Shown: positions 1-64,000 of the stretch, in pieces | Position numbering within the stretch: the stretch's first letter is position 1 | How the letters are laid out: each line of letters opens with the position of its first letter | From: Phototrophicaceae bacterium | GTDB lineage: Bacteria; Chloroflexota; Anaerolineae; Aggregatilineales; Phototrophicaceae | Direction: 5' to 3' | NCBI GenBank assembly: GCA_965249085.1 | Contig: OZ252218.1 | Span: forward strand, 501,859-565,858 | DNA: 64,000 nt | Made by a program: the position numbers and the translations under genes | Notes under the pieces: generated by a model | Databases searched by the model: none | Told to the model about the DNA's origin: nothing | The model's input: only the letters and a program-made list of their open reading frames with translations

Positions 1-452
1 TCATCAACCAGCGACTCAATGAAGATCGTATCTTCACCGAGATCGACTGCCGCAGTCTCGCCTGTCTCAGACAGAGTGCCACCCATGTCTTGCAGCGCCC
101 CGTCCAAAATCGGCAGCAGGTCCCGCGCCATCACCGGAATGTCCACCACGCCTTGCACGCCGTAGCGGCGAGCCAACTCATGGACTTCGGGGCGGTCAGG
201 CGCCAATACGATGGCGATATCACTCTGACGCGCGCGCATCAATTCAACCATGATCTCAGGTGATATCGTCAAGCCTTCGGTGTCGAGCAGGACTAATTGC
301 TGTGGTGTTTCGCGCAACTGTTCGATGGCATTTCGCACTTCGGCCACCGTCGCCACGCTGTATTCGCCCAGCGCTTCCAATGCCCGTTTGACATCGATTG
401 CAAACTGTACATTGCGCGTGATCAGCATGATCCGCTTCAAAGCAATCGCCAT
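1..452 (-). CDS. Receiver-like (CheY-fold) domain protein; the C-terminal part runs off the window edge
   Basis: Manual minus-strand translation from ATG at 452..450 gives MAIALKRIMLITRNVQFAIDVKRALEALGEYSVATVAEVRNAIEQLRETPQQLVLLDTEGL...DIAIVLAP...GVVDIP... with no stop before position 1. The beta1/beta3/beta4/beta5 spacing fits a REC domain. It is absent from the ORF track because it is truncated by the window. Confidence 0.45.
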   Translation of the reverse strand, partial: MAIALKRIMLITRNVQFAIDVKRALEALGEYSVATVAEVRNAIEQLRETPQQLVLLDTEGLTISPEIMVELMRARQSDIAIVLAPDRPEVHELARRYGVQGVVDIPVMARDLLPILDGALQDMGGTLSETGETAAVDLGEDTIFIESLVD

Positions 453-531
453 TTCGATTTCCCGCGAGTTGCCCTCAGGACGTTATCACCGATTTTATCA
501 CAAGCGGGCTGCGCGACAAACGAATTGGAGC

Positions 532-1263
532 TCAGCCGGCGACCACCAGCACCCGACTGCAATCGCCGTATTCGGTTGTGAAATCGCCGCTAACCCAGCC
601 GATTCTGTTGTCCACATTGAGTCGCCACCAGCTGTGTTCGCTGTTGCGCCCCGTGATCGGCGCCAATGTGCCGCTGGCAAGCACGGTGATGATTTGGTAA
701 CCGGTGCTGGCTCCAGTGCGGAAATTCAAACCGACGTTGATCAAAGCGCGGCAGACGCCATCATTGGGAATGAAGGGAACATTCGACTGCTGCGCCGGCG
801 TGGCGATGACCTCCGAATGCGACTCGCGGACGACGACCGTGATCTCGTCAGGCTCACTCACGACGACGCCACGGTAGGCCAATGCCCGCAACTTTATCGC
901 ACCAAGGTCGGCGCGCTGCGGCACATAATTCAGAATCGCCTGCATCGCCAGATCGCCTTGCAAAGACTCGGACGAAACCGTACGGACGATCTGATTGTCG
1001 ACGAAGAGCTGTACCCGATTGACACCAATGCTGTCACCCGCCAGCACGGAGACCAGGATCTCCTCGCCGATGACAAATTCAGCGCCGTCGTTCGGTGACG
1101 CAATCATAATCGATGGCGGTCCCGAGGGCTCTGCAGTCGCCTCCGTCTGATTGGATTCAGCGGTCCGGCCCTGCAGGTTACAGGCCGCCAAGCATAGACA
1201 GATGGTAATGCGTATCAGACGCCGAATTCGGTTCAGTCTGTTTCGAGTGGACTGCGTTATCAT
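532..1263 (-). CDS. Lipoprotein with an Ig-like domain and a C-terminal bacterial SH3 (SH3b) domain
   Basis: Internal ATG at 1263 (MITQSTRNRLNRIRRLIRITICLCLAAC) gives a signal peptide with lipobox L-A-A-C. The C-terminal ...LNFRTGASTGYQIITVLASGTLAPITGRNSEHSWWRLNVDNRIGWVSGDF is SH3b-like. The start shares 1 nt with the miaB stop (TGATG). Confidence 0.65.
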   Translation of the reverse strand: MITQSTRNRLNRIRRLIRITICLCLAACNLQGRTAESNQTEATAEPSGPPSIMIASPNDGAEFVIGEEILVSVLAGDSIGVNRVQLFVDNQIVRTVSSESLQGDLAMQAILNYVPQRADLGAIKLRALAYRGVVVSEPDEITVVVRESHSEVIATPAQQSNVPFIPNDGVCRALINVGLNFRTGASTGYQIITVLASGTLAPITGRNSEHSWWRLNVDNRIGWVSGDFTTEYGDCSRVLVVAG

Positions 1264-2639
1264 CAACCGGCGACTACGAGCAGGGGATCCGCCTTCTGCT
1301 GATGCTGTGGCAGGCGCGCCTGCATACTCCAGGGACCGGTCCAGGTGACTTCGACTTCCGCCAGCCTGCCCTTCCAATCGCCCTCGGCTTCAAAGAAGAC
1401 CAGCTTGTTCTGCGGGGTTCGGGCGCGCCATCGGCCTTTGTGCTGTTCTTCAACCAGCACTTCAACCCTTTGACCAAGATACTGCGCATTGATGTCCGCC
1501 ACGACGCGCGCCTGCAATTCCTCCAGCATCTTGTGCCGCTCGCGCTTTTCTTCTTCCGGCACATCATCGTCCATGCGCCGATCGCTGACCGTTTGTGGCC
1601 GCGGGCTGTAACGCGCCAGATGCGCCTTATCGAGCTTCAACTCTTCCAGGATCTGGTAGGTTTTCATGAATTGCTTGTGTGTCTCGCCAGGGAATCCCAC
1701 GATAATATCGGTATGAATCGCGACCTGGGGGATGAGATTGCGGATCTTCGCCACTAGCTTCCGATATTGATCGGCCGTGTAGCCACGGCGCATCCGTGCC
1801 AGAACAGTATCGTCCCCGGCTTGAATCGGCACTTCGATATGAGGCATGACGCGGGGCAACTCAGCGACTGCGCTCAGCAAATTTTCCGTCATCCAATTGG
1901 GATGCGAGGTCAGGAAGCGGATGCGCTCAATGCCGACCTCTTCCGCGACTCCGTTCACGATGCGCAGCAAATCCGCGAGATCGGGTCCGTCAGGAATATC
2001 CTTGCCATAACGATCGACGATCTGACCCAAAAGCGTTACTTCCTTCACGCCTTGCGCCGCCAGACTGCGGATGTGAGCCACGATCTCGCCGACTCGCCGA
2101 CTCCGTTCCACACCCCTGCGGAAGGGAATGATGCAAAAAGCGCAAGCATGGGAGCAGCCATGGACGATCGGCACATGGGCGCTGACCAATTGTCCGCGCT
2201 CGTGCAGCGGCAGCACCAATTCGCCGTCTTGCAAGGCGTCGCGCTCCTGACGCGCCGTCACTTCCAGCTCAAGCACCTCGGCCTCGTCGGTCCGCTCCTT
2301 GAGGAAATCAACCATCGGCGCCGGATCGGACGGTGGCATGAAGACATCGACATAGGGCAAACGCTGCCGCATCCAAAGCGGGTCGCGCACGCCGACCATG
2401 CAGCCCATCACGCCGATGATCTTGGCCGGCTGGGATTCCTTGACCTTGTTCAACAATCCAAGGCGCCCCAATCCCTTGTCCTCGGCGCTCTGCCGCACGA
2501 CGCAGGTATTGACGATCATGATATCGGCATCGTCGCCGTTCGGCGCCGCGCGATGTCCCAGCTTCTCCAATTCGGATGCCAACAGTTGCGAGTCAGCAAC
2601 GTTCATTTGACAGCCGAGCGTCCAAATGTGATAGCGCAT
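1263..2639 (-). CDS. miaB: tRNA-i6A37 methylthiotransferase MiaB (radical SAM)
   Basis: N-terminal MRYHIWTLGCQMNVADSQ (UPF0004 domain), radical-SAM CSHACAFCIIP motif, and a C-terminal TRAM-like region. Confidence 0.9.
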   Translation of the reverse strand: MRYHIWTLGCQMNVADSQLLASELEKLGHRAAPNGDDADIMIVNTCVVRQSAEDKGLGRLGLLNKVKESQPAKIIGVMGCMVGVRDPLWMRQRLPYVDVFMPPSDPAPMVDFLKERTDEAEVLELEVTARQERDALQDGELVLPLHERGQLVSAHVPIVHGCSHACAFCIIPFRRGVERSRRVGEIVAHIRSLAAQGVKEVTLLGQIVDRYGKDIPDGPDLADLLRIVNGVAEEVGIERIRFLTSHPNWMTENLLSAVAELPRVMPHIEVPIQAGDDTVLARMRRGYTADQYRKLVAKIRNLIPQVAIHTDIIVGFPGETHKQFMKTYQILEELKLDKAHLARYSPRPQTVSDRRMDDDVPEEEKRERHKMLEELQARVVADINAQYLGQRVEVLVEEQHKGRWRARTPQNKLVFFEAEGDWKGRLAEVEVTWTGPWSMQARLPQHQQKADPLLVVAG

Positions 2640-2772
2640 CAGGCAGTTTCGCTCACTTCATGCGTACGCGGGTATTGTAGTCCAAGCGCCGTTGCCGGTC
2701 AATGTAAGTCACGCGGCGCCAATGCTATCTGGCTCCACCACTGTAAATGAGGAGCGCCCACTGTGAACCGCG

Positions 2773-5340
2773 CTAAGCCCAGACGATTTTATTCGGCACA
2801 AAAGGCGTATGAAGATACTCGTGGTACGGCAGGATCCTGACCGAGAAACCCACGTGGCCGGTGGTCAGATAAACGTGTTCGGCAGTGAAGGTATATGCGC
2901 CACTGCCGTTTTCGCACTGAAGTCGCATATCAACCGTCTGTCCCTCGCGGATGTTGCCGGCTGTATCCAGCATCCCGTAATACAACTGTACATTGACATC
3001 TTCCGGCCTGAGTTGACCGAGCAGCACGCGCGCGTGAATCTCAGTGTGACTGCCGATCTCGACATCGCCGTCACGTATGTCCACATCCAATACGGAGACC
3101 TCATGCCAGACTTGATCGAGATGCTGACGCCAGCGCACGAATTCGGCAGTCCCGGCGAAGGCCGCGCAACGCATCGCCTGGCTAACCTGAAAACGCGGCA
3201 GGTAAAACTCGTCGGTGTACTGCTGGACCATACGATGCGTATTGAAATGCGGCGCCAGCTTTAACATGCTGCGCTTGACACGTCGAATCCACTCGCGCGG
3301 CAATCCATCGCGCGACTGGCGATAGAACAGCGGCACGATGTCCTGCTCCAGCAGGTTGTACAAGGCCTGGCTCTCAACGTAGTCTTGATGCGCCCATTCG
3401 TCTTCGGGGTATTCTTCGCCGTAGCCAATTGACCAGCCCACATCGTGGTTGAAGGCTTCTGCCCACCAGCCGTCGAGGATGCTGCAATTCAAGCCGCCGT
3501 TATAAATGACTTTCATGCCGCTGGTGCCGCTCGCTTCCTTGGGCCGGCGCGGATTGTTCAGCCAGACATCGACGCCCTGCACCATATAGCGGGCGACGTT
3601 CATGTCGTAGTTTTCCAGAAAGACGATCGAGTTGCGAAAGTCGTGATCGCGGGCGACGTTGACAATCGTACGGATTAATTCTTTGCCTTCGTTGTCATGC
3701 GGATGCGCCTTGCCGGCAAAGATGAATTGGACCGGGCGCTCGCTATCAGTAAGCAGTCGGCGCAGTCGGCCCAGATCGCGAAAGATCAAGGTAGAACGCT
3801 TATACGTGGCGAAGCGCCGGGCGAATCCGATCGTCAACGCATCCGGATTCAGTACTTCGTCCGCCGCCTCAATCTCCGTTTGGGACATGCCTCGGCGTTG
3901 TAGCTGCTGACGCAGGCGCTCGCGCGCAAAGGCGACCAGCCGTTCACGCCGGCGCACATGAGTCCGCCACAATTCGGCATCAGGTATGCTCAACACGCCG
4001 TCCCACACTTCCTGTCGGGACTCTTCCATCCGCCAGGCCGGATCGAGATAGCGGTCGAAGAGCTGCGCCATTTCCTGGCTGACCCAGGTCTGAACGTGCA
4101 CCCCGTTCGTGATGGCGCGGATCGGCACTTCGTGTACCGGCACATTGGGATACACCCAATTCCACATGTCACGTGAAACTTCGCCGTGCAGCTGCGCGAC
4201 GCCATTCGTGCCCGAAGACAGGTTCAGTGCCATGACGGACATGGAAAAAAGGTCGTAATGCCCCATGTTCTCGCGCCCGAGGTCGAAGAATTCTTCACGC
4301 GACAATCCGAGTTCATTCATCAAGTCGGCGAAATGCTCATCTATCAGGTCGAAGCCGAATCGTTCCAGACCAGCCGGCACCGGCGTGTGGACCGTGAAGA
4401 CGCTGCTGGCCGCCGTCAGCGCCTTGGCTTGCTCATAACACACATCATGATCGCGCATGAAATTTCGGATGCGCTCCAAGAGCAGAAATGCTGAATGGCC
4501 TTCATTCATATGAAATATGTCAGCTTTGATGCCCAGGGCGCGCAGCAGCCGTACGCCGCCAATGCCCATCAGTATTTCCTGACATATGCGCGTCCGCCCG
4601 TCGCCGCCATACAATCGGTCGGTCAAGTTCCGATCCTCTTCCAGTACATTCTCGTCAACGTTGGTGTCAAGCAGATAAAGGGAGACTCGCCCAACCTGCA
4701 CCCTCCAAATTTGCGCGTACAGGTCGCGGCCGGGAAGCGGCACAGTAATCTTGACCGGCTCGCCCTTGGCGTCAGTTTGCAGCTTGACCGGCAGATTGAC
4801 GTAGTCATTCAGCGGGTACGATTCCAGTTGGTAGCCATCGGCATTGAGATATTGCCGGAAGTAGCCTTCCTGATACAGAATGCCAACGCCGACCAGCGGA
4901 ATGTTCAGATCGCTGGCGCTTTTCAGATGATCGCCGCTGAGTACGCCCAATCCGCCGGAGTAATTTTGCAGGCACTCAGTTAAGCCGAATTCCATCGAGA
5001 AATAGGTGATGACCGGTTGACGCTCCAGCTGCCCATACTGCTCATCGAACCAGGTGTTTTCGGCGCGCATATAGTCGTCAAATGTGCGACAGACACGCGC
5101 ATAGTGAGCCATAAACGAAGTGTCAGTGACCAAAGAATTCAGGCGTTCCTGGCTCATGCGTCCCAGCATCCATTCGGGATTGTGCTGCGTCTCTTCCCAG
5201 AGATCTGGATCCAGCCGCCGAAACAATGAAATGGCTTCGTGATCCCAAGCCCAGCACAGGTTGTAAGTCAGTTCATGCAATCGACCGAGTTGCGGTGGAA
5301 GTTTAGGCGCGACGTTGACTCTGGCTACCGGTTGTACCAT
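2773..5340 (-). CDS. glgP: Alpha-glucan family phosphorylase (GT35)
   Basis: 855 aa. The N-terminal NLCWAWDHEAISLFRRLDPDLWE is the DUF3417-type N-terminus. The PLP-lysine motif EASGTSGMK is present. Confidence 0.9.
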   Translation of the reverse strand: MVQPVARVNVAPKLPPQLGRLHELTYNLCWAWDHEAISLFRRLDPDLWEETQHNPEWMLGRMSQERLNSLVTDTSFMAHYARVCRTFDDYMRAENTWFDEQYGQLERQPVITYFSMEFGLTECLQNYSGGLGVLSGDHLKSASDLNIPLVGVGILYQEGYFRQYLNADGYQLESYPLNDYVNLPVKLQTDAKGEPVKITVPLPGRDLYAQIWRVQVGRVSLYLLDTNVDENVLEEDRNLTDRLYGGDGRTRICQEILMGIGGVRLLRALGIKADIFHMNEGHSAFLLLERIRNFMRDHDVCYEQAKALTAASSVFTVHTPVPAGLERFGFDLIDEHFADLMNELGLSREEFFDLGRENMGHYDLFSMSVMALNLSSGTNGVAQLHGEVSRDMWNWVYPNVPVHEVPIRAITNGVHVQTWVSQEMAQLFDRYLDPAWRMEESRQEVWDGVLSIPDAELWRTHVRRRERLVAFARERLRQQLQRRGMSQTEIEAADEVLNPDALTIGFARRFATYKRSTLIFRDLGRLRRLLTDSERPVQFIFAGKAHPHDNEGKELIRTIVNVARDHDFRNSIVFLENYDMNVARYMVQGVDVWLNNPRRPKEASGTSGMKVIYNGGLNCSILDGWWAEAFNHDVGWSIGYGEEYPEDEWAHQDYVESQALYNLLEQDIVPLFYRQSRDGLPREWIRRVKRSMLKLAPHFNTHRMVQQYTDEFYLPRFQVSQAMRCAAFAGTAEFVRWRQHLDQVWHEVSVLDVDIRDGDVEIGSHTEIHARVLLGQLRPEDVNVQLYYGMLDTAGNIREGQTVDMRLQCENGSGAYTFTAEHVYLTTGHVGFSVRILPYHEYLHTPFVPNKIVWA

Positions 5341-5634
5341 GCTTCAGGCTCCCACGTGGTCGGTGACCAATTCGGGCAGTCAAAACGACTATTGTATCGT
5401 TAATCCGGCGCGAATCCACCGCTGTTATCCGTATTGCAGCCCGCGCTTTGGCAAGTCACAGTGAACAATGGAAACAGGGGCCCGGCGGCAACAAGTCTTG
5501 TGCAGGATTCACAGTGCGCCGCGCCCAATTGCCGGCTACTCGATTCATTTCACAATTCCGCTGATTTCAATTATGATAAGAAATAAGAGTCACTGACTTA
5601 GTCGTGATGTTTGCTCAACCTCTGGAGAGGACAC

Positions 5635-5931
5635 ATGCTGAAGAAACAGTACTTGAAAAGCAAGGACATCTGCAAAGTAACGTTCTACACAGCGCCGGCG
5701 CTTGAAGCGGAGAAAGTCTCCCTGGTCGGCGAATTCAACGAATGGAACGAAACGGCCACGCCGATGAAACCACTCAAGGACGGGCGCTTTAAGGCTACGA
5801 TCGAGCTACCGCCAGCTGGCTGCTTCGAGTTCCGCTATCTGATCAATGACATTGAATGGCACAACGATTGGGAAGCCGACCAATATGTTCCGAATCCGTT
5901 CAGCGGAGATAATTCAGTAGTCGAGGTTTAA
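5635..5931 (+). CDS. Stand-alone CBM48/AMPK-beta-like glycogen-binding module protein (copy 1)
   Basis: MLKKQYLKSKDICKVTFY...VSLVGEFNEWNETATPMKPLKDGRFKATIELPPAGCFEFRYLINDIEWHNDW. Start chosen at ATG 5635 behind GGAGAGG, parallel to the MLKKRF start of copy 2. Confidence 0.75.
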   Translation: MLKKQYLKSKDICKVTFYTAPALEAEKVSLVGEFNEWNETATPMKPLKDGRFKATIELPPAGCFEFRYLINDIEWHNDWEADQYVPNPFSGDNSVVEV

Positions 5932-5936
5932 GACTG

Positions 5937-6233
5937 ATGCTGAAGAAACGTTTCCTCAAGAGCAGCCAGGCGGTTCAGGTTACGTTCTACACAGCAGAAT
6001 CAATCAATGCGGAATCTGTCTGCCTGGTCGGTGATTTCAACGACTGGGACGAGACCGCCACGCCAATGACGCCGCTAAAGGACGGACGATTCAAGGTCAT
6101 GCTCGAGCTTGAACCAGATTCTGACTACGAGTTCCGCTATCTGGTCAACGGCGACGAATGGCACAATGACTGGGAACCGGATCGATACGCGCCGAATCCC
6201 CACGGCGGCGACAACTGCGTCGTCACAACCTGA
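5937..6233 (+). CDS. Stand-alone CBM48/AMPK-beta-like glycogen-binding module protein (copy 2, tandem paralogue)
   Basis: MLKKRFLKSSQAVQVTFY...VCLVGDFNDWDETATPMTPLKDGRFKVMLELEPDSDYEFRYLVNGDEWHNDW. It is colinear with copy 1 and starts 5 nt after the copy 1 stop. Confidence 0.75.
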   Translation: MLKKRFLKSSQAVQVTFYTAESINAESVCLVGDFNDWDETATPMTPLKDGRFKVMLELEPDSDYEFRYLVNGDEWHNDWEPDRYAPNPHGGDNCVVTT

Positions 6234-6242
6234 ATGCTGCAG

Positions 6243-6274
6243 CAGGTCTCCACAACGGAGACCTGTTCCTTTTT
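6243..6274 (+). terminator. Rho-independent terminator after the CBM48 pair
   Basis: Perfect 9-bp stem CAGGTCTCC/GGAGACCTG (6243-6251 / 6257-6265) with a 5-nt loop, followed by TTCCTTTTT. Confidence 0.8.
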
Positions 6275-6328
6275 GCCCGGTTGCGTTAGCGGCCAAAACT
6301 GCAATGGAAGGGTAACGCCCTCGACAAT

Positions 6329-7108
6329 CTAGCTGTTCATTCGATCGCGCCAAGCCACAAGGTTTTCCATCTTGTCGTAGTCGGGCGGCACTGGGCTCAT
6401 CAAAATGAAATGGGTACAACCGGCTTCGGCATATCCGTCGAGATTAGCGAGCATGTCTTCCTGAAATGGGATCGACACCGTACGCTCGATTGACGCCGGG
6501 TCGCGTCCGACCTCGGCACACCACTGGTCGAGAACGCGGCATTTGTGCGCGTAGATCTCCGGCGGCCCAAACCCGTTCCAAAGATCGGCATGCATCGCGG
6601 TCAGTTTCAGCGTGACTTTTTCACCACCGCCGCCAATCATAATCGGAATCGGATTGCGCAGTGGCGGCGGCAATTCCTTGCCCATACGCTCCTTGATAAC
6701 CGGCAGTGACTCGCCCAAGTCGCGCAGACGGCTGCCGGCCGTGCCAAACGCATAGCCAAAGTCGTCGTAATCTTTCTCGAACCAGCCAGCGCCGATGCCC
6801 AGTATCAGTCGGCCGCCGCTGATATGATCGACAGTATTCGCCATTTGCGTCAGCAGCGCTGGATTGCGATAGCTGTTGCAGGTGACCAGCGTGCCGATTT
6901 CAGCGCGCGTCGTTAGCATGGCGATCGCCGTCAGCAAGGTCCAGCCTTCAAAGTGATTGTTATTGCCTTCGCCATAAAGCGGGAAGAAATGATCCCAATT
7001 CCAAATTGTGTCGACGCCGAGCGCCTCGCTCGACTTGACCGCCGTAGCATATTCCCTGTAGCTCACATGCTGCGGATGCAACTGCACACCAACCTTCATT
7101 TTGCCCAT
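6329..7108 (-). CDS. LLM-class (luciferase-like) F420-dependent oxidoreductase
   Basis: MGKMKVGVQLHPQHVSYREY...LGVDTIWNWDHFFPLYG...ILGIGAGWFEKDYDDFGY is typical of the LLM class. ATG 7108 is preceded by GAGGAAAGGTG; the track start at 7126 is a TTG. Confidence 0.75.
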   Translation of the reverse strand: MGKMKVGVQLHPQHVSYREYATAVKSSEALGVDTIWNWDHFFPLYGEGNNNHFEGWTLLTAIAMLTTRAEIGTLVTCNSYRNPALLTQMANTVDHISGGRLILGIGAGWFEKDYDDFGYAFGTAGSRLRDLGESLPVIKERMGKELPPPLRNPIPIMIGGGGEKVTLKLTAMHADLWNGFGPPEIYAHKCRVLDQWCAEVGRDPASIERTVSIPFQEDMLANLDGYAEAGCTHFILMSPVPPDYDKMENLVAWRDRMNS

Positions 7109-7209
7109 CTTTTCACCTTTCCTCAAACAGTTAAACTAACACCAAAATCGAATCGCCCTTGGATCAGGCACAAAAAGCAGCGCGCGCCAATTGCGCGGGC
7201 AAACGCCTA

Positions 7210-8478
7210 TTACCTGCGGTAACGCGTAGAGAAATCCACATCACTGCCCTCTGGCACGTTATTATTGCTGAAACGCGCGAAACTCTCATGTGTGCAATCC
7301 GATCCCACAACTGAGCCCGCGCCTATCGTGAAATCGGGCGGGACGCGCGCATTCTTACCGACACTGGTGATCCGCAAGTCTCCCATATCCTGCCAGGCGC
7401 CGACGCGCGCGTTCTTGCCGATCACGGCTATCTTGTCGACCAGGGAACGCTCGACGTGCGCGCCCGTCTCGATATAGGCGTCGTTTAGAATCACGGATTC
7501 ACGAATCACCGCGCCGGGACCGATGAAGACGCCCGGCGACAATATCGAGCGTTCAATAACGGCGCCGGCGCCAATCACGGAACCATCAGTTATCATGCTG
7601 TCAACGATTCTGGCGTCTGCGCCGACGCGCACCGGCGGCCGCTCTTCGCTGCGCGTATGGATGACCCAGGTGCGGTCATTGAGATTCAACGATGGCGGGC
7701 TCGAGAGCAGGTCCATGTGAGCTTCCCAATAGGCGTCAATCGTACCGACATCAATCCAGTAGCCACCGTAGGGATAGGCAAGTATATTCCGGTTGTCCGC
7801 CACCATTTTCGGCAGGATATCCTTGCCGAAATCATGCTCCGATTCTGGATCGTGCTGGTCTTCCAGCAGCACCCGTTCCAGCACATCGTAGTTAAAGACG
7901 TAGACGCCCATATTCGCCAGGTTTCCCGGCGGTGACTCCGGCTTTTCTATGAATTCAATGACGCGGAAGTCCTGGTCAGTATCGACAATCCCGAAGCGGC
8001 TCGCCTCGTCAAGCGGCACGCGAATCGTGCAGACGGTGGCGACCGCGCCTCTGTCGCGGTGGTATTGCACCAGCATGTCATAATCCATTTCGTAGATGTG
8101 GTCGCCGGAAAGTATGAGGACATACTCGGGCCGGCCCTGCCGAACGAAATTCAGATTCTGCATGACCGCATCAGCTGTGCCGGCATACCAATCCGTATCG
8201 AAACTGCCCTGAAACGGCTGCAGCATACGAACGCCGCCGGTGAACGATCGATCAAGATCCCAGGGACGACCCTTGCCGATGTGATCGTTTAGACTGTGCG
8301 GTCGGTATTGAGTCAGCACCATCACATCAAATACGTTTGAATTGACACAATTGCTAAGCGCAAAATCAATGATGCGGTACTTGCCGCCGAAGGGTACGGC
8401 CGGCTTGGCGCGCTTAATAGTTAAGACTCCCAGTCGTGTTCCCTTGCCACCTGCGAGAATAACTGCCTTTACTTTCAC
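7210..8478 (-). CDS. glgC: Glucose-1-phosphate adenylyltransferase
   Basis: [41 protein letters not shown], plus a C-terminal left-handed beta-helix region. Confidence 0.9.
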
Positions 8479-8535
8479 CTGCTACTCCTTAATGGATTCG
8501 TACATTTGGCTCTTATGCCGTCTGCATGCCGGTCG

Positions 8536-9999
8536 TCAATTGCTCTCTAGTTTACTGAGCGCCTGTCGATATAGATCCTTATATTCGAGGGCGCTCTTGG
8601 TCCAACTGAAATCAGCGGACATGGCACGGTCTTGCATCCGGCGCCAGGCATCCGGTCGGTCTCGATAGACATCGAGCGCCCAATTAAGTGTGCCTTCTAC
8701 AGCGCCCGCCTCCTGCCAATGGAAGACGAATCCCGTACCAATATCAGCGTCGGCGTTGTCATAGTTGACGACCGTGTCTGCCAGACCGCCGGTTTCGCGC
8801 ACCAGCGGCAACGCGCCGTATCGCATCGCCATCATCTGTCCCATGCCGCAAGGCTCAAAGTGGCTTGGCATCAGGAAGATATCACAGCCGGCATAGATCT
8901 GCTGCGCCAAGGCGCCGTCATATTGCAGAAAAGCCCGCACCTTGTCGCCAAAATCCTGATCCAAGCGCCAGAAGGCATGTTCCAGCTCGGGCTCACCCGT
9001 GCCCAGAACGACGACCTGCAGCTCACGATCGGCAAGTATATTTCGTAATGCCGGCAGCGCCATGTCGAATCCCTTTTGCGCTGCCAAGCGGCTGACGATG
9101 CCCACCAAGGGTACATGGGGAACAATCGGCAGCCGGGCAAATGATTGCAGATGCCGTTTATTGAGCGGACGCGCCTTGACATGATTGTCAACGCTGAAGT
9201 TCGCCAGGAGCGTCGGGTCGGTTGCCGGATCCCATAGATCACTGTCGAGCCCGTTGAGGATGCCTCGCAAATCATCGGCGCGTTCGCCTATAAGAGGCGC
9301 CAACTCGTACCCAGCGTAGGGATATTTGATCTCCTCAGCGTAGCGCGGGCTGACCGTGGAAACCAAATCGCTGTAAGCGATGCCGATGCCAAGCATGTTG
9401 CTTGCCAGGCCGAAACGCATGAGATCGGCATGATGCCTCCCATGGATGCCCGCATGCCAGAGAAATCCGCCGGCGTGATTGCCTTGATAGGCGATATTAT
9501 GAATGCTCAGAACTGTCGCAATCCCCGACCAGTGTTCGTCAGCAGCGTGATCACGCAGGAGGAAGGGCACGAGGCTCGTGTGCCAGTCGTTAACATGCAG
9601 CACCTGTGGCAACCAATCCGCCCGTTCATCCATTTGCTGCAGCGTCGCCATCAAGGCCTGACTGAAATAGATGTATCGCTCCATATCCCAGTCCCAGTGG
9701 CTGTAGACTTCGCCTTCCAGACCAAAATACGGTGGCGACTGCAAAAGGTAAAACGGTATGCCTTCGTTTTCGCAGAGGAACAGTGTCACCTCATGAACCC
9801 CGAGGCGATGATGAAAGTCGAAGCGAAAGATTTCCTCAACCTTATATTTGAGGTGATCGATAAAGCCGTATCCCGGGAGGATCACGCGCGCATCGACGCC
9901 GACCTGTCGCAGCGCTGCCGGCAGCGAACCGACGACATCCGCTAGCCCGCCTACCTTGGCAAATGGCAAAGCTTCTGCGCTCGCCAGCAGGACCTTCAT
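8536..9999 (-). CDS. glgA: Glycogen synthase (GT5)
   Basis: [27 protein letters not shown] is the canonical K-x-G-G-L N-terminus. Start placed at the internal ATG 9999 (residue 23 of the track ORF). Confidence 0.9.
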
Positions 10000-10147
10000 C
10001 GTTTCAACCAGATTCCCATTCGCGTTGATTCGAGGCGATTGTAACTTAACATTTATGCTATCCATACAATCACTTGGCCACCTTCGTTGCCAGCATATGC
10101 TACCTGTGCTAGTATTCTCCTGTGGCAGTCAGAGCCGGGAAGAGCGA

Positions 10148-11092
10148 ATGATCCAAAGGCAACGCCCCCGACAGCGGATCAATATCCTGCCACAAGCGGT
10201 CTTTCTGTTTTTGACATTCGTGGCGGCCGTCAGCGGCACCTATGTCGCGCTGCGACTCTTCGGCGACGACACCGAACGGACGAATATTCCACAGATCATC
10301 ACCGTCGAGGTGATCATCACGGCGACTCCACTGCCGGCCCAGGTCACTACCGCGGCGCAGGACAGCGCCGACCGGCCACAGGTCGACTTACCGGCCGATA
10401 TCGCCGCCGAGACGGCCGATGACTCCCCCGCCGTGATCAACCCATCCGCGCTCGGTGCGCAAGATGTTGCCATCCGCACGCCGACCGTCGTCATCGCCGG
10501 CGGTCCCGCCTTTTCCCAGAACTGCCTCTACCACACCGTCATCAGTGGCGACACGCCCTTCGGTATCGCGCTGCGCTACGGGGCCGATTTCAACCTGATG
10601 TTGGAGGTCAATGGCCTGACGCAGGAATCCGCTACCAATCTGCAAATCGGCGATGTATTGACGGTGCCGCTGGAAGGCTGCGTTGTCGCGGGTGAGTCGG
10701 GCGAACCGGCACAGGTGGTATCCGGGGCACTGGAGAATCCGGCCGTCGCCGCCACCGTTACACCGGTCAACACGCAGTTCGAAATTCTGGAAGTCGAAGG
10801 CATTGGCGATATCACCGCGGAAAGCGTTCGGCTGCGCAATTTGGGCGACACATTAGATATCAGCAATTGGACAATTTCGGACTCAGAAGGCAATAGCTAC
10901 ACCTTCCTGGAAACGCTCCTATTCCCGGACAGCGCGATCGTGCTGTACACGCGCAGCGGAACGAGCACCTATGACGCCCGCTTCTGGGGACGGGATACAG
11001 CAGTCTGGGAAGCCGGTGAGGAGTTGACAATAAGCGATGCGCAGGGACGTATCCTGCAAACCTTGCAGCTTCCCGCGCCAACCGAGAGCTAA
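10148..11092 (+). CDS. Membrane-anchored LysM + lamin-tail-domain (LTD) protein
   Basis: ATG 10148 behind GGGAAGAG. It has an N-terminal TM (ILPQAVFLFLTFVAAVSGTYVAL) and a LysM (YHTVISGDTPFGIALRYGADFNLMLEVNGL...IGDVLTVP). The C-terminal FEILEVEG...VRLRNLGDTLDISNWTISDSEGNSYTF...VLYT is LTD-like. Confidence 0.65.
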   Translation: MIQRQRPRQRINILPQAVFLFLTFVAAVSGTYVALRLFGDDTERTNIPQIITVEVIITATPLPAQVTTAAQDSADRPQVDLPADIAAETADDSPAVINPSALGAQDVAIRTPTVVIAGGPAFSQNCLYHTVISGDTPFGIALRYGADFNLMLEVNGLTQESATNLQIGDVLTVPLEGCVVAGESGEPAQVVSGALENPAVAATVTPVNTQFEILEVEGIGDITAESVRLRNLGDTLDISNWTISDSEGNSYTFLETLLFPDSAIVLYTRSGTSTYDARFWGRDTAVWEAGEELTISDAQGRILQTLQLPAPTES

Positions 11093-11128
11093 GCGCCCAA
11101 TGCAAGAAACAAACGTGTACGTCTGGCT

Positions 11129-11596
11129 ATGAAACGCTGGGAGCGAATCGTCGATCAACTCGTGACCGATGCGATCGGTAATGGCGATGTATCACATCTG
11201 CCCGGCGCGGGCGTGCCATTAAGACTGGACGACGGGAACCACACGCCAGACGAGTGGCGAATGGCCTTCAAGATCATGAATGATCAGGAGGTATTGCCCG
11301 ACTGGATAGCGACCGGGAAAGCACTTGAACAGCAGGAACTGGAATTACGGAAACAGATCGCGGATCGAGCCCGACTCTATCGGGACCGTTTGCAACTTGC
11401 AGACGCGGATCGCGGTTGGGAACATTACAAACAAAAGACGCGCCAACGTATCCGGCGCCACAATCGTGAAATATTGCTGCTAAACTTGAAGTTGCCCGCC
11501 GGCTTGCCCCACCGGCCGATTTTGAACCCGACAACGGTGATCAAGCAAGCGATAGAATCAATTTCGGCGGACGCGGATTCAGACAGCCCGAATTAA
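11129..11596 (+). CDS. DUF1992 (DnaJC28-like) domain protein
   Basis: N-terminal WERIVDQLVTDAIGNGDVSHLPGAGVPLRLDD matches the DUF1992 signature (W..i.e.I..A...G.f.nLPG.GkPL). Confidence 0.65.
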   Translation: MKRWERIVDQLVTDAIGNGDVSHLPGAGVPLRLDDGNHTPDEWRMAFKIMNDQEVLPDWIATGKALEQQELELRKQIADRARLYRDRLQLADADRGWEHYKQKTRQRIRRHNREILLLNLKLPAGLPHRPILNPTTVIKQAIESISADADSDSPN

Positions 11597-11775
11597 GCTT
11601 GTTCCGGCTGGTTGCTGTCTTCGCTCTCGCCCTTGGCGCCTTGCTGCAGTCCTTTGCGGAAGTTCGCCACAGCCGAGCCTAGCTCGCCGCCGATCCGCGA
11701 GACGCGTCCCACGCCAAAAAGCAGCACAACAATTACGAGGATAATAATCAGTTCGGTCGGTCCCAAGCTGCCCAT
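11593..11775 (-). CDS. tatA: Twin-arginine translocase subunit TatA/E
   Basis: 60 aa. MGSLGPTELIIILVIVVLLFGVGRVSRIGGELGSAVANFRKG shows a TM helix, an FG hinge and an amphipathic helix. Confidence 0.85.
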   Translation of the reverse strand: MGSLGPTELIIILVIVVLLFGVGRVSRIGGELGSAVANFRKGLQQGAKGESEDSNQPEQA

Positions 11776-11967
11776 AGAATAATCCTACTCTCTTGCTTCA
11801 GTCTGAGTGACATTATAACACGCATTCCCAAGTTATCGATATTCGATCTCAGACACTGGAGGCGTCGCGGCATGCGCCTTGCTCGTCTTGCGCCTCAGCA
11901 GCAGCGTGGCGCCCGCTGAGGCATGCTATAATCAAGCGAGAGCAAGCTCTGGACGAGATCGTCGCTG

Positions 11968-13836
11968 ATGCAGAACGACTTCCGGTTGGAGAGCATCCCG
12001 TTTTTCTCCAGCCTTAACCCAACCCAATTGGAACGGGTGCGTGCCACGCTCGCAACAGAACACTATCGCGCCGGCGAGGACATCTTCGTACAAGGGGCGC
12101 CGGCCGATGGCATGGTCATGCTGATCTCTGGGCAAGCCGTTCTATTTCGTACCGATGCCGACGGCAGCCAGACGCCACTGGCCACCATCTCCGCCAATCA
12201 GAGCCTGAATCAGGAAGCGCTCTTTTCCGAAGCCCTTCAATCCGCCACCATGCGCGCGGCGCAGCCGGTTACGCTGCTAAAGCTGACCCGCTTAGCATTC
12301 TCGCAGCTGCTGGTGGAGCATCCCGATTTGCGGCTCGCCTTTGGCCTTGCTGACGCCGGCGAGACAGAACCGCCGATCAATCCACGTTTTGCCGAACAGC
12401 GGGAGGACGAAGAGATCCTGATCCAGACGCATCGCCACTGGTGGTCCTTCCTGCGAACCGCCTGGCTTCCCCTCTTTCTGATGCCGGCAATGTGGGTCGG
12501 CGCCTTTATTGCCGAAATACAGATGCTGTCGCTCGGCTTGCTGGCGCTCTCGCTGATATTGCCGGGCCTGGCGCTGGTCTATTTCTATCTGGAGTGGCGC
12601 AACGATTCTGTCATTGTCACCGACCAGCGGATCATTCGCATTAATCGGACGATCCTGGCAATGTATCGTCAGATCACACAAGTCGGCCTGGAGAGCGTGC
12701 AAGAGATCAACTTCGATATCCCAGCCTACGATCCCTTCGCCCGACTCTTCCGCTATGGCACGGTCATCGTCAAGACGGCCGGCGCCCAAGGCAATCTGGA
12801 TTTGGATTTCATGCCGAGGCCGGAACAGTTTCAGAAGCTGATTATCGAAGACCGTCAGTATTTCGAGCAGCGCCAGGCGCAGCGCCATCACAAGATGGTA
12901 CGCGCCGAAATGCAGAGTTGGATCGATGGGGACGCCAGCGAAGCTGACGACCTATTTGCCAGCGCATCATCCGACGAGCCGCCAACGCCGGTTCGTGGCA
13001 CAAATGGCTATCTCAGTAACCGCATCAAGATGAGTAATGGCGATATCGTCTATCGCAAACATGCGAGCGTCTGGGCACAGCACACCGCCATACCGTTAGC
13101 TATTATTCTGATTTCGCTTACCGTACTGCTGCTGACGTTTACTGTCGTCAGCGCCGATTTGCGGATCGTCACTTTCCCGGTTGGCATGGTCGGGCTGTTA
13201 GTCGGCTGCCTCGGTTACTACTGGATGGACTGGGATTGGCGGAATGATCTCTACATCATCTCCGATGACACGATCACCTTGGTCCACAAGCGCCCCTTCT
13301 TTCTGCAAAATCTGCGGGACCAAATCCTGGTCGAGCGGATCGACAACGTGGAATCCGTCTCGAGCGGAATCTTCGCCGCTATCATGAAATACGGCGATGT
13401 GCGCATGTCACTGGTTGGCGCCGACGAACCGAAGATGTTTCATCGGGTGTCCAAGCCGCAGGAGGTTCAACAAGAAATCTCCCGCCGTCAGCACAACAAA
13501 GCGCAGCGCCGTGCCCGTTATGATGCCATGCAGCAGCGGCAAATCCTGGGCGAATACTTGGGAACAGTCAATGGCGGCAACTTGCCAGGCAATCCGACCG
13601 GCCTTCCCCATAACCAGTCAGCGGCTGCGATAGCGTCTTCCGCCGCCCAACAAGGCGGGGTCGCAAATGATGGGGCTATCCGACCGGCGAGCAATCAGGA
13701 CCGCAACCGGCCGCCGCGCCTGCCACGCAAATTGCAGACGCCCGCAAATCGCAGCGCATCCCCTGATTCTTCTGTTGTAGATGGTGAGGGTTCACGCCGC
13801 CCGCAGCGCTTCCGCACAGATCAAGACGAAGCCTGA
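11968..13836 (+). CDS. Cyclic-nucleotide-binding domain protein with two membrane-embedded bPH_2 (YdbT-like) modules
   Basis: N-terminal cNMP-binding fold (FFSSLNPTQLERV...YRAGEDIFVQGAPADGMVMLISGQAVLF). It is followed by two TM-pair + PH-like units (EWRNDSVIVTDQRIIRINR...; DWRNDLYIISDDTITLVHK...) and a low-complexity basic tail. Confidence 0.7.
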   Translation: MQNDFRLESIPFFSSLNPTQLERVRATLATEHYRAGEDIFVQGAPADGMVMLISGQAVLFRTDADGSQTPLATISANQSLNQEALFSEALQSATMRAAQPVTLLKLTRLAFSQLLVEHPDLRLAFGLADAGETEPPINPRFAEQREDEEILIQTHRHWWSFLRTAWLPLFLMPAMWVGAFIAEIQMLSLGLLALSLILPGLALVYFYLEWRNDSVIVTDQRIIRINRTILAMYRQITQVGLESVQEINFDIPAYDPFARLFRYGTVIVKTAGAQGNLDLDFMPRPEQFQKLIIEDRQYFEQRQAQRHHKMVRAEMQSWIDGDASEADDLFASASSDEPPTPVRGTNGYLSNRIKMSNGDIVYRKHASVWAQHTAIPLAIILISLTVLLLTFTVVSADLRIVTFPVGMVGLLVGCLGYYWMDWDWRNDLYIISDDTITLVHKRPFFLQNLRDQILVERIDNVESVSSGIFAAIMKYGDVRMSLVGADEPKMFHRVSKPQEVQQEISRRQHNKAQRRARYDAMQQRQILGEYLGTVNGGNLPGNPTGLPHNQSAAAIASSAAQQGGVANDGAIRPASNQDRNRPPRLPRKLQTPANRSASPDSSVVDGEGSRRPQRFRTDQDEA

Positions 13837-13860
13837 CGAATTTGGCCGGTGAGCCAAACT

Positions 13861-14973
13861 TCATAGATCCAGCCGCATGTGCCATAGCTCGCGCTTGACC
13901 GTAAACTGATGGTATTTCAGCAAATCGTTGACTGCTTCGTCATCGCGTGGATGCTCAAACACGATGGTGGCGCGGTTGAAGCGGGAGACTATATTGTTGA
14001 CCAACGCCTCGGCATACGGTCGCGGGTCAATTTGCGGCGAGGTGAAGAGCCGCGCGCGGATACTGCCGAAACTCGCCTCCTTTTCCAGCCAGCATGACGC
14101 CAGGATTTCTTCGCTGTTTTCGTCGCGGATGATGAGCCGCTCGACACTATTCAGCGATACGAGATCGAGAAGTCGCTTCCAAGGCGGGGAATAAAACGCG
14201 GATTTGTGAACCGGCTTGAGCCAGCCCAGTCCGCCGCGTTGGTTCGGGCGCGCGGCTTCTGCCAAGGCGTATTCTGACGCCCACTCGCCAGGACGCAACC
14301 GCGTGATGTGAAAACGGCGATCGGCTGACGCGGGTGAGCGCAAGAAACCGCTGCGGCGCCAAACTTGCCAGGCGCGTTCGTAGCAGAAACCATGCCTCTC
14401 GTAGAGCCGCTGCGCCGGGATGTTGTTGAAGTTTACTTGCAAGATAACGCGCGCTGCCCAGCGCTTGCGAATCATCATGAGACTGGCATCCATCAATTCA
14501 TGCGCGATGCCACGCCGCTGAAAATCCGGATGTACACCGACATTGGCAAGGATGCAGGTCTCGCCCAGTTCCTTCGGAAAATTTGCCGGGTACAAGGACA
14601 CGTTGCCAATCAGCTTGCCATCCTTGACATAGACAAAACCGAGGCTGATGCCTAGCGCGAGTTCGTTCATCCGCGCGATCAGGTTAAGCCCGTATCCCAA
14701 GTGACTGAGATAACGCATTTCGCGAACGGCGGACCGCCCGTAGGTATCCATCGAGTCAACAAAAACGAGTTCGATGAGATCCGCCAGCGGGCGCAGGTCT
14801 GTACGTAGATTGACCGGCCGGACGCCATCCTGCTCAACAGTTGGCGCCGTCATTGGCCGTGCGCTGATACGAGTCACAATTGTGCGTTTCCCAACGCTAT
14901 CACGTTCCAATTCCTGTCGGCAGGCTGGCAGGCCAGACGACGCGACTAGCTCGCACCTTCGGGTGCACTCCAC
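13861..14973 (-). CDS. GNAT family N-acetyltransferase (two-lobed)
   Basis: Acetyl-CoA motif VHPDFQRRGIAHELM. The GTG start at 14973 has a strong GGAGG 7 nt upstream; an alternative ATG at 14853 has a weak RBS. Confidence 0.7.
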   Translation of the reverse strand: MECTRRCELVASSGLPACRQELERDSVGKRTIVTRISARPMTAPTVEQDGVRPVNLRTDLRPLADLIELVFVDSMDTYGRSAVREMRYLSHLGYGLNLIARMNELALGISLGFVYVKDGKLIGNVSLYPANFPKELGETCILANVGVHPDFQRRGIAHELMDASLMMIRKRWAARVILQVNFNNIPAQRLYERHGFCYERAWQVWRRSGFLRSPASADRRFHITRLRPGEWASEYALAEAARPNQRGGLGWLKPVHKSAFYSPPWKRLLDLVSLNSVERLIIRDENSEEILASCWLEKEASFGSIRARLFTSPQIDPRPYAEALVNNIVSRFNRATIVFEHPRDDEAVNDLLKYHQFTVKRELWHMRLDL

Positions 14974-15185
14974 TCACCTGCCTCCACTAAGCCTACGACC
15001 TGCCAACTTGCCTGTCAAGCGAAGCCGCAGCCAAGACCGCCGCGCTCGCGAATTGGGCGATACTGTCCAGCGGGCGTTGACGTTTACATAACGTCGCCTT
15101 GTCGATTACCATAATATTGTATAGAACAGTTAGACTGATACAGCGGTTCGCGGCAAAGCATTCAACACAGCGAAGGAGATCATGC

Positions 15186-16604
15186 ATGTCCTACAGGCCG
15201 ATCGGAGCACGGCGTAACCGCAGCGCCGCCTGGCAATGGGGACTAATCGGTTTCATTCCGGGTCTGTTCTGCGGCGTCATTGTCATGGCCGCTATCTTGC
15301 TCGAGGGCACGCTGACAGAATTCATCCTGCCGACGCCGGCGCCACAGGTGTTTACAACCGTCGTACATGTCGTCATGACGGCGACAGAAGATCCCAATCA
15401 ACCGCCGGCGACGCCAATTTCTCAGTTTGTTGTGGTCACCGCCACGCCCGACGCGGCGGCCGGCAATCAGGTTGCCGTACAAGGGCAACAAGAGCCAACG
15501 CGCGAGATTGTTTCCGTACAGGTGCAGTCGACCGCCCTACCGACTGATGTTCCCACGCAGATTCTGCCGCCGACTGCCGTGCCAGTCCGCGCGGTTCTGG
15601 CCATTCTCGAAAGTACGCGCAGCCTCGCCGTTACGATTCCCGGTGGTGTTTTCACTGTGGGTACGACGCCGGTGGAAGTGGCGGAAGCGGTCAACGAATG
15701 CATTCGCGATGGCGGAACTTGTGAGGCAAGCTACGCTGAGGATTCTTTTCCGGCACACGAGGTCATGGTCGATTCCTACCTGTTGGAAACGACGGAAGTC
15801 ACCTTCGAGCAGTACGTCACATTTCTCAACGTACGCGGACCGGACACCCACATCAATGGTTGCGCCGGCTTTCCCTGCATCCAAACGCAAAACGAGAGCC
15901 TGGACGCTCCCATCACCTTTGACGGCGCCAATTACAGCATCGGCGTCGGCTTGTCGCAGCATCCCGTCTACGGCGTGACCTACTATGGCGCGCTCGCCTA
16001 CTGCGAAGCTGTTGGTCGCCGCCTGCCGACCGAGGCCGAATGGGAGCGGGCGGCCCGCGCCGACGACGACCGGATTTTCCCTTGGGGCAATCGCTGGGAC
16101 AGTGCCTTGGCCAAGACCAACCGCCCCTTGGACACGCCGCCCGGTTCCTTCCCCGTGGGCAGTTATCCGCTCGGGGCAAGCATTTATGGCGTCTATGATA
16201 TGGCCGGCAATGTGGCCGAATGGGTGAGCGACTGGTACAGCGAACGTTATTATCAGGAGCAGGCCGCCTTGGGTATGTCGGACAACCCCAGCGGCCCGTT
16301 GGCCGGTCAACAGAAAGTGCTGCGGGGAGGGTCCTGGAACGGTGTGCCATTCTTCAGCCGCGCGATGCATCGCCAATCGGAATACCCGGGCGAGTATCAG
16401 CGCTGGATCGGTTTTCGCTGTGCTGAAGACCCGCCTAATACGGACGCCATCGGCAGCTCAAACCTGAATCCCGCGACCTTGGGCGTCGATGTGCCGGCCG
16501 CCCCGCCCCAAACGACCGGCGTCATCAACGCGCAGCCGACACTGCCATCACCGCCGGAAGCCAATCGATCAGACGACACCGGCACATCGAATTCTGCCGG
16601 ATAA
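15186..16604 (+). CDS. Membrane-anchored formylglycine-generating-enzyme (SUMF1/FGE-sulfatase) family protein
   Basis: ATG 15186 behind AAGGAGA. It has a TM (WGLIGFIPGLFCGVIVMAAILL) and a Pro/Thr/Val-rich linker. The FGE domain motifs are HPVYGVTYYGALAYCEAVGRRLPTEAEWERAAR, GNVAEWVSDWY and RGGSW. Confidence 0.8.
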   Translation: MSYRPIGARRNRSAAWQWGLIGFIPGLFCGVIVMAAILLEGTLTEFILPTPAPQVFTTVVHVVMTATEDPNQPPATPISQFVVVTATPDAAAGNQVAVQGQQEPTREIVSVQVQSTALPTDVPTQILPPTAVPVRAVLAILESTRSLAVTIPGGVFTVGTTPVEVAEAVNECIRDGGTCEASYAEDSFPAHEVMVDSYLLETTEVTFEQYVTFLNVRGPDTHINGCAGFPCIQTQNESLDAPITFDGANYSIGVGLSQHPVYGVTYYGALAYCEAVGRRLPTEAEWERAARADDDRIFPWGNRWDSALAKTNRPLDTPPGSFPVGSYPLGASIYGVYDMAGNVAEWVSDWYSERYYQEQAALGMSDNPSGPLAGQQKVLRGGSWNGVPFFSRAMHRQSEYPGEYQRWIGFRCAEDPPNTDAIGSSNLNPATLGVDVPAAPPQTTGVINAQPTLPSPPEANRSDDTGTSNSAG

Positions 16605-16625
16605 ACGGTCTTCAGGAGAGGGCAT

Positions 16626-17555
16626 ATGAGCGGTGACTACGTATTGGTGATAGGTTCAGCAGTGCTGGAAATGAGCGCCCGTCCAACGGAAGTATTGCGC
16701 CAGGGCGCCCGCCAAGATGGACATATCCACTCCTCGGTCAGCGGCGTCGCCCGCAATATCGCTGAGAATCTGGCCCGCCTCGATATCGAAACCGTCCTGC
16801 TCGCCGCTATCGCCGACGATGATATCGGTCAGCATTTGATCACACATTCGACCTTGGCCGGCATCGATTGCAGCCACGTGATGCGCGTGAGCGGGGCCCA
16901 TTCTGCCGCCTCGACGCTGCTCTATGAGTCAGAGGACAATTGTACGCGGATCGATGATCTCAGCATCGCCGACGCCCTGGATTCTGACTATCTGCTAGAG
17001 CACGAATGGCTATTCGAGAATGCCGCCTTGGTTGTCATCGATGCGACACCGTCTGAAGATGCGCTCGATACCCTGTTTGAGCTGGCGTTGCGACACCAGG
17101 TTCGCGTTTGCGCCGATCCCACATCGCCGCTCATGGCGAACCGCCTGAGTAATTACATCCCAAATCTTTACCTCATCGTGCCGAACGCCAGTGAAACGGC
17201 CGCGCTTTGTTCACTGGATGAGCCGGCGACAGAGCGCGAGTCCGCCATCGGAACGGCGCAGCATCTCGTTAATATGGGCGCCAAGATCGCGGTCGTCACC
17301 CTGGGAGAGCACGGACTGGCTTACGCGGACAGCAGCGGCGGCGGCTATATTCGCGCGATTCACACAGACGTTGTTGATACATCCGGCGCTGGCGACGCTT
17401 TTTCCGGCGCGGCCATCTTCGGCATACTCAACGATGTTCCGATCGACGAGGCGATGCGCCTCGGTGTGACCGCCGCCTCCCTCACGCTCGCCAGCGAAGA
17501 TACGGTGCTGCAATCGCTCAGCCAGGAGCTTCTCTACGACGAGCTTTCGGCGTGA
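16626..17555 (+). CDS. PfkB-family carbohydrate kinase
   Basis: The ribokinase-like C-terminal motif DTSGAGDAFSGAAIFG is present; RBS is GGAGAGGG. Confidence 0.8.
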   Translation: MSGDYVLVIGSAVLEMSARPTEVLRQGARQDGHIHSSVSGVARNIAENLARLDIETVLLAAIADDDIGQHLITHSTLAGIDCSHVMRVSGAHSAASTLLYESEDNCTRIDDLSIADALDSDYLLEHEWLFENAALVVIDATPSEDALDTLFELALRHQVRVCADPTSPLMANRLSNYIPNLYLIVPNASETAALCSLDEPATERESAIGTAQHLVNMGAKIAVVTLGEHGLAYADSSGGGYIRAIHTDVVDTSGAGDAFSGAAIFGILNDVPIDEAMRLGVTAASLTLASEDTVLQSLSQELLYDELSA

Positions 17556-17574
17556 GCGCTTGGAGTATGCTGGC

Positions 17575-18474
17575 TTAGGCCGTCACGCTAGGATAACGAT
17601 CAAGCACCCAGCGCAGCAGAATAAAATGCCCGGCCAGGCCGGCGAATCCGCCATATTCGCCTAACGTATCGACAACCTGTGCCGCGCTTTTCTCCCCTTC
17701 GCCGGCGAAGAAGTAATGCCGCAGCGCCGCTTGCAAAGCGACATCGTTTTGACTGACAAAGGGATATTGACCCAGCGCCCGTCCGATTACATTGCTCGCC
17801 GTCCAGTGTCCGACGCCCGCGATCATCATGAATCGATCGTAGGCGACTTGCGTCTCTACGCGCCGAATGGACTCAAGATCAAGCTGCCCGCTACAGACCG
17901 CCTGCGCGATATCGATGATCAGCGCCGACCGACGATCCGTGATCTTGAGCGCCTTCAGTTGCCTTGGCTCCAGCTCGGCCAACTGACTTGGCGCGGGAAA
18001 GTCGTAGACCGTCTGTCCATTTACCGAAACACCGCCACTGAAGAGGGACATCAGTTGGCGCTGCGACCGCATTGCTGTTTTCCAGGTGATATGCTGCTCA
18101 ATGACAAGCGTGATCAGCGCTTCAAAGACCGACTCCGTGCAAATGATCGGCAAGCCCGCCAGCGGTTCGATGGCGCGCCATAGCTTCTCGTCAGTTTGGG
18201 CAAAGTCATAGAACGTAGTCAAGTCTCGGCACAGGCCCAAAAAGTGCAGCGAGGTCCGTCGAATTCTGGTTTCGTTTTCCGCCGACAGTCCGGCGCCGGT
18301 AACAACTATGGCGTCATCCGTCCGCCTGTACGACAGCAGTTGACCGTCAGTGAAGCGCCACAGCGTGTCCTGATCGACGACCATTCGCGCCGGGTAGGCG
18401 ATGCGCTTGACAAATTCCAGGAGCAATTCAAATCGGTAGGCATGTGCCGGCAATGGCAGGCGGAGTTGCCTCAT
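17575..18474 (-). CDS. HhH-GPD family DNA glycosylase (AlkA-like 3-methyladenine glycosylase II)
   Basis: The helix-hairpin-helix region MMIAGVGHWTASNVIGRALGQYPFVSQNDVALQ carries the conserved Asp. Size and AlkA-like N-terminal domain also fit. Confidence 0.65.
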   Translation of the reverse strand: MRQLRLPLPAHAYRFELLLEFVKRIAYPARMVVDQDTLWRFTDGQLLSYRRTDDAIVVTGAGLSAENETRIRRTSLHFLGLCRDLTTFYDFAQTDEKLWRAIEPLAGLPIICTESVFEALITLVIEQHITWKTAMRSQRQLMSLFSGGVSVNGQTVYDFPAPSQLAELEPRQLKALKITDRRSALIIDIAQAVCSGQLDLESIRRVETQVAYDRFMMIAGVGHWTASNVIGRALGQYPFVSQNDVALQAALRHYFFAGEGEKSAAQVVDTLGEYGGFAGLAGHFILLRWVLDRYPSVTA

Positions 18475-19637
18475 TCCACGGGACCGGGTTCGGGAGCATC
18501 CTCGGACGGCGCGGCAGCAGTCCCCGCACTTTCCATCTGTTCAAGCAGATCGAGCTGGCTCTGATAACGGCGGCGCGCCAACTGCCGTAAATCGGCAACG
18601 GCGTCAGATTCATCCAGAATTTCAATGCCAAGGAGCGTCTCGACTATGTCCTCCAAGGTGATCAAACCAGCGGTGCCGCCGTATTCATCAATGACCAGAA
18701 AGAGGTGATCTTGCTTCGCGATGAATTCGTCGAGCACTTGCGCCACCGAATTGGTCTCCGGAACCACGTCCAATTTTAGCGCGATCTCTCGCAACATCAC
18801 GCCGATTTCATCAGCGGCCGCTCGTTTGTAGATCTCGTGACGCAGGACATATCCTTTGATATCGTCCGCCGACTCACCATATACAGGGATTCGAGAAAAG
18901 GGCAGAAAGGGATACGAGCGCATGATCTCGCCGACAGTCTGATCTTCCGGAAACATCACCATGACGGTGCGCGGTGTCATGACCGTCTCCACCTGCACCT
19001 CCGCCAGTTGCAGCAGGTTGGTGACGATGCGGTTCTCCCGTTCTCGTATGCCGCCTTCTTGGGCGCTGATACGGGCCATCACCTGTAATTCCGAACGCGT
19101 CACGGTCGGCGCGTCTTCGCTCGGCCGCATAGACCGCGTGACGAACTCAAATGCGAATACGGCCGGCCGGAATACCCAGAGGAGCGCCCGCAGCGAATAA
19201 GCAGTAAATGGCGTTAGCTGCTTGGCGTAAACCGCACCCAAGGTCTTCGGGATAATCTCGGAGAATACAAGGATCAGCAGCGTCAGTACGGCCGAGATGA
19301 TGCCGAAGAATTCGCTGCCAAATATGGCGGTAGCCTCGGCGCCGGCGCCGGCAGCGCCAACCGTGTGGGCGATCGTATTTAAGGTCAGGATGGCCGAAAT
19401 GGGATGTTCCACATTTTGGCGCAGTCCCTGCATGATGACACCGGCTTCACTGCCCTGTTGCACCAGCAATTCGATATGAGACACCGGCGTGGAAAGCATA
19501 GCCGCTTCCCAGATCGAACACAGGAACGAGACGCCAAGCGCAATGACGACGTAGAATATCAGCGCGCTCCATTCGCCCGCGCCCACTGCGCCAGTACCGG
19601 CCGCTAATATTGGAATTCCAGAGAAGAAGGTGTCCAT
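18471..19637 (-). CDS. CNNM/DUF21 transmembrane + CBS-pair hemolysin-family (CorB-like) protein
   Basis: N-terminal DUF21 TM region (LSTPVSHIELLVQQGSEAG), SEIIPKTLG, and a tandem CBS region (VMTPRTVMVMF...GGTAGLITLEDIVE). It overlaps the downstream gene by 4 nt. Confidence 0.8.
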   Translation of the reverse strand: MDTFFSGIPILAAGTGAVGAGEWSALIFYVVIALGVSFLCSIWEAAMLSTPVSHIELLVQQGSEAGVIMQGLRQNVEHPISAILTLNTIAHTVGAAGAGAEATAIFGSEFFGIISAVLTLLILVFSEIIPKTLGAVYAKQLTPFTAYSLRALLWVFRPAVFAFEFVTRSMRPSEDAPTVTRSELQVMARISAQEGGIRERENRIVTNLLQLAEVQVETVMTPRTVMVMFPEDQTVGEIMRSYPFLPFSRIPVYGESADDIKGYVLRHEIYKRAAADEIGVMLREIALKLDVVPETNSVAQVLDEFIAKQDHLFLVIDEYGGTAGLITLEDIVETLLGIEILDESDAVADLRQLARRRYQSQLDLLEQMESAGTAAAPSEDAPEPGPVE

Positions 19638-19937
19638 GCTGATAAGCTAGCGGGCAACCGGTTGGCAGGCAACCGTTCCCGAAAATACAGATATGCCAAG
19701 CATAGCAATCAAGTGAACTGTGCACAAGTTGTAAGGAAACCAGACAATGCAGCATCGACCCTGGCGAATCCGTTTGAATGTCACAACGGAATCGTCCGCG
19801 CCAGCGTCGCTTCCCGCCAGACGCAGGTCATTAAGGATTTGAGGGGCTATCGACGCTGCAATCGCTGGAAGTTCGGCGCGCAGGCCGACATGCGCACAGC
19901 CGAGACTGTTGCCGCGGTGGAACAGACCATGGCACGC

Positions 19938-20591
19938 TTAGGTTAACTCCAACAGGACCTTGTGCGGCAACACCAGACGCAGGCGGTCTTCCAATTCACT
20001 CAGCAGCATGGCGGTGGCGCCCCAGACCTTGTGTCCGACCATATCATAATAGGGCACACGTACTTCATGGCCGCGGATAATCCGCTGCTCAGCACGTTTA
20101 AAGCGCGGCTGCAGCAAGTCTTCCAGCGCAAAGCAGAAGACCTCTTCCACTTCCACGAGATTGGGGACGAAAGCGGGCAAGCCATCGTATCGCGCAACCG
20201 TGGGAAAAACATCATGGTGAGATGCCGGAATATAAAAGCGCGGCAAACTGCCCAATACAGATACGCGCCCGCCGCAAATGCCGATTTCCTCGTATGTTTC
20301 CCGCAGCGCCGTAGCGGTCAGGCTCTTGTCCTGCTGATCCTGCTGTCCGCCGGGAAAGCTCACCTGGCCGCTGTGACCGCGCAGGCTGGCGTTGCGCAAG
20401 GTCAAGACGACATTTAGCCGATCATCACGGTTGAGGAAGACCAGGATCATCACAGCCGCACGCTTCGGGGGCGTATTCCGCTTCTGCCAGCCGCGTGGAT
20501 TGGGCGCCATCCGCTGCTGTGCCTCTACCGAGTTCTCGGCCCGCAGCGACAGCGCCTGCCGGATGTGCTCAAAATCAATCAGTCTAGCCAT
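19938..20591 (-). CDS. NUDIX hydrolase, CoA pyrophosphatase type
   Basis: SGQVSFPGGQQDQQDKSLTATALRETYEEIGI is a Nudix box preceded by the NuCoA-type LRxxxxHxGQVxFPGG motif. Confidence 0.8.
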   Translation of the reverse strand: MARLIDFEHIRQALSLRAENSVEAQQRMAPNPRGWQKRNTPPKRAAVMILVFLNRDDRLNVVLTLRNASLRGHSGQVSFPGGQQDQQDKSLTATALRETYEEIGICGGRVSVLGSLPRFYIPASHHDVFPTVARYDGLPAFVPNLVEVEEVFCFALEDLLQPRFKRAEQRIIRGHEVRVPYYDMVGHKVWGATAMLLSELEDRLRLVLPHKVLLELT

Positions 20592-20888
20592 GATTGCGGT
20601 TCGTGTTTATCACCAAACAAAACGAATGGGTACTTGCCGGGCGGCTGGCTGCGTGATTGCGGAGTTGAAGCAAGCATGAATCAATTGAAGAACTCATTAG
20701 CGCGTGTCGGAAATCAGTTGCCGGTCCACTGCGCTATTGGAGAGACGATACGCGGGCCGCGCTGCCCTTGAGCGGCATCGGGGGAGAAACCGACCTAAGA
20801 CAAAAGCAAATGACGCGGGATAGCAGATATCGCCATCGCCACGCCACCGAATGATTGCGCATGCAGTTGATCAAGCAAGGTTAACTGG

Positions 20889-21158
20889 TCAGACTATTGC
20901 GTACCAAGCCCGGCGCTTGCGCAATGAAACGCCCGCTTCCGCACCACTGCGCCGCGCTGTTCGTACGCGCCCGCGCGAATCGATATGAACCTGCCCCGCC
21001 TTCTGCAACCTCTCGAATTCTTCCGGCGTGATCGCCGGGGCGGGTTCGCCACCCAGGCGCTCCAGCCGATCTCCCAAATCGTCGGCCGACGCACCCTCAG
21101 GTGAATCGCTCATGTTTTCGTCCAGGCTATCGTTCGGATTCTTATCTTGATCGCTCAT
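20889..21158 (-). CDS. Small hypothetical protein (acidic N-terminus, basic C-terminus)
   Basis: ATG 21158 preceded by GAGGAAAGAG gives MSDQDKNPNDSLDENMSD.... No recognisable domain. Confidence 0.4.
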   Translation of the reverse strand: MSDQDKNPNDSLDENMSDSPEGASADDLGDRLERLGGEPAPAITPEEFERLQKAGQVHIDSRGRVRTARRSGAEAGVSLRKRRAWYAIV

Positions 21159-21438
21159 CTCTTTCCTCGGTTGTCGCGCCCTGAGGCGATACGCAGTTGT
21201 TCGACTCAAACGTTCCGCGCTTGCCACTACCAATACATAGTTTAGTCTATAGACGCGGACTTTGCCAAGTTCAATTCATTGCGCATTGTCATTCGCACGT
21301 ACGTAAGGCTGCCAGCGGTCGCGAGAAACCTCGCTTGCGTCTGTGTGGCTCGGGCGGTTGCGCTCTGCTCTGTAATACGCAGTTGCGGACGAAAAGTCGT
21401 ACTAAGTGCCGAGCGACTGTCACCTTATGACAAAGCGA

Positions 21439-22221
21439 TCAACCAAACTGTCCCCTTGCCAGACCCTGATAGCATTGCAGCGCGCGCTCGACTACCGTAT
21501 CAAAATCGTCCAAGTCTCGGAGATCGTCGTAGGCGACGTAGAGGCCCGTGTACGGTTCGGAGATCGCTTGCGCCGGTACTTTCAGCGGAACCTGGATATA
21601 ACCGGTCGGCTCTGACCAGGCATAGGCATAAATGTAGGGTCTATCCAGACCCGGGCTAAAAGGCGCGAATCCGAAAGCTATCTGCGGGTCGCTGTGCTCG
21701 TTGGCACCGCCGCTCGGAAACCAGATGAAGGCCAGGTCGAAGTGATGCGGCCAAAGCACGATCGGCGTCATGAAGCCGCTCAGTTTGCCGCGAAATCTCG
21801 CCAATGCGCCGTATACGGCATTTAGCGTCTGCAAGTATTCTGCTGCCATTGCCGGCTCAATTTCAAACGCGGAATCGTGCGTAATATGTTTCATGGACGG
21901 ATTGATGTTGTAGCCGCAGTCGCCGGAGATTGTCAGCAATCGTCGCATGAGTGACATCTGGGAATGATCACTGACATCGAAGGCGAATACCGTGTTATCG
22001 CCGCGGACAAAGCGCAGTTGCAGGTCGGCAAAGTCAAAGTGAAGCACACCGCCGCAGCGCATCCTGGTTGTCGATATGCCCGTGGCCGTCACGTCAAGAC
22101 TGAAATGCATGTCATTGGGCAATGGGTCTGAGCAAGCCACGCGAATCGCGCCGACAACCTGCGCGATCTGATGCATTGCGTCACGCGTCGATTCCCAATT
22201 TATCAATGTCGCTAGCGCCAT
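21439..22221 (-). CDS. Conserved hypothetical protein, DUF5996-like
   Basis: Its layout resembles DUF5996 (N-terminal W..T...MH.IAQVVGAIR, central FDF...L, C-terminal F.GK.S....LWPHHFDLAFIWFSG). The family assignment is from memory only. Confidence 0.45.
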   Translation of the reverse strand: MALATLINWESTRDAMHQIAQVVGAIRVACSDPLPNDMHFSLDVTATGISTTRMRCGGVLHFDFADLQLRFVRGDNTVFAFDVSDHSQMSLMRRLLTISGDCGYNINPSMKHITHDSAFEIEPAMAAEYLQTLNAVYGALARFRGKLSGFMTPIVLWPHHFDLAFIWFPSGGANEHSDPQIAFGFAPFSPGLDRPYIYAYAWSEPTGYIQVPLKVPAQAISEPYTGLYVAYDDLRDLDDFDTVVERALQCYQGLARGQFG

Positions 22222-22493
22222 TTCGCCATTCCTCCGAACTTGTACTCTCGATAGTGCTCTTGACCGTACTTCCTTATTATTAATTGTGACTTGTAAATAT
22301 TAGGATCTGCTAAGCTCACGCTAAGCATTGCTACACTCTGCGCTAAGAAATCCAAGCCGAAGTGCTCCGTCTTCCAAATCATTGTACACTGTGTATCAAA
22401 ATCCAGGGCAGAATTGGAGAAAGCTGTTCAATGATCAATCGCCGATCCTATGATACAACCTATGGGGCTTTCATTCCTGAGGAGATCAGCTTG

Positions 22494-23690
22494 ATGAATC
22501 GTTATCTGTCCAAGAGCGTGAAAAATCTGCGACCATCCGGCATTCGGCGTTATTTCGACATCGCCGCCACCATGACGGATGTGGTAACGCTCGGCATCGG
22601 CGAACCGGATTTCGTGACACCGCCGCACATCGCGGCAGCCGGCCAACAGAGCTTGCGCGATGGACACACTGGTTATACCTCAAATGCGGGGATTTTCGAA
22701 TTGCGGGCGGCGATTGCCAATCTGATTGAGCGCCGATATGGAATTCGTTATGAACCTGAAAATGAAGTACTCGTCACAGTGGGAGTCAGTGAGGCGCTCT
22801 TTCTCGCATTGAAAGTCCTGCTAGATCCGGGTGATGAAGTGCTGGTGGTCGAGCCTTGTTTTGTCGCCAATCCCGCATTGGTTGAGACTGCCGGCGGTGT
22901 TCCGGTCTCAGTACCTACGTCGTCAGCAAACGACTTTCAAGTCACGGCGGAAGCTCTCAAAGCGCGAATCACGCCGCGGACCAAAGCAATCTTACTGAGC
23001 TATCCCAGCAACCCGACCGGTGCCATATTGACGCGCCAGCATCTATTGCAGGTGGCGGCCGTCGCCGAGGCACATGATCTCGTCGTGATATCGGACGAGA
23101 TTTACGAACGGTTGGTCTATGGAATCGAGCATATTAACTTCGCGACGCTGCCCGGAATGTTTGAGCGCACTATCGTACTGAGCGGCATGAGCAAGTCCTA
23201 CGCGATGACGGGTTGGCGAATCGGTTACGTCACGGCGCCGCGCTCCTTCAGCGAAGCGATGTACAAGATCCATCAGTACCTGATTATGTCAGCGCCGACA
23301 ATGGGACAGCACGCCGCATTGGAAGCAATATGCCAGGGCGAAGACGATGTCGAAGCGATGCGGCAATGTTATGATCGACGCCGGCGGCTGATCGTTGATG
23401 GCTTCAATCGGCTTGGCCTGACCTGTTTCGAACCCCGCGGCGCATTTTATGCCTTTCCTAGTATCACGATCACCGGCATGGATGACGAGTCGTTCTGCGA
23501 AGAGTTGCTTCAAGAAGAACGCCTGGCCTTAATCCCGGGCAGTGCATTTGGCGCCAGCGGTCAAGGTTTTGTCCGGGCCAGCTATGCCACCAGTGAAGAA
23601 ACGATCATCGAGGCGCTGAACAGGTTGGAACGATTCCTGGTGACGCGCGGCGTTGTGTCGCGCGCGAGTGAAACGTTACTAGTGACGTAA
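22494..23690 (+). CDS. Class I/II pyridoxal-phosphate aminotransferase (aspartate/aromatic type)
   Basis: MNRYLSKSVKNLRPSGIRRYFDIA..., the PLP-lysine context SGMSKSYAMTGWRIGY, and NPTG. ATG 22494 lies behind GAGGAG. Confidence 0.85.
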   Translation: MNRYLSKSVKNLRPSGIRRYFDIAATMTDVVTLGIGEPDFVTPPHIAAAGQQSLRDGHTGYTSNAGIFELRAAIANLIERRYGIRYEPENEVLVTVGVSEALFLALKVLLDPGDEVLVVEPCFVANPALVETAGGVPVSVPTSSANDFQVTAEALKARITPRTKAILLSYPSNPTGAILTRQHLLQVAAVAEAHDLVVISDEIYERLVYGIEHINFATLPGMFERTIVLSGMSKSYAMTGWRIGYVTAPRSFSEAMYKIHQYLIMSAPTMGQHAALEAICQGEDDVEAMRQCYDRRRRLIVDGFNRLGLTCFEPRGAFYAFPSITITGMDDESFCEELLQEERLALIPGSAFGASGQGFVRASYATSEETIIEALNRLERFLVTRGVVSRASETLLVT

Positions 23691-23721
23691 TTGCGAATTC
23701 ATGGAATATGGTTTGCCACCG

Positions 23722-23747
23722 CCCCGGTCTAGATGCCGGGGTTTTTC
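23722..23747 (+). terminator. Rho-independent terminator after the aminotransferase gene
   Basis: CCCCGG (23722-23727) pairs with CCGGGG (23736-23741) and is followed by TTTTT. Confidence 0.65.
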
Positions 23748-24080
23748 TATTCTCAAAACGATCGCGACAATTCACATGGCTTCGCATCCTCGCATTGCAA
23801 GTCTGATATTCTTCCGCCAGACAAAATGTCTCGCCGGTTGAGGCGGAAATTGTTGCTCTCCAACCCATAGATGTGCCATCATTATCGTATGCTTGGCGTG
23901 AGGCGCCGTGTTGCAGTCGGCAAGTAACCCCTACGTTTGTGAGCGCCGATCAACTGACAAGGGGCTGCGGTGGTGTATATGGTAAGATTTCAGTTTGTTA
24001 CGTGCCATATGCACACTTGCGCCTGAGAACTTTTGTGCTAAGTTAGATTCCGTATTCGATTTCTGCACGGGAAATTCAAG

Positions 24081-25538
24081 ATGGGCGAGTGGAAAACGGT
24101 CATCGGCCTGGAAGTGCACGCCGAGATGGAAACCGAAAGCAAGATGTTCAGCAGCTGTCCGGTGGTCGACCGCGTCGAAGCGGATCCCAACTCAGCCGTT
24201 GATCCCCTGTCCCTCGGCTTGCCCGGCACTTTGCCGGTGATCAACATGCAGGCGATGGAATTCGGCATCATGGTCGGCCTCGCGCTCAACTGCGAGATTC
24301 CGCCTGTCAACCAGTTCGCGCGCAAGAATTACTTTTACCCCGACCTGCCCAAGGGTTATCAGATCAGCCAATATGACCGGCCGCTGGCTATCAACGGCTA
24401 CATTGACATTGAGCTTGAGGAAGGCGTCGCGAAGCGGATCCGCGTGCGCCGCGCCCACATGGAAGAGGACACGGGTAAACTCACGCATGTCATGGGCGGC
24501 AGCCTGGTCGACTACAATCGCGCCGGCGTGCCGCTGCTGGAAATCGTCTCCGAGCCGGATATCGCCAGCGCCGAAGAGGCGGAATCCTATGCGCGCAAGT
24601 TGCGCTCGATTCTGCGTTACCTCGGTGTCAACAGTGGCGACATGTCGAAAGGCGTTCTGCGCTTCGAAGCGAATGTCAGCGTGATGCACGAGAGCGATAC
24701 CCAGCTGCGGGAGCGCACCGAGATCAAGAATCTCAACAGTATCCGAAACATGGGCAAAGCCATCGACTATGAAGTTCAGCGACAGATCAAGCTCTATGGT
24801 CAGGGCGAGACGGTCAAGCCGGCCACCTTGGGCTGGGACGAGACGGCACAGAAGATAACCGTGCAGCGCTACAAAGAACGCGCTGACGAGTATCGCTATT
24901 TCCCCGAGCCGGACTTGCCAATTGTTGAAGTCAGCCGTGAATGGGTTGACGAGATCGCCGCCGAGCTGCCCGCCCTGCCCGACCTGCTGCGGCAGCGCTT
25001 CGTCGATGATATGGGCTTGAGCGCTTACGACGCCGGCGTGCTGACTGCGGAACGCACGGTCGCAGATTATTTCCAGGCTGTCGTTTCCGAAGGCGTTGAC
25101 GTCAAATTGGCGGCCAATTGGCTGACTTCGGATCTATTCCGAATGCTGAACGCCAACGAACTTGAGCGCGAAACCATCGATTCGATTCCGATATCGGCCG
25201 CCTCCTTCGCCAACCTGCTCAAGCTGGTAGAGAGTGGCGCGATCAACCAGAGCACGGCGCGCAAAACTGTCCTGCCGGAAATGTGGGATACCGGCGCGGA
25301 TGCCCGGGAAATCGTCGACCGAAAGGGCTTGGCGCAAATCTCCAACCCGGACCTGATCGGCGAGAAAGTGGACAACGTATTGGCCGAAAATTCGGACATG
25401 GTTGGGCGATGGCTCGCCGGCAACGACAAAGTGATCAATGCCATTTTCGGCCGGATCATGGGCGAGATGCGCGGCAAGGGCGACCCCGCGATCGTCCGCC
25501 GTATCTTGCAGGAACAACTCGAAAGCATGAAAGAATAG
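24081..25538 (+). CDS. gatB: Asp-tRNA(Asn)/Glu-tRNA(Gln) amidotransferase subunit B
   Basis: WKTVIGLEVHAEMETESKMFSSC..., NYFYPDLPKGYQISQ and a C-terminal GatB/YqeY domain. Confidence 0.92.
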   Translation: MGEWKTVIGLEVHAEMETESKMFSSCPVVDRVEADPNSAVDPLSLGLPGTLPVINMQAMEFGIMVGLALNCEIPPVNQFARKNYFYPDLPKGYQISQYDRPLAINGYIDIELEEGVAKRIRVRRAHMEEDTGKLTHVMGGSLVDYNRAGVPLLEIVSEPDIASAEEAESYARKLRSILRYLGVNSGDMSKGVLRFEANVSVMHESDTQLRERTEIKNLNSIRNMGKAIDYEVQRQIKLYGQGETVKPATLGWDETAQKITVQRYKERADEYRYFPEPDLPIVEVSREWVDEIAAELPALPDLLRQRFVDDMGLSAYDAGVLTAERTVADYFQAVVSEGVDVKLAANWLTSDLFRMLNANELERETIDSIPISAASFANLLKLVESGAINQSTARKTVLPEMWDTGADAREIVDRKGLAQISNPDLIGEKVDNVLAENSDMVGRWLAGNDKVINAIFGRIMGEMRGKGDPAIVRRILQEQLESMKE

Positions 25539-25564
25539 CCAATAGACTTTGGGAGAAAATCAAG

Positions 25565-26026
25565 ATGACATGGCATCAAACAATCATTGTAGGCAACCTG
25601 GGCCGGGATCCCGAACTGCGATACATGCAGAACGGACGCGCCGTCTGCAACTTCAGCGTCGCCGTCTCGGAAAGTTGGCGCGATCGTCAGACCGAGGAAC
25701 GGCGCGAGAAAACCACCTGGTATCGCGTGGCCGTTTGGGGCGCGCAAGCCGAAACCTGCAACACCTATCTGTCATCCGGGCGGAAAGTCATGGTGATTGG
25801 CAATGTGCAGGCGCGCGGCTACCTGAACAACAATGGCGAGGCGGCGGCGTCTCTCGATCTCACCGCGCGTGACGTGCGCTTCCTCGGCAGTCGCGACGAA
25901 GGACAGCAAGGCGGCGGCAGGAGTGGCGGCGGTCAGCAGGGTGGACAGCGCGACAGCGCGCCTCGTGATGACCGCGCCTCAAACTGGGCTGAACCACCGG
26001 GTTCGGTCGATGACATTCCCTTTTAG
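25565..26026 (+). CDS. ssb: Single-stranded DNA-binding protein
   Basis: MTWHQTIIVGNLGRDPELRYMQNGRAVCNFSVAVSE...TTWYRVAVWG is an OB fold. It has a Gly/Gln-rich linker and the canonical acidic tip ...DDIPF. The upstream part of track ORF 25283-26026 overlaps gatB and was rejected. Confidence 0.92.
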   Translation: MTWHQTIIVGNLGRDPELRYMQNGRAVCNFSVAVSESWRDRQTEERREKTTWYRVAVWGAQAETCNTYLSSGRKVMVIGNVQARGYLNNNGEAAASLDLTARDVRFLGSRDEGQQGGGRSGGGQQGGQRDSAPRDDRASNWAEPPGSVDDIPF

Positions 26027-26074
26027 TTTTGAGCGTCCGCGTCTAGTTTTGGCTGATCGAAAACGGCGCTGCCC

Positions 26075-26821
26075 GTGTCCAACTTCAGCGTCGATCTAGA
26101 GGGAAAGACTGCCCTGATAACAGGCGCGGGGGCCGGTAGCGGTCGCGCAATCGCGCTTGCCCTGGCTTCAAGCGGCGCCAAGGTTGCGGCGGCCGATCTC
26201 AATATCGAGCGCGCCGAAAGCGCTGCCGAGCAGATCGAGCGCGGCGGCGGCACTGCGATCGCGCTACATGCCGATGTCTCCAATCGCTTCCAGGTCGCCA
26301 ACATGATCGAGCGTACGCGCGATACATATGGTGGAATCCAGATACTGGTCAACGCTGCCAGCGCCTTCCGTGCCGAACCCATGCTCCAGATCGATGAATG
26401 GGATTGGCGGCGTCAACTTGAAGTCAATGTCACGGGCACATTCTTCTGCATGCAATTGGTCGGCCGGGTGATGGCGGACGAAGGCGGCGGGGCAATCATC
26501 AACCTGATTTCCGCCGATGCCTTGCGTTCAACGATTCCGGCCGGTATCGGCTACATCACCGGCGGAGCGGGCGTCATCGGCATGACGCGCCAGGCCGCGC
26601 GCGAATTGGCGGAGGATAGCGTAAGAGTCAATGCGATCGCGGGAGGGAACCTGCGCGATGTCGATGCGTTGATCACCGCATCGCCTTCCAGCCTGCTCGA
26701 ACACGGCGGGACGTCGCAGGATATCGCTGGCGCCGCGCTTTTCCTCTGTTCCGACGCCGCCCAGCACATTACCGGTCAAATACTCGTGGTTGATGGCGGT
26801 CGCTCGATCGCAGCTGAATAG
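26075..26821 (+). CDS. Short-chain dehydrogenase/reductase (SDR) family protein with an atypical active-site motif
   Basis: TGAGAGSGRAIA Rossmann motif, NAAS, and a FabG-like length. The Y-x-x-x-K position reads Y-I-T-G-G. GTG start at 26075. Confidence 0.8.
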   Translation: MSNFSVDLEGKTALITGAGAGSGRAIALALASSGAKVAAADLNIERAESAAEQIERGGGTAIALHADVSNRFQVANMIERTRDTYGGIQILVNAASAFRAEPMLQIDEWDWRRQLEVNVTGTFFCMQLVGRVMADEGGGAIINLISADALRSTIPAGIGYITGGAGVIGMTRQAARELAEDSVRVNAIAGGNLRDVDALITASPSSLLEHGGTSQDIAGAALFLCSDAAQHITGQILVVDGGRSIAAE

Positions 26822-26862
26822 TCCGGCAGCGCAGCACAGCGATCCGTTTCCCCAAATACCGT

Positions 26863-27294
26863 TCACTCGCCGGTCGAGCCAAAACCACCCGCGCCGCGCT
26901 CGGACTCTGAGAGATCTTCAAGCGTTTCCACGTATTCAACTGATTCAGTACATGCCGGCGCCACCAGCAGCTGCGCAATCTTCTGACCGGCGCGAATCTG
27001 AAACGTGTCAGCACCCAGGTTCACGACGAGAATCTTCAGTTCTCCGCGATAGGCACTGTCGATCACGCCTGCAAGCGTATGCAATCCGGCCGCTGCCACA
27101 CTTGAACGGTCTTTCACCAGACCAACAAAACCTTGCGGGATTTCCAGGTGCAAGCCGGTTTCGACCAGTGCGCGCTCTTGTGAAGCAAGCGCGCAATCGT
27201 CGATGGCATACAAATCGTAGCCGGCATCGCCGTCGCGGGGCGCGGCGAATTCGACGTCCAGGGCTCTCATTTTCACGTTGCGATACACGCGCAT
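26863..27294 (-). CDS. dut: dUTP diphosphatase
   Basis: GDAGYDLYA, GLVKDRSS, GVIDSAYRGEL and the C-terminal RGAGGFGSTG are the five dUTPase motifs. Confidence 0.9.
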   Translation of the reverse strand: MRVYRNVKMRALDVEFAAPRDGDAGYDLYAIDDCALASQERALVETGLHLEIPQGFVGLVKDRSSVAAAGLHTLAGVIDSAYRGELKILVVNLGADTFQIRAGQKIAQLLVAPACTESVEYVETLEDLSESERGAGGFGSTGE

Positions 27295-27303
27295 AGCGGC
27301 GAT

Positions 27304-27822
27304 TTACCTGGTATCAATCAGTCGGAAATATTCGTCAGCCAGCGCTTGCCAGGGCGCCAGATCCCAATAACGCCGCGCCGCGCCCGACGGGGAAGGCGCC
27401 ACGTAGACGCGCGTCCGTCCCACGAACTGATCCTGCCAGCCATATGTGACAGCGGCCGCTGCCGATTTGCGGGTCCAGGCGCGGCAGGCAGTCTTGCTGG
27501 TAAATGCCAGAATCTGCGGTTGAAAGCAGCGAATCTTGTCGCTGAGACAATCTGCCCCGAAATCGGCCTCCGTCAGCGTATGATCGGCGCCAGCGCTATA
27601 CTTTGCCACATCGGTCAGCCCGATACTCAGGCGCAGCAAGGCGCGAAATTCGGTCGGCGCGAACCGCCGAGGCGTCAAACCTGTCAAATGAAGCGTAGGC
27701 CAGAAAGCATTCGTTGGGTTGGCGTAATAGGCGCCTTCCCGCGCCGATACCACGCTGGCCGCCGTCCCACAGAAGACCAGGATCAAACCGCACTCCAGGA
27801 CATCGGGCAGTACCTCAATCAT
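27304..27822 (-). CDS. Uracil-DNA glycosylase superfamily protein (Mug/TDG-like)
   Basis: LILVFCGTAASVVSAREGAYYANPTNAFWPTL is the UDG-superfamily motif 1 region. ATG 27822 overlaps the MBL stop (ATGATTGA). Confidence 0.65.
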   Translation of the reverse strand: MIEVLPDVLECGLILVFCGTAASVVSAREGAYYANPTNAFWPTLHLTGLTPRRFAPTEFRALLRLSIGLTDVAKYSAGADHTLTEADFGADCLSDKIRCFQPQILAFTSKTACRAWTRKSAAAAVTYGWQDQFVGRTRVYVAPSPSGAARRYWDLAPWQALADEYFRLIDTR

Positions 27823-28594
27823 GCAATTCCAGCCCACTATCGACTACGATCAAGTTTTTCTGATGGGTCTCATGGTAGAATTCCTCGAGTTTGGGCGGAA
27901 GCACGAACTCGAGGTTGCCGACCAAAGCCCTCAAATAGGCCACCGTCGCCTCAAGACATTCGCGACCCGGCACGCTGCCATGAGACGGAATCGCAAGCTC
28001 CAGTTCGTCCTTGCCCGCCCACAGCTCGAGCGAGGCAAGCCAACTGCTCAGCAGCCGGGAGCTGTTGACAACCGGCAATGGCGTTTCGATGGCGTCGCCG
28101 CCGAGCAACACGCCCCACTCCGGAATCCAGCCGACAATGCAGTCGATCGTGTGCCCCGGCAAATGATGCAATTCCAGCGTGACGCCGCCCAAATCCAGCG
28201 AAAGGCGAGCGGTAAAGGTGAGATTCGGCGGCACGAGATCGACGCTATCCCACCTGCCTGATTCCGCCAACTGCTTGCGGCGCAGCAGTATGGGAATATC
28301 GTCGTCGAAACGCTTCAGACACTCAGCATGCGCGATGATATTCAGGGGCTTCCGCGCCAAGCCGGCAGTTCCCCAAATATGATCCCAGTCGCCATGACTG
28401 TAAACCACTTGAAAGGGCTTGTCGCCTAACAGCGGTGTCAGAAGCTGCATGTCGTTGGGATGGGTCAATGTGTCCCAGACTACCGCTTGCTTGTCGCCGA
28501 TGACGACAACCGCGCGCACCTGCATGTCAGGCGCTGACACATGCAAAGTCCATAGATTGGGGCTGACTTCTTGAAGCTGCTGCATCTCGATCAC
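27815..28594 (-). CDS. MBL-fold metallo-hydrolase
   Basis: The VVYSHGDWDHIWG (HxDxDH-type) motif and later His/Asp ligands (HHLPGHT). Confidence 0.8.
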   Translation of the reverse strand: MIEMQQLQEVSPNLWTLHVSAPDMQVRAVVVIGDKQAVVWDTLTHPNDMQLLTPLLGDKPFQVVYSHGDWDHIWGTAGLARKPLNIIAHAECLKRFDDDIPILLRRKQLAESGRWDSVDLVPPNLTFTARLSLDLGGVTLELHHLPGHTIDCIVGWIPEWGVLLGGDAIETPLPVVNSSRLLSSWLASLELWAGKDELELAIPSHGSVPGRECLEATVAYLRALVGNLEFVLPPKLEEFYHETHQKNLIVVDSGLELHD

Positions 28595-28661
28595 CCGGAA
28601 GATCTACCAGCCAGGTTGTGGACTCCACCGCTGGCGACGGGCGCTTGAGCCAAACCTGCGG

Positions 28662-29786
28662 TTACGTGCCTGATTTCACAATTACTTCGAGATCGGGCAG
28701 AAGACGGAAGCTGTCCACGACAGCAATGAGAGGCTGTTCAGCCGGACTAACCTCGAGCAGGTCCGCATTGAGGTCCTGAATGCGTAGGTTGGCGATGTGC
28801 AGACGATTATCGGTTCCAGCCAACATGACCGCCACGCCGCTCTCGGCAGCGCCGTCCAGCGTGGTCAGCACATAGGACGCCTTGTATCCGGTCGCGCCGG
28901 CAACGTCTACCGCTTCTACTGTCTGTGTTTCCACACCGCTACGCCAATTTTCGAGCCAGGCGGCAGCTTCGTCCTCGCTCGCTAACGCCACATCATAGGT
29001 TGCCACGCCGAGAATCGCGCCGTCGCCGGCGATTGTCGCGGGCAGCCCCTCAGCCGCGTCGGAAACCTCCCAGCCCTTGGGAAAACGCACCATATGCTTG
29101 TCAAGATTGTCAAAGTAGGCATCCCAGTCGAAAGGCGCATCGGCATAAATCGGCAGCGGTTCCACAGAATCGGACACGCCCCGCAGCAGGTACTTGAGCT
29201 GCTGTGGCGCATTCTCCGCGGTGACGACGCGCACGCTGTAAATGTCTCCATTTGCCAGCCGGGATTCTTGCCGGGCGATGAGATAGGACCGTCCGCGCCG
29301 CAGGTTGAAATCAATGCGAACGACGCCGCTGTCAGTCACTGAACGACCGGTTTCTTCCCAACTCGTGTAACCGCTCCAGGTGTGACCCAGCCAAGCTTTG
29401 TCGAGAAAGCCGCTCAAGGCGTCCGCGTCGCTGATGTCAGTGTAGTTCTTGTTGATCCGCACTTCCACCACGCTCAGCGCATCACTGTTGCTCAAGCCGG
29501 CGCGCAATTCATCCGCCGTATTGCTATCCGAAGCTGGCTCCCAACCGGTGGGCGCGCCGATGGTAAACAAGCCGGAACGATGCAAGTAGCGGCTGTCGAA
29601 ATCGATCGTTTCAATGTCAGGCGGCGCTGGCAGAGTCGGCTCCGGAAATGGAGTCGGCTGTGGCGAATCCTGCATGCTGCCTTGGCTCACCTGCCCGGAA
29701 AGCATCGGCAGGATCAAGCTGCCCACCATCGCGACTGTCATTACAATCCCGATGATGTAGGTTAAGGTCTTGGTTGTTTTATTCAT
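28662..29786 (-). CDS. Membrane-anchored hypothetical protein
   Basis: N-terminal TM LTYIIGIVMTVAMVGSLILPML followed by a Pro-rich spacer and an extracytoplasmic domain of about 300 aa. No domain recognised. Confidence 0.5.
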   Translation of the reverse strand: MNKTTKTLTYIIGIVMTVAMVGSLILPMLSGQVSQGSMQDSPQPTPFPEPTLPAPPDIETIDFDSRYLHRSGLFTIGAPTGWEPASDSNTADELRAGLSNSDALSVVEVRINKNYTDISDADALSGFLDKAWLGHTWSGYTSWEETGRSVTDSGVVRIDFNLRRGRSYLIARQESRLANGDIYSVRVVTAENAPQQLKYLLRGVSDSVEPLPIYADAPFDWDAYFDNLDKHMVRFPKGWEVSDAAEGLPATIAGDGAILGVATYDVALASEDEAAAWLENWRSGVETQTVEAVDVAGATGYKASYVLTTLDGAAESGVAVMLAGTDNRLHIANLRIQDLNADLLEVSPAEQPLIAVVDSFRLLPDLEVIVKSGT

Positions 29787-29919
29787 TCAGGAGCGGCTCC
29801 AGAAGCGCTGTCAAAACGCGGCCATCATACCGCAAAAGGCACACACTGTTAAGCAAGACTTTTTATCCCTATAATCCGTCGTTGGCAGAATCCCACAGGT
29901 TGGCGCCGGCAGCCCCCAC

Positions 29920-30993
29920 ATGAATCGCTCGCGGTCGCCGCGCGCCGCCATTATCATTGGACGGATGCAGGAGGATATCGAATTCATGCTGCCATCAAGC
30001 TTTGTGAGTCGTCCGCTTTCGCTGGATGATGCGGACCACTATACCAGCACCGTCAACGCGATAAGCGCCCAGATCGGCGTGGACGAACAGCTTCAGCCAG
30101 AAAGCGCGCTTCTCGAATGGCAGGAGCCGGCCTTTGATCTCGCCAGCTCGTCGTTGGGGTTTTTCGATGAAAAGGGACTGCTGGCCGCTTTTGCCACCTT
30201 CTGGGCGACGAACGAAATACCGGTGCGACCACACATCGAATGGGGCGTGCATCCAGACTATCTTGAAGCGGGGCTCGCGGAGCGCCTGCTGTGCTGGGCG
30301 GAAGACAAGTGCGGCGAAGTCCAGGAGCGCTGCCCGCCGGAAGCGCGCTTCACTTTGGGCTGTGGCGTTCGTACAGGACACGCCTTTGCCGAAAACGCGC
30401 TGGAGCAGGCCGGCTTCGTCGTTAGCCGCTTCTTCTACGATATGGAAATCCAGATGACGGCGCGACCGGAGCCGTCTCCTTTACCGGCGGGTTTCCGCAT
30501 GCGCCCGTATGACAGGGAACGCGATCTGCCCGTATTGGTCGATGTCTTGCGCGACTCGTTTTCGGATCACTTTGGCTATATGGAAGAACCCTTCGAGAAA
30601 GAGCTGGAGTTATTCCGTCACTGGATTAATGACAACCCGCACTTCGACCCCGATCTCTTGATTCTGCCGGCGGACGAATCAACCGGCGAGGTAGCCGGCT
30701 GTTTGATCGGGCTGACGCAGGATCGTGTAAAGGCGGAGGCCGGTTATATTGATGGGGTCGGCGTGCGCCGGGCATATCGGCGACGCGGCCTGGCTACGGC
30801 GATGCTCAAACGCAGCTTCGCTCAATTCTGGGATCGCGGGATGAAAACGGTGCGTTTGGATGTGGACGGCGAGAGCCTGACAAATGCGGTGGCGCTCTAT
30901 GAGCGGGTTGGGATGCAGGTGATTCAGCGCCACAGCGTCTACGAAAAGGTATTGCGCGATGGCGTCGAATTGGCGAAGGTGGCGCTGGAGTAA
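29920..30993 (+). CDS. Tandem-GNAT N-acetyltransferase (mycothiol-synthase-like architecture)
   Basis: The C-terminal lobe carries VGVRRAYRRRGLATAML. The start is ambiguous: ATG 29920, or ATG 29986 behind GGAGG. Confidence 0.7.
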   Translation: MNRSRSPRAAIIIGRMQEDIEFMLPSSFVSRPLSLDDADHYTSTVNAISAQIGVDEQLQPESALLEWQEPAFDLASSSLGFFDEKGLLAAFATFWATNEIPVRPHIEWGVHPDYLEAGLAERLLCWAEDKCGEVQERCPPEARFTLGCGVRTGHAFAENALEQAGFVVSRFFYDMEIQMTARPEPSPLPAGFRMRPYDRERDLPVLVDVLRDSFSDHFGYMEEPFEKELELFRHWINDNPHFDPDLLILPADESTGEVAGCLIGLTQDRVKAEAGYIDGVGVRRAYRRRGLATAMLKRSFAQFWDRGMKTVRLDVDGESLTNAVALYERVGMQVIQRHSVYEKVLRDGVELAKVALE

Positions 30994-31066
30994 CCATGAG
31001 CTGCGATGTTTCGCGCGTTTGGCTGGAATCGCCAGCACGCTACGACAACCGGTATAAAGTATCCAC

Positions 31067-31897
31067 ATGAGAACGCCCGCCGGCAAGTCAGACTACGCCG
31101 AAGTAAATGGCGCCCGGCTCTATTACGAAATTGCCGGCAGCGATACACCCCTGGTCATGATCCATGCCGGAATCGCTGATTCGCGCATGTGGGATCAAGA
31201 GTTTGAGCATTTCGCCAGCAGCCATCGAGTCTTGCGATTTGATATGCGCGGCTATGGCAAGAGCCTTCCGGTTCCTGGCGATTTCAATATTCTGGATGAC
31301 ATGACCGCGCTTCTTGCCGAGCTCAACATGATCGAACCGATCATACTCATGGGCTGCTCGATTGGCGCCGGGCTTGCGATAGAATTCGCACTGGCACAGC
31401 CGCAGCGCGTGCGCGCGCTTATACTGCTCGGCGGCTGCCCGGACGGCTTCGAGGCGGACGCGGGAAGCCCGGACGAACTGTTCGCCGAATCAGAACGAGC
31501 ATTTAACAATGGTGAACTGGATCGCGTCGCTGAACTCGATATCCAAATCTGGTTTGACGGTTACGGACGTACCAAGAACGATGTGGATGCCGAGACTCGG
31601 GCAAAGGCCTGTGAGATGGCGCGACTCGTGGCAGAACACGAGTTCAAGCATATTGGCAGCCACGTACGCAAGGCCATTGAGAGACCGGCTGCCGATCGGC
31701 TCAATGAGTTGTCAATGCCAAGCCTGATCGTCATTGGAGCCAATGATCTGCCCCTTCTTCTCCTTGCCGCGGACTACATGGTCGAATCTATGCCCAATGC
31801 GACAAGAGCGCTCATTGCCGATGCGGCGCACTTGCCCAACATGGAGCATCCGGCGCGTTTCCGGGCGGCGGTCGAGGCGTTTCTCGGCAGCGACTGA
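31067..31897 (+). CDS. Alpha/beta-fold hydrolase
   Basis: LVMIHAG, the nucleophile elbow GCSIGAG and a C-terminal AAHLPNMEHP. Confidence 0.8.
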   Translation: MRTPAGKSDYAEVNGARLYYEIAGSDTPLVMIHAGIADSRMWDQEFEHFASSHRVLRFDMRGYGKSLPVPGDFNILDDMTALLAELNMIEPIILMGCSIGAGLAIEFALAQPQRVRALILLGGCPDGFEADAGSPDELFAESERAFNNGELDRVAELDIQIWFDGYGRTKNDVDAETRAKACEMARLVAEHEFKHIGSHVRKAIERPAADRLNELSMPSLIVIGANDLPLLLLAADYMVESMPNATRALIADAAHLPNMEHPARFRAAVEAFLGSD

Positions 31898-31930
31898 GCG
31901 TCACAATTGCGCGACCGAGACTGATTGCTT

Positions 31931-32482
31931 ATGTCAGGCCAAGACAACGAAGACCGCTACGAAGATATCCTCAATAGAATCGCCCAACGTAATCCCTTTG
32001 GCAAAGCGCGCCCTGAGGCTAAACCGCAAACGCCGCAGGACCGCGCGCTCAATCTCGTCAACGCTTTTGACGCTCTCGCCCGGCTGTCGCGGGATGAATA
32101 CGAGCGCTACCTCTGTTACGGACCCAAATCATGCCGCGGATCGGCTTGGTCGGGGGCCGCAATCTGGTACCACCGCAAGGGATATCACGGCTATCAGACG
32201 CTCTATCTTCTCGGTGTCTGGGCGCATTACAGCGAAAGCGACATCGTGTTGACCGTCGGCATACGCCAACGGCCCTATCGCGCGCCGGTCTATGACGCCG
32301 GCGTTTATCGCGTCGCCATCAGGAATAATTTCCGCATCTATTACGATGATGCCGGCGGACCGCCGGGCGAATCTGATCGCCTGCTCTACCAATCGCGCTT
32401 CAAAGAAAAAGAGCGACTGTCACAGCGACAATCGCTGCGCGATATTCTGGGAGCCTGGCGTCGGGAGATTGAATCCGGCTAG
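31931..32482 (+). CDS. Hypothetical protein ending in ...EIESG, convergent with the E1 gene and overlapping it by 4 nt
   Basis: ORF with ATG at 31931 (the track start 31925 is a TTG). No domain recognised and the RBS is weak. Confidence 0.4.
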   Translation: MSGQDNEDRYEDILNRIAQRNPFGKARPEAKPQTPQDRALNLVNAFDALARLSRDEYERYLCYGPKSCRGSAWSGAAIWYHRKGYHGYQTLYLLGVWAHYSESDIVLTVGIRQRPYRAPVYDAGVYRVAIRNNFRIYYDDAGGPPGESDRLLYQSRFKEKERLSQRQSLRDILGAWRREIESG

Positions 32483-33402
32483 TCGTCTTCTTCGATGACG
32501 ATGTCCGTGGTCAATCCGGACGCCGCCAGATCGTCGAGCGAAATGCTGCCCGTGTCTTCCTGGGCAAGAATACTGACACTCTGCTTAAGTCGTTCGCCAC
32601 AGACCAAACAGTCGGGATCACGCGCGATCTCGATCCAGATGCCGGTATGCGGATCGCTTTCTTGCCCCTCGATAATGTCCATATATGTATTAGCAACAAT
32701 GAGGGTATTGGCCGGCATCTCCTCATGCGCGTTCGTGCCGCGCAAAAGCTCATTGATGATCAGATCCGTTTGAATGCCGGCCACCTTGGTCACGTTAACC
32801 CAAAGACCTGGCTCAGCCGCCAATGTACCTTCCTCCCGGATCATGCCGTAGTCCAGATCGCCGACCGGGTTCATCGAAACCTTGGCGCCCTCGCGCGTTG
32901 CTTCCGACCAGCAGGCGTAACAGGGACCAATAAGTGGTCTGATGATGACGTGATCGCCGCCTTCGCCCCGTTCATAGACGCCGGCGTAGGATGCGCTCAC
33001 GCGTTTTTCCAGGCATTTCTCGTTGATGGCGTATTTCACCTGTTCATGGTCCACCGCCACGACAAGAATATCCACCTCTTCCAGGCAATCCCAGTGATCC
33101 TCGATCAGTCCTTCGCGCACCTCTATTTGCGTATCCTCGTTGCGGTGGCGGATCAAATCGGCGACTGCCGTCGCCTTGTTCGTTCCGACATATCGGGAGT
33201 CAGCCACGTGCCGCGTCACGTTGCCGCGTTCCAGCAGATCCCCATCGACCAGGACAAACTTCCCGACGCCGCTCATCGCCAGGCTCAAGGCCACGAATCC
33301 GCCGCCTGAACCCAAGCCGATCACGCCCACCTTTTTCCGGGCGAGCCGTTCCAGATTATCCGAGCCAATCAGCCTTTCGACACGTTCCCAAATGCTAGTC
33401 AT
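32479..33402 (-). CDS. E1-like ThiF/MoeB-family adenylyltransferase
   Basis: KKVGVIGLGSGGGFVALSLAMSGVGKFVLVDGDLLERGNVTRH, AVDHE, and two CxxC pairs (GPCYACW, DCLVCG). ATG 33402 lies 1 nt after the JAB stop at 33404-33406. Confidence 0.85.
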   Translation of the reverse strand: MTSIWERVERLIGSDNLERLARKKVGVIGLGSGGGFVALSLAMSGVGKFVLVDGDLLERGNVTRHVADSRYVGTNKATAVADLIRHRNEDTQIEVREGLIEDHWDCLEEVDILVVAVDHEQVKYAINEKCLEKRVSASYAGVYERGEGGDHVIIRPLIGPCYACWSEATREGAKVSMNPVGDLDYGMIREEGTLAAEPGLWVNVTKVAGIQTDLIINELLRGTNAHEEMPANTLIVANTYMDIIEGQESDPHTGIWIEIARDPDCLVCGERLKQSVSILAQEDTGSISLDDLAASGLTTDIVIEEDD

Positions 33403-33403
33403 T

Positions 33404-34675
33404 TCACCGTGCCTCTTCTTCTGTCGGCTCATCATCAATGATAGGATTGCTATCGTTCAGACAGTCATCTGCCGAGCGCTCGGAATCTGCTTCCATTTGG
33501 TTGGCGGAGTCAGGTTCGTCTCCACCTTCGTCCATCAATTCGTCGTCCAGGAAAACCGGGATTGCCACCGTGGTCGGCTGGCGCAAACCCCGCGCGACTT
33601 CAATTGCGATGACGTAATCAATGAGGTATTTGTCGTTTGACCACTGCCATTCCGGCGGGTCGGGAATTGGCGTTGCAATTTCCCACAAAGATTGAAAGGT
33701 CGCGACCGGATCCATCAGGTCCAAACCATCCAAAAACGGCGCTTCGAATGCCTGCGGCGCGCGTTCAGGATAGTCGTGCTGCGTGACAAACAAGAGGAAG
33801 TTCGACGCGCCTTGCCGGATTGTAAAAAAACAAAATTCCAAGGGCACTTCGCCATCGCATTCATAGAACAAGGTGCGAACCAGCAAGCCATCATCGGCCA
33901 TCGCCAATGTTTCGCTGGTGAGCCGGTCCGGCAGCACAACGTGCCAGCCGTATTTCATCATCTGGGGCAGCTGCTCGGCCGACACCACTTGCGGATGCAC
34001 TGGCTGGAAAACGCGGACATCGCGATGGATATACCACCAGTCGACCCGCATATCTGTGCCGTTGTCCATCGGTACGGTGATGTAATTCACTGACAATTCC
34101 GATTCGCCGATGATCGACGCATGCCCGACTGTCACGATCGGCACCAGCAGGAATTCCATTGCCAATTCTTCATCATCGAGCCAGCCGAGCGCTGTCATAA
34201 GATCGCCGTGGCTGGGCTGGATCATTGAGCCGGGCTGCTTGTGCCAATCGCCAAGATAACGCAGCGGCACATCAAAGCGGTCGGGCAAGGCAGCAGAACC
34301 GCGGTGCCTCTCCCGATGAAAATGCCAATTCTCCTGCAGCCACCAGATGGTCTCATCCTGCGAGGCATCGCCCTGCTGAAACGTATGGGAGCGCCTCACG
34401 GCCGTCTCATCGGGCGAAATCGTATCGAGCACATAGATGGTGGGCAAACCCTCCGGTGTATCGTCTTCAACGATAAAGCCCACCATGGCTTCACCTGTCT
34501 CATCGGCCATGAATTGGCTCGCGGCCGAGAGCATCCTGGCTACCGCCCGCCGCGACAAAACCAGGTTGGGCACGATACCGCGTGAAATCATTGCCATCCC
34601 CCGCAAGCGCTTCCTGATGTGTTCGATTTCCAACTGCATGAGCTTGAGAAACTCGCGCTCATCCATGGTCCGCAT
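33404..34675 (-). CDS. JAB/MPN-domain protein with a variant JAMM motif and an unassigned C-terminal region of about 200 aa
   Basis: GEAMVGFIV (Glu region), then WHKQPGSMIQPSHGDL with exact H-x-H-x7-S-x2-D spacing but Gln at the second His (CAG at 34237..34235). ATG 34675 lies 2 nt after the E2 stop. Confidence 0.75.
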   Translation of the reverse strand: MRTMDEREFLKLMQLEIEHIRKRLRGMAMISRGIVPNLVLSRRAVARMLSAASQFMADETGEAMVGFIVEDDTPEGLPTIYVLDTISPDETAVRRSHTFQQGDASQDETIWWLQENWHFHRERHRGSAALPDRFDVPLRYLGDWHKQPGSMIQPSHGDLMTALGWLDDEELAMEFLLVPIVTVGHASIIGESELSVNYITVPMDNGTDMRVDWWYIHRDVRVFQPVHPQVVSAEQLPQMMKYGWHVVLPDRLTSETLAMADDGLLVRTLFYECDGEVPLEFCFFTIRQGASNFLLFVTQHDYPERAPQAFEAPFLDGLDLMDPVATFQSLWEIATPIPDPPEWQWSNDKYLIDYVIAIEVARGLRQPTTVAIPVFLDDELMDEGGDEPDSANQMEADSERSADDCLNDSNPIIDDEPTEEEAR

Positions 34676-34677
34676 GA

Positions 34678-35151
34678 TCAACGTCTCCGGCGGCGTGGCA
34701 AGGGTGAACTGGCTTTGATGCGCTCCTCGATGCCGGGCCAATTCCCGGTTGAGCGCCAGGTGTAATAGGCGTAGAGCCATTGAATCGCCCAGCCGCCTAC
34801 GGTCACCGCCGTCGATTTCGAGGGGTTCCAGCCGTATTGTTCGCCATCTTTCGGGTTAAAGAGGCAGAGCTGCCCATCCTCGTATTGATGTTTTTCGCTG
34901 TAGATTCGCGGTTTGATGCAATAGGCTTCGGCCGGGCGGTTGGGATATTCTTTCGGATAGACGATCTTCAAGCTGTGATATGGTGACTCGAGAATGCTCA
35001 TGCTGATCTCGACAATGCCTTGCCAATAGAGCAAGCCACCGAATGGGGGAACCACCAACGCGAAAGTGTTGCCAAAGGTGGCTTTCATCGCCTCCACTTC
35101 CCAGATGAGACGGGACGAGACATGTCTGCGCGACCCCCACCAATTGGACAT
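34678..35151 (-). CDS. Prokaryotic E2 / UBC-fold ubiquitin-conjugating-like protein
   Basis: LYWQGIVEI...HSLKIVYPKEYPNRPAEAY...KHQYEDGQLCLFNP mirrors the eukaryotic UBC core: a YPxxPP flap, then an H-x4-G-x-L-C-L active-site loop. The Cys codon is at 34866..34864. ATG 35151 lies 9 nt after GGAG; the track start 35160 is a GTG. Confidence 0.8.
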   Translation of the reverse strand: MSNWWGSRRHVSSRLIWEVEAMKATFGNTFALVVPPFGGLLYWQGIVEISMSILESPYHSLKIVYPKEYPNRPAEAYCIKPRIYSEKHQYEDGQLCLFNPKDGEQYGWNPSKSTAVTVGGWAIQWLYAYYTWRSTGNWPGIEERIKASSPLPRRRRR

Positions 35152-35194
35152 AAGCTGCACTCCGCACCACGGTTATCCCAATCTTAACAGCTTA

Positions 35195-35223
35195 ACTCTA
35201 TTGCCCATCGCGCTTATTGTCCA
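35195..35223 (-). promoter_or_regulatory. Candidate sigma70-type promoter for the E2-JAB-E1 operon
   Basis: The minus strand reads TGGACA-N17-TAGAGT, about 45 nt upstream of the E2 ATG. This is motif resemblance only. Confidence 0.25.
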
Positions 35224-35507
35224 GTATCAGCACACCCTTTAAGGCGCACTAATCAAGGTCTAATGCGGGCCGGACAATCTCGTCGCCGCAGGGCATCGCG
35301 GCTGGTTTAACCGCCTGCAATGACCGCGCACGCGCTGATTAAATGCAAGATGTACGGGATGTCAACTCTCACACGTCTCTAACGCAAAAGTGAAATTTAC
35401 CACAAGCGTGGACAGACGCTTCAACTCTCTGCTAAAACAAAAAGGTCAAGCGGGATGGCACGGCTTCAGCACCTGTTCACATACCCGATTGACCTTCGTC
35501 TATCATT

Positions 35508-35543
35508 GCCAATCCTAACCGGGATTGGCGGCCAATTCAAGGA
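35508..35543. promoter_or_regulatory. Nested palindromes (GCCAATCC-N6-GGATTGGC, then ATTGGC-G-GCCAAT) just upstream of the Fe-ABC SBP gene
   Basis: Perfect 8-bp inverted repeat at 35508-35515 / 35522-35529. An overlapping 13-nt palindrome ATTGGCGGCCAAT lies at 35524-35536. Both are 17-45 nt before ATG 35553. Confidence 0.4.
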
Positions 35544-35552
35544 GTTCACTGT

Positions 35553-36572
35553 ATGTCCCAGCACCGTTTTGTACTGGCAAGCCTTGTTGCAGCGCTAATT
35601 GTGCTGCTCGCCGCCCAAATTCTGACGAGAGCGCAAGATACGCTTACCATCTATTCAGGCAGAAACGAAAGCCTGGTCGGACCCATTCTGGCCCAATTCA
35701 CCGAAGACACGGGCATCGAAATCGAAGTCCTCTATGGCGGAACCAGCGCCGTCGCCAATCAGATCCTCACAGAAGGCGAAAACAGCCCTGCCGATGTCTT
35801 CATAGCCCAGGATGGCGGCGCGCTTGGCGCCTTAGCCGCCGCCGAAATGCTGGCGACCTTGCCCGACGAAACTCTGGAACGCGCGGTCGATTCTGCCTTC
35901 GTCTCGCCGGACGGCGTATGGATCGGCTTGAGCGGACGCGCGCGAGTGCTGGTCTACAATCCGGAGCTGCTAGAGGAAATGGGACTGCAATTGCCAGATT
36001 CTATTCTGGACCTGACTGACGAGACCTGGCGTGGACTGGTAGGCTGGGCGCCGACCAATGCGTCATTCGTCGCCAACATCACGGCGATGCGTGTGCTGCT
36101 CGGCGACTGCGATGCCGAAGATTGGCTAGTTGGCATGATCGCCAACGATGTGCACGCTTATCCGAAGAATACGCCGATCGTCCAAGCCGTCATCAATGGC
36201 GAGGTGGTCGTTGGATTGGTTAATCACTACTACCTTTTCCGTTTTCTGGCGGAAGATCCGGAAATCTCCGCGACACTGCATTTCTTCCCCGGTGGCGATG
36301 TTGGCTCGCTAGTTAACGTGGCTGGCGCAGCGATCCTGGAGAGTAGCGATCAGCCCGATGCAGCGCTGGAACTGGTCAACTATCTGCTCAGCGATACGGC
36401 CCAGGCATACTTCGCAGAAACCACCTACGAGTACCCGCTGGTAGACGGCATCGAACCGTCGGTTGAAATACCTGCGTTGGCGGACATCGAAGCGCCGGAA
36501 ATCGACCTATCCGAACTCGACGATCTACAAGCAACGCTGGAAATGATTGAAGAAAGCGGTGCGCTGAATTAG
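35553..36572 (+). CDS. Fe(III)-type ABC transporter substrate-binding protein (FbpA/AfuA-like)
   Basis: A signal/TM segment, then TIYSGRNESLVGPILAQFTEDTGIEIEVLYGGTSAVANQILTEGENSPADVFIAQD, typical of iron(III) SBPs. Confidence 0.8.
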   Translation: MSQHRFVLASLVAALIVLLAAQILTRAQDTLTIYSGRNESLVGPILAQFTEDTGIEIEVLYGGTSAVANQILTEGENSPADVFIAQDGGALGALAAAEMLATLPDETLERAVDSAFVSPDGVWIGLSGRARVLVYNPELLEEMGLQLPDSILDLTDETWRGLVGWAPTNASFVANITAMRVLLGDCDAEDWLVGMIANDVHAYPKNTPIVQAVINGEVVVGLVNHYYLFRFLAEDPEISATLHFFPGGDVGSLVNVAGAAILESSDQPDAALELVNYLLSDTAQAYFAETTYEYPLVDGIEPSVEIPALADIEAPEIDLSELDDLQATLEMIEESGALN

Positions 36573-36634
36573 CGCAGACAGCACATCAGCAGCGAGGACG
36601 ACAGCACACTTCGCCCTCGCCAGCGTGGAGAATA

Positions 36635-38269
36635 ATGCAGTTACCGAGCGTCATCCCACCAAGGTTTAGACCTAACGGACACCATCATTCTGTATTGGCG
36701 CGCTGGCAGGTTGGCAACAGGCAGATCGCGCAAGGCGCAAGCCTGGCTGTCGTTGCCGTTGTCATGGTGCCGGTCGTCTATCTGGTGATCGGCGCAATCA
36801 GCGCGGGCCAGGACGGTATCGACTATGTGCTTCGTACACGGACCTTGCTCATCATCGCCAACAGCATCGCGCTTATGCTGGTGGCGACGCTGTGTGCAAC
36901 AGTCATCGGCCTACCCTTCGCCTGGCTGACCGGCCGCTGCGACCTGCCAGGGCGCCGCGTCTGGCTGGTCCTGGGCTTGGCTGCGATGGTCATGCCCTCA
37001 TACCTGACGGCGGTGACTTACAGTGAGGCCTTTGGTCCCAAAGGAATTCTGCAGTCGATGCTGGAGCCCTTCGGCGTCGACCGTTTGCCCGGGATCAAAG
37101 GATTTGTAGGCGCGACACTGACGGTGGCCTTCGTCACGTTTCCCTATATTGTCCTGCCCGTGCGCGCTGCGATTCTGCGCTGCGATCGCAGCCTGGAAGA
37201 GGCAGGTCAAAGTCTGGGATTAAATCGGTGGCAGGTATTTCGTCAGATTATTTTCCCGCAGCTGCGCCCGGCGCTCTCCGCCGGGATGCTCATGACCGCC
37301 CTCTACAGTTTGAGCGACTTCGGCGCGGTCGCGGTCATGAACTTCAACGCCTTTACACGCGCGATATTCATTCAAACCGAGTCATATCGCATGGATAAAG
37401 CGTCGGTGCTGGCGCTGCTGCTGATTGTGATGACGCTGTTGCTGCTTTATCTTCAGTCGCGCTTGCAGAGTCGTGGCCGGCACTATCGCATCGGAACCGG
37501 CGCGGCGCGCGTTCCAGAGACCATGCCCCTGGGCAAGTGGAAGTATCCGGCGCTGCTCTTCTGCAGTGCCGTGATCTTCGTCGGCGTTGTGATTCCCGTG
37601 CTCGTGCTGTTCAAATGGCTATTGGGGCATACGCTCACGAATCCTATCCAGGTTTCGATGTCTGAGCTGGTGAGGAACACGGTCGGTGTCAGCGCCGTTT
37701 CAGGGATTGTCGTGACGCTTGCCGCTTTTCCCTTGGCGCTCCTGGCAATGCGCGCCACAACACGCTTCAACCGCGTACTGGTCAATCTTGCCTACACCGG
37801 CAACGTCCTGCCCGGCATCGTTATCGCCCTCGCGCTCGTATATTTCGCCACTCAGAACGCCCTGAGTCTTTATCAAACATTGCCGCTCCTAATCATCGGC
37901 TATGCCATTCGTTACCTTCCGTTCAGCATCGCCGCTACAGAAAGCGCCTTCACCCAGATCAACCCACGCTTTGAGGAAGCCGCCCGCAGTCTGGGTCTGT
38001 CGGCCTGGGCGACGCTGGCAAAGATCACAGTGCCCTTGGCACGCGGCGGAATCCTGGCGGGTTTGGCGCTAGTCTTTCTTAACGTGATGAAGGAACTGCC
38101 GACTACGCTTATCCTGCGCCCAATCGGCTTCCGTACCTTCGCCGTCCGCATCTGGAGCGCCTACGATGAGGCGTTTCTCTCGTCAATTGCCTTACCCGGA
38201 TTGTTGCTAATCGTAGTGTCAGCTTTCGCCTTGGCGATCATCCTCCGGCGAGAAAATGCGGTTAGCTAG
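36635..38269 (+). CDS. Iron ABC transporter permease (duplicated FbpB-type, about 12 TM)
   Basis: 544 aa with two MetI-like permease halves, each with an EAA-type loop (LEEAGQSLGLNRWQVFRQIIFP; FEEAARSLGLSAWATLAKITVP). Confidence 0.85.
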   Translation: MQLPSVIPPRFRPNGHHHSVLARWQVGNRQIAQGASLAVVAVVMVPVVYLVIGAISAGQDGIDYVLRTRTLLIIANSIALMLVATLCATVIGLPFAWLTGRCDLPGRRVWLVLGLAAMVMPSYLTAVTYSEAFGPKGILQSMLEPFGVDRLPGIKGFVGATLTVAFVTFPYIVLPVRAAILRCDRSLEEAGQSLGLNRWQVFRQIIFPQLRPALSAGMLMTALYSLSDFGAVAVMNFNAFTRAIFIQTESYRMDKASVLALLLIVMTLLLLYLQSRLQSRGRHYRIGTGAARVPETMPLGKWKYPALLFCSAVIFVGVVIPVLVLFKWLLGHTLTNPIQVSMSELVRNTVGVSAVSGIVVTLAAFPLALLAMRATTRFNRVLVNLAYTGNVLPGIVIALALVYFATQNALSLYQTLPLLIIGYAIRYLPFSIAATESAFTQINPRFEEAARSLGLSAWATLAKITVPLARGGILAGLALVFLNVMKELPTTLILRPIGFRTFAVRIWSAYDEAFLSSIALPGLLLIVVSAFALAIILRRENAVS

Positions 38270-38507
38270 CGCGGCAACTTGTTCACGCAGGTCGCTCCGC
38301 AGCGTCGCCTTACCGTCCGAGATTGGCGCCGGGAGCCTGCGGCTCGAAAACGACTTGCCGGCGATGCTGATCACGTCGTCAACCGAAGGCGCTGCAATAG
38401 CCAAACTCAGCCTGTCAGTCTCTTGCGCCAAGTCGATTTCCCCTTTATGCATTTCACTTTTGCACTATGCTTGATCGCGTGGATTAGTTAGACGTATCGC
38501 TACGGGC

Positions 38508-39557
38508 ATGGAATACTCGCTTCAAGCCGACCAGCTCACCAAACACTACAATGGCCAATCACCGGCCGTAAATGACATTACGCTCAGGGTACGCCCCAGC
38601 GAATTCCTGACAATACTCGGTCCGAGTGGCGGCGGCAAAACGACGACGCTGCGTCTGCTCGCAGGTTTCGAAAAACCATCAGGCGGTCGTATCCAGATTG
38701 GCGAAAACATCGTTGCCGATGAGGCTCATTTCGTACCGCCAGAGAAGCGCAAAGTTGGTATGGTCTTCCAGGACTACGCGCTGTTTCCACATGTGAATGT
38801 CGCGGAAAACATCGCCTTTGGCATACGCGAGCCACGGACGAGCCGTCAGCACAAGGTTGAACGACTGCTCTCTCTAGTCGGCTTGTCCGCGTATGCCGAG
38901 CGCATGCCGCATGAGCTTTCCGGCGGCGAACAGCAACGCGTGGCTTTGGCCCGCGCTCTTGCTCCCAATCCTGACATTCTGCTGCTAGACGAGCCTTTCT
39001 CCAATCTCGATACGGGCTTGCGGTCGCAAGTGCGAAGCGAAGTCCGTCATATCCTGCTGGAGACCGGCACGACAGCCATATTTGTCACGCATGACCAGCA
39101 CGAAGCGCTCAGCCTGTCCGACGAGATCGCGGTGCTATTTGAAGGTAAACTAGTGCAGGTTGCGACGCCGCATGTGATCTACAATCGTCCCGCCAACGTG
39201 CGTGTGGCAAAGTTTGTCGGCGAAGCGAATTTCCTCCTCGCCGAAGCCCACGGCATGACCGCTGACAGCCGACTGGGCGAAGTCAAGCTGTTTCACCCAA
39301 AGACTGGGCCAGTGCAGCTAATGATCCGCCCGGAAGCGTTGGCGGTCAACTTTGATGAGCATGGGACGCGGGCAACCGTGCGCTGGCGTGAGTTCTATGG
39401 GCATTATCAACGGCTGGGCCTGGCGCTTACCGATGGCACGGAATTAATCGCGCATACGGGCGTCGATCGATATTTTCAGCGAGGCAACAACGTTTCGGTG
39501 TCACTCGCGCTGCCCGCGTTGGCGTATGACACGGCTAGCCAGATCATGCTGTCATGA
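38508..39557 (+). CDS. ABC transporter ATP-binding protein (FbpC/PotA-like, with C-terminal TOBE-type domain)
   Basis: Walker A GPSGGGKTT, signature LSGGEQQRV, Walker B LLLDEP. Confidence 0.9.
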   Translation: MEYSLQADQLTKHYNGQSPAVNDITLRVRPSEFLTILGPSGGGKTTTLRLLAGFEKPSGGRIQIGENIVADEAHFVPPEKRKVGMVFQDYALFPHVNVAENIAFGIREPRTSRQHKVERLLSLVGLSAYAERMPHELSGGEQQRVALARALAPNPDILLLDEPFSNLDTGLRSQVRSEVRHILLETGTTAIFVTHDQHEALSLSDEIAVLFEGKLVQVATPHVIYNRPANVRVAKFVGEANFLLAEAHGMTADSRLGEVKLFHPKTGPVQLMIRPEALAVNFDEHGTRATVRWREFYGHYQRLGLALTDGTELIAHTGVDRYFQRGNNVSVSLALPALAYDTASQIMLS

Positions 39558-39590
39558 TGACAGGGTTGCTGCCCTGAGGGAGCCATGTCC

Positions 39591-41126
39591 TTAGCGCATG
39601 GTCTCCGAAGCAGCGCTCCGTTTTGCAGCCGGCAACCAAACCCGAAAAACTGTGCCTCTGTCTCGACCCCGGCTCGCCACAGTGATTCGCCCGCCGTGGG
39701 CCTCCACGATCTCCCGCGCAATCGCCAAACCCAGCCCGGTGCCGCGTCGTGGTCCACGCGCCTTGTCCACTTGATAGAAGCGCTCAAATACACGAGGCAA
39801 ATCGTCATTTGGGATGCCGATACCCGTGTCACGGATTGACACCGTCACGCCGTCAGCGGCGCGCTTGCAGGTCACGTGCGCGTTGCCGCCCGCGGGCGTG
39901 TACTTCAGCGCATTACTGATCAGATTTACCATCACTTGCGCCAGACGGTCGCCATCGCCGATTACCGCTGGGACGGCTGCCCTCGCTGAATCCAGCTGAA
40001 TATCCCCTTGTTCGGCGACCACGGTCATACTTTGCGCCACCGCCTCAATAAGCTGTGCGACATCGATACGGTCGCTCTTCATCGAGAGCTTACCCGCTTG
40101 CAAGCGCTCAAGGTCCGTCAATTCGACCACCATGCGGTCCAGGCGACTTGCTTCCTCAAAGATGATCTGCGCCGCCTCTTTCGTGTCTTCGGCCGCGCCA
40201 TCGATGATCGCCTGCGCGTAGCCCTGAATCGAAGTCAGTGGCGTCTTCAGGTCATGCGAGACATTACTCAGGAAATCACGCTGCGCGCTGTTCGCCGCCA
40301 GAACTTCCGTCGTCATCTGATTGAAAGAATCCGCCAGCGTACGCACCTCGGGTGGACCGCTCACCGGAACGCTCACCTCATAGTCACCGCGCGACACAGA
40401 AGTCGCGCCCTTAGCCAGGCGCTGCAACGGTCGGGCGATCGTGCGACTGATCAGCGCCGCCAGGATTATTGCCACGGCAATACCGACGATTCCCGCCTGG
40501 AGAAGTGGTGGCGCCAGGGCCCTGCCAAAAACCGCCAGCGTGTCCTGTAGACTGACCGTGGGCCGCGGCTCGGCCAGCAGCCAAATATCTACCTCGGCTG
40601 CTCGATCGCGAAAACGACGCTGCTGCCCAAACGTTAGACCGCCGTAAAGCCATTCGCCGCCACCGGGATCGGCGAATCCGCCAAAGAATTGTTCGCTGCC
40701 GCGCGACAATACTTTCGCGAGCTGTTCACTCTGATAACTTTCCCCATGCAATTGTATGGGCTCGCCCGGTCTATACTTCCGCGCGCTGTCATAGAGCACG
40801 CGCGTACCATCAGACGTCAGCCGTAGCTGCAGCGTCCTGACCTGCCGCGTCTCAGCAAACTTATCCAAAAGGTCATTAACTTGATCTTGCAAGAAGCTTA
40901 GGTTCGGATCGGCGGGGATATCAGCAATATAGTCGAGATAGTTGAGACCTTGGGTTAAGGCAGCCAAGCGTTCGTAGGTCGGTTCCGGCGGCGCCGCGCG
41001 ATTGCCGATTAGAACAACTACCGCCAGCGCTCCCACGCCAAGTGTCATCATCAGCAGCACGAGGTACGACGTCAGCAGGCGCAGCCGCAAATTAAATGAG
41101 AGGCGCAGCTTGCTAGCAATCATCAA
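39591..41126 (-). CDS. Sensor histidine kinase (TM-periplasmic-TM-HAMP-HisKA-HATPase_c)
   Basis: H-box SNVSHDLKTPLTSI, N box ISNALKYTP, G boxes DTGIGI and GTGLGLAI. Confidence 0.9.
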   Translation of the reverse strand: MMIASKLRLSFNLRLRLLTSYLVLLMMTLGVGALAVVVLIGNRAAPPEPTYERLAALTQGLNYLDYIADIPADPNLSFLQDQVNDLLDKFAETRQVRTLQLRLTSDGTRVLYDSARKYRPGEPIQLHGESYQSEQLAKVLSRGSEQFFGGFADPGGGEWLYGGLTFGQQRRFRDRAAEVDIWLLAEPRPTVSLQDTLAVFGRALAPPLLQAGIVGIAVAIILAALISRTIARPLQRLAKGATSVSRGDYEVSVPVSGPPEVRTLADSFNQMTTEVLAANSAQRDFLSNVSHDLKTPLTSIQGYAQAIIDGAAEDTKEAAQIIFEEASRLDRMVVELTDLERLQAGKLSMKSDRIDVAQLIEAVAQSMTVVAEQGDIQLDSARAAVPAVIGDGDRLAQVMVNLISNALKYTPAGGNAHVTCKRAADGVTVSIRDTGIGIPNDDLPRVFERFYQVDKARGPRRGTGLGLAIAREIVEAHGGRITVASRGRDRGTVFRVWLPAAKRSAASETMR

Positions 41127-41796
41127 GCTTGTATCCTACCCCCCAGACCGTCTCGATCACGGGATCCATGCCGCGCAACTTGTGCCGCAGATGGGCAATA
41201 TGCACATCCACAGTGCGAGTTTCGCCGGCAAAATCATAGCCCCAGACCACACTTAGCAAACGCTCGCGGCTGAATACAATACCCTTATTCTCAGCCAGGG
41301 ACTGCAACAAGTCGAACTCCTTCATGCGCAATTCAATCGCCTGACCGTTTACTTCCACCCGGCGGCGCCGCGCGTCAATGGTGAGATTGCCGAGGACGAT
41401 CGTCGCCGGCAAATCGTCGCCGGCATCGCTACGATCGGCGCGCCGCAGTATCGCGCGGATTCGCGCCACCAGCTCTCGCGGATTGAAAGGCTTGGTCAAG
41501 TAGTCATCGGCGCCCAGCTCCAAGCCGACAATCTTATCGATATCTTCACTGCGCGCTGTCAACATGATGATCGGAACATCAGATTCTTCACGGACGCGCC
41601 GGCAAACCTCCAGGCCATCCATGCCCGGCAGCATCAGGTCCAAGACTACCAGGCTCGGTTTGTCGGCTAAAATCATACGCTTGGCGACTGAGCCATTGGT
41701 CGCGCTGGCCACCTGGAAACCATCTTGCTCCAGATACATCCGGGCAAGATCAACGATGCGCTGCTCGTCATCCACAACTAGAATTGTATCGGCCAT
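41113..41796 (-). CDS. OmpR-family response regulator
   Basis: MADTILVVDDEQ..., LVVLDLMLPGMDG, KPF, and a winged-helix C-terminus (RTVDVHIAHLRHKL...VWGVGY). It overlaps the HK start by 14 nt. The alternative GTG start at 41832 adds 12 aa. Confidence 0.9.
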   Translation of the reverse strand: MADTILVVDDEQRIVDLARMYLEQDGFQVASATNGSVAKRMILADKPSLVVLDLMLPGMDGLEVCRRVREESDVPIIMLTARSEDIDKIVGLELGADDYLTKPFNPRELVARIRAILRRADRSDAGDDLPATIVLGNLTIDARRRRVEVNGQAIELRMKEFDLLQSLAENKGIVFSRERLLSVVWGYDFAGETRTVDVHIAHLRHKLRGMDPVIETVWGVGYKLDDC

Positions 41797-42070
41797 AGGT
41801 TGATCCGGATCCGTCGTAGTAAGGACCTGCACGGTAACGACGATTGCTCCTGCCAGTGCGCCAGCGCGGTCACCTCAATTATTGCGCATCACGATGACAA
41901 TTGCGTAGTAGCTCTGTAAACATCCTGTAAAAACTTGGATCGCCTCGGGCGTAGCGCGTTCTGATGCCGATCTGGCCGGATACTTGCGCCAGCTAAAATT
42001 GGTTATAGGTCTGATGTTTGACATTGGATAGAATAGCGCGCATTGATGTCAATCATTCGAGAATAAACAG

Positions 42071-42604
42071 ATGACCGTGCTACCAATCATCCAACCGGAT
42101 AACCCTCTTCTACGCCGGCAAGCAGTTCGCGTCAACGATTTCGGCGACCAGTTTCAGTCCCTGATTGATGATATGTACGACACAATGATTGATGCGGAAG
42201 GGGTCGGCTTGGCCGGTCCACAGGTTGCCCAGAGCTGGCGCATCATCGTTGTACGCTTGCCCGACAGTGAAGAAGCCCGGGAGAAACATGGCGACAGCGC
42301 CGGCAGTCTGCACGTGGTCGCGAATCCCACCATCACGCGGCGCAGCGATGCGATCGTGGCTGGCGTCGAAGGTTGCCTGTCTTTGCCCGGTCTGCTGGGT
42401 GAGGTCGAGCGCCACGAAAGCATTGAAGTAACCGGACAAGATCGTCACGGTACGCCGATCCGTCTGGCGGCAGATGGCTGGTTGGCGCGCGTATTCCAAC
42501 ACGAAATCGATCACCTGGACGGCATCTTATACATTGACATCGCAAGCAGAGTCTGGCGCCCGGAAGAGGAAGAGGCGATCACCAGCGATATTGCCGAGGC
42601 GTAA
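42071..42604 (+). CDS. def: Peptide deformylase
   Basis: GVGLAGPQV, EGCLSLPG and HEIDHLDG are the three PDF motifs. Confidence 0.92.
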   Translation: MTVLPIIQPDNPLLRRQAVRVNDFGDQFQSLIDDMYDTMIDAEGVGLAGPQVAQSWRIIVVRLPDSEEAREKHGDSAGSLHVVANPTITRRSDAIVAGVEGCLSLPGLLGEVERHESIEVTGQDRHGTPIRLAADGWLARVFQHEIDHLDGILYIDIASRVWRPEEEEAITSDIAEA

Positions 42605-43206
42605 TGAGCGCTGACATCCGTCTTGCAACCTGCGCCGACGCCGACGACATCCTCGATATCTATGAACCAATCGTCCGCGATACTCATGTGTCGTTTGAGA
42701 CGTCGGTACCTGACGAAGCGGAAATCGCCGACCGCATAAGCAAGACGCTGCGCCAGTATCCATGGCTGATCTGTGAAATCGATGGACAGCTGGCAGGCTA
42801 TGCTTACGGGGGCGCATTTCGCTCCCGTTCCGCCTATCAATGGACCGCCGAGACAACCGTCTACATCCATCCGAATTATCAGCGGCGTGGCGTCGCGCGT
42901 GCTTTGTACTGCTCGCTCATCGCGATCCTGTGCGAACAGGGATACCGCAATGCTATCGGTGTGATCGCGCTGCCCAACGAAGGCAGCATCCGTGCCCACG
43001 AAGCCGTCGGTTTCCGCAAGATCGGCACAATCACAAACGCCGGATACAAGAACGGCGCCTGGCGCGACACCGGCTGGTGGCAGCTTGAGCTGCGTCCGCT
43101 GTCCGCGTCGCCTCATCCGCCGCGTCCGATTCATCAATTGGCCAACGAAAGAGATTTTGCCCTGTTGCTAACAAGAGGGCTGTCCAGCATCAAAGCGATA
43201 AGATGA
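42604..43206 (+). CDS. GNAT N-acetyltransferase, phosphinothricin/L-amino-acid N-acyltransferase (PAT/MnaT) type
   Basis: IRLATCADADDILDIYEPIVRDTHVSFETSVPDEAE... and VYIHPNYQRRGVARALY. The start overlaps the def stop (TAATG). Confidence 0.75.
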   Translation: MSADIRLATCADADDILDIYEPIVRDTHVSFETSVPDEAEIADRISKTLRQYPWLICEIDGQLAGYAYGGAFRSRSAYQWTAETTVYIHPNYQRRGVARALYCSLIAILCEQGYRNAIGVIALPNEGSIRAHEAVGFRKIGTITNAGYKNGAWRDTGWWQLELRPLSASPHPPRPIHQLANERDFALLLTRGLSSIKAIR

Positions 43207-43216
43207 GGAGCGTGCT

Positions 43217-45232
43217 ATGCCTGATGCCAAGCGTCCGATTACCGCCGAAGACCTGAACCGCATCCACTATCTGCGGGACCCAGAGATCAGTCCCGACGGG
43301 CGTTATGTCGCCTTTGTCAAGGTTTCGCCCGATCCGCTTGAGAAAACCTACAAGCAGAATATCTGGCTTCTCCCGCTAGATCACGGCGAGGCCATTCAAT
43401 TGACCCGCGGCGACAAAGACGGCCAGCCGCGCTGGTCACCCGACGGAAAGCAGCTCGCCTTTGTTTCCAGCCGCGGTGACAAGGCTCAGGTATTTCTGCT
43501 GCCGATAGCTGCGCCCGGCGGTGAAGCGCGCCAATTGACGAGCATGGAAAACGGCGCTCACAGGCCGAGCTGGTCGCCCGACGGGGGTCGCATCGCCTTT
43601 CTTGCTCCTGCGAGCGCTGAGGAGCGCGCCGGCGAAGAGTCTGACGAAGATGCTCCAACGGATCCGATAGACAAGCTGGAGAGTAAGCACCGCAAGGAAC
43701 GAAAGGCTGAAGACGAGTTGTATCGTTGGGATCCGCGCACGATGTGGCGCATTCCCTACCGCCAAGGCACGTCCTACGTTGACGAACGCTATGATCAGGT
43801 GTACGTCGTCGAAGCAGCGGATTCGTCTGACGTCAAGCCGAAACGACTGACAGACATCAACGCGGCTTATTCACAGCCGCAATGGTCAGCCGATGGGGCG
43901 TCGATTTTCACTTCTCGCACGACGCTCCTGGAGGGTGATGAACCTTGGCGCTCCATGAACATCTATCGGCTGGTCGCCACTTCCGGCGAAGAAGAATCGC
44001 TGACCGCTGGCGAATTCAGCGCATACGCCCCACTTCCTTCGCCCGATGGAAAATGGCTGGCCTACGAGCGCCAGCAAATTGGCGCCACCGACTTGCCCAC
44101 CAGATTGGTCGTCATGGCGCTGGACGGCGGGGTCGAGCGCGTCGTCAACGAAGCGCTGGATCGTGAGGCGGTTGACTGGGCCTGGTCGCCGGACAACGTT
44201 CTTGCGCTGACCGTAGAGAGCGAAGGCAATATCCTGCCCTGGACTTACGATCCGGCGGCGGACAGCCTGGTTCAAGCGCAGGATGGCGTGTACGAGATTG
44301 AGCAGATCGATTTCGGCATCGACGGAATATCGGCGATGACTGTGTCCACGCCGCGTAATCCACAAGAGCTTTACATCCTGAAAGCAGGCGAGTTTACAGA
44401 AGCGACTCGCTTCAACCACGAGTGGCTCGATGAAGTGATTGTGCAGGACGTGCGCGAGCTGCGGATTCAGTCGACTCACGGCGAAGTGCAGGGCTGGTAT
44501 CTGCTGCCAATCGCTTATGAACCCGGCAAACGCTATCCCCTCGCCCTCAACATCCACGGCGGACCACATGCCGCCTGGGGCTTCTCTACCAAATCGATGT
44601 GGCACGAGTGGCAGTTTCACGCAGCGCGCGGTTACGCCGTCTTCTACTGCAATCCGCACGGCAGCGGCGGCTACGGCCGCGACTCTATGCGCAAGCTGCA
44701 CGCCGCCTGGGGGCCGGTCGCGATGGATGACATTATGGTGGGCGTGGATGCCTTCTTGACAATGGGAATCGCCGACGAGAACCGAATGGCGATTACCGGG
44801 GGATCATATGGCGGCTACATGACCGCCTGGATTATCTCACACACCGACCGCTTCAAGTCGGCCGTCTCCCAGCGGGGCGTATACAACCTGTCCAGCTTCT
44901 ACGGTACATCGGATGTACCGATGTTGATATCTAACGAGTTTGACACCGAGCCCTGGGAGGATCACGAAGTCTATTGGGAGAATTCTCCCCTAAAACATGC
45001 GGCGAAGATCAATACGCCTCTGCTGCTAATCCATTCGGAGAACGATTTCCGCGTACCGATCGAGCAGGCCGAGCAGCTATTTGCCTGGGTGCGCCGCGCA
45101 ACCGACACGCCGGTTAGCATGCTTCGGTATCCGCGTGAAGGCCACGAGTTATCGCGGAGCGGTGAACCGAATCATCGGATTAGCCGTCTGACGGCAATGA
45201 TTGACTGGTTCGACCGGTATACAGGCGAGTAG
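43217..45232 (+). CDS. S9-family serine peptidase (beta-propeller + prolyl-oligopeptidase/acylaminoacyl-peptidase catalytic domain)
   Basis: Repeated SPDG propeller blades, the nucleophile motif GGSYGGYM, and downstream ENDFRVP and GH residues. Confidence 0.88.
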   Translation: MPDAKRPITAEDLNRIHYLRDPEISPDGRYVAFVKVSPDPLEKTYKQNIWLLPLDHGEAIQLTRGDKDGQPRWSPDGKQLAFVSSRGDKAQVFLLPIAAPGGEARQLTSMENGAHRPSWSPDGGRIAFLAPASAEERAGEESDEDAPTDPIDKLESKHRKERKAEDELYRWDPRTMWRIPYRQGTSYVDERYDQVYVVEAADSSDVKPKRLTDINAAYSQPQWSADGASIFTSRTTLLEGDEPWRSMNIYRLVATSGEEESLTAGEFSAYAPLPSPDGKWLAYERQQIGATDLPTRLVVMALDGGVERVVNEALDREAVDWAWSPDNVLALTVESEGNILPWTYDPAADSLVQAQDGVYEIEQIDFGIDGISAMTVSTPRNPQELYILKAGEFTEATRFNHEWLDEVIVQDVRELRIQSTHGEVQGWYLLPIAYEPGKRYPLALNIHGGPHAAWGFSTKSMWHEWQFHAARGYAVFYCNPHGSGGYGRDSMRKLHAAWGPVAMDDIMVGVDAFLTMGIADENRMAITGGSYGGYMTAWIISHTDRFKSAVSQRGVYNLSSFYGTSDVPMLISNEFDTEPWEDHEVYWENSPLKHAAKINTPLLLIHSENDFRVPIEQAEQLFAWVRRATDTPVSMLRYPREGHELSRSGEPNHRISRLTAMIDWFDRYTGE

Positions 45233-45243
45233 AGAATAGCGCG

Positions 45244-45714
45244 TTACGAAAGGCGGTCGACGGGAAACTGCTGAGCGAAGACGGTGAAATAGAGCCGAAC
45301 CTTGGCGATGAGATCGCGTCGCTCGGCATCGGGCAACAGACCGAAAACAGCGCGCAATTGATCCATCAGCGCCCGCTGCACAGCCACAAAGCGCGCCGCG
45401 CCTGCCGACGTCATGATCACGTCAACCGAGCGGCCATCGGCTTCATTGCGCCGCCGTTTCACCAGGGGCGGTTCCATCCGTTCCAGTCGTTTAACCAAGC
45501 CCGTCATGGTGGCGCTCGTCAGGTGATGATCGCGCGCGATATCACCGATACGGCATTCGCCTTCGTTTTCCGACAAAGTCTTCAAGACATAAAACTGGGG
45601 CGGCGTCAACTGGTGCGCCTCGAAGTGGCTCGCCAGGCGCTTTTCGCCGTCCGTCACGATGTCAAAGAGGATCGACCAGAAATCTGATACATCACGGTCG
45701 AGGTTATCGTCCAA
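45244..45714 (-). CDS. MarR-family transcriptional regulator
   Basis: LTPPQFYVLKTL...IGDIARDHHLTSATMTGLVKRLERMEPPLVKRRRNEADGRSV is a winged HTH. Confidence 0.8.
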   Translation of the reverse strand: MDDNLDRDVSDFWSILFDIVTDGEKRLASHFEAHQLTPPQFYVLKTLSENEGECRIGDIARDHHLTSATMTGLVKRLERMEPPLVKRRRNEADGRSVDVIMTSAGAARFVAVQRALMDQLRAVFGLLPDAERRDLIAKVRLYFTVFAQQFPVDRLS

Positions 45715-45737
45715 ACTCTACCGCCCTAGTCCGCTTC

Positions 45738-46820
45738 TCATTGGCCCAACGCATCCCATACCTCAAGTTTACCACGCACCTCGCGGATTACCTCGTCAAC
45801 GAACTCCGACGTACTGGCTTGCCCACCCAAGTCGGGCGTCTTGACACCGTTGTAGACCGCTTCCAGCGTCGCCTCATAAATCGCTCGGCTGGCCAGCGCC
45901 GCCTCCTTGCTATTGACATAGCGTAGCATGGCGCCGCATGCCAATATCATCGCCATTGGATTGGCAATGTTCTTGCCCATCAAGCTGGGCGCTGTCCCAT
46001 GCGGCGCTTCGGTCAGCGCAACTTTCACCTTGAAATCGTCATCAAAGGCGATCACAACCGACTCAGCGCCGGCGATTGTTCCAAACATCTTGAGAACGAG
46101 ATCGCTCAAATTGTCTCCATCGCGATTTAAGGCCGGAATGACCAGCGCCTCGCCGGTCGTCTCCAGAAGCAGCGCATAGGTCGCATCAATGAGTTGCGGG
46201 TTGTAGCGTACGCTTTTGTGCAGGCCCGCCGCCCGATCCAGCTCCTCCTTGAACATCCCTTCGTAGATTGGACTGACGGTATATTTCGGTCCGCCGAATA
46301 CGGCGGCACTGTGCTGCTCGGCATACTGGAACGTGAACTCGGCCACGGCGCGACAGGTACGGCGGCTGATATAGCGCTTGTTGTAGGCGATCTCATCGAT
46401 GCCCTCCCCCTCGCGCCATTCTTCCGCTGCATAGGCCCCCTCCACCGCCATGCGCACCACTGCAATCGGCGCATGCACGCCCGCCAGGGGACGAACGGAT
46501 GGAATCCGACGGCCGGTGCGCAGGATCACGCTGCCATGCAAGAGGTCACGGAGCAGCGCATTGGGACTGCCGACATCGTCGGCGTCGCCGGGTGTAATGG
46601 TGGCGGCCTTGATGCCCAATCCCGTTTCCAGCACGCGTGCCGCCGCCTCGCGCACGACATCGTTCCTGGTCCGGCGCCGATTTTCCAGCGACAGGTCAAA
46701 GGTCTCAAACTCGAGGTTGCGCATGCGGATCACGCTTGGGTCGAGAACGCGCAGCGCCTCGTCAAGCAGCTCCTGCCCCGTTTGATCGCCCTGCAGGACA
46801 CAGACTGTATGATTGCTCAT
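45738..46820 (-). CDS. Isocitrate/isopropylmalate dehydrogenase family protein
   Basis: MSNHTVCVLQGDQTGQELLDEA..., NRDGDNLSD, and APHGTAPSLMGKNIANPMA. ATG 46820 lies behind GAGGGTGG. The 83-aa upstream extension in the track looks non-coding. Confidence 0.82.
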   Translation of the reverse strand: MSNHTVCVLQGDQTGQELLDEALRVLDPSVIRMRNLEFETFDLSLENRRRTRNDVVREAAARVLETGLGIKAATITPGDADDVGSPNALLRDLLHGSVILRTGRRIPSVRPLAGVHAPIAVVRMAVEGAYAAEEWREGEGIDEIAYNKRYISRRTCRAVAEFTFQYAEQHSAAVFGGPKYTVSPIYEGMFKEELDRAAGLHKSVRYNPQLIDATYALLLETTGEALVIPALNRDGDNLSDLVLKMFGTIAGAESVVIAFDDDFKVKVALTEAPHGTAPSLMGKNIANPMAMILACGAMLRYVNSKEAALASRAIYEATLEAVYNGVKTPDLGGQASTSEFVDEVIREVRGKLEVWDALGQ

Positions 46821-47000
46821 AGGTTTTCCACCCTCATGCGTGGATTGCAAGGCCTCATCTCCCATTGTACGTGAGGACGCGAAACCTGCGAACAGTCGCC
46901 GCTCACACACAGACGGCAAATCAGGGTGAGATATTTTCACACTTGCGGTAAAATGGGAGTTGCTAACTGTCCCAGGTGATACTGACGGGAATGTGATCCT

Positions 47001-48038
47001 ATGCGCGCTTTGAAGATTATTGCTAGCCTCTTCCTTCTTTTCAGCTCGGCCATCGCCGTGCCGGCGCAAGACGACAGCGGCTTTTCATCGACGGTCAATT
47101 GGTTCTACAGCGCCTGTGAAGACCGCATGGTGATCGACTTAGAGGGCACGATGCAGTCGGGCTACGACCTCTATTTTCAAGCCTTTGATCTATTTGGCGG
47201 TCTGGGTGAGGCAATTACAGGCCTGCGACGCATCAGCGTTAATGGCGACTACTCAGTCAGTCAGGAGATCAATTGGCTGAATGGTGAATCACGAGCGCTG
47301 GGCACACCCATCAGCGTCGTCATTCGCATCGGAAGCGAGCTCGATCCGAATAGCACTCTGTTCCAGCAGCCCTCGGATGACTACCTGGGCGAGTGTGAAG
47401 AACCAGGCAGCACCTTGATTGCAGGCAGCGATGTCGCTGACGACCCGCGGATGGTTTCTTCGGCCGGGGTTTTCACGCCGGACGGCAGCATGCTTAATCC
47501 GGTTTATACGCTGCCACCTGAGCCGATCGTACAAATCGGCGCGCGTCCCAGCGTCGACATCAACGTCGAACCTGGACGGACCGCGGATCCCGGCTTGATC
47601 TTTGCTGAATGCCGCGAAGTCGAGGGCGCCGACCCCGGCGTTCTCTACGATACCGATGAACTTCGGGTATTTTGGTCCTGGTATGCCAAGACGCGCGCGC
47701 AAGTGCAAGATCACCTGCGAACATCTCAATACGCCATAAGACTGTATGGTCAGACGATTCCCAACGTCCAGGTATCCGAAATCAAACAAATACCCGGCAG
47801 TATCAACTGGTGGGTATTCTATACCGTAAACTTCGGCGCAAAATGGCAACCGGATGATTACCACATCGAATTCTCAATAGGTTGGACGGAGCCGATCACC
47901 GATGGCTACGAGGACTTCGGGCCCGGCACGCTGAACGAGCGGCTAGGCAGCGGCTGTCAGTTCACTATTCAGCCGAATCCCTGGGGCGTCGCCGTCCTGC
48001 ACGAACAGCCGTCGATACCGCTGAAGACCTATAACTAG
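47001..48038 (+). CDS. Secreted hypothetical protein
   Basis: Signal peptide MRALKIIASLFLLFSSAIAVPAQD. No domain recognised. Confidence 0.55.
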   Translation: MRALKIIASLFLLFSSAIAVPAQDDSGFSSTVNWFYSACEDRMVIDLEGTMQSGYDLYFQAFDLFGGLGEAITGLRRISVNGDYSVSQEINWLNGESRALGTPISVVIRIGSELDPNSTLFQQPSDDYLGECEEPGSTLIAGSDVADDPRMVSSAGVFTPDGSMLNPVYTLPPEPIVQIGARPSVDINVEPGRTADPGLIFAECREVEGADPGVLYDTDELRVFWSWYAKTRAQVQDHLRTSQYAIRLYGQTIPNVQVSEIKQIPGSINWWVFYTVNFGAKWQPDDYHIEFSIGWTEPITDGYEDFGPGTLNERLGSGCQFTIQPNPWGVAVLHEQPSIPLKTYN

Positions 48039-48104
48039 CCGCCGTCACTGCGGTGAGCGGCCTTAGCATCGCCAAATCCAAACGACGGAAATCGTTTCCG
48101 GCCC

Positions 48105-48812
48105 ATGCTTCAAACATACGCCAAGTCCCTGCTGGATATTGAACTAACCGCCAGGCAGATCCGTCAATTTGATGAACTGACGGATCTGCTTCTGGCATGG
48201 AATCAGCGGATGAACCTGACGGCAATCACCGATCCCGTCGAGATCGCGATCAAACACTATTTGGACTCCCTGACACTACACAAGGTGATTCAGCAATTTC
48301 AAGGCATGCGCTTGATCGACGTGGGTACAGGCGCTGGCTTTCCGGGCTTGGCGCTGGCAATCGCGTTTCCCGACTTACACGTCACATTAATGGATTCGAC
48401 CGCGAAAAAGCTGCGCTTCCTTGACCATGCGCGTGACGCCCTTCAGTTGGACAACATCCGTACCCTGCACGCCCGCGCCGAAGATGCCGGACGACACAAG
48501 GCGTATCGCGAAGCCTATGACATCGTGACCGCCCGCGCCGTTGGCAAAATGCCGGCGCTGATGGAATACACGCTGCCGCTCGCCAAGCTGGACGGGCAAG
48601 TGGTGGCGATGAAAGGCACATCCGCCTTCGAGGAAACGTCAGCAGCGGCCAAAGCAATCACGACGCTCGGCGGAGAGCTATTCACTATCGAAGAGATAAG
48701 GCTGCCGACGCTCGATAACCCGCGCTACTTAATCGTCGTTGACAAAGTGGACCCGACGCCGCGCCGCTATCCGCGCAACGCGGGCATCCCCACCCGCGAT
48801 CCAATTCTTTAA
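48105..48812 (+). CDS. rsmG: 16S rRNA (guanine527-N7)-methyltransferase
   Basis: WNQRMNLTAITDPVEIAIKHYLDSL and the SAM motif LIDVGTGAGFPGLALAI. Confidence 0.9.
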   Translation: MLQTYAKSLLDIELTARQIRQFDELTDLLLAWNQRMNLTAITDPVEIAIKHYLDSLTLHKVIQQFQGMRLIDVGTGAGFPGLALAIAFPDLHVTLMDSTAKKLRFLDHARDALQLDNIRTLHARAEDAGRHKAYREAYDIVTARAVGKMPALMEYTLPLAKLDGQVVAMKGTSAFEETSAAAKAITTLGGELFTIEEIRLPTLDNPRYLIVVDKVDPTPRRYPRNAGIPTRDPIL

Positions 48813-49261
48813 ATCGCGCGCGTTTTTACCCGAACAAAGGGATTGGTTCGGTAAGCGTCGTATCGCACCTGCGGGTCATTCTGCAGCATGTCGCGCAGGC
48901 TCAGAAGCAAGGCAGGACGGGTTATCAGGTCCCGAGCGGTATGCGGATCCGTCCAACGGACCTCCGGCGTTTCCTCGCTGGGACGCAATTCTCCACTGGC
49001 GTACGTCGCCTGAAAACAAAAGATAACAATGGATGTGCTCAGATTGCTTCGCACGTGGGCAAGCCGACCCAACTCGACCTGAATTCCGCATTCTTCAAGT
49101 ACTTCGCGCTGAAGACCGTCGGTCAATGACTCGCCCAATTCGATTTGGCCGCCCGGCAGCTCCCAGCCCCGGCGTTCGGTTCTAACCAGCGCAATCGCGC
49201 CCTTTTCGTTGCGTATTAGCGCGCTAGCGGCAACGATATGCCTGGGTGACGAATCCGGCAC
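48809..49261 (-). CDS. NUDIX hydrolase
   Basis: Nudix box GGQIELGESLTDGLQREVLEECGI. It overlaps rsmG convergently by 4 nt. Confidence 0.8.
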   Translation of the reverse strand: MPDSSPRHIVAASALIRNEKGAIALVRTERRGWELPGGQIELGESLTDGLQREVLEECGIQVELGRLAHVRSNLSTSIVIFCFQATYASGELRPSEETPEVRWTDPHTARDLITRPALLLSLRDMLQNDPQVRYDAYRTNPFVRVKTRAI

Positions 49262-49264
49262 TGC

Positions 49265-49585
49265 CTACTCCTTTCCCATGTTTTCCGGCGCATGCAGAGC
49301 AATACGATAGGGGAACCACTCGGCGCGGAAAAGCTTCTGCGCGACGCCCGGATCGCCCGCGGTTAGCTGACGCATCTGTTCATCGTCTCGCGCCTGGAAG
49401 ATAGCAATGCCGAATGCCGAGTAGTCACTGTTGAGCGTACGACCGGCCAGGATCAATACACCCTCGGCCATCAGCCGCTCTAGATAGTCAAAGTGCTCGC
49501 CGCTGATGCGCGTCTCTTCCGGCGTTGGTCCGTCCGAAAGCATCTCCGGCCGAACTGGCTGTATTCGGTAGATGTAGGTTGGCAT
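49265..49585 (-). CDS. YciI-like family protein
   Basis: MPTYIYRIQP...HFDYLERLMAEGVLILAGRT...IAIFQARDDEQMRQLTAGDPGV. ATG 49585 lies behind GAGGA. Confidence 0.65.
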   Translation of the reverse strand: MPTYIYRIQPVRPEMLSDGPTPEETRISGEHFDYLERLMAEGVLILAGRTLNSDYSAFGIAIFQARDDEQMRQLTAGDPGVAQKLFRAEWFPYRIALHAPENMGKE

Positions 49586-49803
49586 CGCATGGTCCTCATC
49601 CAATGACACTGGAATACGTTCACGAGAATACTTGAAACATTGTGGCGCGCGGAGACTCAATCGACTTCTGCAGCGTTTTGCGGGTGAATGCGGCGAGAGG
49701 CACAGAGCGAAAGACCGTCCGTGAACCGACAGGTAATCGGCTCATCTGCCGTGACGTTCATCAGCTATAATGTTCTCATCATTCGGCAAACGGCGAGGCG
49801 TAT

Positions 49804-50136
49804 ATGGCTGAGAATCAAGCCAAGAAGCGGAAAGTCAAAATCGATCTGCCCAAAGATCCCAGTGCCATCTATTCAAACATGGTCATGATCACGCATACAG
49901 CGACCGAAGTCATATTTGACTTTATGCAGGTGCTGCCAAATGACGACCGCGCGCGCATACAGAAGCGCGTCATGATGACACCGGCGCATAGCAAGCTTTT
50001 TTTGAACGCCTTGCAGGAGAACATGGCGAAGTATGAAGCCAAACATGGCGAGCTTCGTACACATCCAGGTCAAACGCTGGCGGATCAGCTTTTTGGATCA
50101 GTGCCAACCGAGCAGGAAGATGCCGACGATGAATAA
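49804..50136 (+). CDS. DUF3467 domain protein
   Basis: YSNMVMITHTATEVIFDFMQVLP...ARIQKRVMMTPAHSKLFLNAL matches the DUF3467 pattern. Confidence 0.65.
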   Translation: MAENQAKKRKVKIDLPKDPSAIYSNMVMITHTATEVIFDFMQVLPNDDRARIQKRVMMTPAHSKLFLNALQENMAKYEAKHGELRTHPGQTLADQLFGSVPTEQEDADDE

Positions 50137-50785
50137 TCTGGGAGAAATCTGCGACAGCATCCGGGCTGACCTGGAAGAGCGCAATGCAGCCCGCGACCGC
50201 GCGCTTGCGCTGTCGCGTCAATTGATACGCCACTGTTCCGAGAGCATCCGCGCCATTCACCGGCGAGATTGGGATGGCGTCAACGTCAAGCTGGCCCAGG
50301 TCAAGTCAGGTGCTGAGGAACTAAAGTCAGTGGTAAATGATTATCCCGACTTATACTACACCGGCTATACACAGGACGCGCTGAAAGAAGTCGCCGAAGC
50401 CTTTATCACCCGCGCCATTATCCACGGCGATCCCCTGCCCTCGTCAGAGGAGCTCAATATCGGCAGCGCGACCTATTTGAAGGGACTGGGTGAAGCCGCC
50501 ACGGAACTGCGCCGTTTCATCCTGGATATTATGCGGCGGGAGGACGGTCACAGTGCCGAAGCTGAACGCCTGCTGAACGCCATGGATGCGATATACGATC
50601 AACTGGTGACTTTCGACTTCCCCGATGCGCTCACCCATGGCTTGCGCCGGCAGACGGACGTCGTTAGAGGTGTGCTCGAGCGAACGCGCGGCGATCTCAC
50701 GCTAAGCCTGCGTCAGCAAAGGTTGCAGGACGCAATCAAAGGCGTCGAGAGTCGTCTTGACATTAATAGCGACGGCGGCTCCTGA
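50129..50785 (+). CDS. Translin-family protein
   Basis: YLKGLGEAATELRRFILDIMRREDG..AE.LLNAMDAIYDQLVTFDFPDALTHGLRRQTDVVRGVLERTRGDL matches the prokaryotic translin C-terminal pattern. ATG 50129 overlaps the DUF3467 gene by 8 nt. Confidence 0.6.
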   Translation: MNNLGEICDSIRADLEERNAARDRALALSRQLIRHCSESIRAIHRRDWDGVNVKLAQVKSGAEELKSVVNDYPDLYYTGYTQDALKEVAEAFITRAIIHGDPLPSSEELNIGSATYLKGLGEAATELRRFILDIMRREDGHSAEAERLLNAMDAIYDQLVTFDFPDALTHGLRRQTDVVRGVLERTRGDLTLSLRQQRLQDAIKGVESRLDINSDGGS

Positions 50786-50821
50786 GAACGGCGCCCTTAA
50801 GCTCGCGGATTCGTCGATAGA

Positions 50822-51706
50822 TTAGTCCGCCGATTTCCATTCGATCAAGGCGCCGGCCACCCAGGTCGGCCTGGGCTGGTCGTAGAGTTCGGACGCGTCT
50901 GTAAAGCTGATATCCAGCACCTCGCCTTTCATAGGTCCGCGGAGATAACGATAAACTTGACCGGTATCGCGCGCGTCGCTCTTTGCTTCGACGCAGTGCT
51001 GATTGTAGGCCCGGTAGTCACCGCGCTCAAGAATGCGCATGCCCGCTTCAATCACCGTCTGCGCATGGACCAAGCCCGCTTCATCATGATCGTAGGTCTG
51101 TTCTGGCGCGTCGCCATAGCCAATGCCATGGTGGAAGGGGTCGGCCGTACTGACGACGACCGCATCTTCCATTAAGCGACCCAACTCGTCGATGCCGGGC
51201 AAATTCTGTGGCGCGCCACCGGCTAAATAGGGATAGCGTTCGTAGACCTTCGGCGCCCTATCCGCCGAGGTGCCGCGACGCCTTAGCTCCGCCTGCCAAA
51301 AGTGACGCCAGCTGATCAGTGCGTGATCACCCATCCATTCGCGTCGGCCGTCGATTCCCGGTCCCTGTATTCCCCACAACTCGAATTGCGCCGGATCTGC
51401 CCCCTGCGCGACCGCGACCCGCGCCGTTTCCATCGCCGGCGTGAAAGCGTGCAACACACTTAATACGACGATTTTGTCTGCTCCACTGTTGAGGGCAGCG
51501 TGCACGCAGGCAGCGATCTGGTAGCCGCAGTCATGCACACCGGCGTGCGGGAAGACCAACACCCCTCCGGAATCCAGTGTGTCGGCCAATTGCCAGGCTT
51601 CACCACGTTCGAGGTGTTCAAGTGTTCCCGATTCTCCCAGCTCGGCGTGTTCCCGCGCGTACAACTCATGTACTTTCTTCTGCAAGGCGTCGCGATCCAA
51701 TTCCAT
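50822..51706 (-). CDS. Hypothetical protein, possibly Memo/AmmeMemoRadiSam-B-like
   Basis: FPHAGVHDCGYQIAA and VVVSTADPFHHGIGYG resemble the Memo PHAGY.YSG and SSDFSH.G motifs. The resemblance is weak. Confidence 0.35.
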   Translation of the reverse strand: MELDRDALQKKVHELYAREHAELGESGTLEHLERGEAWQLADTLDSGGVLVFPHAGVHDCGYQIAACVHAALNSGADKIVVLSVLHAFTPAMETARVAVAQGADPAQFELWGIQGPGIDGRREWMGDHALISWRHFWQAELRRRGTSADRAPKVYERYPYLAGGAPQNLPGIDELGRLMEDAVVVSTADPFHHGIGYGDAPEQTYDHDEAGLVHAQTVIEAGMRILERGDYRAYNQHCVEAKSDARDTGQVYRYLRGPMKGEVLDISFTDASELYDQPRPTWVAGALIEWKSAD

Positions 51707-51786
51707 GTTTCCTTTACTCCGGGCTATGTGTGCCGAATCAAGTTGTAGCGCAACGAGACGTCACCGTCAACTTTAGAAACTGTCCC

Positions 51787-51814
51787 TTGACCCATGAGTA
51801 GCCCTTTATATAAT
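51787..51814 (+). promoter_or_regulatory. Sigma70-type promoter upstream of rplJ
   Basis: TTGACC (51787-51792), a 16-nt spacer, then TATAAT (51809-51814), about 215 nt before the rplJ start. Confidence 0.5.
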
Positions 51815-52029
51815 GCGGGCTTGGCTAACCAGCCTCATAGCGACGCTAACCGCAGACAGCAGGTGGGCATCCGCCCTTAATTACCTGCCGAGGAACGCGC
51901 AAAAGCCATCATTCAGCAATGTATGTTTGGACTCTGTGGCGACCTCAGTTTACGGGTCGCTTGTCCGTTTTGTTTGGGTCAGCGCATGCCGCCACCGGTT
52001 GCAATGGCTGACGAAGAAAGGAGCGACAC

Positions 52030-52581
52030 TTGCCGGTTTCACGAGGACAAAAGGAAGAGCTTGTCGCCAGTTACGTTGACATCCTCAATGAAAGCGACGG
52101 CTTCGTCATTGTTCAAACGCAAGGGCTGAGCGTGTCTCAGATCCAGGGGTTGCGCCACGTTGTGCGGGAGCAAGAAGGCCGTTACCTGGTTGCCAAGAAC
52201 ACGCTGATGCGCAAGGCGCTGGAAAATGCCGGCTGGGTCGTACCGGAGGATCTGCTGATCGGTCCGGTGGCGATCATCTTCGGTGGAGACAATATGCCTG
52301 GCGTGTCCAAGGCCTTGCTCAAACACATTGAGGACGAAGATTTCCAAGAGAAAATGCAGGTGACCGGCGGCGTCATGGCGGGCGACATTCTGGCTGCCCA
52401 GCAGGTCGACGCCCTCTCCAAACTGCCAACGCTCGAGGAGATTCGCGCGCAGCTGGCCGGCTTGGTTATCACACCGGCGCAAGGCGTGGTCAACGTGCTT
52501 TATCAAGCGACAGGGGGAGTCGTCAACGTCCTTCAAGCGTATTTGGACAAACACGAAGAAGGCGCTGGCGTCACCGCATGA
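52030..52581 (+). CDS. rplJ: 50S ribosomal protein L10
   Basis: (M)PVSRGQKEELVASYVDILNESDGFVIVQTQGLSVSQIQGLR... with a TTG start at 52030, 7 nt after AAAGGAG. Confidence 0.9.
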   Translation: MPVSRGQKEELVASYVDILNESDGFVIVQTQGLSVSQIQGLRHVVREQEGRYLVAKNTLMRKALENAGWVVPEDLLIGPVAIIFGGDNMPGVSKALLKHIEDEDFQEKMQVTGGVMAGDILAAQQVDALSKLPTLEEIRAQLAGLVITPAQGVVNVLYQATGGVVNVLQAYLDKHEEGAGVTA

Positions 52582-52666
52582 AGCCCGCGGACGCCTAGTC
52601 CCGACGGGTGGCAATACCATCCTAATTCCATGAGAAGCGATACGATACTGAAGAAAGGGAATCACA

Positions 52667-53056
52667 ATGGCAGACCTTGACAAATTGGTAGAAGAACTCA
52701 GCGCCTTGACCATCCTGGAGGCCGCTGACCTAAAGACGAAGTTGGAAGACGCCTGGGGCGTGGAAGCAGCTGCCGGCGGCGGTATGATGATGATGGCGCC
52801 GGGAGCCGGCGGCGCAGTTGCCGACGCAGAGCCCGAAGAAGAGCAGACCGAATTCGATCTGATCCTGAAGGAAATTGGTCCCAAAAAGATCAACGTCATC
52901 AAGGCGATCCGCGGGATCACGCCGCTGGGATTGAAAGAGGCCAAGGAACTGGTCGAATCGGCCCCGGCAACCGTGCTTGAGGAAGTCAGCAAAGATATGG
53001 CGGATGACGGCAAGTCCAAGCTGGAAGAAGCGGGCGCTGTCGTCGAACTCAAGTAG
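52667..53056 (+). CDS. rplL: 50S ribosomal protein L7/L12
   Basis: [22 protein letters not shown]..., an Ala/Gly hinge, and [24 protein letters not shown]. Confidence 0.95.
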
Positions 53057-53300
53057 CCCGCAACGACCAACAATTTCCCGTTGTGGAAACGCTCGCGCAA
53101 AAAGCGCTGCAATGACACTGTAGTAGTCGCGAGCGCCGAAACCAATCAATCGAGCAGCTGGCATTATGCCGACTGCTTTTCGTACCTGGCTCCGACAATG
53201 CCGTTGTTCGATTGTGTGGGTATTTGCCAGGGTATTATGAAATTATTGCACATCAATAGATTATCGAACCGTAACATTCCAATCATGCCCGATTTGGGAA

Positions 53301-54173
53301 TTGAAGGCTATAATAGCGTTAAGTGTAGTATGCGAGTTCCCTCACGTGGCAAGCATTTCATATAGCAAGCTCCTCGATCCGGTCAGCGATAACATCACGC
53401 TGATGGAGTCCCTCTTGGTCGGCGCCACCGGACCGACTACCGGCGATCAACGCGAATGTTTCAAACGCATCCACGCCTATTCTTGGGGTCTGCATACATT
53501 GGTGATGGATGTCATCACAGCGCTCGGCTTCGAAAACGCGGCCACGCGTCCCGCTGTCCTGGAACGCTTCAATGCCCTGAACCATCCCATCAAAGCGACG
53601 CTCGACAATCTCGCGGCTGGATTCGATGGTCCCCTGAATGAGGAGCAGCAGACAATAGTCGACTATGTCATGGAATCTGTCTTGTCAATCGAGCACATGA
53701 TGGACAACTTATGGCATTATTCGCTGCTGAGACATAACAAGCTGACCTACGCTGAAGACGAATTCGACGGTTCTGTTCTCATTGGCAGGTTCCGCACAGT
53801 CTTGAACGATGTGACGTTCTCCGAATTGAATACCAATTTCTGCGTGATTGGTGACAAGGCCTGTCTCACATACGCATTTGGTGAAATCGCGCACAATATT
53901 CGGCGGCACGCCGGCGTCGAATATGTCTGTATCGCCGCGCAAGACTACGGTTATCGAAACGACATAACAATCTTAGATAGGGGACTGGGCTTTCGCCTCG
54001 ACGGTGATTCGGCCTTTCTGCCTTTCTGGCAGTCTGACGCGGCCAATCTCGGTCTTGGGCTGGGCCTGTACCTCGCCAAAACCTTCATCGAAGGCTGCGG
54101 CGGCACCTTGTCGCTCAGCAGCGAACCAAACCGAGGTACGCTGGTCAAGGTGTCGCTCGTCACCCTGCCGTAA
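53301..54173 (+). CDS. Soluble histidine-kinase-like ATPase protein with an atypical dimerisation/phosphoacceptor region
   Basis: HATPase_c boxes are present (HNIRRHAG; ILDRGLGF; GLGLGLYLAKTFIEGCGGTLSL). There is no TM and no canonical H-E-L-R-T-P box. The start is uncertain (TTG at 53301). Confidence 0.55.
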   Translation: MKAIIALSVVCEFPHVASISYSKLLDPVSDNITLMESLLVGATGPTTGDQRECFKRIHAYSWGLHTLVMDVITALGFENAATRPAVLERFNALNHPIKATLDNLAAGFDGPLNEEQQTIVDYVMESVLSIEHMMDNLWHYSLLRHNKLTYAEDEFDGSVLIGRFRTVLNDVTFSELNTNFCVIGDKACLTYAFGEIAHNIRRHAGVEYVCIAAQDYGYRNDITILDRGLGFRLDGDSAFLPFWQSDAANLGLGLGLYLAKTFIEGCGGTLSLSSEPNRGTLVKVSLVTLP

Positions 54174-54307
54174 ACCCTCAAGAAACTCAAAGCACAACTG
54201 AAGTGCGTCTGTCGTGTGTTAGCGGATTCGTCACGGGCGCCGCAAGTTCCTGCAATAGCAGAACTACGCTATAATCGCGCACAGTGCGACATACTTGGAG
54301 AATTCCC

Positions 54308-55285
54308 ATGAGCAATGCCAAGGTTTTTGCCACCCGTCAACTGCCCCAGGCGACACGCGATCGCTTGGCGAACCAATGCGAGCTGGAAGTCTGGGATGGC
54401 TTTCTGCCCCCCGACTATGAAGTCATATTAGGCAAAGTTGGCGCGCTTGACGGCTTGCTCAGCTTGCTCACCGACCGGATTGACGCGCCCCTGATGGACG
54501 CGGCGCCGAACTTAAAAGTCATCAGCAACATGGCCGTCGGTTACGACAATATTGACGTAGCCGCTGCCAGCCAGCGCGGCATCTCGGTGGGCAACACGCC
54601 CGGTGTCTTGACGGACACTACGGCCGACTTCGCTTTCGCCTTGCTGATGGCAGTCGCGCGCCGCATCCCCGAAGCAAAGCAATACATCCTGGACGGCAAA
54701 TGGCAAACCTGGCACCCCACCGTACTGTCCGGTCAAGACATTAACGGAGCAACCCTGGGCATTATCGGCTTCGGGCGAATAGGCCAAGCGGTAGCACGCC
54801 GCTCGATGGGCTTTGGCATGCGCTTGCTGGTCAACACAGAAGACAACGCGGACGACGTTCCGCAATACGGCGGGGAGAATGTCGATCTGGAGACACTGCT
54901 CCAGGAAAGCGATTTCGTCAGCCTGCACGTACCATTGACTGATGAAACGCATCATCTGATTGGCATGCAGGCGCTAGCTCTGATGAAGCCGACCGCAATA
55001 CTGATTAACACCTCCCGCGGCGGCGTCGTTGACTTGAAGGCGCTTTACGAAGCGCTAAACTTGGGGCAAATCCTCGCGGCCGGGCTCGATGTCACCGAAC
55101 CGGAACCGATTCCTCTCGACGATCCGCTGCTCACACTTGATAATTGTCTTATCGTGCCACATATCGCCAGCGCCAGTGTCGCTACCCGCACAAAGATGGC
55201 GGAGATGGCCGTGGACAATATCATCGCCGGACTCACTGGCAGACCTCTGCCAACCTGTGCCAATCCGGAGATATACAAGTCCTGA
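54308..55285 (+). CDS. D-2-hydroxyacid dehydrogenase (glyoxylate/hydroxypyruvate reductase type)
   Basis: [18 protein letters not shown] motif, the catalytic region [11 protein letters not shown], and PHIASAS. ATG 54308 lies behind GGAGAA. Confidence 0.88.
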
Positions 55286-55477
55286 TTTATCGGCACATTG
55301 GGGTACGATAGGCCGCGCGGGCGAAGTCAGCGCAGTTCCAGGTCCTACAGTTCTTCACAACTGAATGCCAGAAGGCAGACTCTGCATCAGCATGGGCGAG
55401 ATTCGCGTCCCTGAACATGACCGGGATTGGCGGAAAGCCGGCTATTACTTGGTATTGGTAAGTTGGCGGCTAGCCAT

Positions 55478-55506
55478 TTGATTTTGCAGTAAGTTTCTTG
55501 TACAAT
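55478..55506 (+). promoter_or_regulatory. Near-consensus sigma70 promoter about 160 nt upstream of greA
   Basis: TTGATT (55478-55483), a 17-nt spacer, then TACAAT (55501-55506). Confidence 0.55.
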
Positions 55507-55665
55507 ACTCGTTACGTTGATCAAGAGATTGAAATCAGGCGTCCTGTCCGGTGGGCAGGGCGTTTCGTCTACTTCCCGTGCCGACTTATCTGAACCCGAG
55601 GTAGACAAGACTTTTTGCTTCGGTCACCGTATACGCAGGTGATCGCGACATGAAAGGAAAACATC

Positions 55666-56154
55666 ATGGCAGAACGACGCATTCAACTTACCCGTAAAGG
55701 CTACCATACGCTTCAGCGCGAGCTTAACGTCCTCACCAGCGTAGAGAACTCGAAAGTCGCCGAGATGCTGGCGGAAGCGCGTGAGGACGACCAGGGCGAA
55801 GAAGCGGTATTCTTTGACGCTATGATTTCCAAAGAGCGGCTCGATGAACGTGTCTCCCACCTGCAGAATGTTCTTGCGCGGGCCGAGATTATCGATGCCG
55901 ACGAAGATCCGGATACCATTACACCCGGCAACCGCGTGACGGTTTATGACACCATGGAAAAAGAGGACTTCAGCCTCGACCTGCTTGATACTGAGGAGAT
56001 CACGCACGGACGCCGTGGCGTATCCCTCGATTCGCCAGTAGGAAAGGCGCTCCTGGGCAAGCAGGTCGGCGACCGCGTCAAAGTAGAAGTGCCCGACGGA
56101 GTGGTCACGTACAAGGTGCGCGAGATCGAGATGATTCCCGACGAAGATGCCTAA
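55666..56154 (+). CDS. greA: Transcription elongation factor GreA
   Basis: IQLTRKGYHTLQRELNVL... is the coiled-coil N-terminal domain. The C-terminal SLDSPVGKALLGKQVGDRVKVEVPDGVVTYKV is also GreA-like. Confidence 0.9.
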   Translation: MAERRIQLTRKGYHTLQRELNVLTSVENSKVAEMLAEAREDDQGEEAVFFDAMISKERLDERVSHLQNVLARAEIIDADEDPDTITPGNRVTVYDTMEKEDFSLDLLDTEEITHGRRGVSLDSPVGKALLGKQVGDRVKVEVPDGVVTYKVREIEMIPDEDA

Positions 56155-56179
56155 CGAGAACAAAAGACTCAGACAAATA

Positions 56180-56213
56180 GGGAGTACTGGAGTTCAGTAC
56201 CCCTTTCTTTTTT
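56180..56213 (+). terminator. Rho-independent terminator after greA
   Basis: GGGAGTACTG / CAGTACCCC stem (one bulged A) with loop GAGTT, followed by TTTCTTTTTT. Confidence 0.7.
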
Positions 56214-56267
56214 ATAAAACGTCCGATCTCCGCTTGAGGCAGCCCATCAGACGGTAAAGTTAATCCG

Positions 56268-56828
56268 TCAAGCCAGCGGCAATTCATCCAAATAATCGAG
56301 CATGACCGACAGCAAGTATGGCGTCAGCGCCAGCGTCGCCGTGGCAACCTCGGGTTCGGTCCGCGCCAGGTTTTCCGCGTCTTCCAGCAACAGTATCAGC
56401 GCATCCGTCACCAGAGACATCCAGCCGATCGTCTCGATCATGACATCGCTCAGCAATTCGGGATCACGGCGCGCATTCAGCACCAGCCAAGACGCCGCTT
56501 CCATCATAGGCATCATCGCCATCATGGCGGCGGACAAGCACAGCATCATTACCCGTTGGGTTTCCGGTGGCAAGTCCGCGTATTGTGATTCGGCTCGCAT
56601 CCGTTCCACCACCCGCGCCATGATGGTCACTGCCAGGCGCGCGGGCGCGCGTTGATGCGGGGCACGCTTGAGCAAGTCGTCGACATGCTGCAAGCGCTCG
56701 AATTCATGCGCTGCCGATTGGTCACTTCCCAGGATGTCGACCAGCTTTCGCGCCATTCCTTCCGAGAGTTGCCCGTCCAGCGCCTCTTGCATCATCTCCT
56801 GCTGCTCCTGGCTCTGCTCATCAGACAT
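56268..56828 (-). CDS. Putative anti-sigma factor (membrane protein co-transcribed with the ECF sigma)
   Basis: ATG 56828 overlaps the sigma-factor stop by 8 nt. It has an N-terminal helical region ALDGQLSEGMARKLVDIL....HEFERLQHVDDLL and Met-rich TM segments. The call rests mainly on position. Confidence 0.55.
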   Translation of the reverse strand: MSDEQSQEQQEMMQEALDGQLSEGMARKLVDILGSDQSAAHEFERLQHVDDLLKRAPHQRAPARLAVTIMARVVERMRAESQYADLPPETQRVMMLCLSAAMMAMMPMMEAASWLVLNARRDPELLSDVMIETIGWMSLVTDALILLLEDAENLARTEPEVATATLALTPYLLSVMLDYLDELPLA

Positions 56829-57447
56829 CGCCACTTCCTTTCGGTAACGGGTCAGCAAGCCTATTCTCTTTTTCGCTGGAACCCTTATCGCCGCCGTCAA
56901 GCAACTCGGCCAGTTTCTTGCGGGCACGATGCAGTCGGCTTTTGATCGCGCTTTCCGTTGTATCCATTTCTTGCGCAATCTCCGCGTACGAATATTGATA
57001 CCAATATCGGTAGATCACCGCAAGACGATAATGTTCGTCAAGTTGCAAAAGCAATTTCTGAATAGCATCTGTCAGCTCATCTGCCAAGATCGCCTGTTCC
57101 GGCGTTGGGCTGCTGCTGCGCAGCGCCAGCGCTGCCGCCGTCGGCTCGTCGTCGAGCGAGACAAAATGCATGCGGCGCTTGCGCAGACGGTCGATACAGT
57201 GATTGGACGCGATCGAAAGCAGCCAAGTCTTGAACGAACGGGCCATGTCGTAGCGGCGCAGGTTCTTGTGTATCCGAAGAAATGTCTCCTGCACAGCGTC
57301 TTCGGCCTCGGTGCTTTCGCCCAGCATGCGATAGCATAGGTTGTACACCGGATCTTGAAACAGATAGACCAACTCGGCAAACGCGTCATGATCCCCGAGT
57401 TTGGCCTTTTCAATCCAGTCAAGAATTACGGGGTCTTGTTCCGCCAC
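56821..57447 (-). CDS. ECF-subfamily RNA polymerase sigma factor (sigma-24)
   Basis: Region 2 FAELVYLFQDPVYNLCYRMLG...AEDAVQETFLRI and region 4 YRLAVIYRYWYQYSYAEIAQEMDTTESAIKSRLHRARKKL. Confidence 0.9.
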   Translation of the reverse strand: MAEQDPVILDWIEKAKLGDHDAFAELVYLFQDPVYNLCYRMLGESTEAEDAVQETFLRIHKNLRRYDMARSFKTWLLSIASNHCIDRLRKRRMHFVSLDDEPTAAALALRSSSPTPEQAILADELTDAIQKLLLQLDEHYRLAVIYRYWYQYSYAEIAQEMDTTESAIKSRLHRARKKLAELLDGGDKGSSEKENRLADPLPKGSGDV

Positions 57448-57590
57448 CTGACATCCCTATTGTTGCCGCGATCATGAAAAGCGCCTCTCATCGCTGTCGG
57501 CGTCGGCACGAGAACGGCCGGCCCACTGAATTCATTATCGAGCACAAAAGAGCGACGCAAAAGAAAGAAACACGTTAACATCGGGAGGTT

Positions 57591-57968
57591 TCAGGCGTTG
57601 ATCAGCAACACTGCTGTAGCGATGTTGGTCGCGAGCGGCACGTTATGCACGTTGCAAATCCGCAGCAGGCCCTGAATATCTGGATCGTGAGGATGCTTCC
57701 CCAGAGGGTCCAGAAAGAAAAACACCGCGTTGACACGACCCTCTGCGATCATCGCCGCTATTTGCGCATCGCCGCCGTATGGTCCCGACAGCATACACTT
57801 TACAGGTAGTCCCGCTTTCTCCGTGATCAGTTTTCCGGTCGTGTTTGTCGCAACAAGGTCAAACTCAGACAGACGCTCTTTGTGATCCATGACAAAAGCG
57901 ACCATGTCGGCCTTCTTGCCATCATGCGAGATGAGAGCCAGCGTCCGTTTTGCCAGTCGTTTGGGCAT
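57591..57968 (-). CDS. mgsA: Methylglyoxal synthase
   Basis: LALISHDGKKADMVAF..., LVATNTTG, SGPYGGDAQIAAMI and DPLGKHPHDPDI. Confidence 0.9.
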   Translation of the reverse strand: MPKRLAKRTLALISHDGKKADMVAFVMDHKERLSEFDLVATNTTGKLITEKAGLPVKCMLSGPYGGDAQIAAMIAEGRVNAVFFFLDPLGKHPHDPDIQGLLRICNVHNVPLATNIATAVLLINA

Positions 57969-58010
57969 CGTGGCGTCAATCCATTCGATCTGGACAAGCG
58001 TCGTGAATGA

Positions 58011-59339
58011 CTAGGTGAGACTGCGCGGTCGGCGCAGAATCTGCGCTGGAATCGACAAAGGCAAATGATAGCGCGTCGAGCCAAATAAGCTATTGAAGCG
58101 CTGATTCATGGTGTAGGCCTCTTCGTAGTAGCCCTCAAGCTGCGCCATCAGCGCCGACCAGGGACGCTGCTCTGCCATAGCGCGCGCATGTCGACTCATT
58201 GTCAGTCTTGATTCGCGATGATCGCGCAGGTGCCGGACTGTGTCCGCGAAAGCCGCAGCCCTCGGTTCGACGACAAATCCGCCCTGGCCGTCTGTGATCA
58301 CTTCGGGAGCGCCGCCGGCATTAACGACGACAGCGGGCAAACCGGAGGCCATCGCTTCCTGTATGACCTGGCCGAATGTCTCATACTCTCCCGGAAAGGC
58401 GAAGACATCGGCGCTGGCATAAGCTTGTGCCAATTCGTCACCGATCAGATAGCCAGTAAAGAACGCATCCGTGTTGGCAAATGACCTTACGAGTGTTTCG
58501 CGCAAGGCGCCGTCTCCGATGATCGTCAGCGCGACGCCTGGCGTCTGCGCGACTTCCAGCAGCAGGTCAATCCGCTTTTCGACGGCCAGACGACCGACGA
58601 AAATACAGAGTAGCGAATCCGGGTCGCGGCCGTTCAGCAGCCGTCGCCGCATCGCCGGTCGCGCATGACGCGGGTTGAAGCGCTCGGTATTCACACCGCG
58701 CCCCCAATGACGGACCCGGCGATAGCCGACCGAGCGCAACTGGCTGATGATTGTACGTGTGGGCGCCAAAGTCAGGTGGCAGCCGTTATGAATATAACGC
58801 AGCCAGCGATTGACCGGTCCCGACAAAAGCGGAAAGCCATATTGCTCGGTATAGCCCGGCAGATCGGTCTGGTAATTGGCGATAACGGGCAGCTTCAGAT
58901 GTCGTCCGACCGCCATGCCATTAACCGCCATCGCCGCCGGACTGAATAGATGGATTAGATCCGGCTGAAAATCTTCAATGTGTCGCGCCACGACCGGGTT
59001 TGGCAAGGCCAAGCGCGTCTCCGGCGCTTGCGGAAGACTAATGGACGGCAGCGGGATCACCTGCGAGTCGCCCACCTGATCGACAGCAATATCGGGCGCG
59101 AAGACCAGCACTTCCCGGCCCGTCTCCTGCAAGTAACGAATCGTAAGGTAAGTGGTCTTGACGACACCATCGACCTTCGGCAAAAACGATTCGGTCAAAA
59201 CAGCCACCCGCTTCACAGCCGCGAAAGGCGTAACCGTGTAGATGCCGTCGATCAGCCTGGGATTGCCAAAGAACTCATCCAAGCCTTTGTCTTGGTGCGC
59301 CAGAAGATTCTCGAGTAGCCGCTGCGCCTCCATGTCCAC
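58011..59339 (-). CDS. GT4-family (GT-B fold) glycosyltransferase, SqdX-like
   Basis: RVAVLTESFLPKVDGVVKTT is the N-terminal motif. The C-terminal E-x7-E region is FPGEYETFGQVIQEAMASGLPAV. Confidence 0.8.
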   Translation of the reverse strand: MDMEAQRLLENLLAHQDKGLDEFFGNPRLIDGIYTVTPFAAVKRVAVLTESFLPKVDGVVKTTYLTIRYLQETGREVLVFAPDIAVDQVGDSQVIPLPSISLPQAPETRLALPNPVVARHIEDFQPDLIHLFSPAAMAVNGMAVGRHLKLPVIANYQTDLPGYTEQYGFPLLSGPVNRWLRYIHNGCHLTLAPTRTIISQLRSVGYRRVRHWGRGVNTERFNPRHARPAMRRRLLNGRDPDSLLCIFVGRLAVEKRIDLLLEVAQTPGVALTIIGDGALRETLVRSFANTDAFFTGYLIGDELAQAYASADVFAFPGEYETFGQVIQEAMASGLPAVVVNAGGAPEVITDGQGGFVVEPRAAAFADTVRHLRDHRESRLTMSRHARAMAEQRPWSALMAQLEGYYEEAYTMNQRFNSLFGSTRYHLPLSIPAQILRRPRSLT

Positions 59340-59509
59340 CCTTCCGCGCGAAACCAGTCTCAGTTGCAGTGTAGCACAAGTAACGCCAAATCATGCGCCG
59401 GTCGCGTCATGATCAGTAACGCGGTAGAGGCCATCGAGATTGGCTCGACATCGACGAGCTGCCGAAAGTGGAGAGCTCCATTTGCACCGCCTTCAACCCA
59501 GTGAATGAC

Positions 59510-61972
59510 CTATTGTTCGTCGAGGCCGTACAGCTCACGATAGATATTGTAATTGCGATAAATGAACTGCACGTAATGGCGCGTTGAGTCAATAGTTATG
59601 GTCGTCATGAAGAGATCGGGATCGCCGCCGGAAAGCGCGTTCCAATCGTATGCCCGTCCCGGCCCGGCGTTATAGGCCGCCAGCGCCGCAATCGCATTTT
59701 GATCGAAAAGCTCCAACTGTTCATTTATGTAATAGGCGCCAAAGGCGACGCCGGCGAAAGGACGAAAGAGATCGCTGTGCTGGTAATCCTGCCAATCCAA
59801 CTGCTCGGCAATATACTGCGCTGTGCTCGGGATCACTTGCATCAAGCCCTTTTCGCCGGCGCCCGCGGTCGAGAAGGTGTTAAACAGGCTCTCTTGCCGG
59901 ATCAGCGAGAGCATCAGCAAGGGATCGATTTCCCGTTCACGCGCCGCCGGACGGATCACATCGATATAGTAGGCGGGGAAGCGCATGCGCGCGATAAAGG
60001 GCGGCACCGCCAAGGTACCCTGATTTGACGCGATGATCACATCAGCCGCGGCGATGATGCTTTCGCGGTACACGCCGAGCCCGCGCAAATAGACTGCCAA
60101 GCGGTAGCTGCCCAGCACGTCGCCTTGATCGCGAGCATCGTCCACCAATTCCTCGAATTCGATTGCGGCTTCGTCAAAGGCGCTAACCGTGAAAAGTTCA
60201 CGCCCGCGGATCATGCGCGGATCGTTATTATGCGCGTCCAACAGCCGCCATAAATCGCCAGTTTCGTCTATCGCGAAGGTTTGCCGCAACCAGCCCTCCG
60301 CCACCTGCAATTCAGCCGCCTCGTCAAAGTCGAACTGATAGGATGCCGGCGGCAGGAATGGCTGCCTACCGATACGGAAGTCGCCGGCGCGCGCCGCGAA
60401 ATAGCTGTCGGCCGCCGCTGCAATCACCAATGCGAAGGCTTGATTCGCCGACCCTGTATCGTCCCGCTTCAGCGCCAGTCTGCCCAGCCAAAGGTAAGCA
60501 GCTGCCTGATCGCCGCCGACGGTCAATGAGGCGATCCGCGCGTAAAGATTCTCCGCAATCGGCCATGCTTCGGCGCGCACTGCGGCCGAAGCCGCGATGA
60601 ACAAGCCGTTGGTGGTCAATTCGTGATCCGGATAAGCGTCCGCCAGCCGCATGAAGGTCAGCCGAGAAAGGGTAGTCTCGCCGTTTGTGCCGTAGAGATA
60701 ACCTGCCCGCCAGAGCGCTTCGCCAGCCGCTTCGCCCAACTGTGAGTAGTTATCCGCTATCGAGAGATAAGTCTGAATCGCGGCGGGACTGTCACCGGCA
60801 AGGAACCGAGTCCGACCCCGCTCCAACAAAGCGGCGCCGAATAGTGCATCCCGCGGGTAGGCATCGATCACGGTCTGAAAGGCGACCGTTGCCGCGTTCG
60901 AGTTGCCAATTTGTCGATAAGCGCGACCAAGTGTCAAATACAGCTCGGCCGGTATTGCCGACAGCTGCTGACTCGTCGTGTATTGATTGAAGCCGTCGAT
61001 CGCCGCCTGATAATCACCGGCGATGAACGCCGCCTTTCCCAATTGGAATCCATCGTACTCGACGCCTCTTCCGCTTAATTCTTGCAGCGCTTGCCACGCG
61101 GTTGCCGTGCCGGGATAGTTTTCGAAGACGGCTTTCAAGCGTTCGACGCCCGCTTCAATCTCACCGCCGTTCAGCGCCGTCCGCGCGGCCGTAAAGGAGA
61201 CATTCGCGCGATAGGGCGCGTTTCGCGCCACCGCCAATATCGCATCGTACTGCGCCACCGCGTCCGCGCTTCGGCCCAGATTGATGTAGATCTGCGCGAG
61301 CTTTTCACGCAGGACCAAAAGCGGCACCTTTGAACGCTTGGCATTGATGGCCAATTCGTAGTTTGCCAGAGCCATATCCGTTTGGCCGAGGGCGATTTGC
61401 GCATCGGCGATACGTTCGTAGACGTAACTGTCAATCAAGCCCAGGCGCAGCGTCAGGTAACGCTTAAAGTCGGCGACGGCGGCTTGCCACTTGGAGAGGC
61501 CGAGGTTCGCGTCCCCACGCAAGAAATGTGCCTGCGCGATCTGTGTTTCGCGCGGGAACTCGCTGATGTATAAGCCAAAGGCATCGAAGGCCTGCTGAAA
61601 GTATCCGGCGCGCAGGGCAACTTGCCCAAAGCGAAAAGCCGAAAGCGCCCGCTGCTGCGGCGCAATGGCGTCTCCATAGTTCAACAATGTGCGGTAAATG
61701 CCCGCCGCGTCTTCGAGGTAGCCATTCCGGATGAATTGTTCGCCCAGGTCCAGCAACTGCAGTGCATCGATCACCGGCGTCGGCGGGACGATCGGCGGGA
61801 CTTCTGTTGGCACATCGGTGGGCTCAGCCAGGGCAGTGGCAGGCAGCGGCGTGGCGGTAACATAAATGATGTTGTTTTCGTCCGGCGTTGGAAGCCGCGA
61901 CTCCGCATCACGGACGTTACAGGCGCACGCCAACAGGCAGAATGTCAACAACAGGAAGCGGAACCCAGGCAT
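59510..61972 (-). CDS. TPR-repeat lytic transglycosylase (Slt70-like) lipoprotein
   Basis: Lipobox LLACAC, a long TPR/superhelical region, and the SLT catalytic region LSLIRQESLFNTFSTAGAGEKGLMQVIPSTA ... AYNAGPG. Confidence 0.85.
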   Translation of the reverse strand: MPGFRFLLLTFCLLACACNVRDAESRLPTPDENNIIYVTATPLPATALAEPTDVPTEVPPIVPPTPVIDALQLLDLGEQFIRNGYLEDAAGIYRTLLNYGDAIAPQQRALSAFRFGQVALRAGYFQQAFDAFGLYISEFPRETQIAQAHFLRGDANLGLSKWQAAVADFKRYLTLRLGLIDSYVYERIADAQIALGQTDMALANYELAINAKRSKVPLLVLREKLAQIYINLGRSADAVAQYDAILAVARNAPYRANVSFTAARTALNGGEIEAGVERLKAVFENYPGTATAWQALQELSGRGVEYDGFQLGKAAFIAGDYQAAIDGFNQYTTSQQLSAIPAELYLTLGRAYRQIGNSNAATVAFQTVIDAYPRDALFGAALLERGRTRFLAGDSPAAIQTYLSIADNYSQLGEAAGEALWRAGYLYGTNGETTLSRLTFMRLADAYPDHELTTNGLFIAASAAVRAEAWPIAENLYARIASLTVGGDQAAAYLWLGRLALKRDDTGSANQAFALVIAAAADSYFAARAGDFRIGRQPFLPPASYQFDFDEAAELQVAEGWLRQTFAIDETGDLWRLLDAHNNDPRMIRGRELFTVSAFDEAAIEFEELVDDARDQGDVLGSYRLAVYLRGLGVYRESIIAAADVIIASNQGTLAVPPFIARMRFPAYYIDVIRPAAREREIDPLLMLSLIRQESLFNTFSTAGAGEKGLMQVIPSTAQYIAEQLDWQDYQHSDLFRPFAGVAFGAYYINEQLELFDQNAIAALAAYNAGPGRAYDWNALSGGDPDLFMTTITIDSTRHYVQFIYRNYNIYRELYGLDEQ

Positions 61973-62050
61973 CAGTTTCGTCCGAAGACAAGAGAATCAA
62001 CAGTCATGGTATGGCGCAGCTACTGGCTTGTCAAGCAAACTTAAACTCCG

Positions 62051-62569
62051 TTAATCATCCGGCGGAACGAGATCGCCGGCCAGCCAGGGAATGCCGTAAC
62101 CGACCACCAAGTGACCGGCTTCCGCCAGCGCCTTTCCCAGCGAATCGGTGTCACGATATGTCCACCAGTGATCCGCCGAGGGCAGGATCTTGACGCCAAA
62201 ATCGCTCACGACCAATTGGCTCAAACTCCGCGATATCGATACGGCAGCGCCGCTCGCCTGTCCCCGGCGATCCTTCGTCCGCGTCAGCTGTACGCGAAAG
62301 CGTGATGGCGCGCCGGCGGACCACATCGTGTCGCTGTAGACCAGAACCTGAAAATCGATCAAAGCGCGTGTCCGGTCTTCAAACTCTTTCACAAAGCAAT
62401 ACTTGCCGCCCGCCCATTGCAATGGCGTCTCTTCAAACTGATAACCGGCAGCGCTGAATGCCTGACCAACCACCGTCCGCAGCAATGTGCGAAAGTAATC
62501 TTGCCCTGCTTGACGCTCTTCGACCACTACCAGTGCTTCTCCAGCACGCCGATACCCTGATAACGCCAA
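62051..62569 (-). CDS. Hypothetical protein
   Basis: 172-codon ORF with a TTG start in the track and no recognisable domain. The start is uncertain. Confidence 0.35.
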   Translation of the reverse strand: MALSGYRRAGEALVVVEERQAGQDYFRTLLRTVVGQAFSAAGYQFEETPLQWAGGKYCFVKEFEDRTRALIDFQVLVYSDTMWSAGAPSRFRVQLTRTKDRRGQASGAAVSISRSLSQLVVSDFGVKILPSADHWWTYRDTDSLGKALAEAGHLVVGYGIPWLAGDLVPPDD

Positions 62570-62696
62570 CGAAATTGCTGCAGCTGGGCGATATTCATGG
62601 TGTCTTCCGTGCCGCGATCAAGCTTACCGGTCGGCTTACTACCAACGGAGATGATTCTATCGTGCCGAATCGCCATAGGCAGTGCTACGCAGTCTA

Positions 62697-64000
62697 CTAG
62701 AATTCGGCGAGCAGAGCCGCGGTTTCCGAGGCTGTGGTGACGGGCAGGCGACAAGCAAAGTTGCGACAAACATAGACCGTCACTTGTCCATCCCGCGCCA
62801 CGCGCCCATTTAACAGGGGAATCGAATCATAATGCTCGACATCATCTTTGGACCAGGCGGCGACCAGGTTTGGTCGGTAAGGACGTCGAAGTTCTTCAAG
62901 TATTGATTTCTCTGCGCTGTCCTCCAGATCGCCGATGACAGCCACTTCGGCAACGCCGCGGACGAGCATGTCAACGGCGTTCAGCGACTCGGCAAAGGCT
63001 TGCGGATATTGTCCCATCGCGTTGCTCAGCTTCCGCAAGACATTGCGCCCGGCTTCATCATACCGTGCCTCGCCGGTGTAGGCGGCCAGCCGCAGCAGTT
63101 GCTTCGCCATCATGGCATTGCCCGAAGGGGTGACATTGTCTTGCAGGTTCCGCGGCCGCACAATCAACGCTTCATGATCGTCGCTAGTATCGAAGAAGCC
63201 CCCGTCGTCCGACGGAAAACGGGCTAGCACAGTATCAGCCAGCTGCCGAGCCTGCCTGAACCAGCGTTCGTCGAATGTGGATTGATAGAGTTCAAGAAAT
63301 GCATCGATCAGATAGGCGTAATCTTCCAGATAGGCGTTGAGTTTGCTGCGCCCGCTTTTGTGCGTGCGATAGAGGCGGCCTTCTTCGTCAAACAACTCGC
63401 GCAAGAGAAATTCACCCGACCGAATTGATGCAGCCAGATAATCGTCCCGCTTGAGTACACGCGCGGCTTCAGCCAGGCTGGCTAACATCAATCCATTCCA
63501 CGAGGTCAGGATCTTGTCGTCCAGCTCGGGCGGAACTCGTTGGCTGCGAACGGCGTAAAGCCGATCCCTAATCTGTGCGACCGCCTCGGCCAATTCATCA
63601 TCGCTCAAGCCAAGCGTCTCCCCCACTTCTTCGCTTGCCTGTGGCAGATACAAGATATTTGTACCCTCGAAGTTGCCCCCTGTCGTCATGCCGAAGGTTT
63701 CGATGGCGATCTCCAGGCCACGCGGCAAACGGTCGTTGATCGGCTCCAGCGCTTCCCGCACTTCATCGATCGTCCAGACGAAGAACTTGCCCTCCTCGCC
63801 TTCGCTATCGGCGTCGGTCGCGCTATAGAATCCACCGTTCGCCGCCGTCATCTCGCGCAAAATATAATCGTATATGTCTTCTGCGACACTGCGATAAAAG
63901 TCATCGTCCGTAATTTGCCAGGCGTGGAGATAGAGGCGGCTCAACTGCGCATTGTCGTAAAGCATCTTCTCGAAGTGCGGCACCAGCCAATGCGCGTCAA
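62697..64000 (-). CDS. Thioredoxin-domain/DUF255 protein (YyaL/SPATA20-like, six-hairpin C-terminal domain); the N-terminus lies beyond the window
   Basis: PHFEKMLYDNAQL... and GGFYSATDADSEGEEGKFFVW are characteristic of DUF255 proteins. The frame stays open to the window end. Confidence 0.85.
   Translation of the reverse strand, partial: DAHWLVPHFEKMLYDNAQLSRLYLHAWQITDDDFYRSVAEDIYDYILREMTAANGGFYSATDADSEGEEGKFFVWTIDEVREALEPINDRLPRGLEIAIETFGMTTGGNFEGTNILYLPQASEEVGETLGLSDDELAEAVAQIRDRLYAVRSQRVPPELDDKILTSWNGLMLASLAEAARVLKRDDYLAASIRSGEFLLRELFDEEGRLYRTHKSGRSKLNAYLEDYAYLIDAFLELYQSTFDERWFRQARQLADTVLARFPSDDGGFFDTSDDHEALIVRPRNLQDNVTPSGNAMMAKQLLRLAAYTGEARYDEAGRNVLRKLSNAMGQYPQAFAESLNAVDMLVRGVAEVAVIGDLEDSAEKSILEELRRPYRPNLVAAWSKDDVEHYDSIPLLNGRVARDGQVTVYVCRNFACRLPVTTASETAALLAEF

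Follow-up and report, generated by a model that had tools for sequence, protein, structure and literature searches.

Type II CBASS provides a precedent for E1, E2 and JAB machinery that acts on a substrate without a beta-grasp fold, since the Cap2/Cap3 pathway conjugates the C-terminus of an enzyme. Pup ligation is carried out by glutamine-synthetase-like PafA/Dop enzymes and proceeds via a C-terminal Gln/Glu side chain. The BilABCD operons carry separate E2, DUB and E1 genes in the order E2-DUB-E1 (PMC10557695), and the Bil E1 combines an inactive and an active adenylation domain with a CYS domain that holds the catalytic Cys. A Cys-less E2-fold domain occurs in Bub (Iyer class 6e) operons (PMC1779556), in which the E1 is devoid of a catalytic Cys (PMC11601596).

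The window (the whole stretch of 64,000 nucleotides analysed here, from a Phototrophicaceae bacterium of the Chloroflexota) encodes, on its minus strand, E2, JAB/MPN and ThiF-type E1 genes that form one translationally coupled unit, referred to here as the triad (Table 1). It shares with BilABCD (Bil / Iyer class 6d and 6c) the separate E2, JAB and E1 genes in the same order, an E2 with a catalytic Cys, the lack of an E3 and a possible need for C-terminal trimming of the modifier precursor. However, the beta-grasp Ubl gene comes first in Bil, whereas the candidate modifier gene here, the small partner SP, has no recognisable beta-grasp and comes last. The triad E1 (307 aa) has a single adenylation domain and conserves Cys only in its two CxxC pairs, the JAB is fused to a probable UEV/RWD-like domain and has an H-x-Q motif, and the apparently vertically inherited triad lies in a housekeeping context, while Bil is found in a defence island with CapH/CapP.

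By sequence models the closest system is type II CBASS (E2-CBASS Pfam family; Cap2 PADLOC models, 1.5e-24), and the fold of Cap3 (9ild) is matched by the triad MPN domain. The triad differs in several ways: none of ~170 loci contains a CD-NTase or effector; its E1 and E2 are not fused, as the earlier note had stressed in setting them against Cap2; its JAB bears an additional, probably E2-like domain; its candidate substrate is a small protein dedicated to the system; and its surroundings are neither mobile nor defence-related. Like Pup and UBact, SP is small and largely disordered, has no recognisable beta-grasp and is conserved in its C-terminal part, and the system likewise seems to serve a housekeeping role throughout a lineage; the enzymes, however, are E1-E2-JAB, and SP has no sequence similarity to Pup or UBact. 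MccB and PaaA are the best solved homologues of the E1 and adenylate or modify peptides that have no beta-grasp fold, but they work without an E2 or JAB partner and their N-terminal peptide-clamp domain is missing here. Bub is likewise a bacterial E1/E2-type pathway with a Cys-less E2-fold domain and an E1 without catalytic Cys, but it uses serine oxyesters, a peptidase-E1 fusion, multi-beta-grasp Ubls and a Ser-His protease, whereas the triad has an E2 with an invariant Cys and a separate JAB peptidase. The triad belongs to none of the classes known so far (CBASS II, Bil, Bub, 6A-MBL), one of the possibilities first raised from the sequence. Together with SP, it suggests a protein-tagging system that has not been described before and that looks, in one bacterial lineage, like part of housekeeping.

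Table 1. Features of the triad and its partner genes, in window coordinates
Feature	Position	Strand	Basis
E2 (UBC-fold) conjugating enzyme, 157 aa	34678..35151	-	PADLOC, phmmer, Pfam
JAB/MPN - UEV-like fusion protein, 423 aa	33404..34675	-	Homologues, AF2
MPN/JAMM domain, aa 35-195	34091..34573	-	PADLOC JAB, Foldseek
Probable C-terminal UEV/RWD-like (Cys-less E2-fold) domain, aa ~244-361	33593..33946	-	AF2, hhalign, Pfam RWD
Acidic disordered variable JAB tail, aa 383-423	33407..33529	-	pLDDT <50
E1-like adenylating enzyme, ThiF/MoeB/MccB type, 307 aa	32479..33402	-	Pfam ThiF, PADLOC
SP, small conserved protein, 89 aa, candidate modifier	20889..21158	-	Synteny in relatives, conservation
NUDIX hydrolase (CoA-pyrophosphatase-like), frequent downstream partner of SP	19938..20591	-	Pfam, NCBIfam
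Divergent promoter region, common to triad and Fe-type ABC importer	35152..35552	.	Holds no small gene

The E2, JAB and E1 proteins

The E2 gene, which starts at 35151, ends in a TGA at 34680-34678, and a 2 nt gap separates it from the JAB ATG at 34675; the JAB TGA at 33406-33404 is followed, after 1 nt, by the E1 ATG at 33402, and E1 ends at 32479. These coordinates agree with the coupled reading frames and the 2-nt and 1-nt spacers of the earlier note. Upstream, the 35152..35552 spacer contains no minus-strand ORF of more than 23 codons, and its single weak sigma-70-like site (35223-35195) does not exceed chance expectation. The downstream gene (31925-32482) is convergent, as described before, with the correction that it shares 4 nt at the E1 stop codon. 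Comparison of GTDB loci led to the rejection of this 185-aa gene as an obligate partner.

The three enzyme identities first read from the sequence agree with the PADLOC, Pfam, PDB and Foldseek matches. The E2 matches PADLOC E2 models (best 6.8e-15) and, weakly, Pfam UQ_con (0.016); phmmer against the PDB retrieved UbcH7-type E2s (3e-5) and the CBASS E2 8hsb (2e-4), and E2 orthologues carry a precomputed match to PF26395 (E2-CBASS). The codon earlier assigned to the catalytic Cys (34866-34864) is correct and encodes Cys96, whose conservation had been named beforehand as a check on the assignment: it is kept in 100/100 homologues, among which HQYEDGQLCLFNP is nearly invariant. The 90%-identity cluster of the E2 has 301 members.

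The JAB protein has 595 homologues, its architecture is unchanged down to 25% identity, and its AF2 model reached pLDDT 83 and pTM 0.76. PADLOC JAB models match aa 38-190 (best 1.4e-7), and the top Foldseek matches of the model are BRCC36, CSN5, Rpn11, AMSH and Cap3 (E 6e-8 to 1e-5). The MPN domain proposed earlier is present, but its signature is not canonical. The JAMM motif reads E59...H145-K-Q147...S155-x-x-D158, with Gln (codon 34237-34235) in place of the second zinc-binding His; this substitution is found in 108/111 family members, while the other motif residues (E, H, S and D) never vary. With H-x-Q, the domain might have low peptidase activity.

The C-terminal half of the same protein had been put forward as a possible modifier. 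This was not supported; according to profile comparison and the predicted structure, it is probably a Cys-less UEV/RWD-like E2 fold. The modelled topology is alpha-beta4-alpha-alpha (pLDDT >90), with a conserved DYPxxxP flap. Alignment by hhalign with the triad's own E2 family gave a probability of 76% (E 2e-5) and ends ahead of the Cys loop, while the control with the MPN domain gave 0.1%. Of all Pfam families, RWD alone was matched by more than one of the members compared (2/23, best E 0.004). The sequence of the tail (aa 383-423) is not conserved among homologues.

The E1 consists of one adenylation domain that matches Pfam ThiF (5e-28) and PADLOC Cap2-type E1-E2 models (1.5e-24). Its closest solved homologues are MccB (6e-12) and PaaA (1e-10), followed by UBA5, MoeB and Cap2; the alignment with MccB begins at E1 residue 18 and MccB residue 111, leaving out the peptide-clamp domain. 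The Arg finger and an Asp are invariant, and the only invariant Cys are the two CxxC pairs (C161/C164, C265/C268), which are probably zinc ligands, judging from other E1-like enzymes.

Distribution and genomic context of the triad

Relatives of the triad are encoded in 335 GTDB species, and the three genes are colinear in 80/80 GTDB loci. Synteny is fixed, and E2 identity is 90-96% where the genes around it in the same genomes share 50-88%. The neighbours are all housekeeping genes, and the loci examined show no defence-island context. CD-NTase, effector and beta-grasp genes are absent from the surroundings of the triad, both in the window and in ~170 related loci, which extends to all of these loci what had been reported for the window.

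A small conserved protein linked to E1

The triad had been called an orphan. This description does not hold, as homologous operons regularly contain a fourth gene, SP, right after E1, found by the neighbourhood comparison that the earlier note had recommended. In diverged Chloroflexota relatives from three lineages, SP directly follows E1 on the same strand, and a PCMT-like methyltransferase and/or a NUDIX hydrolase usually comes next. In an independent metagenome search seeded with SP alone, E1 lies directly upstream in 36/41 informative contigs and within 1.3 kb in 2, and the remaining 3 come from the clade of the window itself. By an approximate estimate, an in-frame SP start lies no more than ~15 nt from the E1 stop in most loci; in one of them (L085), the called gene after E1 begins 3 nt past it.

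In the window, SP and the NUDIX gene lie 11.3 kb downstream of E1, with SP on the triad strand. The triad looks orphaned because an 11.3-kb block of housekeeping genes splits the SP-NUDIX pair from E2-JAB-E1. A Ubl or CD-NTase merely relocated in this genome had been considered earlier as a way to place the triad in a known class; a relocated partner does exist, but it is neither a recognisable Ubl nor a CD-NTase, and the class is not a described one. NUDIX (Pfam NUDIX 1e-12; NCBIfam CoA pyrophosphatase 2e-27, under the curated cut-off) follows SP by at most 2.2 kb in 27/41 loci, and the PCMT-like gene follows it in 32/41 and is absent from the window locus and several lineages. In the window genome SP is tied more closely to PCMT/NUDIX than to E1, and its functional membership could lie there.

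SP is called in public annotation, and its mismatch fractions by codon position (0.12/0.07/0.55) indicate a real gene. An acidic, disordered N-terminus precedes a 56-aa core, RLERLGGEPAPAITPEEFERLQKAGQVHIDSRGRVRTARRSGAEAGVSLRKRRAWY, which ends in ...SLRKRRAWY; a variable tail of 0-8 residues follows (AIV in the window), giving a precursor-like C-terminus, although many ordinary proteins vary in this way beyond their last conserved element and the PCMT-like neighbour does so too. Of 62 sequences, 54 have G, A, S, T or V next to WY; with G in 28, A in 11 and other residues in 23 of the 62, they share no conserved C-terminal Gly. None of the 50-140 aa ORFs in the 64-kb window has a GG end. Searches of Pfam, NCBIfam and the PDB gave no match, the PDB profile search finding no Ubl; together with a poor single-sequence AF2 model (pLDDT 58), they reveal no recognisable beta-grasp. 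Over 31 loci, conservation ranks SP core (88%) > E2 (73%) > E1 (57%) > JAB (45%), the same order as ubiquitin, E2, E1 and DUB.

Proposed pathway and alternative explanations

We lean, by a modest margin over even chances, towards a chromosomally fixed and vertically inherited ubiquitination-like conjugation system of Anaerolineae-type Chloroflexota in which SP is the modifier. A decayed CBASS type II or Bil antiphage module, nonfunctional after loss of its CD-NTase/effector or Ubl, could explain why all three proteins match CBASS-derived PADLOC models and why one JAB zinc ligand is replaced. The conservation pattern already argues against it: the family spans 335 species with fixed synteny and an E2 more conserved than its neighbours, the remaining catalytic residues are invariant, the Gln itself is kept, and neither CD-NTase/effector genes nor defence islands accompany any locus examined. 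This explanation is very improbable. It is harder still to credit that the E1 activates a sulfur carrier, as ThiF and MoeB do, for cofactor or thionucleoside synthesis. The NCBIfam ThiF, MoeB and UbaA models do match it (1e-20 to 1e-14), but all far under their curated cut-offs; ThiF is its only significant Pfam match, which leaves no rhodanese domain, no ORF of 50-140 aa with a ThiS/MoaD-like GG end occurs in the window, and a sulfur relay needs neither an E2 with an invariant Cys nor a JAB-UEV protein.

Two further explanations give SP another role. It may be a substrate, adaptor or regulator, while the triad activates the C-terminus of some other protein, in the way that CBASS Cap2 acts on its CD-NTase; this other protein might be an operon-encoded enzyme or a product encoded elsewhere. 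The CBASS-type matches of E2 and E1, the variable C-terminal residue of SP, its basic, nucleic-acid-binding-like tail and its persistence with NUDIX when split from the triad are all consistent with this. However, the compared NUDIX proteins differ at their C-termini, PCMT and NUDIX are each dispensable, only SP is near-universal as an extra partner, and its top rank in conservation would be unusual for a protein that is no more than a substrate; we regard this role as unlikely. RiPP-like maturation, in which E1, PCMT and JAB would turn SP into a modified peptide or cofactor instead of a protein tag, appears quite unlikely. The relationship of E1 to MccB and PaaA fits it, as does the PCMT-like neighbour, which scores best against FxLD-system and graspetide methyltransferases (TIGR04364, 267 bits; TIGR04188); a RiPP-type PCMT would make aspartimide or isoaspartate at the invariant Asp60 of SP (HID[SA]RG). 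Yet the invariant Cys and extreme conservation of the E2 imply a transthiolation or conjugation step, the E1 has no peptide clamp, PCMT is dispensable, no exporter or immunity gene is present, and a 56-aa core at 88% identity is atypical of a RiPP core peptide.

In the favoured conjugation system, the core parts would be E2, the JAB-UEV fusion protein, E1 and SP, with the PCMT-like methyltransferase and NUDIX hydrolase as frequent accessories. SP would first arise as a precursor in which a short variable tail extends past the invariant ...SLRKRRAWY; the JAB domain would cut this tail off and later undo conjugates. The new C-terminus would be adenylated by a homodimer-type E1 without a catalytic Cys domain and passed, probably straight from the adenylate, to Cys96 of the E2 as a thioester. 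The E2 would then hand SP to a lysine of a target protein with no E3, and the Cys-less E2-like domain on the JAB would probably dock E2 or SP.

In a distant group, the JAB has a canonical HxH, and the gene after E1 ends in ...VSLRKQRTWG or ...NKPRTWG followed by a variable tail; the similarity of main-group SP to these small ORFs is weak and covers only ~14 residues. In one locus of this group, the post-E1 gene is present as two tandem copies in a polyprotein-like arrangement.

A small conserved protein as the probable fourth partner of the triad

The comparison of homologous operons proposed in the earlier note brought out a fourth gene. Diverged relatives (JAB protein 45-55% identical) carry a conserved same-strand gene set 3' of E1, and a 91-113-aa ORF, hereafter SP (small conserved protein), was found in the interval that separates E1 from the following gene. 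Where the small gene itself is called, its gap to E1 is 3, 13, 21, 21, 37 or 181 nt, and most loci have an in-frame start codon for SP no more than about 15 nt from the E1 stop (approximate estimate).

The linkage was tested independently by a metagenome scan seeded with SP alone, which gave 41 loci with >1.3 kb of sequence upstream of SP. E1 lies directly upstream on the same strand in 36 of these loci and within about 1.3 kb in another 2. It is absent within 10 kb in 3 of the 41; because their SP is 97-98% identical to that of the window, these loci were assigned to the window clade (close relatives with the synteny of the window), where the separation exceeds the available flank. Contigs of sufficient length show the full E2-JAB-E1-SP order, with JAB identity down to 32-40%. 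Compared with the patchy occurrence of the ABC importer and of the 185-aa ORF, the SP-E1 linkage identifies SP as the one robust fourth partner of the triad.

A tblastn search located SP in the window itself. SP and a NUDIX hydrolase gene lie 11.3 kb downstream of E1 on the same strand, beyond a block of housekeeping genes only, and the window-clade GTDB loci that reach far enough have SP at a similar distance (8.6-8.8 kb). The description of the triad as an orphan with modifier and target unknown was therefore half right: a strong candidate partner exists, and it is displaced here. The gene directly upstream of SP in the window, on the same strand, encodes a DUF5996 protein (21439-22221, minus strand).

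Features of the triad and its surroundings in the window
Feature	Coordinates	Strand	Remarks
E2	35151->34678	-	ORF, 157 aa
JAB protein	34675->33404	-	ORF, 423 aa
E1	33402->32479	-	ORF, 307 aa
SP	20889-21158	-	found by tblastn; ends ...RKRRAWYAIV
NUDIX	19938-20591	-	same strand as triad
185-aa ORF	31925-32482	+	converges on E1; overlaps E1 stop codon by 4 nt
Fe3+-type ABC importer (SBP, permease, ATPase)	35553-39557	+	divergent from E2
MBL-fold gene	27815-28594	-	four genes from E1; outside operon

The reported layout of the triad itself holds. ORFs and domain matches bear out three head-to-tail minus-strand E2, JAB and E1 genes, with the spacers TGA-tc-ATG at E2/JAB and TGA-a-ATG at JAB/E1. E2 and E1 are separate ORFs, unlike the fused Cap2, and the three genes are colinear with JAB in the middle in all 80 GTDB loci compared. 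The 392-bp upstream spacer holds no minus-strand ORF >23 codons, and no GG-ended ORF of 50-140 aa occurs anywhere in the 64-kb window. The neighbours and related loci examined also agree with the claim that no CD-NTase, effector or beta-grasp gene is adjacent. A CD-NTase is absent from the window neighbours, from the precomputed Pfam annotation of eight loci of relatives (L001, L002, L084, L085, L087 and L168-170) and from the gene families conserved among the diverged loci. No cyclic-nucleotide-activated effector gene was found in the window neighbours or in those related loci, where the neighbours are ABC importer, GNAT, hydrolase, PCMT-like, NUDIX and kinase genes.

Sequence and conservation of SP

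The N-terminus of SP is acidic, Pro/Asn-rich and variable, and the closing ~56 residues of the protein show almost no variation (RLERLGGEPAPxITPEEFxRLQKAGQVHIDxRGRVRTxRRSxxEAGVSLRKRRAWY). Between 0 and 8 variable residues follow the terminal ...RKRRAWY; the position after the invariant WY (n=62) is occupied by G in 28 sequences, A in 11, V/T/S in 15 and other residues in 6, and is absent in 2. Across 92 loci, the mismatch fraction of the core at codon positions 1, 2 and 3 is 0.12, 0.07 and 0.55, a pattern that indicates strong purifying selection on SP as a protein.

Where all four genes are present (31 loci), their median identities to the window are 88% for the SP core, 73% for E2, 57% for E1 and 45% for the JAB protein. 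This is the same order as ubiquitin > E2 > E1 > DUB, and by that analogy the rank of SP is what would be expected of a hub that fits every enzyme and its targets as well.

SP has no sequence match in Pfam, NCBIfam or PDB. A profile search of PDB returned no ubiquitin, ThiS, MoaD, SAMP or Pup, and its one marginal match, to CodY, is probably spurious. The single-sequence AF2 model is of low confidence (pLDDT 58) and is not beta-grasp-like. Judged by these profiles and this model, SP is not demonstrably a Ubl by fold.

Predicted functions of E2, E1 and the JAB protein

E2 is recognized by the PADLOC E2 models (6.8e-15) and weakly by Pfam UQ_con (0.016). Against PDB, phmmer retrieved UbcH7-type E2s (3e-5) and the CBASS E2 8hsb (2e-4), and E2 orthologues carry a precomputed match to PF26395 (E2-CBASS). 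Cys96 is kept in 100/100 sequences, and the loop HQYEDGQLCLFNP hardly varies. The C-terminus of E2 is a poly-Arg tail, PLPRRRRR (window 34678-34710), and acidic tails end both the JAB protein (33407-33529) and E1. SP combines an acidic N-terminus with a strongly basic C-terminus; the terminal charges of the four proteins may be complementary.

E1 belongs to the ThiF family (Pfam 5e-28), with one ThiF domain, and matches the PADLOC E1-E2 models (1.5e-24). R64, D118 and the nucleotide-binding glycines are invariant in E1. Among its cysteines this holds solely for two CxxC pairs, C161/C164 and C265/C268, which by comparison with other E1-like enzymes probably bind zinc, and conservation among homologues reveals neither a conserved crossover-loop Cys nor a CYS domain. 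The nearest solved homologues are MccB (6e-12) and PaaA (1e-10), followed by UBA5, MoeB, Cap2 and ThiF. Given this kinship and the lack of a catalytic Cys and a CYS domain, E2 Cys96 would attack the SP adenylate directly.

The JAB protein has no Pfam match; its residues 38-190 match the PADLOC JAB models (1.4e-7). In the AF2 model (pLDDT 83, pTM 0.76), the N-terminal domain adopts an MPN fold, with BRCC36/Abraxas, CSN5, Rpn11 (including the Caldiarchaeum enzyme), AMSH and Cap3 as top Foldseek matches. The zinc site of JAMM/MPN+ enzymes follows the pattern E...H-x-H-x7-S-x2-D. Here the motif reads E59...H145-K-Q147...S155-x-x-D158. The MPN/JAMM signature reported earlier stands for the fold and for the invariant E59, H145, S155 and D158, but not for the second zinc-ligand His, which is replaced by Gln in 108 of 111 sequences. 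This conservation marks the H-x-Q site as an apparent variant rather than a product of decay.

The C-terminal half of the JAB protein, which the earlier note had raised as a possible built-in modifier, appears to have a different character. Residues ~244-361 form an alpha-beta4-alpha-alpha domain whose secondary structure is modelled by AF2 at pLDDT >90, with an invariant DYPxxxP flap. When aligned with hhalign to the system's own E2 family, this domain scores a probability of 76% (E 2e-5) over helix 1, the beta-meander and the flap, stopping short of the Cys loop; the MPN domain, used as a control, scores 0.1%. RWD is the only Pfam family matched by more than one member (2/23), and the domain profile found nothing meaningful among PDB sequences. 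A UBC-like alpha-beta4-alpha core, a YPxxxP flap and the absence of the catalytic Cys are features of UEV/RWD domains. The half is thus likely, though not certain, to be a Cys-less UEV/RWD-like E2 fold, and probably serves as a docking module, not as a modifier. On the AF2 topology, the hhalign result and the RWD matches, a built-in Ubl was rejected.

Accessory genes and the candidate role of SP

In the SP-seeded loci, a PCMT-like methyltransferase gene follows SP in 32 of 41, a NUDIX gene lies within 2.2 kb after SP in 27 of 41, and one or both are present in 40 of 41. The NUDIX protein is CoA-pyrophosphatase-like, and the PCMT-like protein has a C-terminal extension (L075:12667-13845 in one relative, and equivalents). 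The 64-kb window contains no PCMT-like gene, which was either lost from this genome or moved beyond the window. The invariant Asp of the SP sequence HID[SA]RG is a possible target of the methyltransferase.

SP very probably belongs to the system. Whether it is the conjugated modifier is a closer question, on which the balance tips slightly in favour. An almost invariant core with a short variable tail fits a precursor whose trimming would leave a defined C-terminus exposed, and the conservation rank of SP points the same way. A variable tail past the last conserved element is common in ordinary proteins too, so the modifier role of SP remains an inference. In the first of two main rival readings SP is a substrate or adaptor of the enzymes; this reading, for which a conservation above that of every enzyme is less readily expected, is considered unlikely.

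The accessory genes and E1 bear on a further alternative, in which the cluster is a RiPP-like maturation pathway. Among NCBIfam models the PCMT-like protein best matches TIGR04364, the RiPP-type FxLD-system methyltransferase, with 267 bits and thus short of the 320-bit cut-off, and the protein is also akin to graspetide methyltransferases. The substrates of MccB and PaaA are ribosomal peptides. Those two enzymes possess an N-terminal peptide clamp, whereas the E1 described here is without one, and a RiPP-like pathway is considered improbable, more so than a substrate or adaptor role. 

The conjugated-modifier reading can be extended to a new prokaryotic protein modifier: a ~90-residue, largely disordered tag, marked by the invariant C-terminal motif ...SLRKRRAWY and without a recognisable beta-grasp, activated and transferred by an E1-E2 cascade, removed or processed by the JAB-UEV protein, and serving a housekeeping or regulatory role across a Chloroflexota lineage, not phage defence. 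In this full form it is proposed only tentatively, with chances that fall somewhat short of even.

Distribution and inheritance

The window lies on a 4.33-Mb contig. A scan of one genome per species found relatives of the triad in 335 GTDB species. The best 80 of these 335 were compared; all are Chloroflexota, labelled Phototrophicaceae, Aggregatilineales, Anaerolineae or Anaerolineaceae. Close homologues of the JAB protein number 595, the named ones all from Chloroflexi/Chloroflexota MAGs, many of which are complete 2.6-4.5 Mb chromosomes, and the 90%-identity cluster of E2 has 301 members.

Within the window clade, the whole neighbourhood is syntenic: the ABC importer, the divergent E2-JAB-E1, a convergent 183-aa ORF, a hydrolase and GNAT are followed by a divergent block encoding an uncharacterised 372-aa protein, MBL, UDG and dUTPase. 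E2 is 90-96% identical in this clade and the neighbouring genes 50-88%. The surroundings consist of genes such as GatB, SSB, dUTPase, UDG, aminotransferase and SDR, and the window gene annotation contains no defence-island-like genes. The synteny, the E2 identity above that of its neighbours and the housekeeping surroundings argue for a vertically inherited core function, not a mobile immune module. The Chloroflexota lineage in which the system is chromosomally fixed is large and includes sponge and marine symbionts.

Comparison with known conjugation systems

The system matches none of the classes 6A, 6b, 6c, 6d and 6e of Iyer et al. 2006 (PMC1779556). By the family matches of E2, JAB and E1, its parts are nearest in sequence to type II CBASS Cap2/Cap3; that system has a CD-NTase and an effector, neither of which occurs in any locus examined here, and a fused E2-E1 (Cap2) where the present ORFs are separate. 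BilABCD shares the gene order E2-DUB-E1 (PMC10557695), but is led by a beta-grasp Ubl (BilA), whereas the present loci have the conserved SP, without Ubl similarity, after E1. The Bil E1 contains inactive and active adenylation domains and a CYS domain with the catalytic Cys (PMC10557695); the E1 here has 307 aa, one ThiF domain and no catalytic-Cys domain. Bub (class 6e) combines a serine-based E1/E2, a peptidase-E1 fusion and multi-beta-grasp Ubls (PMC11601596), in contrast to the invariant E2 Cys96, the separate JAB gene and the lack of any beta-grasp gene found here. The 6A-MBL systems consist of an E2-E1-JAB triple fusion and an adjacent specialised MBL, as opposed to separate proteins; the corresponding model NF058523, which has a cut-off of 320, gives E1 51 bits and JAB 12 bits. 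The MBL-fold gene of the window is absent from diverged loci, and a class 6A link through it was rejected on this ground, on its position outside the operon and on the NF058523 scores. ThiF/MoeB sulfur-carrier systems use a GG-ended ThiS/MoaD carrier, for which the window has no ORF of 50-140 aa, and the ThiF, MoeB and UbaA NCBIfam matches on E1 are all far below cut-off.

No description of the cluster was found in the literature searched. The system is a variant of bacterial ubiquitination-like conjugation, defined by separate E2 and E1, a JAB-UEV fusion with H-x-Q and an E1 without catalytic Cys. It is further defined by a small partner that carries an invariant basic-aromatic motif at its C-terminus and in which no beta-grasp can be recognised, and by frequent PCMT-like/NUDIX accessories, vertical inheritance and housekeeping context. 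The E1-E2 pathways of type II CBASS, Bil and Bub have each been described or predicted as antiphage defence, and their conjugate is a beta-grasp Ubl or the tail of a signalling enzyme. The present system evolves like a core cellular function and is paired, it appears, with a tiny SP more conserved than its enzymes. If the proposed role of SP is correct, E1-E2 chemistry would be independent of the ubiquitin fold and, in bacteria, extend beyond immunity; with SP as the tag, the four genes would offer a tractable system for studying substrate choice without an E3. The JAB-UEV fusion with its conserved, putative H-x-Q metal site would, as predicted, be a new MPN-protein architecture.

A distant group with a canonical JAB motif

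A profile search with distant JAB members returned 11 proteins and gave access to the contexts of the most distant group (loci L084 and L168-170), whose JAB has the canonical H-x-H. Here too E1 is followed by a small ORF whose N-terminus is disordered and which ends in ...VSLRKQRTWG+KKAKKAAKK or ...VTLNKPRTWG+EEASE. In L084 (9958-10371) this ORF contains two tandem module copies, each ending in KPRTWG, an arrangement that resembles a polyubiquitin-style or polyprotein precursor. SP and these ORFs have in common the short motif VSLRK[RQ]R[AT]W[YG], and their HMM match, with E-values of 5e-4 to 2e-2 against a three-sequence database, is weak; homology is suggestive only. The E2 of this group is longer (184-188 aa), and a conserved 260-287-aa protein is encoded 5' of it (L084:6637-7416, L168:4630-5412, L169:2648-3511). 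From its sequence, this protein seems to combine a hydrophobic N-terminal segment, which may span the membrane, with a Glu/Arg-rich charged stretch and a distinct C-terminal region. It may be an extra component or a target in the HxH branch.

Other neighbours

The 185-aa ORF is confined to the window clade (51-92% identity, with invariant W, Y and R residues) and has no match in Pfam, NCBIfam, PADLOC, PHROGs or a PDB profile search. It was rejected as a modifier or substrate: its last residue varies (G in 48 of 120), and it is lost from 4 in-clade loci and missing in all diverged loci.

The ABC importer adjoins the triad in 58/58 in-clade loci, 7/14 diverged GTDB loci and 4/16 metagenome loci. 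Its limited retention outside the clade led to the rejection of a functional link; the adjacency is probably residual synteny, and the importer and E2 may share regulation. In one syntenic genome (L002:969-2893), a DarT/Macro pair (DarTG-like toxin-antitoxin), not present in the window, is inserted beside the importer. The sole Rfam match in the window is a ribosomal protein L10 leader at 51832-51975 on the plus strand (RF00557, 44.2 bits against a gathering score of 44).

Follow-up and report, generated by a model that had tools for sequence, protein, structure and literature searches.

Can a JAB/MPN protein that carries glutamine in place of a zinc-ligand histidine still cleave, and in which pathway would it do so? 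The question is raised by an ORF in the window analysed here (64,000 nucleotides of contig OZ252218.1, from a Phototrophicaceae genome), whose JAMM-type motif reads H-x-Q instead of H-x-H. We infer that its product contributes the JAB/MPN component to a conjugation system of four parts, in which the JAB with its fused C-terminal domain (CTD) acts together with an E2, a ThiF-type E1 and a small protein (SM). For the JAB itself, we judge the chances to be about even that it remains an active JAMM variant, with its metal held by His, Gln and Asp, and trims or removes SM.

A JAB/MPN protein with glutamine at a metal-ligand position

The JAB gene and the parts of it that bear on its function are as follows.

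33404..34675 (-), ORF for the JAB/MPN domain plus CTD, 423 aa (AF2 pLDDT 88.3, pTM 0.80)
33980..34579 (-), MPN/JAB domain spanning about residues 33-232, with an N-terminal helix (residues 6-31) ahead of it (Foldseek, PADLOC and family profile)
34499..34501 (-), codon GAG of the invariant Glu59, which is the catalytic JAMM glutamate
34202..34243 (-), JAMM-type motif H145-K-Q147-P-G-S-M-I-Q-P-S155-H-G-D158 (translation and homologue alignments)
34235..34237 (-), codon CAG of Gln147, replacing the second metal-ligand His (homologues, codon counts and tree)
33581..33970 (-), CTD, about residues 236-365: helix alpha1, four-strand meander, YPxxxP flap and two helices (AF2, hhalign and profile)
33755..33772 (-), YPxxxP motif Y302-P303-E-R-A-P307 (conservation)
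33407..33580 (-), acidic tail, residues 366-423, net charge -18, predicted disordered and poorly conserved

The start codon at 34675 lies 2 nt past the E2 stop and agrees with the lengths of homologues, one of which (P0001, also 423 aa) is 98% identical over 100% of the protein. Its identification as a JAB/MPN protein, made in the original prediction from the letters of the sequence, was borne out: the AF2 model and Foldseek agree, confirming the predicted MPN fold, and the motif region lies inside it (pLDDT 88). Foldseek matches of this domain in the PDB are BRCC36 (6gvw_B, 1.4e-8), Caldiarchaeum Rpn11 (6fnn), CSN5, Rpn11 and Cap3 (9ild). PADLOC JAB models match the ORF with values down to 1.4e-7, and the family profile finds Cap3 (9ild_A) as the closest solved sequence, at E 4.4e-4 and spanning the motif. 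The full protein and the CTD had no match in Pfam, and phmmer with the protein found none among the PDB sequences.

The exact H-x-Q-x7-S-x2-D spacing that had been described can be read directly from the translation of 33404..34675 (-), with His145 encoded by CAC (34243..34241), Ser155 by AGC (34213..34211) and Asp158 by GAT (34204..34202). CAG at 34237..34235 indeed places Gln where the second metal-ligand His is expected. The earlier motif range of 34243..34202 covers His145 to Asp158, while the Trp written at its start falls outside, at 34246..34244. Among the features of JAMM/MPN+ proteins, the fold, the upstream Glu59 and S-x-x-D at the 7-residue spacing are present, and H-x-H is absent (H145-K-Q147). 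A chance occurrence of the motif can be discounted, given the Foldseek support for the fold and motif columns that do not vary over the family.

An extra C-terminal region is present as predicted, although it begins at about residue 236 rather than 225, and RVDWWYIHRDVRVFQP (about residues 207-222), which had been assigned to it, forms the last strands of the MPN domain in the AF2 model. The acidic tail, also correctly recognised, has a pLDDT below 50 from residue 392, and tails vary among homologues in the CTD alignment. Modelled on its own, the CTD reaches a pLDDT of 94.6. Its secondary structure (DSSP of the AF2 model) fits the UBC/UEV/RWD order of alpha1, four-strand meander, YPxxxP flap and then helices; Y302 and P303 reach at least 90% conservation in each clade and P307 is nearly invariant. 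Comparison of the CTD with the operon's own E2 by hhalign gave P=2.3e-4 and a probability of 44% (controls, 0.12-0.14), and the JAB family profile, aligned in the same register, weakly matches UBC 3we5_A (E 0.16). We keep the UBC-like assignment tentative because Foldseek of the CTD-only model against the PDB gave nothing significant (best E 0.7, no UBC match) and the CTD-only profile returned noise alone from the PDB sequences. No Cys or His follows the flap, and the sole conserved Cys lies in strand 2 (PLExC); since the catalytic Cys is absent, the domain would be UEV/RWD-like and not an active E2. We tentatively describe the CTD as a Cys-less UBC/UEV/RWD-like domain, and the fusion partner of the JAB is probably an inactive E2-like domain.

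Operon partners, a small protein and their distribution

The JAB gene lies between separate E2 and E1 genes in a tight operon of the order E2-JAB-E1, and a small gene linked to this operon in relatives was located elsewhere in the window.

34678..35160 (-), E2/UBC-like gene, catalytic Cys99 (TGC, 34866..34864) in HQYEDGQLCLF (PADLOC E2, 7e-15)
32479..33402 (-), ThiF-type E1, 307 aa, a single adenylation domain (Pfam ThiF, 5.8e-28)
20889..21158 (-), SM, 89 aa, candidate modifier or substrate (tblastn with the relatives' gene after E1)

The E2 is 65-93% identical across most of the family. Alignment of the E1 (n=73) reveals two invariant CxxC pairs, a conserved Tyr185 in LDYG and an acidic C-terminal tail; no Cys is conserved between the two CxxC pairs, and the crossover loop is free of Cys.

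In most genera the SM gene directly follows E1, whereas in the genus of the query it is displaced, here by ~11 kb from the E1 gene. The protein is basic and of low complexity, without a match in Pfam, and consists of an acidic N-terminal part and a conserved basic C-terminal stretch of 56 residues that ends ...GVSLRKRRAWY86 (Tyr86 codon at 20903..20901), followed by the tail AIV. Across relatives, conservation stops at ...AWY with a short variable tail beyond: 45 of 50 SM genes encode a tail of 1-9 residues and four end exactly at the Tyr (tails of 0 residues in 4 genes, 1 in 9, 2 in 22, 3 in 10 and 5-9 in 4). Distant HxH relatives end in ...KPRTWG twice in tandem (L007) or in ...RARRAW-A plus 19 residues (L163). 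Together these ends form the pattern expected of a processed precursor. SM is likely a modifier or substrate of the system, and its gene linkage and conservation pattern suggest conjugation via its C-terminus. Against this, a C-terminal Tyr would be unusual for an E1. In the distant HxH relatives the Trp is followed by Gly/Ala instead of Tyr, a shift that may be connected with the remodelling of the active site.

The JAB and SM genes are each present in 119 of the 121 family genomes, including all 85 of high quality, and in 42/42 genera; the two genomes without the SM gene are the same two that lack the JAB gene. Elsewhere in the class, the JAB gene was found in none of 196 genomes. The JAB phylogeny (n=126 sequences) tracks genera. 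In the Phototrophicaceae (Aggregatilineales, Chloroflexota), E2-JAB-E1-SM belongs to the core genome, is present in single copy and is inherited vertically.

Catalysis or binding at the HxQ site

Gln147 is kept in 121/121 close homologues, and a wider set of loci has HxQ in 74 of 79. At this position the codons of 130 loci are CAG (97), CAA (30) and CAC/CAT (3); each Gln codon is one transversion away from His, yet His codons are limited to those three. The tree of 126 sequences places HxH as an ancestral grade, with one switch from His to Gln at the base of the Phototrophicaceae and one reversion, and a third residue was never seen at this position. Judged from these comparisons, the replacement of His by Gln is old, fixed and selected, and goes back to a single event in an HxH ancestor at the family base. 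Glu59, His145, Ser155 and Asp158 are invariant over the family down to 33% identity, with conservation of at least 90% in each clade, and Ser155 is retained across both AGY and TCN codon families. We searched the JAB homologue alignments for a compensating metal ligand and found none. His156 (PSHGD) was rejected as a substitute, being limited to the genus of the query and two other loci, with Gly in most genera. Asp58 tracks the Gln clade; it was rejected as an obligatory compensating change, given that early Gln lineages have L, P, N or E.

The invariant Glu, His, Ser and Asp, and the restriction of position 147 to Gln or His, are unlike the decay typical of MPN-minus proteins, and we lean on this basis towards retained function. 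In a still-active enzyme, the metal would be held by His145, the amide oxygen of Gln147 and Asp158, and Glu59 and Ser155 would play their usual JAMM roles. The JAB would trim the variable SM tail, exposing ...RKRRAWY, and/or remove SM from conjugates, and the UEV/RWD-like CTD would either hold SM or provide a docking site for the E2 or E1. Adenylation of the SM C-terminus would fall to the E1, which, because its crossover loop has no Cys, would hand SM directly to Cys99 of the E2. What we count for an active peptidase is the selected Gln, the retention of the other motif residues, the MPN fold and the co-occurrence of SM with the JAB. Glutamine is a poor zinc ligand, which counts against it. 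A natural His-to-Gln zinc ligand with high activity does exist in the B3 lactamases GOB and LRA-12 (Q-H-H site), where Gln116-Oe1 binds Zn (PMC5531557); this serves as analogy only, the lactamases having an unrelated fold and a di-zinc site.

The main alternative, to which we give a lower though still substantial probability, is that metal binding and cleavage have been lost from the HxQ MPN domain, and that its retained substrate groove and the UEV-like domain form a receptor or scaffold, which would hold SM by its C-terminus, or hold a conjugate of SM, for E1 and E2, or shield conjugates. Both a pseudo-isopeptidase and altered metal coordination had been among the options of the original prediction. 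A missing His ligand is the classical hallmark of MPN-minus proteins, and the MPN domain of Prp8, which has a variant JAMM motif, binds ubiquitin and is not known to bind metal. Elsewhere the genome encodes two canonical Prok-JAB proteins, the gene of one lying next to a second ThiF-like gene, and these could do the trimming of SM in trans; no trimming would be needed for the four SM genes that end exactly at Tyr. The fusion to a second non-catalytic-looking module, the Cys-less E2-like CTD, also fits an adaptor; RWD-like inactive E2 domains in bacterial operons were predicted by Iyer et al. to bind the Ub-like moiety (PMC1779556). In BRCC36, the QSQ change (H94Q+H96Q) abolishes zinc binding, activity and active-site order, albeit with both His altered (PMC4579573).

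Weighing against a pseudo-peptidase are the invariant Glu, His, Ser and Asp, the choice of Gln or His alone with one reversion to His, and the tail kept by nearly all SM genes. MPN-minus pseudo-DUBs such as Rpn8, CSN6, Abraxas/KIAA0157 and Prp8 likewise miss a zinc-ligand His, but they have lost several catalytic residues (KIAA0157, for instance, has Glu to Asn and Ser to Thr; PMC4579573), whereas here position 147 alone differs. Most of them pair with an MPN+ partner; no second JAB is encoded in this operon, though the genome has the two canonical Prok-JAB genes noted above. One proposal casts Prp8 as a pseudoenzyme with its substrate affinity retained (PMC3431379).

Relation to known conjugation systems

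As in type II CBASS, where Cap3 provides the best solved match to the JAB motif region (9ild_A), the E2 of relatives belongs to the E2-CBASS Pfam family (PF26395), and a precedent from CBASS is that the conjugated C-terminus need not be that of a beta-grasp Ubl (PMC11601603). Unlike CBASS, in which Cap2 is an E2-E1 fusion and distribution is sporadic, the system here has separate E2 and E1 genes, an HxQ JAB with an extra E2-like domain, and core, vertical inheritance in one family. No CD-NTase or effector gene was found among the window neighbours or the called genes of the relatives' loci examined.

Bil systems (BilA Ubl, BilB E2, BilC JAB and BilD E1; types I and II) share the separate E2, JAB and E1 genes in identical order, and their JAB pre-processes the C-terminus of the modifier (PMC10557695; PMC11601603). 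They differ in having the beta-grasp BilA, where here no such ORF adjoins the operon and a small low-complexity basic protein follows E1, and an E1 with a catalytic Cys (CYS domain) in place of the single-domain ThiF E1. The distribution here is also not that of a defence island.

With Bub (formerly 6E / DUF6527) the system shares a homodimer-type minimal E1 with a crossover loop without Cys and a conserved Tyr, Y370 of BubCD (PMC11601596), the counterpart of Tyr185. Bub-type operons were also noted by Iyer et al. in 2006 to contain RWD-like inactive E2 domains (PMC1779556). Bub has Ubl-E2 and JAB-E1 fusions, a DUF6527 serine protease and oxyester intermediates (PMC11601596). Neither its type I (Ubl-E2/JAB-E1) nor its type II (E2-E1) fusions occur in this operon, where the E2 keeps Cys99, the fusion joins JAB and pseudo-E2, and there is no DUF6527 gene. 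The Bub JAB, moreover, has a normal HxH zinc site.

These likenesses raise the alternative that the operon is an anti-phage module of sporadic occurrence, akin to CBASS type II or Bil, whose Ubl, CD-NTase or effector has been lost or is hidden, which we consider improbable. PADLOC E2, JAB and E1-E2 models do match all three operon proteins, in line with the E2-CBASS and Cap3 similarities. Opposed to it are the single-copy, family-wide and vertical occurrence, the housekeeping genes that neighbour the operon, and the called genes in those loci of relatives that were examined, which include no CD-NTase, no effector and no beta-grasp gene. These points lower the reading, although a core system, too, could serve in defence.

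The bacterial E1/E2/JAB systems characterised so far, CBASS type II, Bil and Bub, have a sparse distribution and are associated with immunity to phages or with the stress response; all but CBASS work with beta-grasp Ubls. The E2-JAB-E1 and SM system, in contrast, is core, vertical and family-wide, with a candidate non-Ubl cargo, an E1 without catalytic Cys and a fixed HxQ JAB, and might amount to a new type of protein tagging in bacteria. One speculative form, which we hold to be possible rather than probable, is a housekeeping E1/E2 pathway with a small, probably disordered, basic tag of non-ubiquitin fold, which would be matured by the HxQ JAMM protein, activated at its C-terminal Tyr by the Cys-less E1 and passed straight to the E2 Cys. 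If so, it would be a functional counterpart of pupylation built from ubiquitin-type enzymes. The system is a directly testable candidate for a new bacterial housekeeping protein-conjugation pathway, and HxQ, toggled to HxH once, offers a natural experiment on the use of Gln as a ligand in a JAMM site, with a bearing on how pseudo-DUBs are called from sequence.

It is very unlikely that the JAB protein carries its own modifier, either as a beta-grasp within residues 225-423, as had been suggested, or through the GG of its acidic tail (MDEGGDEPDS) as a conjugated end or processing site. The CTD model has the order alpha-beta4-alpha-alpha with the YPxxxP flap and no beta-grasp, its weak profile similarity is to E2/UBC, and the tail, including the GG, is unconserved. 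Conservation refutes a further reading that the original prediction had allowed, in which the JAB would be an ordinary HxH protein and CAG an error of sequencing or assembly, or a variant peculiar to the strain: CAG is one third-position change from CAC/CAT, but Gln occurs in 127 of 130 distinct loci and in more than 120 independent assemblies, with synonymous CAG/CAA turnover across the whole family.

Other candidate components were sought around the operon. Upstream of the E2 there is no separate Ubl ORF of at least 60 aa, short ORFs alone being present. A convergent 185-aa ORF ending in Gly, which follows E1 in 57 of 120 loci, is unlikely to be a Ubl; the matches inspected came from close relatives of the query. 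Transmembrane proteins of ~260 aa were rejected as operon members within the family, as they are linked in 0 of 120 loci; they occur family-wide, elsewhere in the genome.

The E2-JAB-E1 operon and the folds of the JAB protein

The JAB gene lies between an E2-like gene, whose stop is 2 nt ahead of the JAB ATG, and a ThiF-type E1 gene, whose ATG comes 1 nt after the JAB stop. Its nearest homologue is likewise 423 aa long (98% identity, full coverage).

Genes and codons of the operon
34678..35160, minus strand: E2 (PADLOC E2 at 7e-15), with Cys99 in HQYEDGQLCLF
33404..34675, minus strand: JAB gene, translated product 423 aa
34502..34504, minus strand: codon of Asp58, adjoining catalytic Glu59
34237..34235, minus strand: CAG codon of Gln147
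32479..33402, minus strand: E1 (Pfam ThiF at 5.8e-28)

The motif reads E59 ... W144-H145-K-Q147-P-G-S-M-I-Q-P-S155-H-G-D158, with exactly the spacing H-x-[H]-x7-S-x2-D. The original prediction placed it correctly at 34243..34202, except that this interval begins at His145, one residue after the Trp. The predicted JAB/MPN fold is supported by an alignment-based AF2 model (pLDDT 88.3, pTM 0.80), for which Foldseek against the PDB returned the MPN proteins BRCC36 (1.4e-8), a Caldiarchaeum Rpn11 homologue, CSN5, Rpn11 and Cap3. The family profile also matches Cap3 (9ild_A, E 4.4e-4) across the motif. The segment RVDWWYIHRDVRVFQP, previously assigned to the extra C-terminal region, is part of the final MPN strands in this model.

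Residues ~236-365 form a separate C-terminal domain (CTD; pLDDT 94.6 when modelled alone), in which one helix leads into a four-strand meander, then a loop bearing an invariant Tyr302-Pro303 and a nearly invariant Pro307, and finally two helices. This topology differs from the beta-grasp fold that had been suggested. Foldseek found no significant PDB relative of the CTD (best E 0.7), and a CTD-only profile had no match among PDB sequences. When the CTD profile was compared with that of the operon's own E2, P was 2.3e-4 across 59 columns, against 0.12-0.14 for two control pairs; the aligned stretch runs from helix 1 (RLxxExxxL) through DYPxxxPxA[FY]. The PDB match ranked second for the whole-family profile, 3we5_A (E 0.16), is a ubiquitin-conjugating enzyme aligned in the same region and register, and the CTD alignment contains no Cys after the flap. 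Based on this topology, profile similarity, register and lack of Cys, we tentatively read the CTD as a Cys-less UBC/UEV/RWD-like module. Inactive E2-like domains have been noted in other bacterial E1/E2/JAB operons as predicted modifier binders (PMC1779556). The acidic tail noticed earlier is confirmed: the last 58 residues (33407..33580) have a net charge of -18 and are variable, with disorder predicted from residue 392.

Two CxxC pairs (161/164 and 265/268) are invariant in the E1, and the alignment shows no conserved Cys between them; Tyr185 of an LDYG motif is conserved in place of the intervening Cys. BubCD is described as similar in this respect, in a pathway with oxyester intermediates (PMC11601596); the E2 studied here retains its Cys. 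The system resembles the CBASS type II/Bil/Bub family of bacterial E1/E2/JAB conjugation, yet fits none of its groups. Unlike CBASS it has no E2-E1 fusion and, among the window's neighbours and the called genes of the relatives' loci inspected, no CD-NTase or effector; unlike Bil, it has no beta-grasp Ubl ORF next to the operon and no Cys-bearing E1; and unlike Bub, its operon has neither Ubl-E2 or JAB-E1 fusions nor a gene for the DUF6527 protease.

Distribution and history of Gln147

Of 121 sampled Phototrophicaceae genomes, 119 gave a match to the JAB gene (85/85 high-quality genomes, 42/42 genera), nearly always one per genome and at 33-76% identity; among genomes from 56 other families of the class, it was found in 0 of 196. 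A small-protein gene, described below, is also present in 119/121, and the two incomplete genomes that lack it are the same two that lack JAB. Such a distribution is that of a vertically inherited core system, in contrast to the sparsely distributed Bil, Bub and CBASS operons (PMC11601603). The JAB family is small, since only 127 clusters emerged when 1.8 billion representative proteins were searched exhaustively.

Gln147 is invariant in the query and 120 close homologues (66-98% identity), and HxQ occurs at 74 of 79 loci (one genome per genus of Phototrophicaceae plus further loci). Among 130 distinct loci, the codons at this position are CAG (97), CAA (30) and CAC/CAT (3). The predicted Gln is therefore real, being conserved at 127/130 loci by codon, and this conservation excludes the assembly error or strain-specific variant that had been considered. 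Synonymous turnover between CAG and CAA, with the amino acid held and His just one transversion away, shows that Gln147 itself is under selection.

Distant family members (~38% identity or less) carry the canonical WHKHPG. In a maximum-likelihood tree of 126 JAB sequences, HxH forms a paraphyletic grade (38 rows), and a single H to Q change marks the root of a clade (88 rows) holding every sampled member of the Phototrophicaceae. One reversion to His is nested within the HxQ clade (L068, P0145), and none of the 126 sequences has a residue other than H or Q at position 147. Glu59, His145, Ser155 and Asp158 are each at least 90% conserved in both clade and grade, Ser155 via both AGY and TCN codons. 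Only at residue 58 do the two groups differ in step with position 147: 91% of the Q clade has Asp and 66% of the H grade has Thr. We rejected Asp58 as a required partner of Gln147 because the early Q branches lack it, carrying L, P, N or E instead; it was thus fixed later than the switch. His156 occurs only in the query's genus and at two further loci.

The small protein and its surroundings

In relatives, a fourth, unannotated small gene lies downstream of the E1. The encoded protein begins with a variable part that is acidic or Pro-rich and has a very conserved basic C-terminal segment (RLERLGGEPAPvITPEEFaRLQkAGQVHIDsRGRVRTaRR...GVSLRKRRAWY). The stop follows the Tyr immediately in 4/50 sequences; the others have variable tails of 1 residue (9), 2 (22), 3 (10) or 5-9 (4), and one frame (L076) runs 53 residues further into PCMT-like sequence. 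The protein has 1,448 homologues, the matches listed being named only 'hypothetical', and no Pfam domain.

Genes downstream of the E1
31925..32482, plus strand: convergent 185-aa ORF overlapping the E1 stop
20889..21158, minus strand: small-protein gene, 72% identical to the copy at related locus L005 and followed, as in relatives, by the same NUDIX gene

In this genus the E1 and the small-protein gene lie ~11 kb apart, with unrelated genes in between (21234..32478). Motif or Pfam matches among these include DUF5996, aminotransferase, gatB, ssb, SDR, dUTPase, UDG-family glycosylase, MBL-fold, GNAT and alpha/beta hydrolase genes; NCBI locus tags of relatives place 12-15 genes between JAB and the small-protein gene. 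The 185-aa ORF, which has no Pfam match, directly follows the E1 at 57/120 loci (53-70% identity; the inspected matches are the query's close relatives), filling the slot held by the small-protein gene in other genera. It is a marker of rearrangement, not a core component. At 45/120 related loci, spread over many genera, the small-protein and NUDIX genes flank a gene for a ~400-aa PCMT-like methyltransferase (L005:8366-9586), which is absent from this position in the window's genome.

A small gene follows the E1 in distant HxH-type operons as well. The protein at L007 (L007:7958-8371) carries two tandem repeats, each ending KPRTWG / ...AEVTLNKPRTWG, an arrangement that recalls a poly-modifier precursor; the one at L163 has ARLRARRAW-A plus 19 residues. 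Directly upstream of the E2, these operons encode a TM-anchored protein of ~220-290 aa with a conserved C-terminal ...DDLL end and no Pfam match. The Phototrophicaceae carry it as a tandem pair at another place in the genome (61/61 sampled genomes), and it may act as an additional partner or target of the system, unlinked to it.

Loci of the TM-anchored protein
L002:3461-5275; L007:4637-5416; L161:2056-2919; L162:714-1412; L164:814-1485: distant operons
C1:1757064-1758670: own genome, outside the window, unlinked to the operon

Proposed mechanism and possible activity of the HxQ site

Motif, folds, operon, conservation and phylogeny constitute the observed part of the case, to which we add a proposed mechanism. 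The small protein is the proposed cargo: its gene is linked to the operon, it co-occurs exactly with JAB, and its conserved end carries a variable tail, as is usual for the precursor of a processed modifier. The JAB protein would trim it and/or take it off targets, the E1 would adenylate its exposed C-terminus and hand it to Cys99 of the E2, and the E2-like CTD could bind cargo or dock the enzymes. The acidic tails of the JAB protein and of the E1 (-8 over the last 40 residues; 32482..32601) may contact the basic cargo end (+7 over the last 30 conserved residues; 20901..20990), with a possible electrostatic docking or autoinhibitory role.

We give the His-Gln-Asp site an even chance of still being catalytic, rate a binding-only pseudo-peptidase as less likely, and leave the remaining probability to other readings. 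In favour of activity, the remaining catalytic residues are invariant over deep divergence, position 147 tolerates only H or Q and has reverted once to His, nearly all cargo genes keep a tail that would need removal, and Gln is a natural zinc ligand in the active hydrolases LRA-12 and GOB (PMC5531557). The MPN domain of Prp8, a ubiquitin binder with a variant motif and no catalytic activity, counts against HxQ activity. Its pseudoenzyme status is cited in PMC3431379. Loss of a metal ligand is also the classical MPN-minus mark (PMC9313428), and in BRCC36 the H94Q+H96Q double mutation costs the enzyme its zinc, its activity and the order of its active site (PMC4579573).

Two canonical Prok-JAB genes elsewhere in the genome (C1:4012774-4014116 and C1:4185882-4186217, outside the window) also weigh against activity of the HxQ site, as possible peptidases that could trim the cargo in trans. 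One of them has another ThiF-like gene beside it, in the pairing usual for the sulfur-carrier type.
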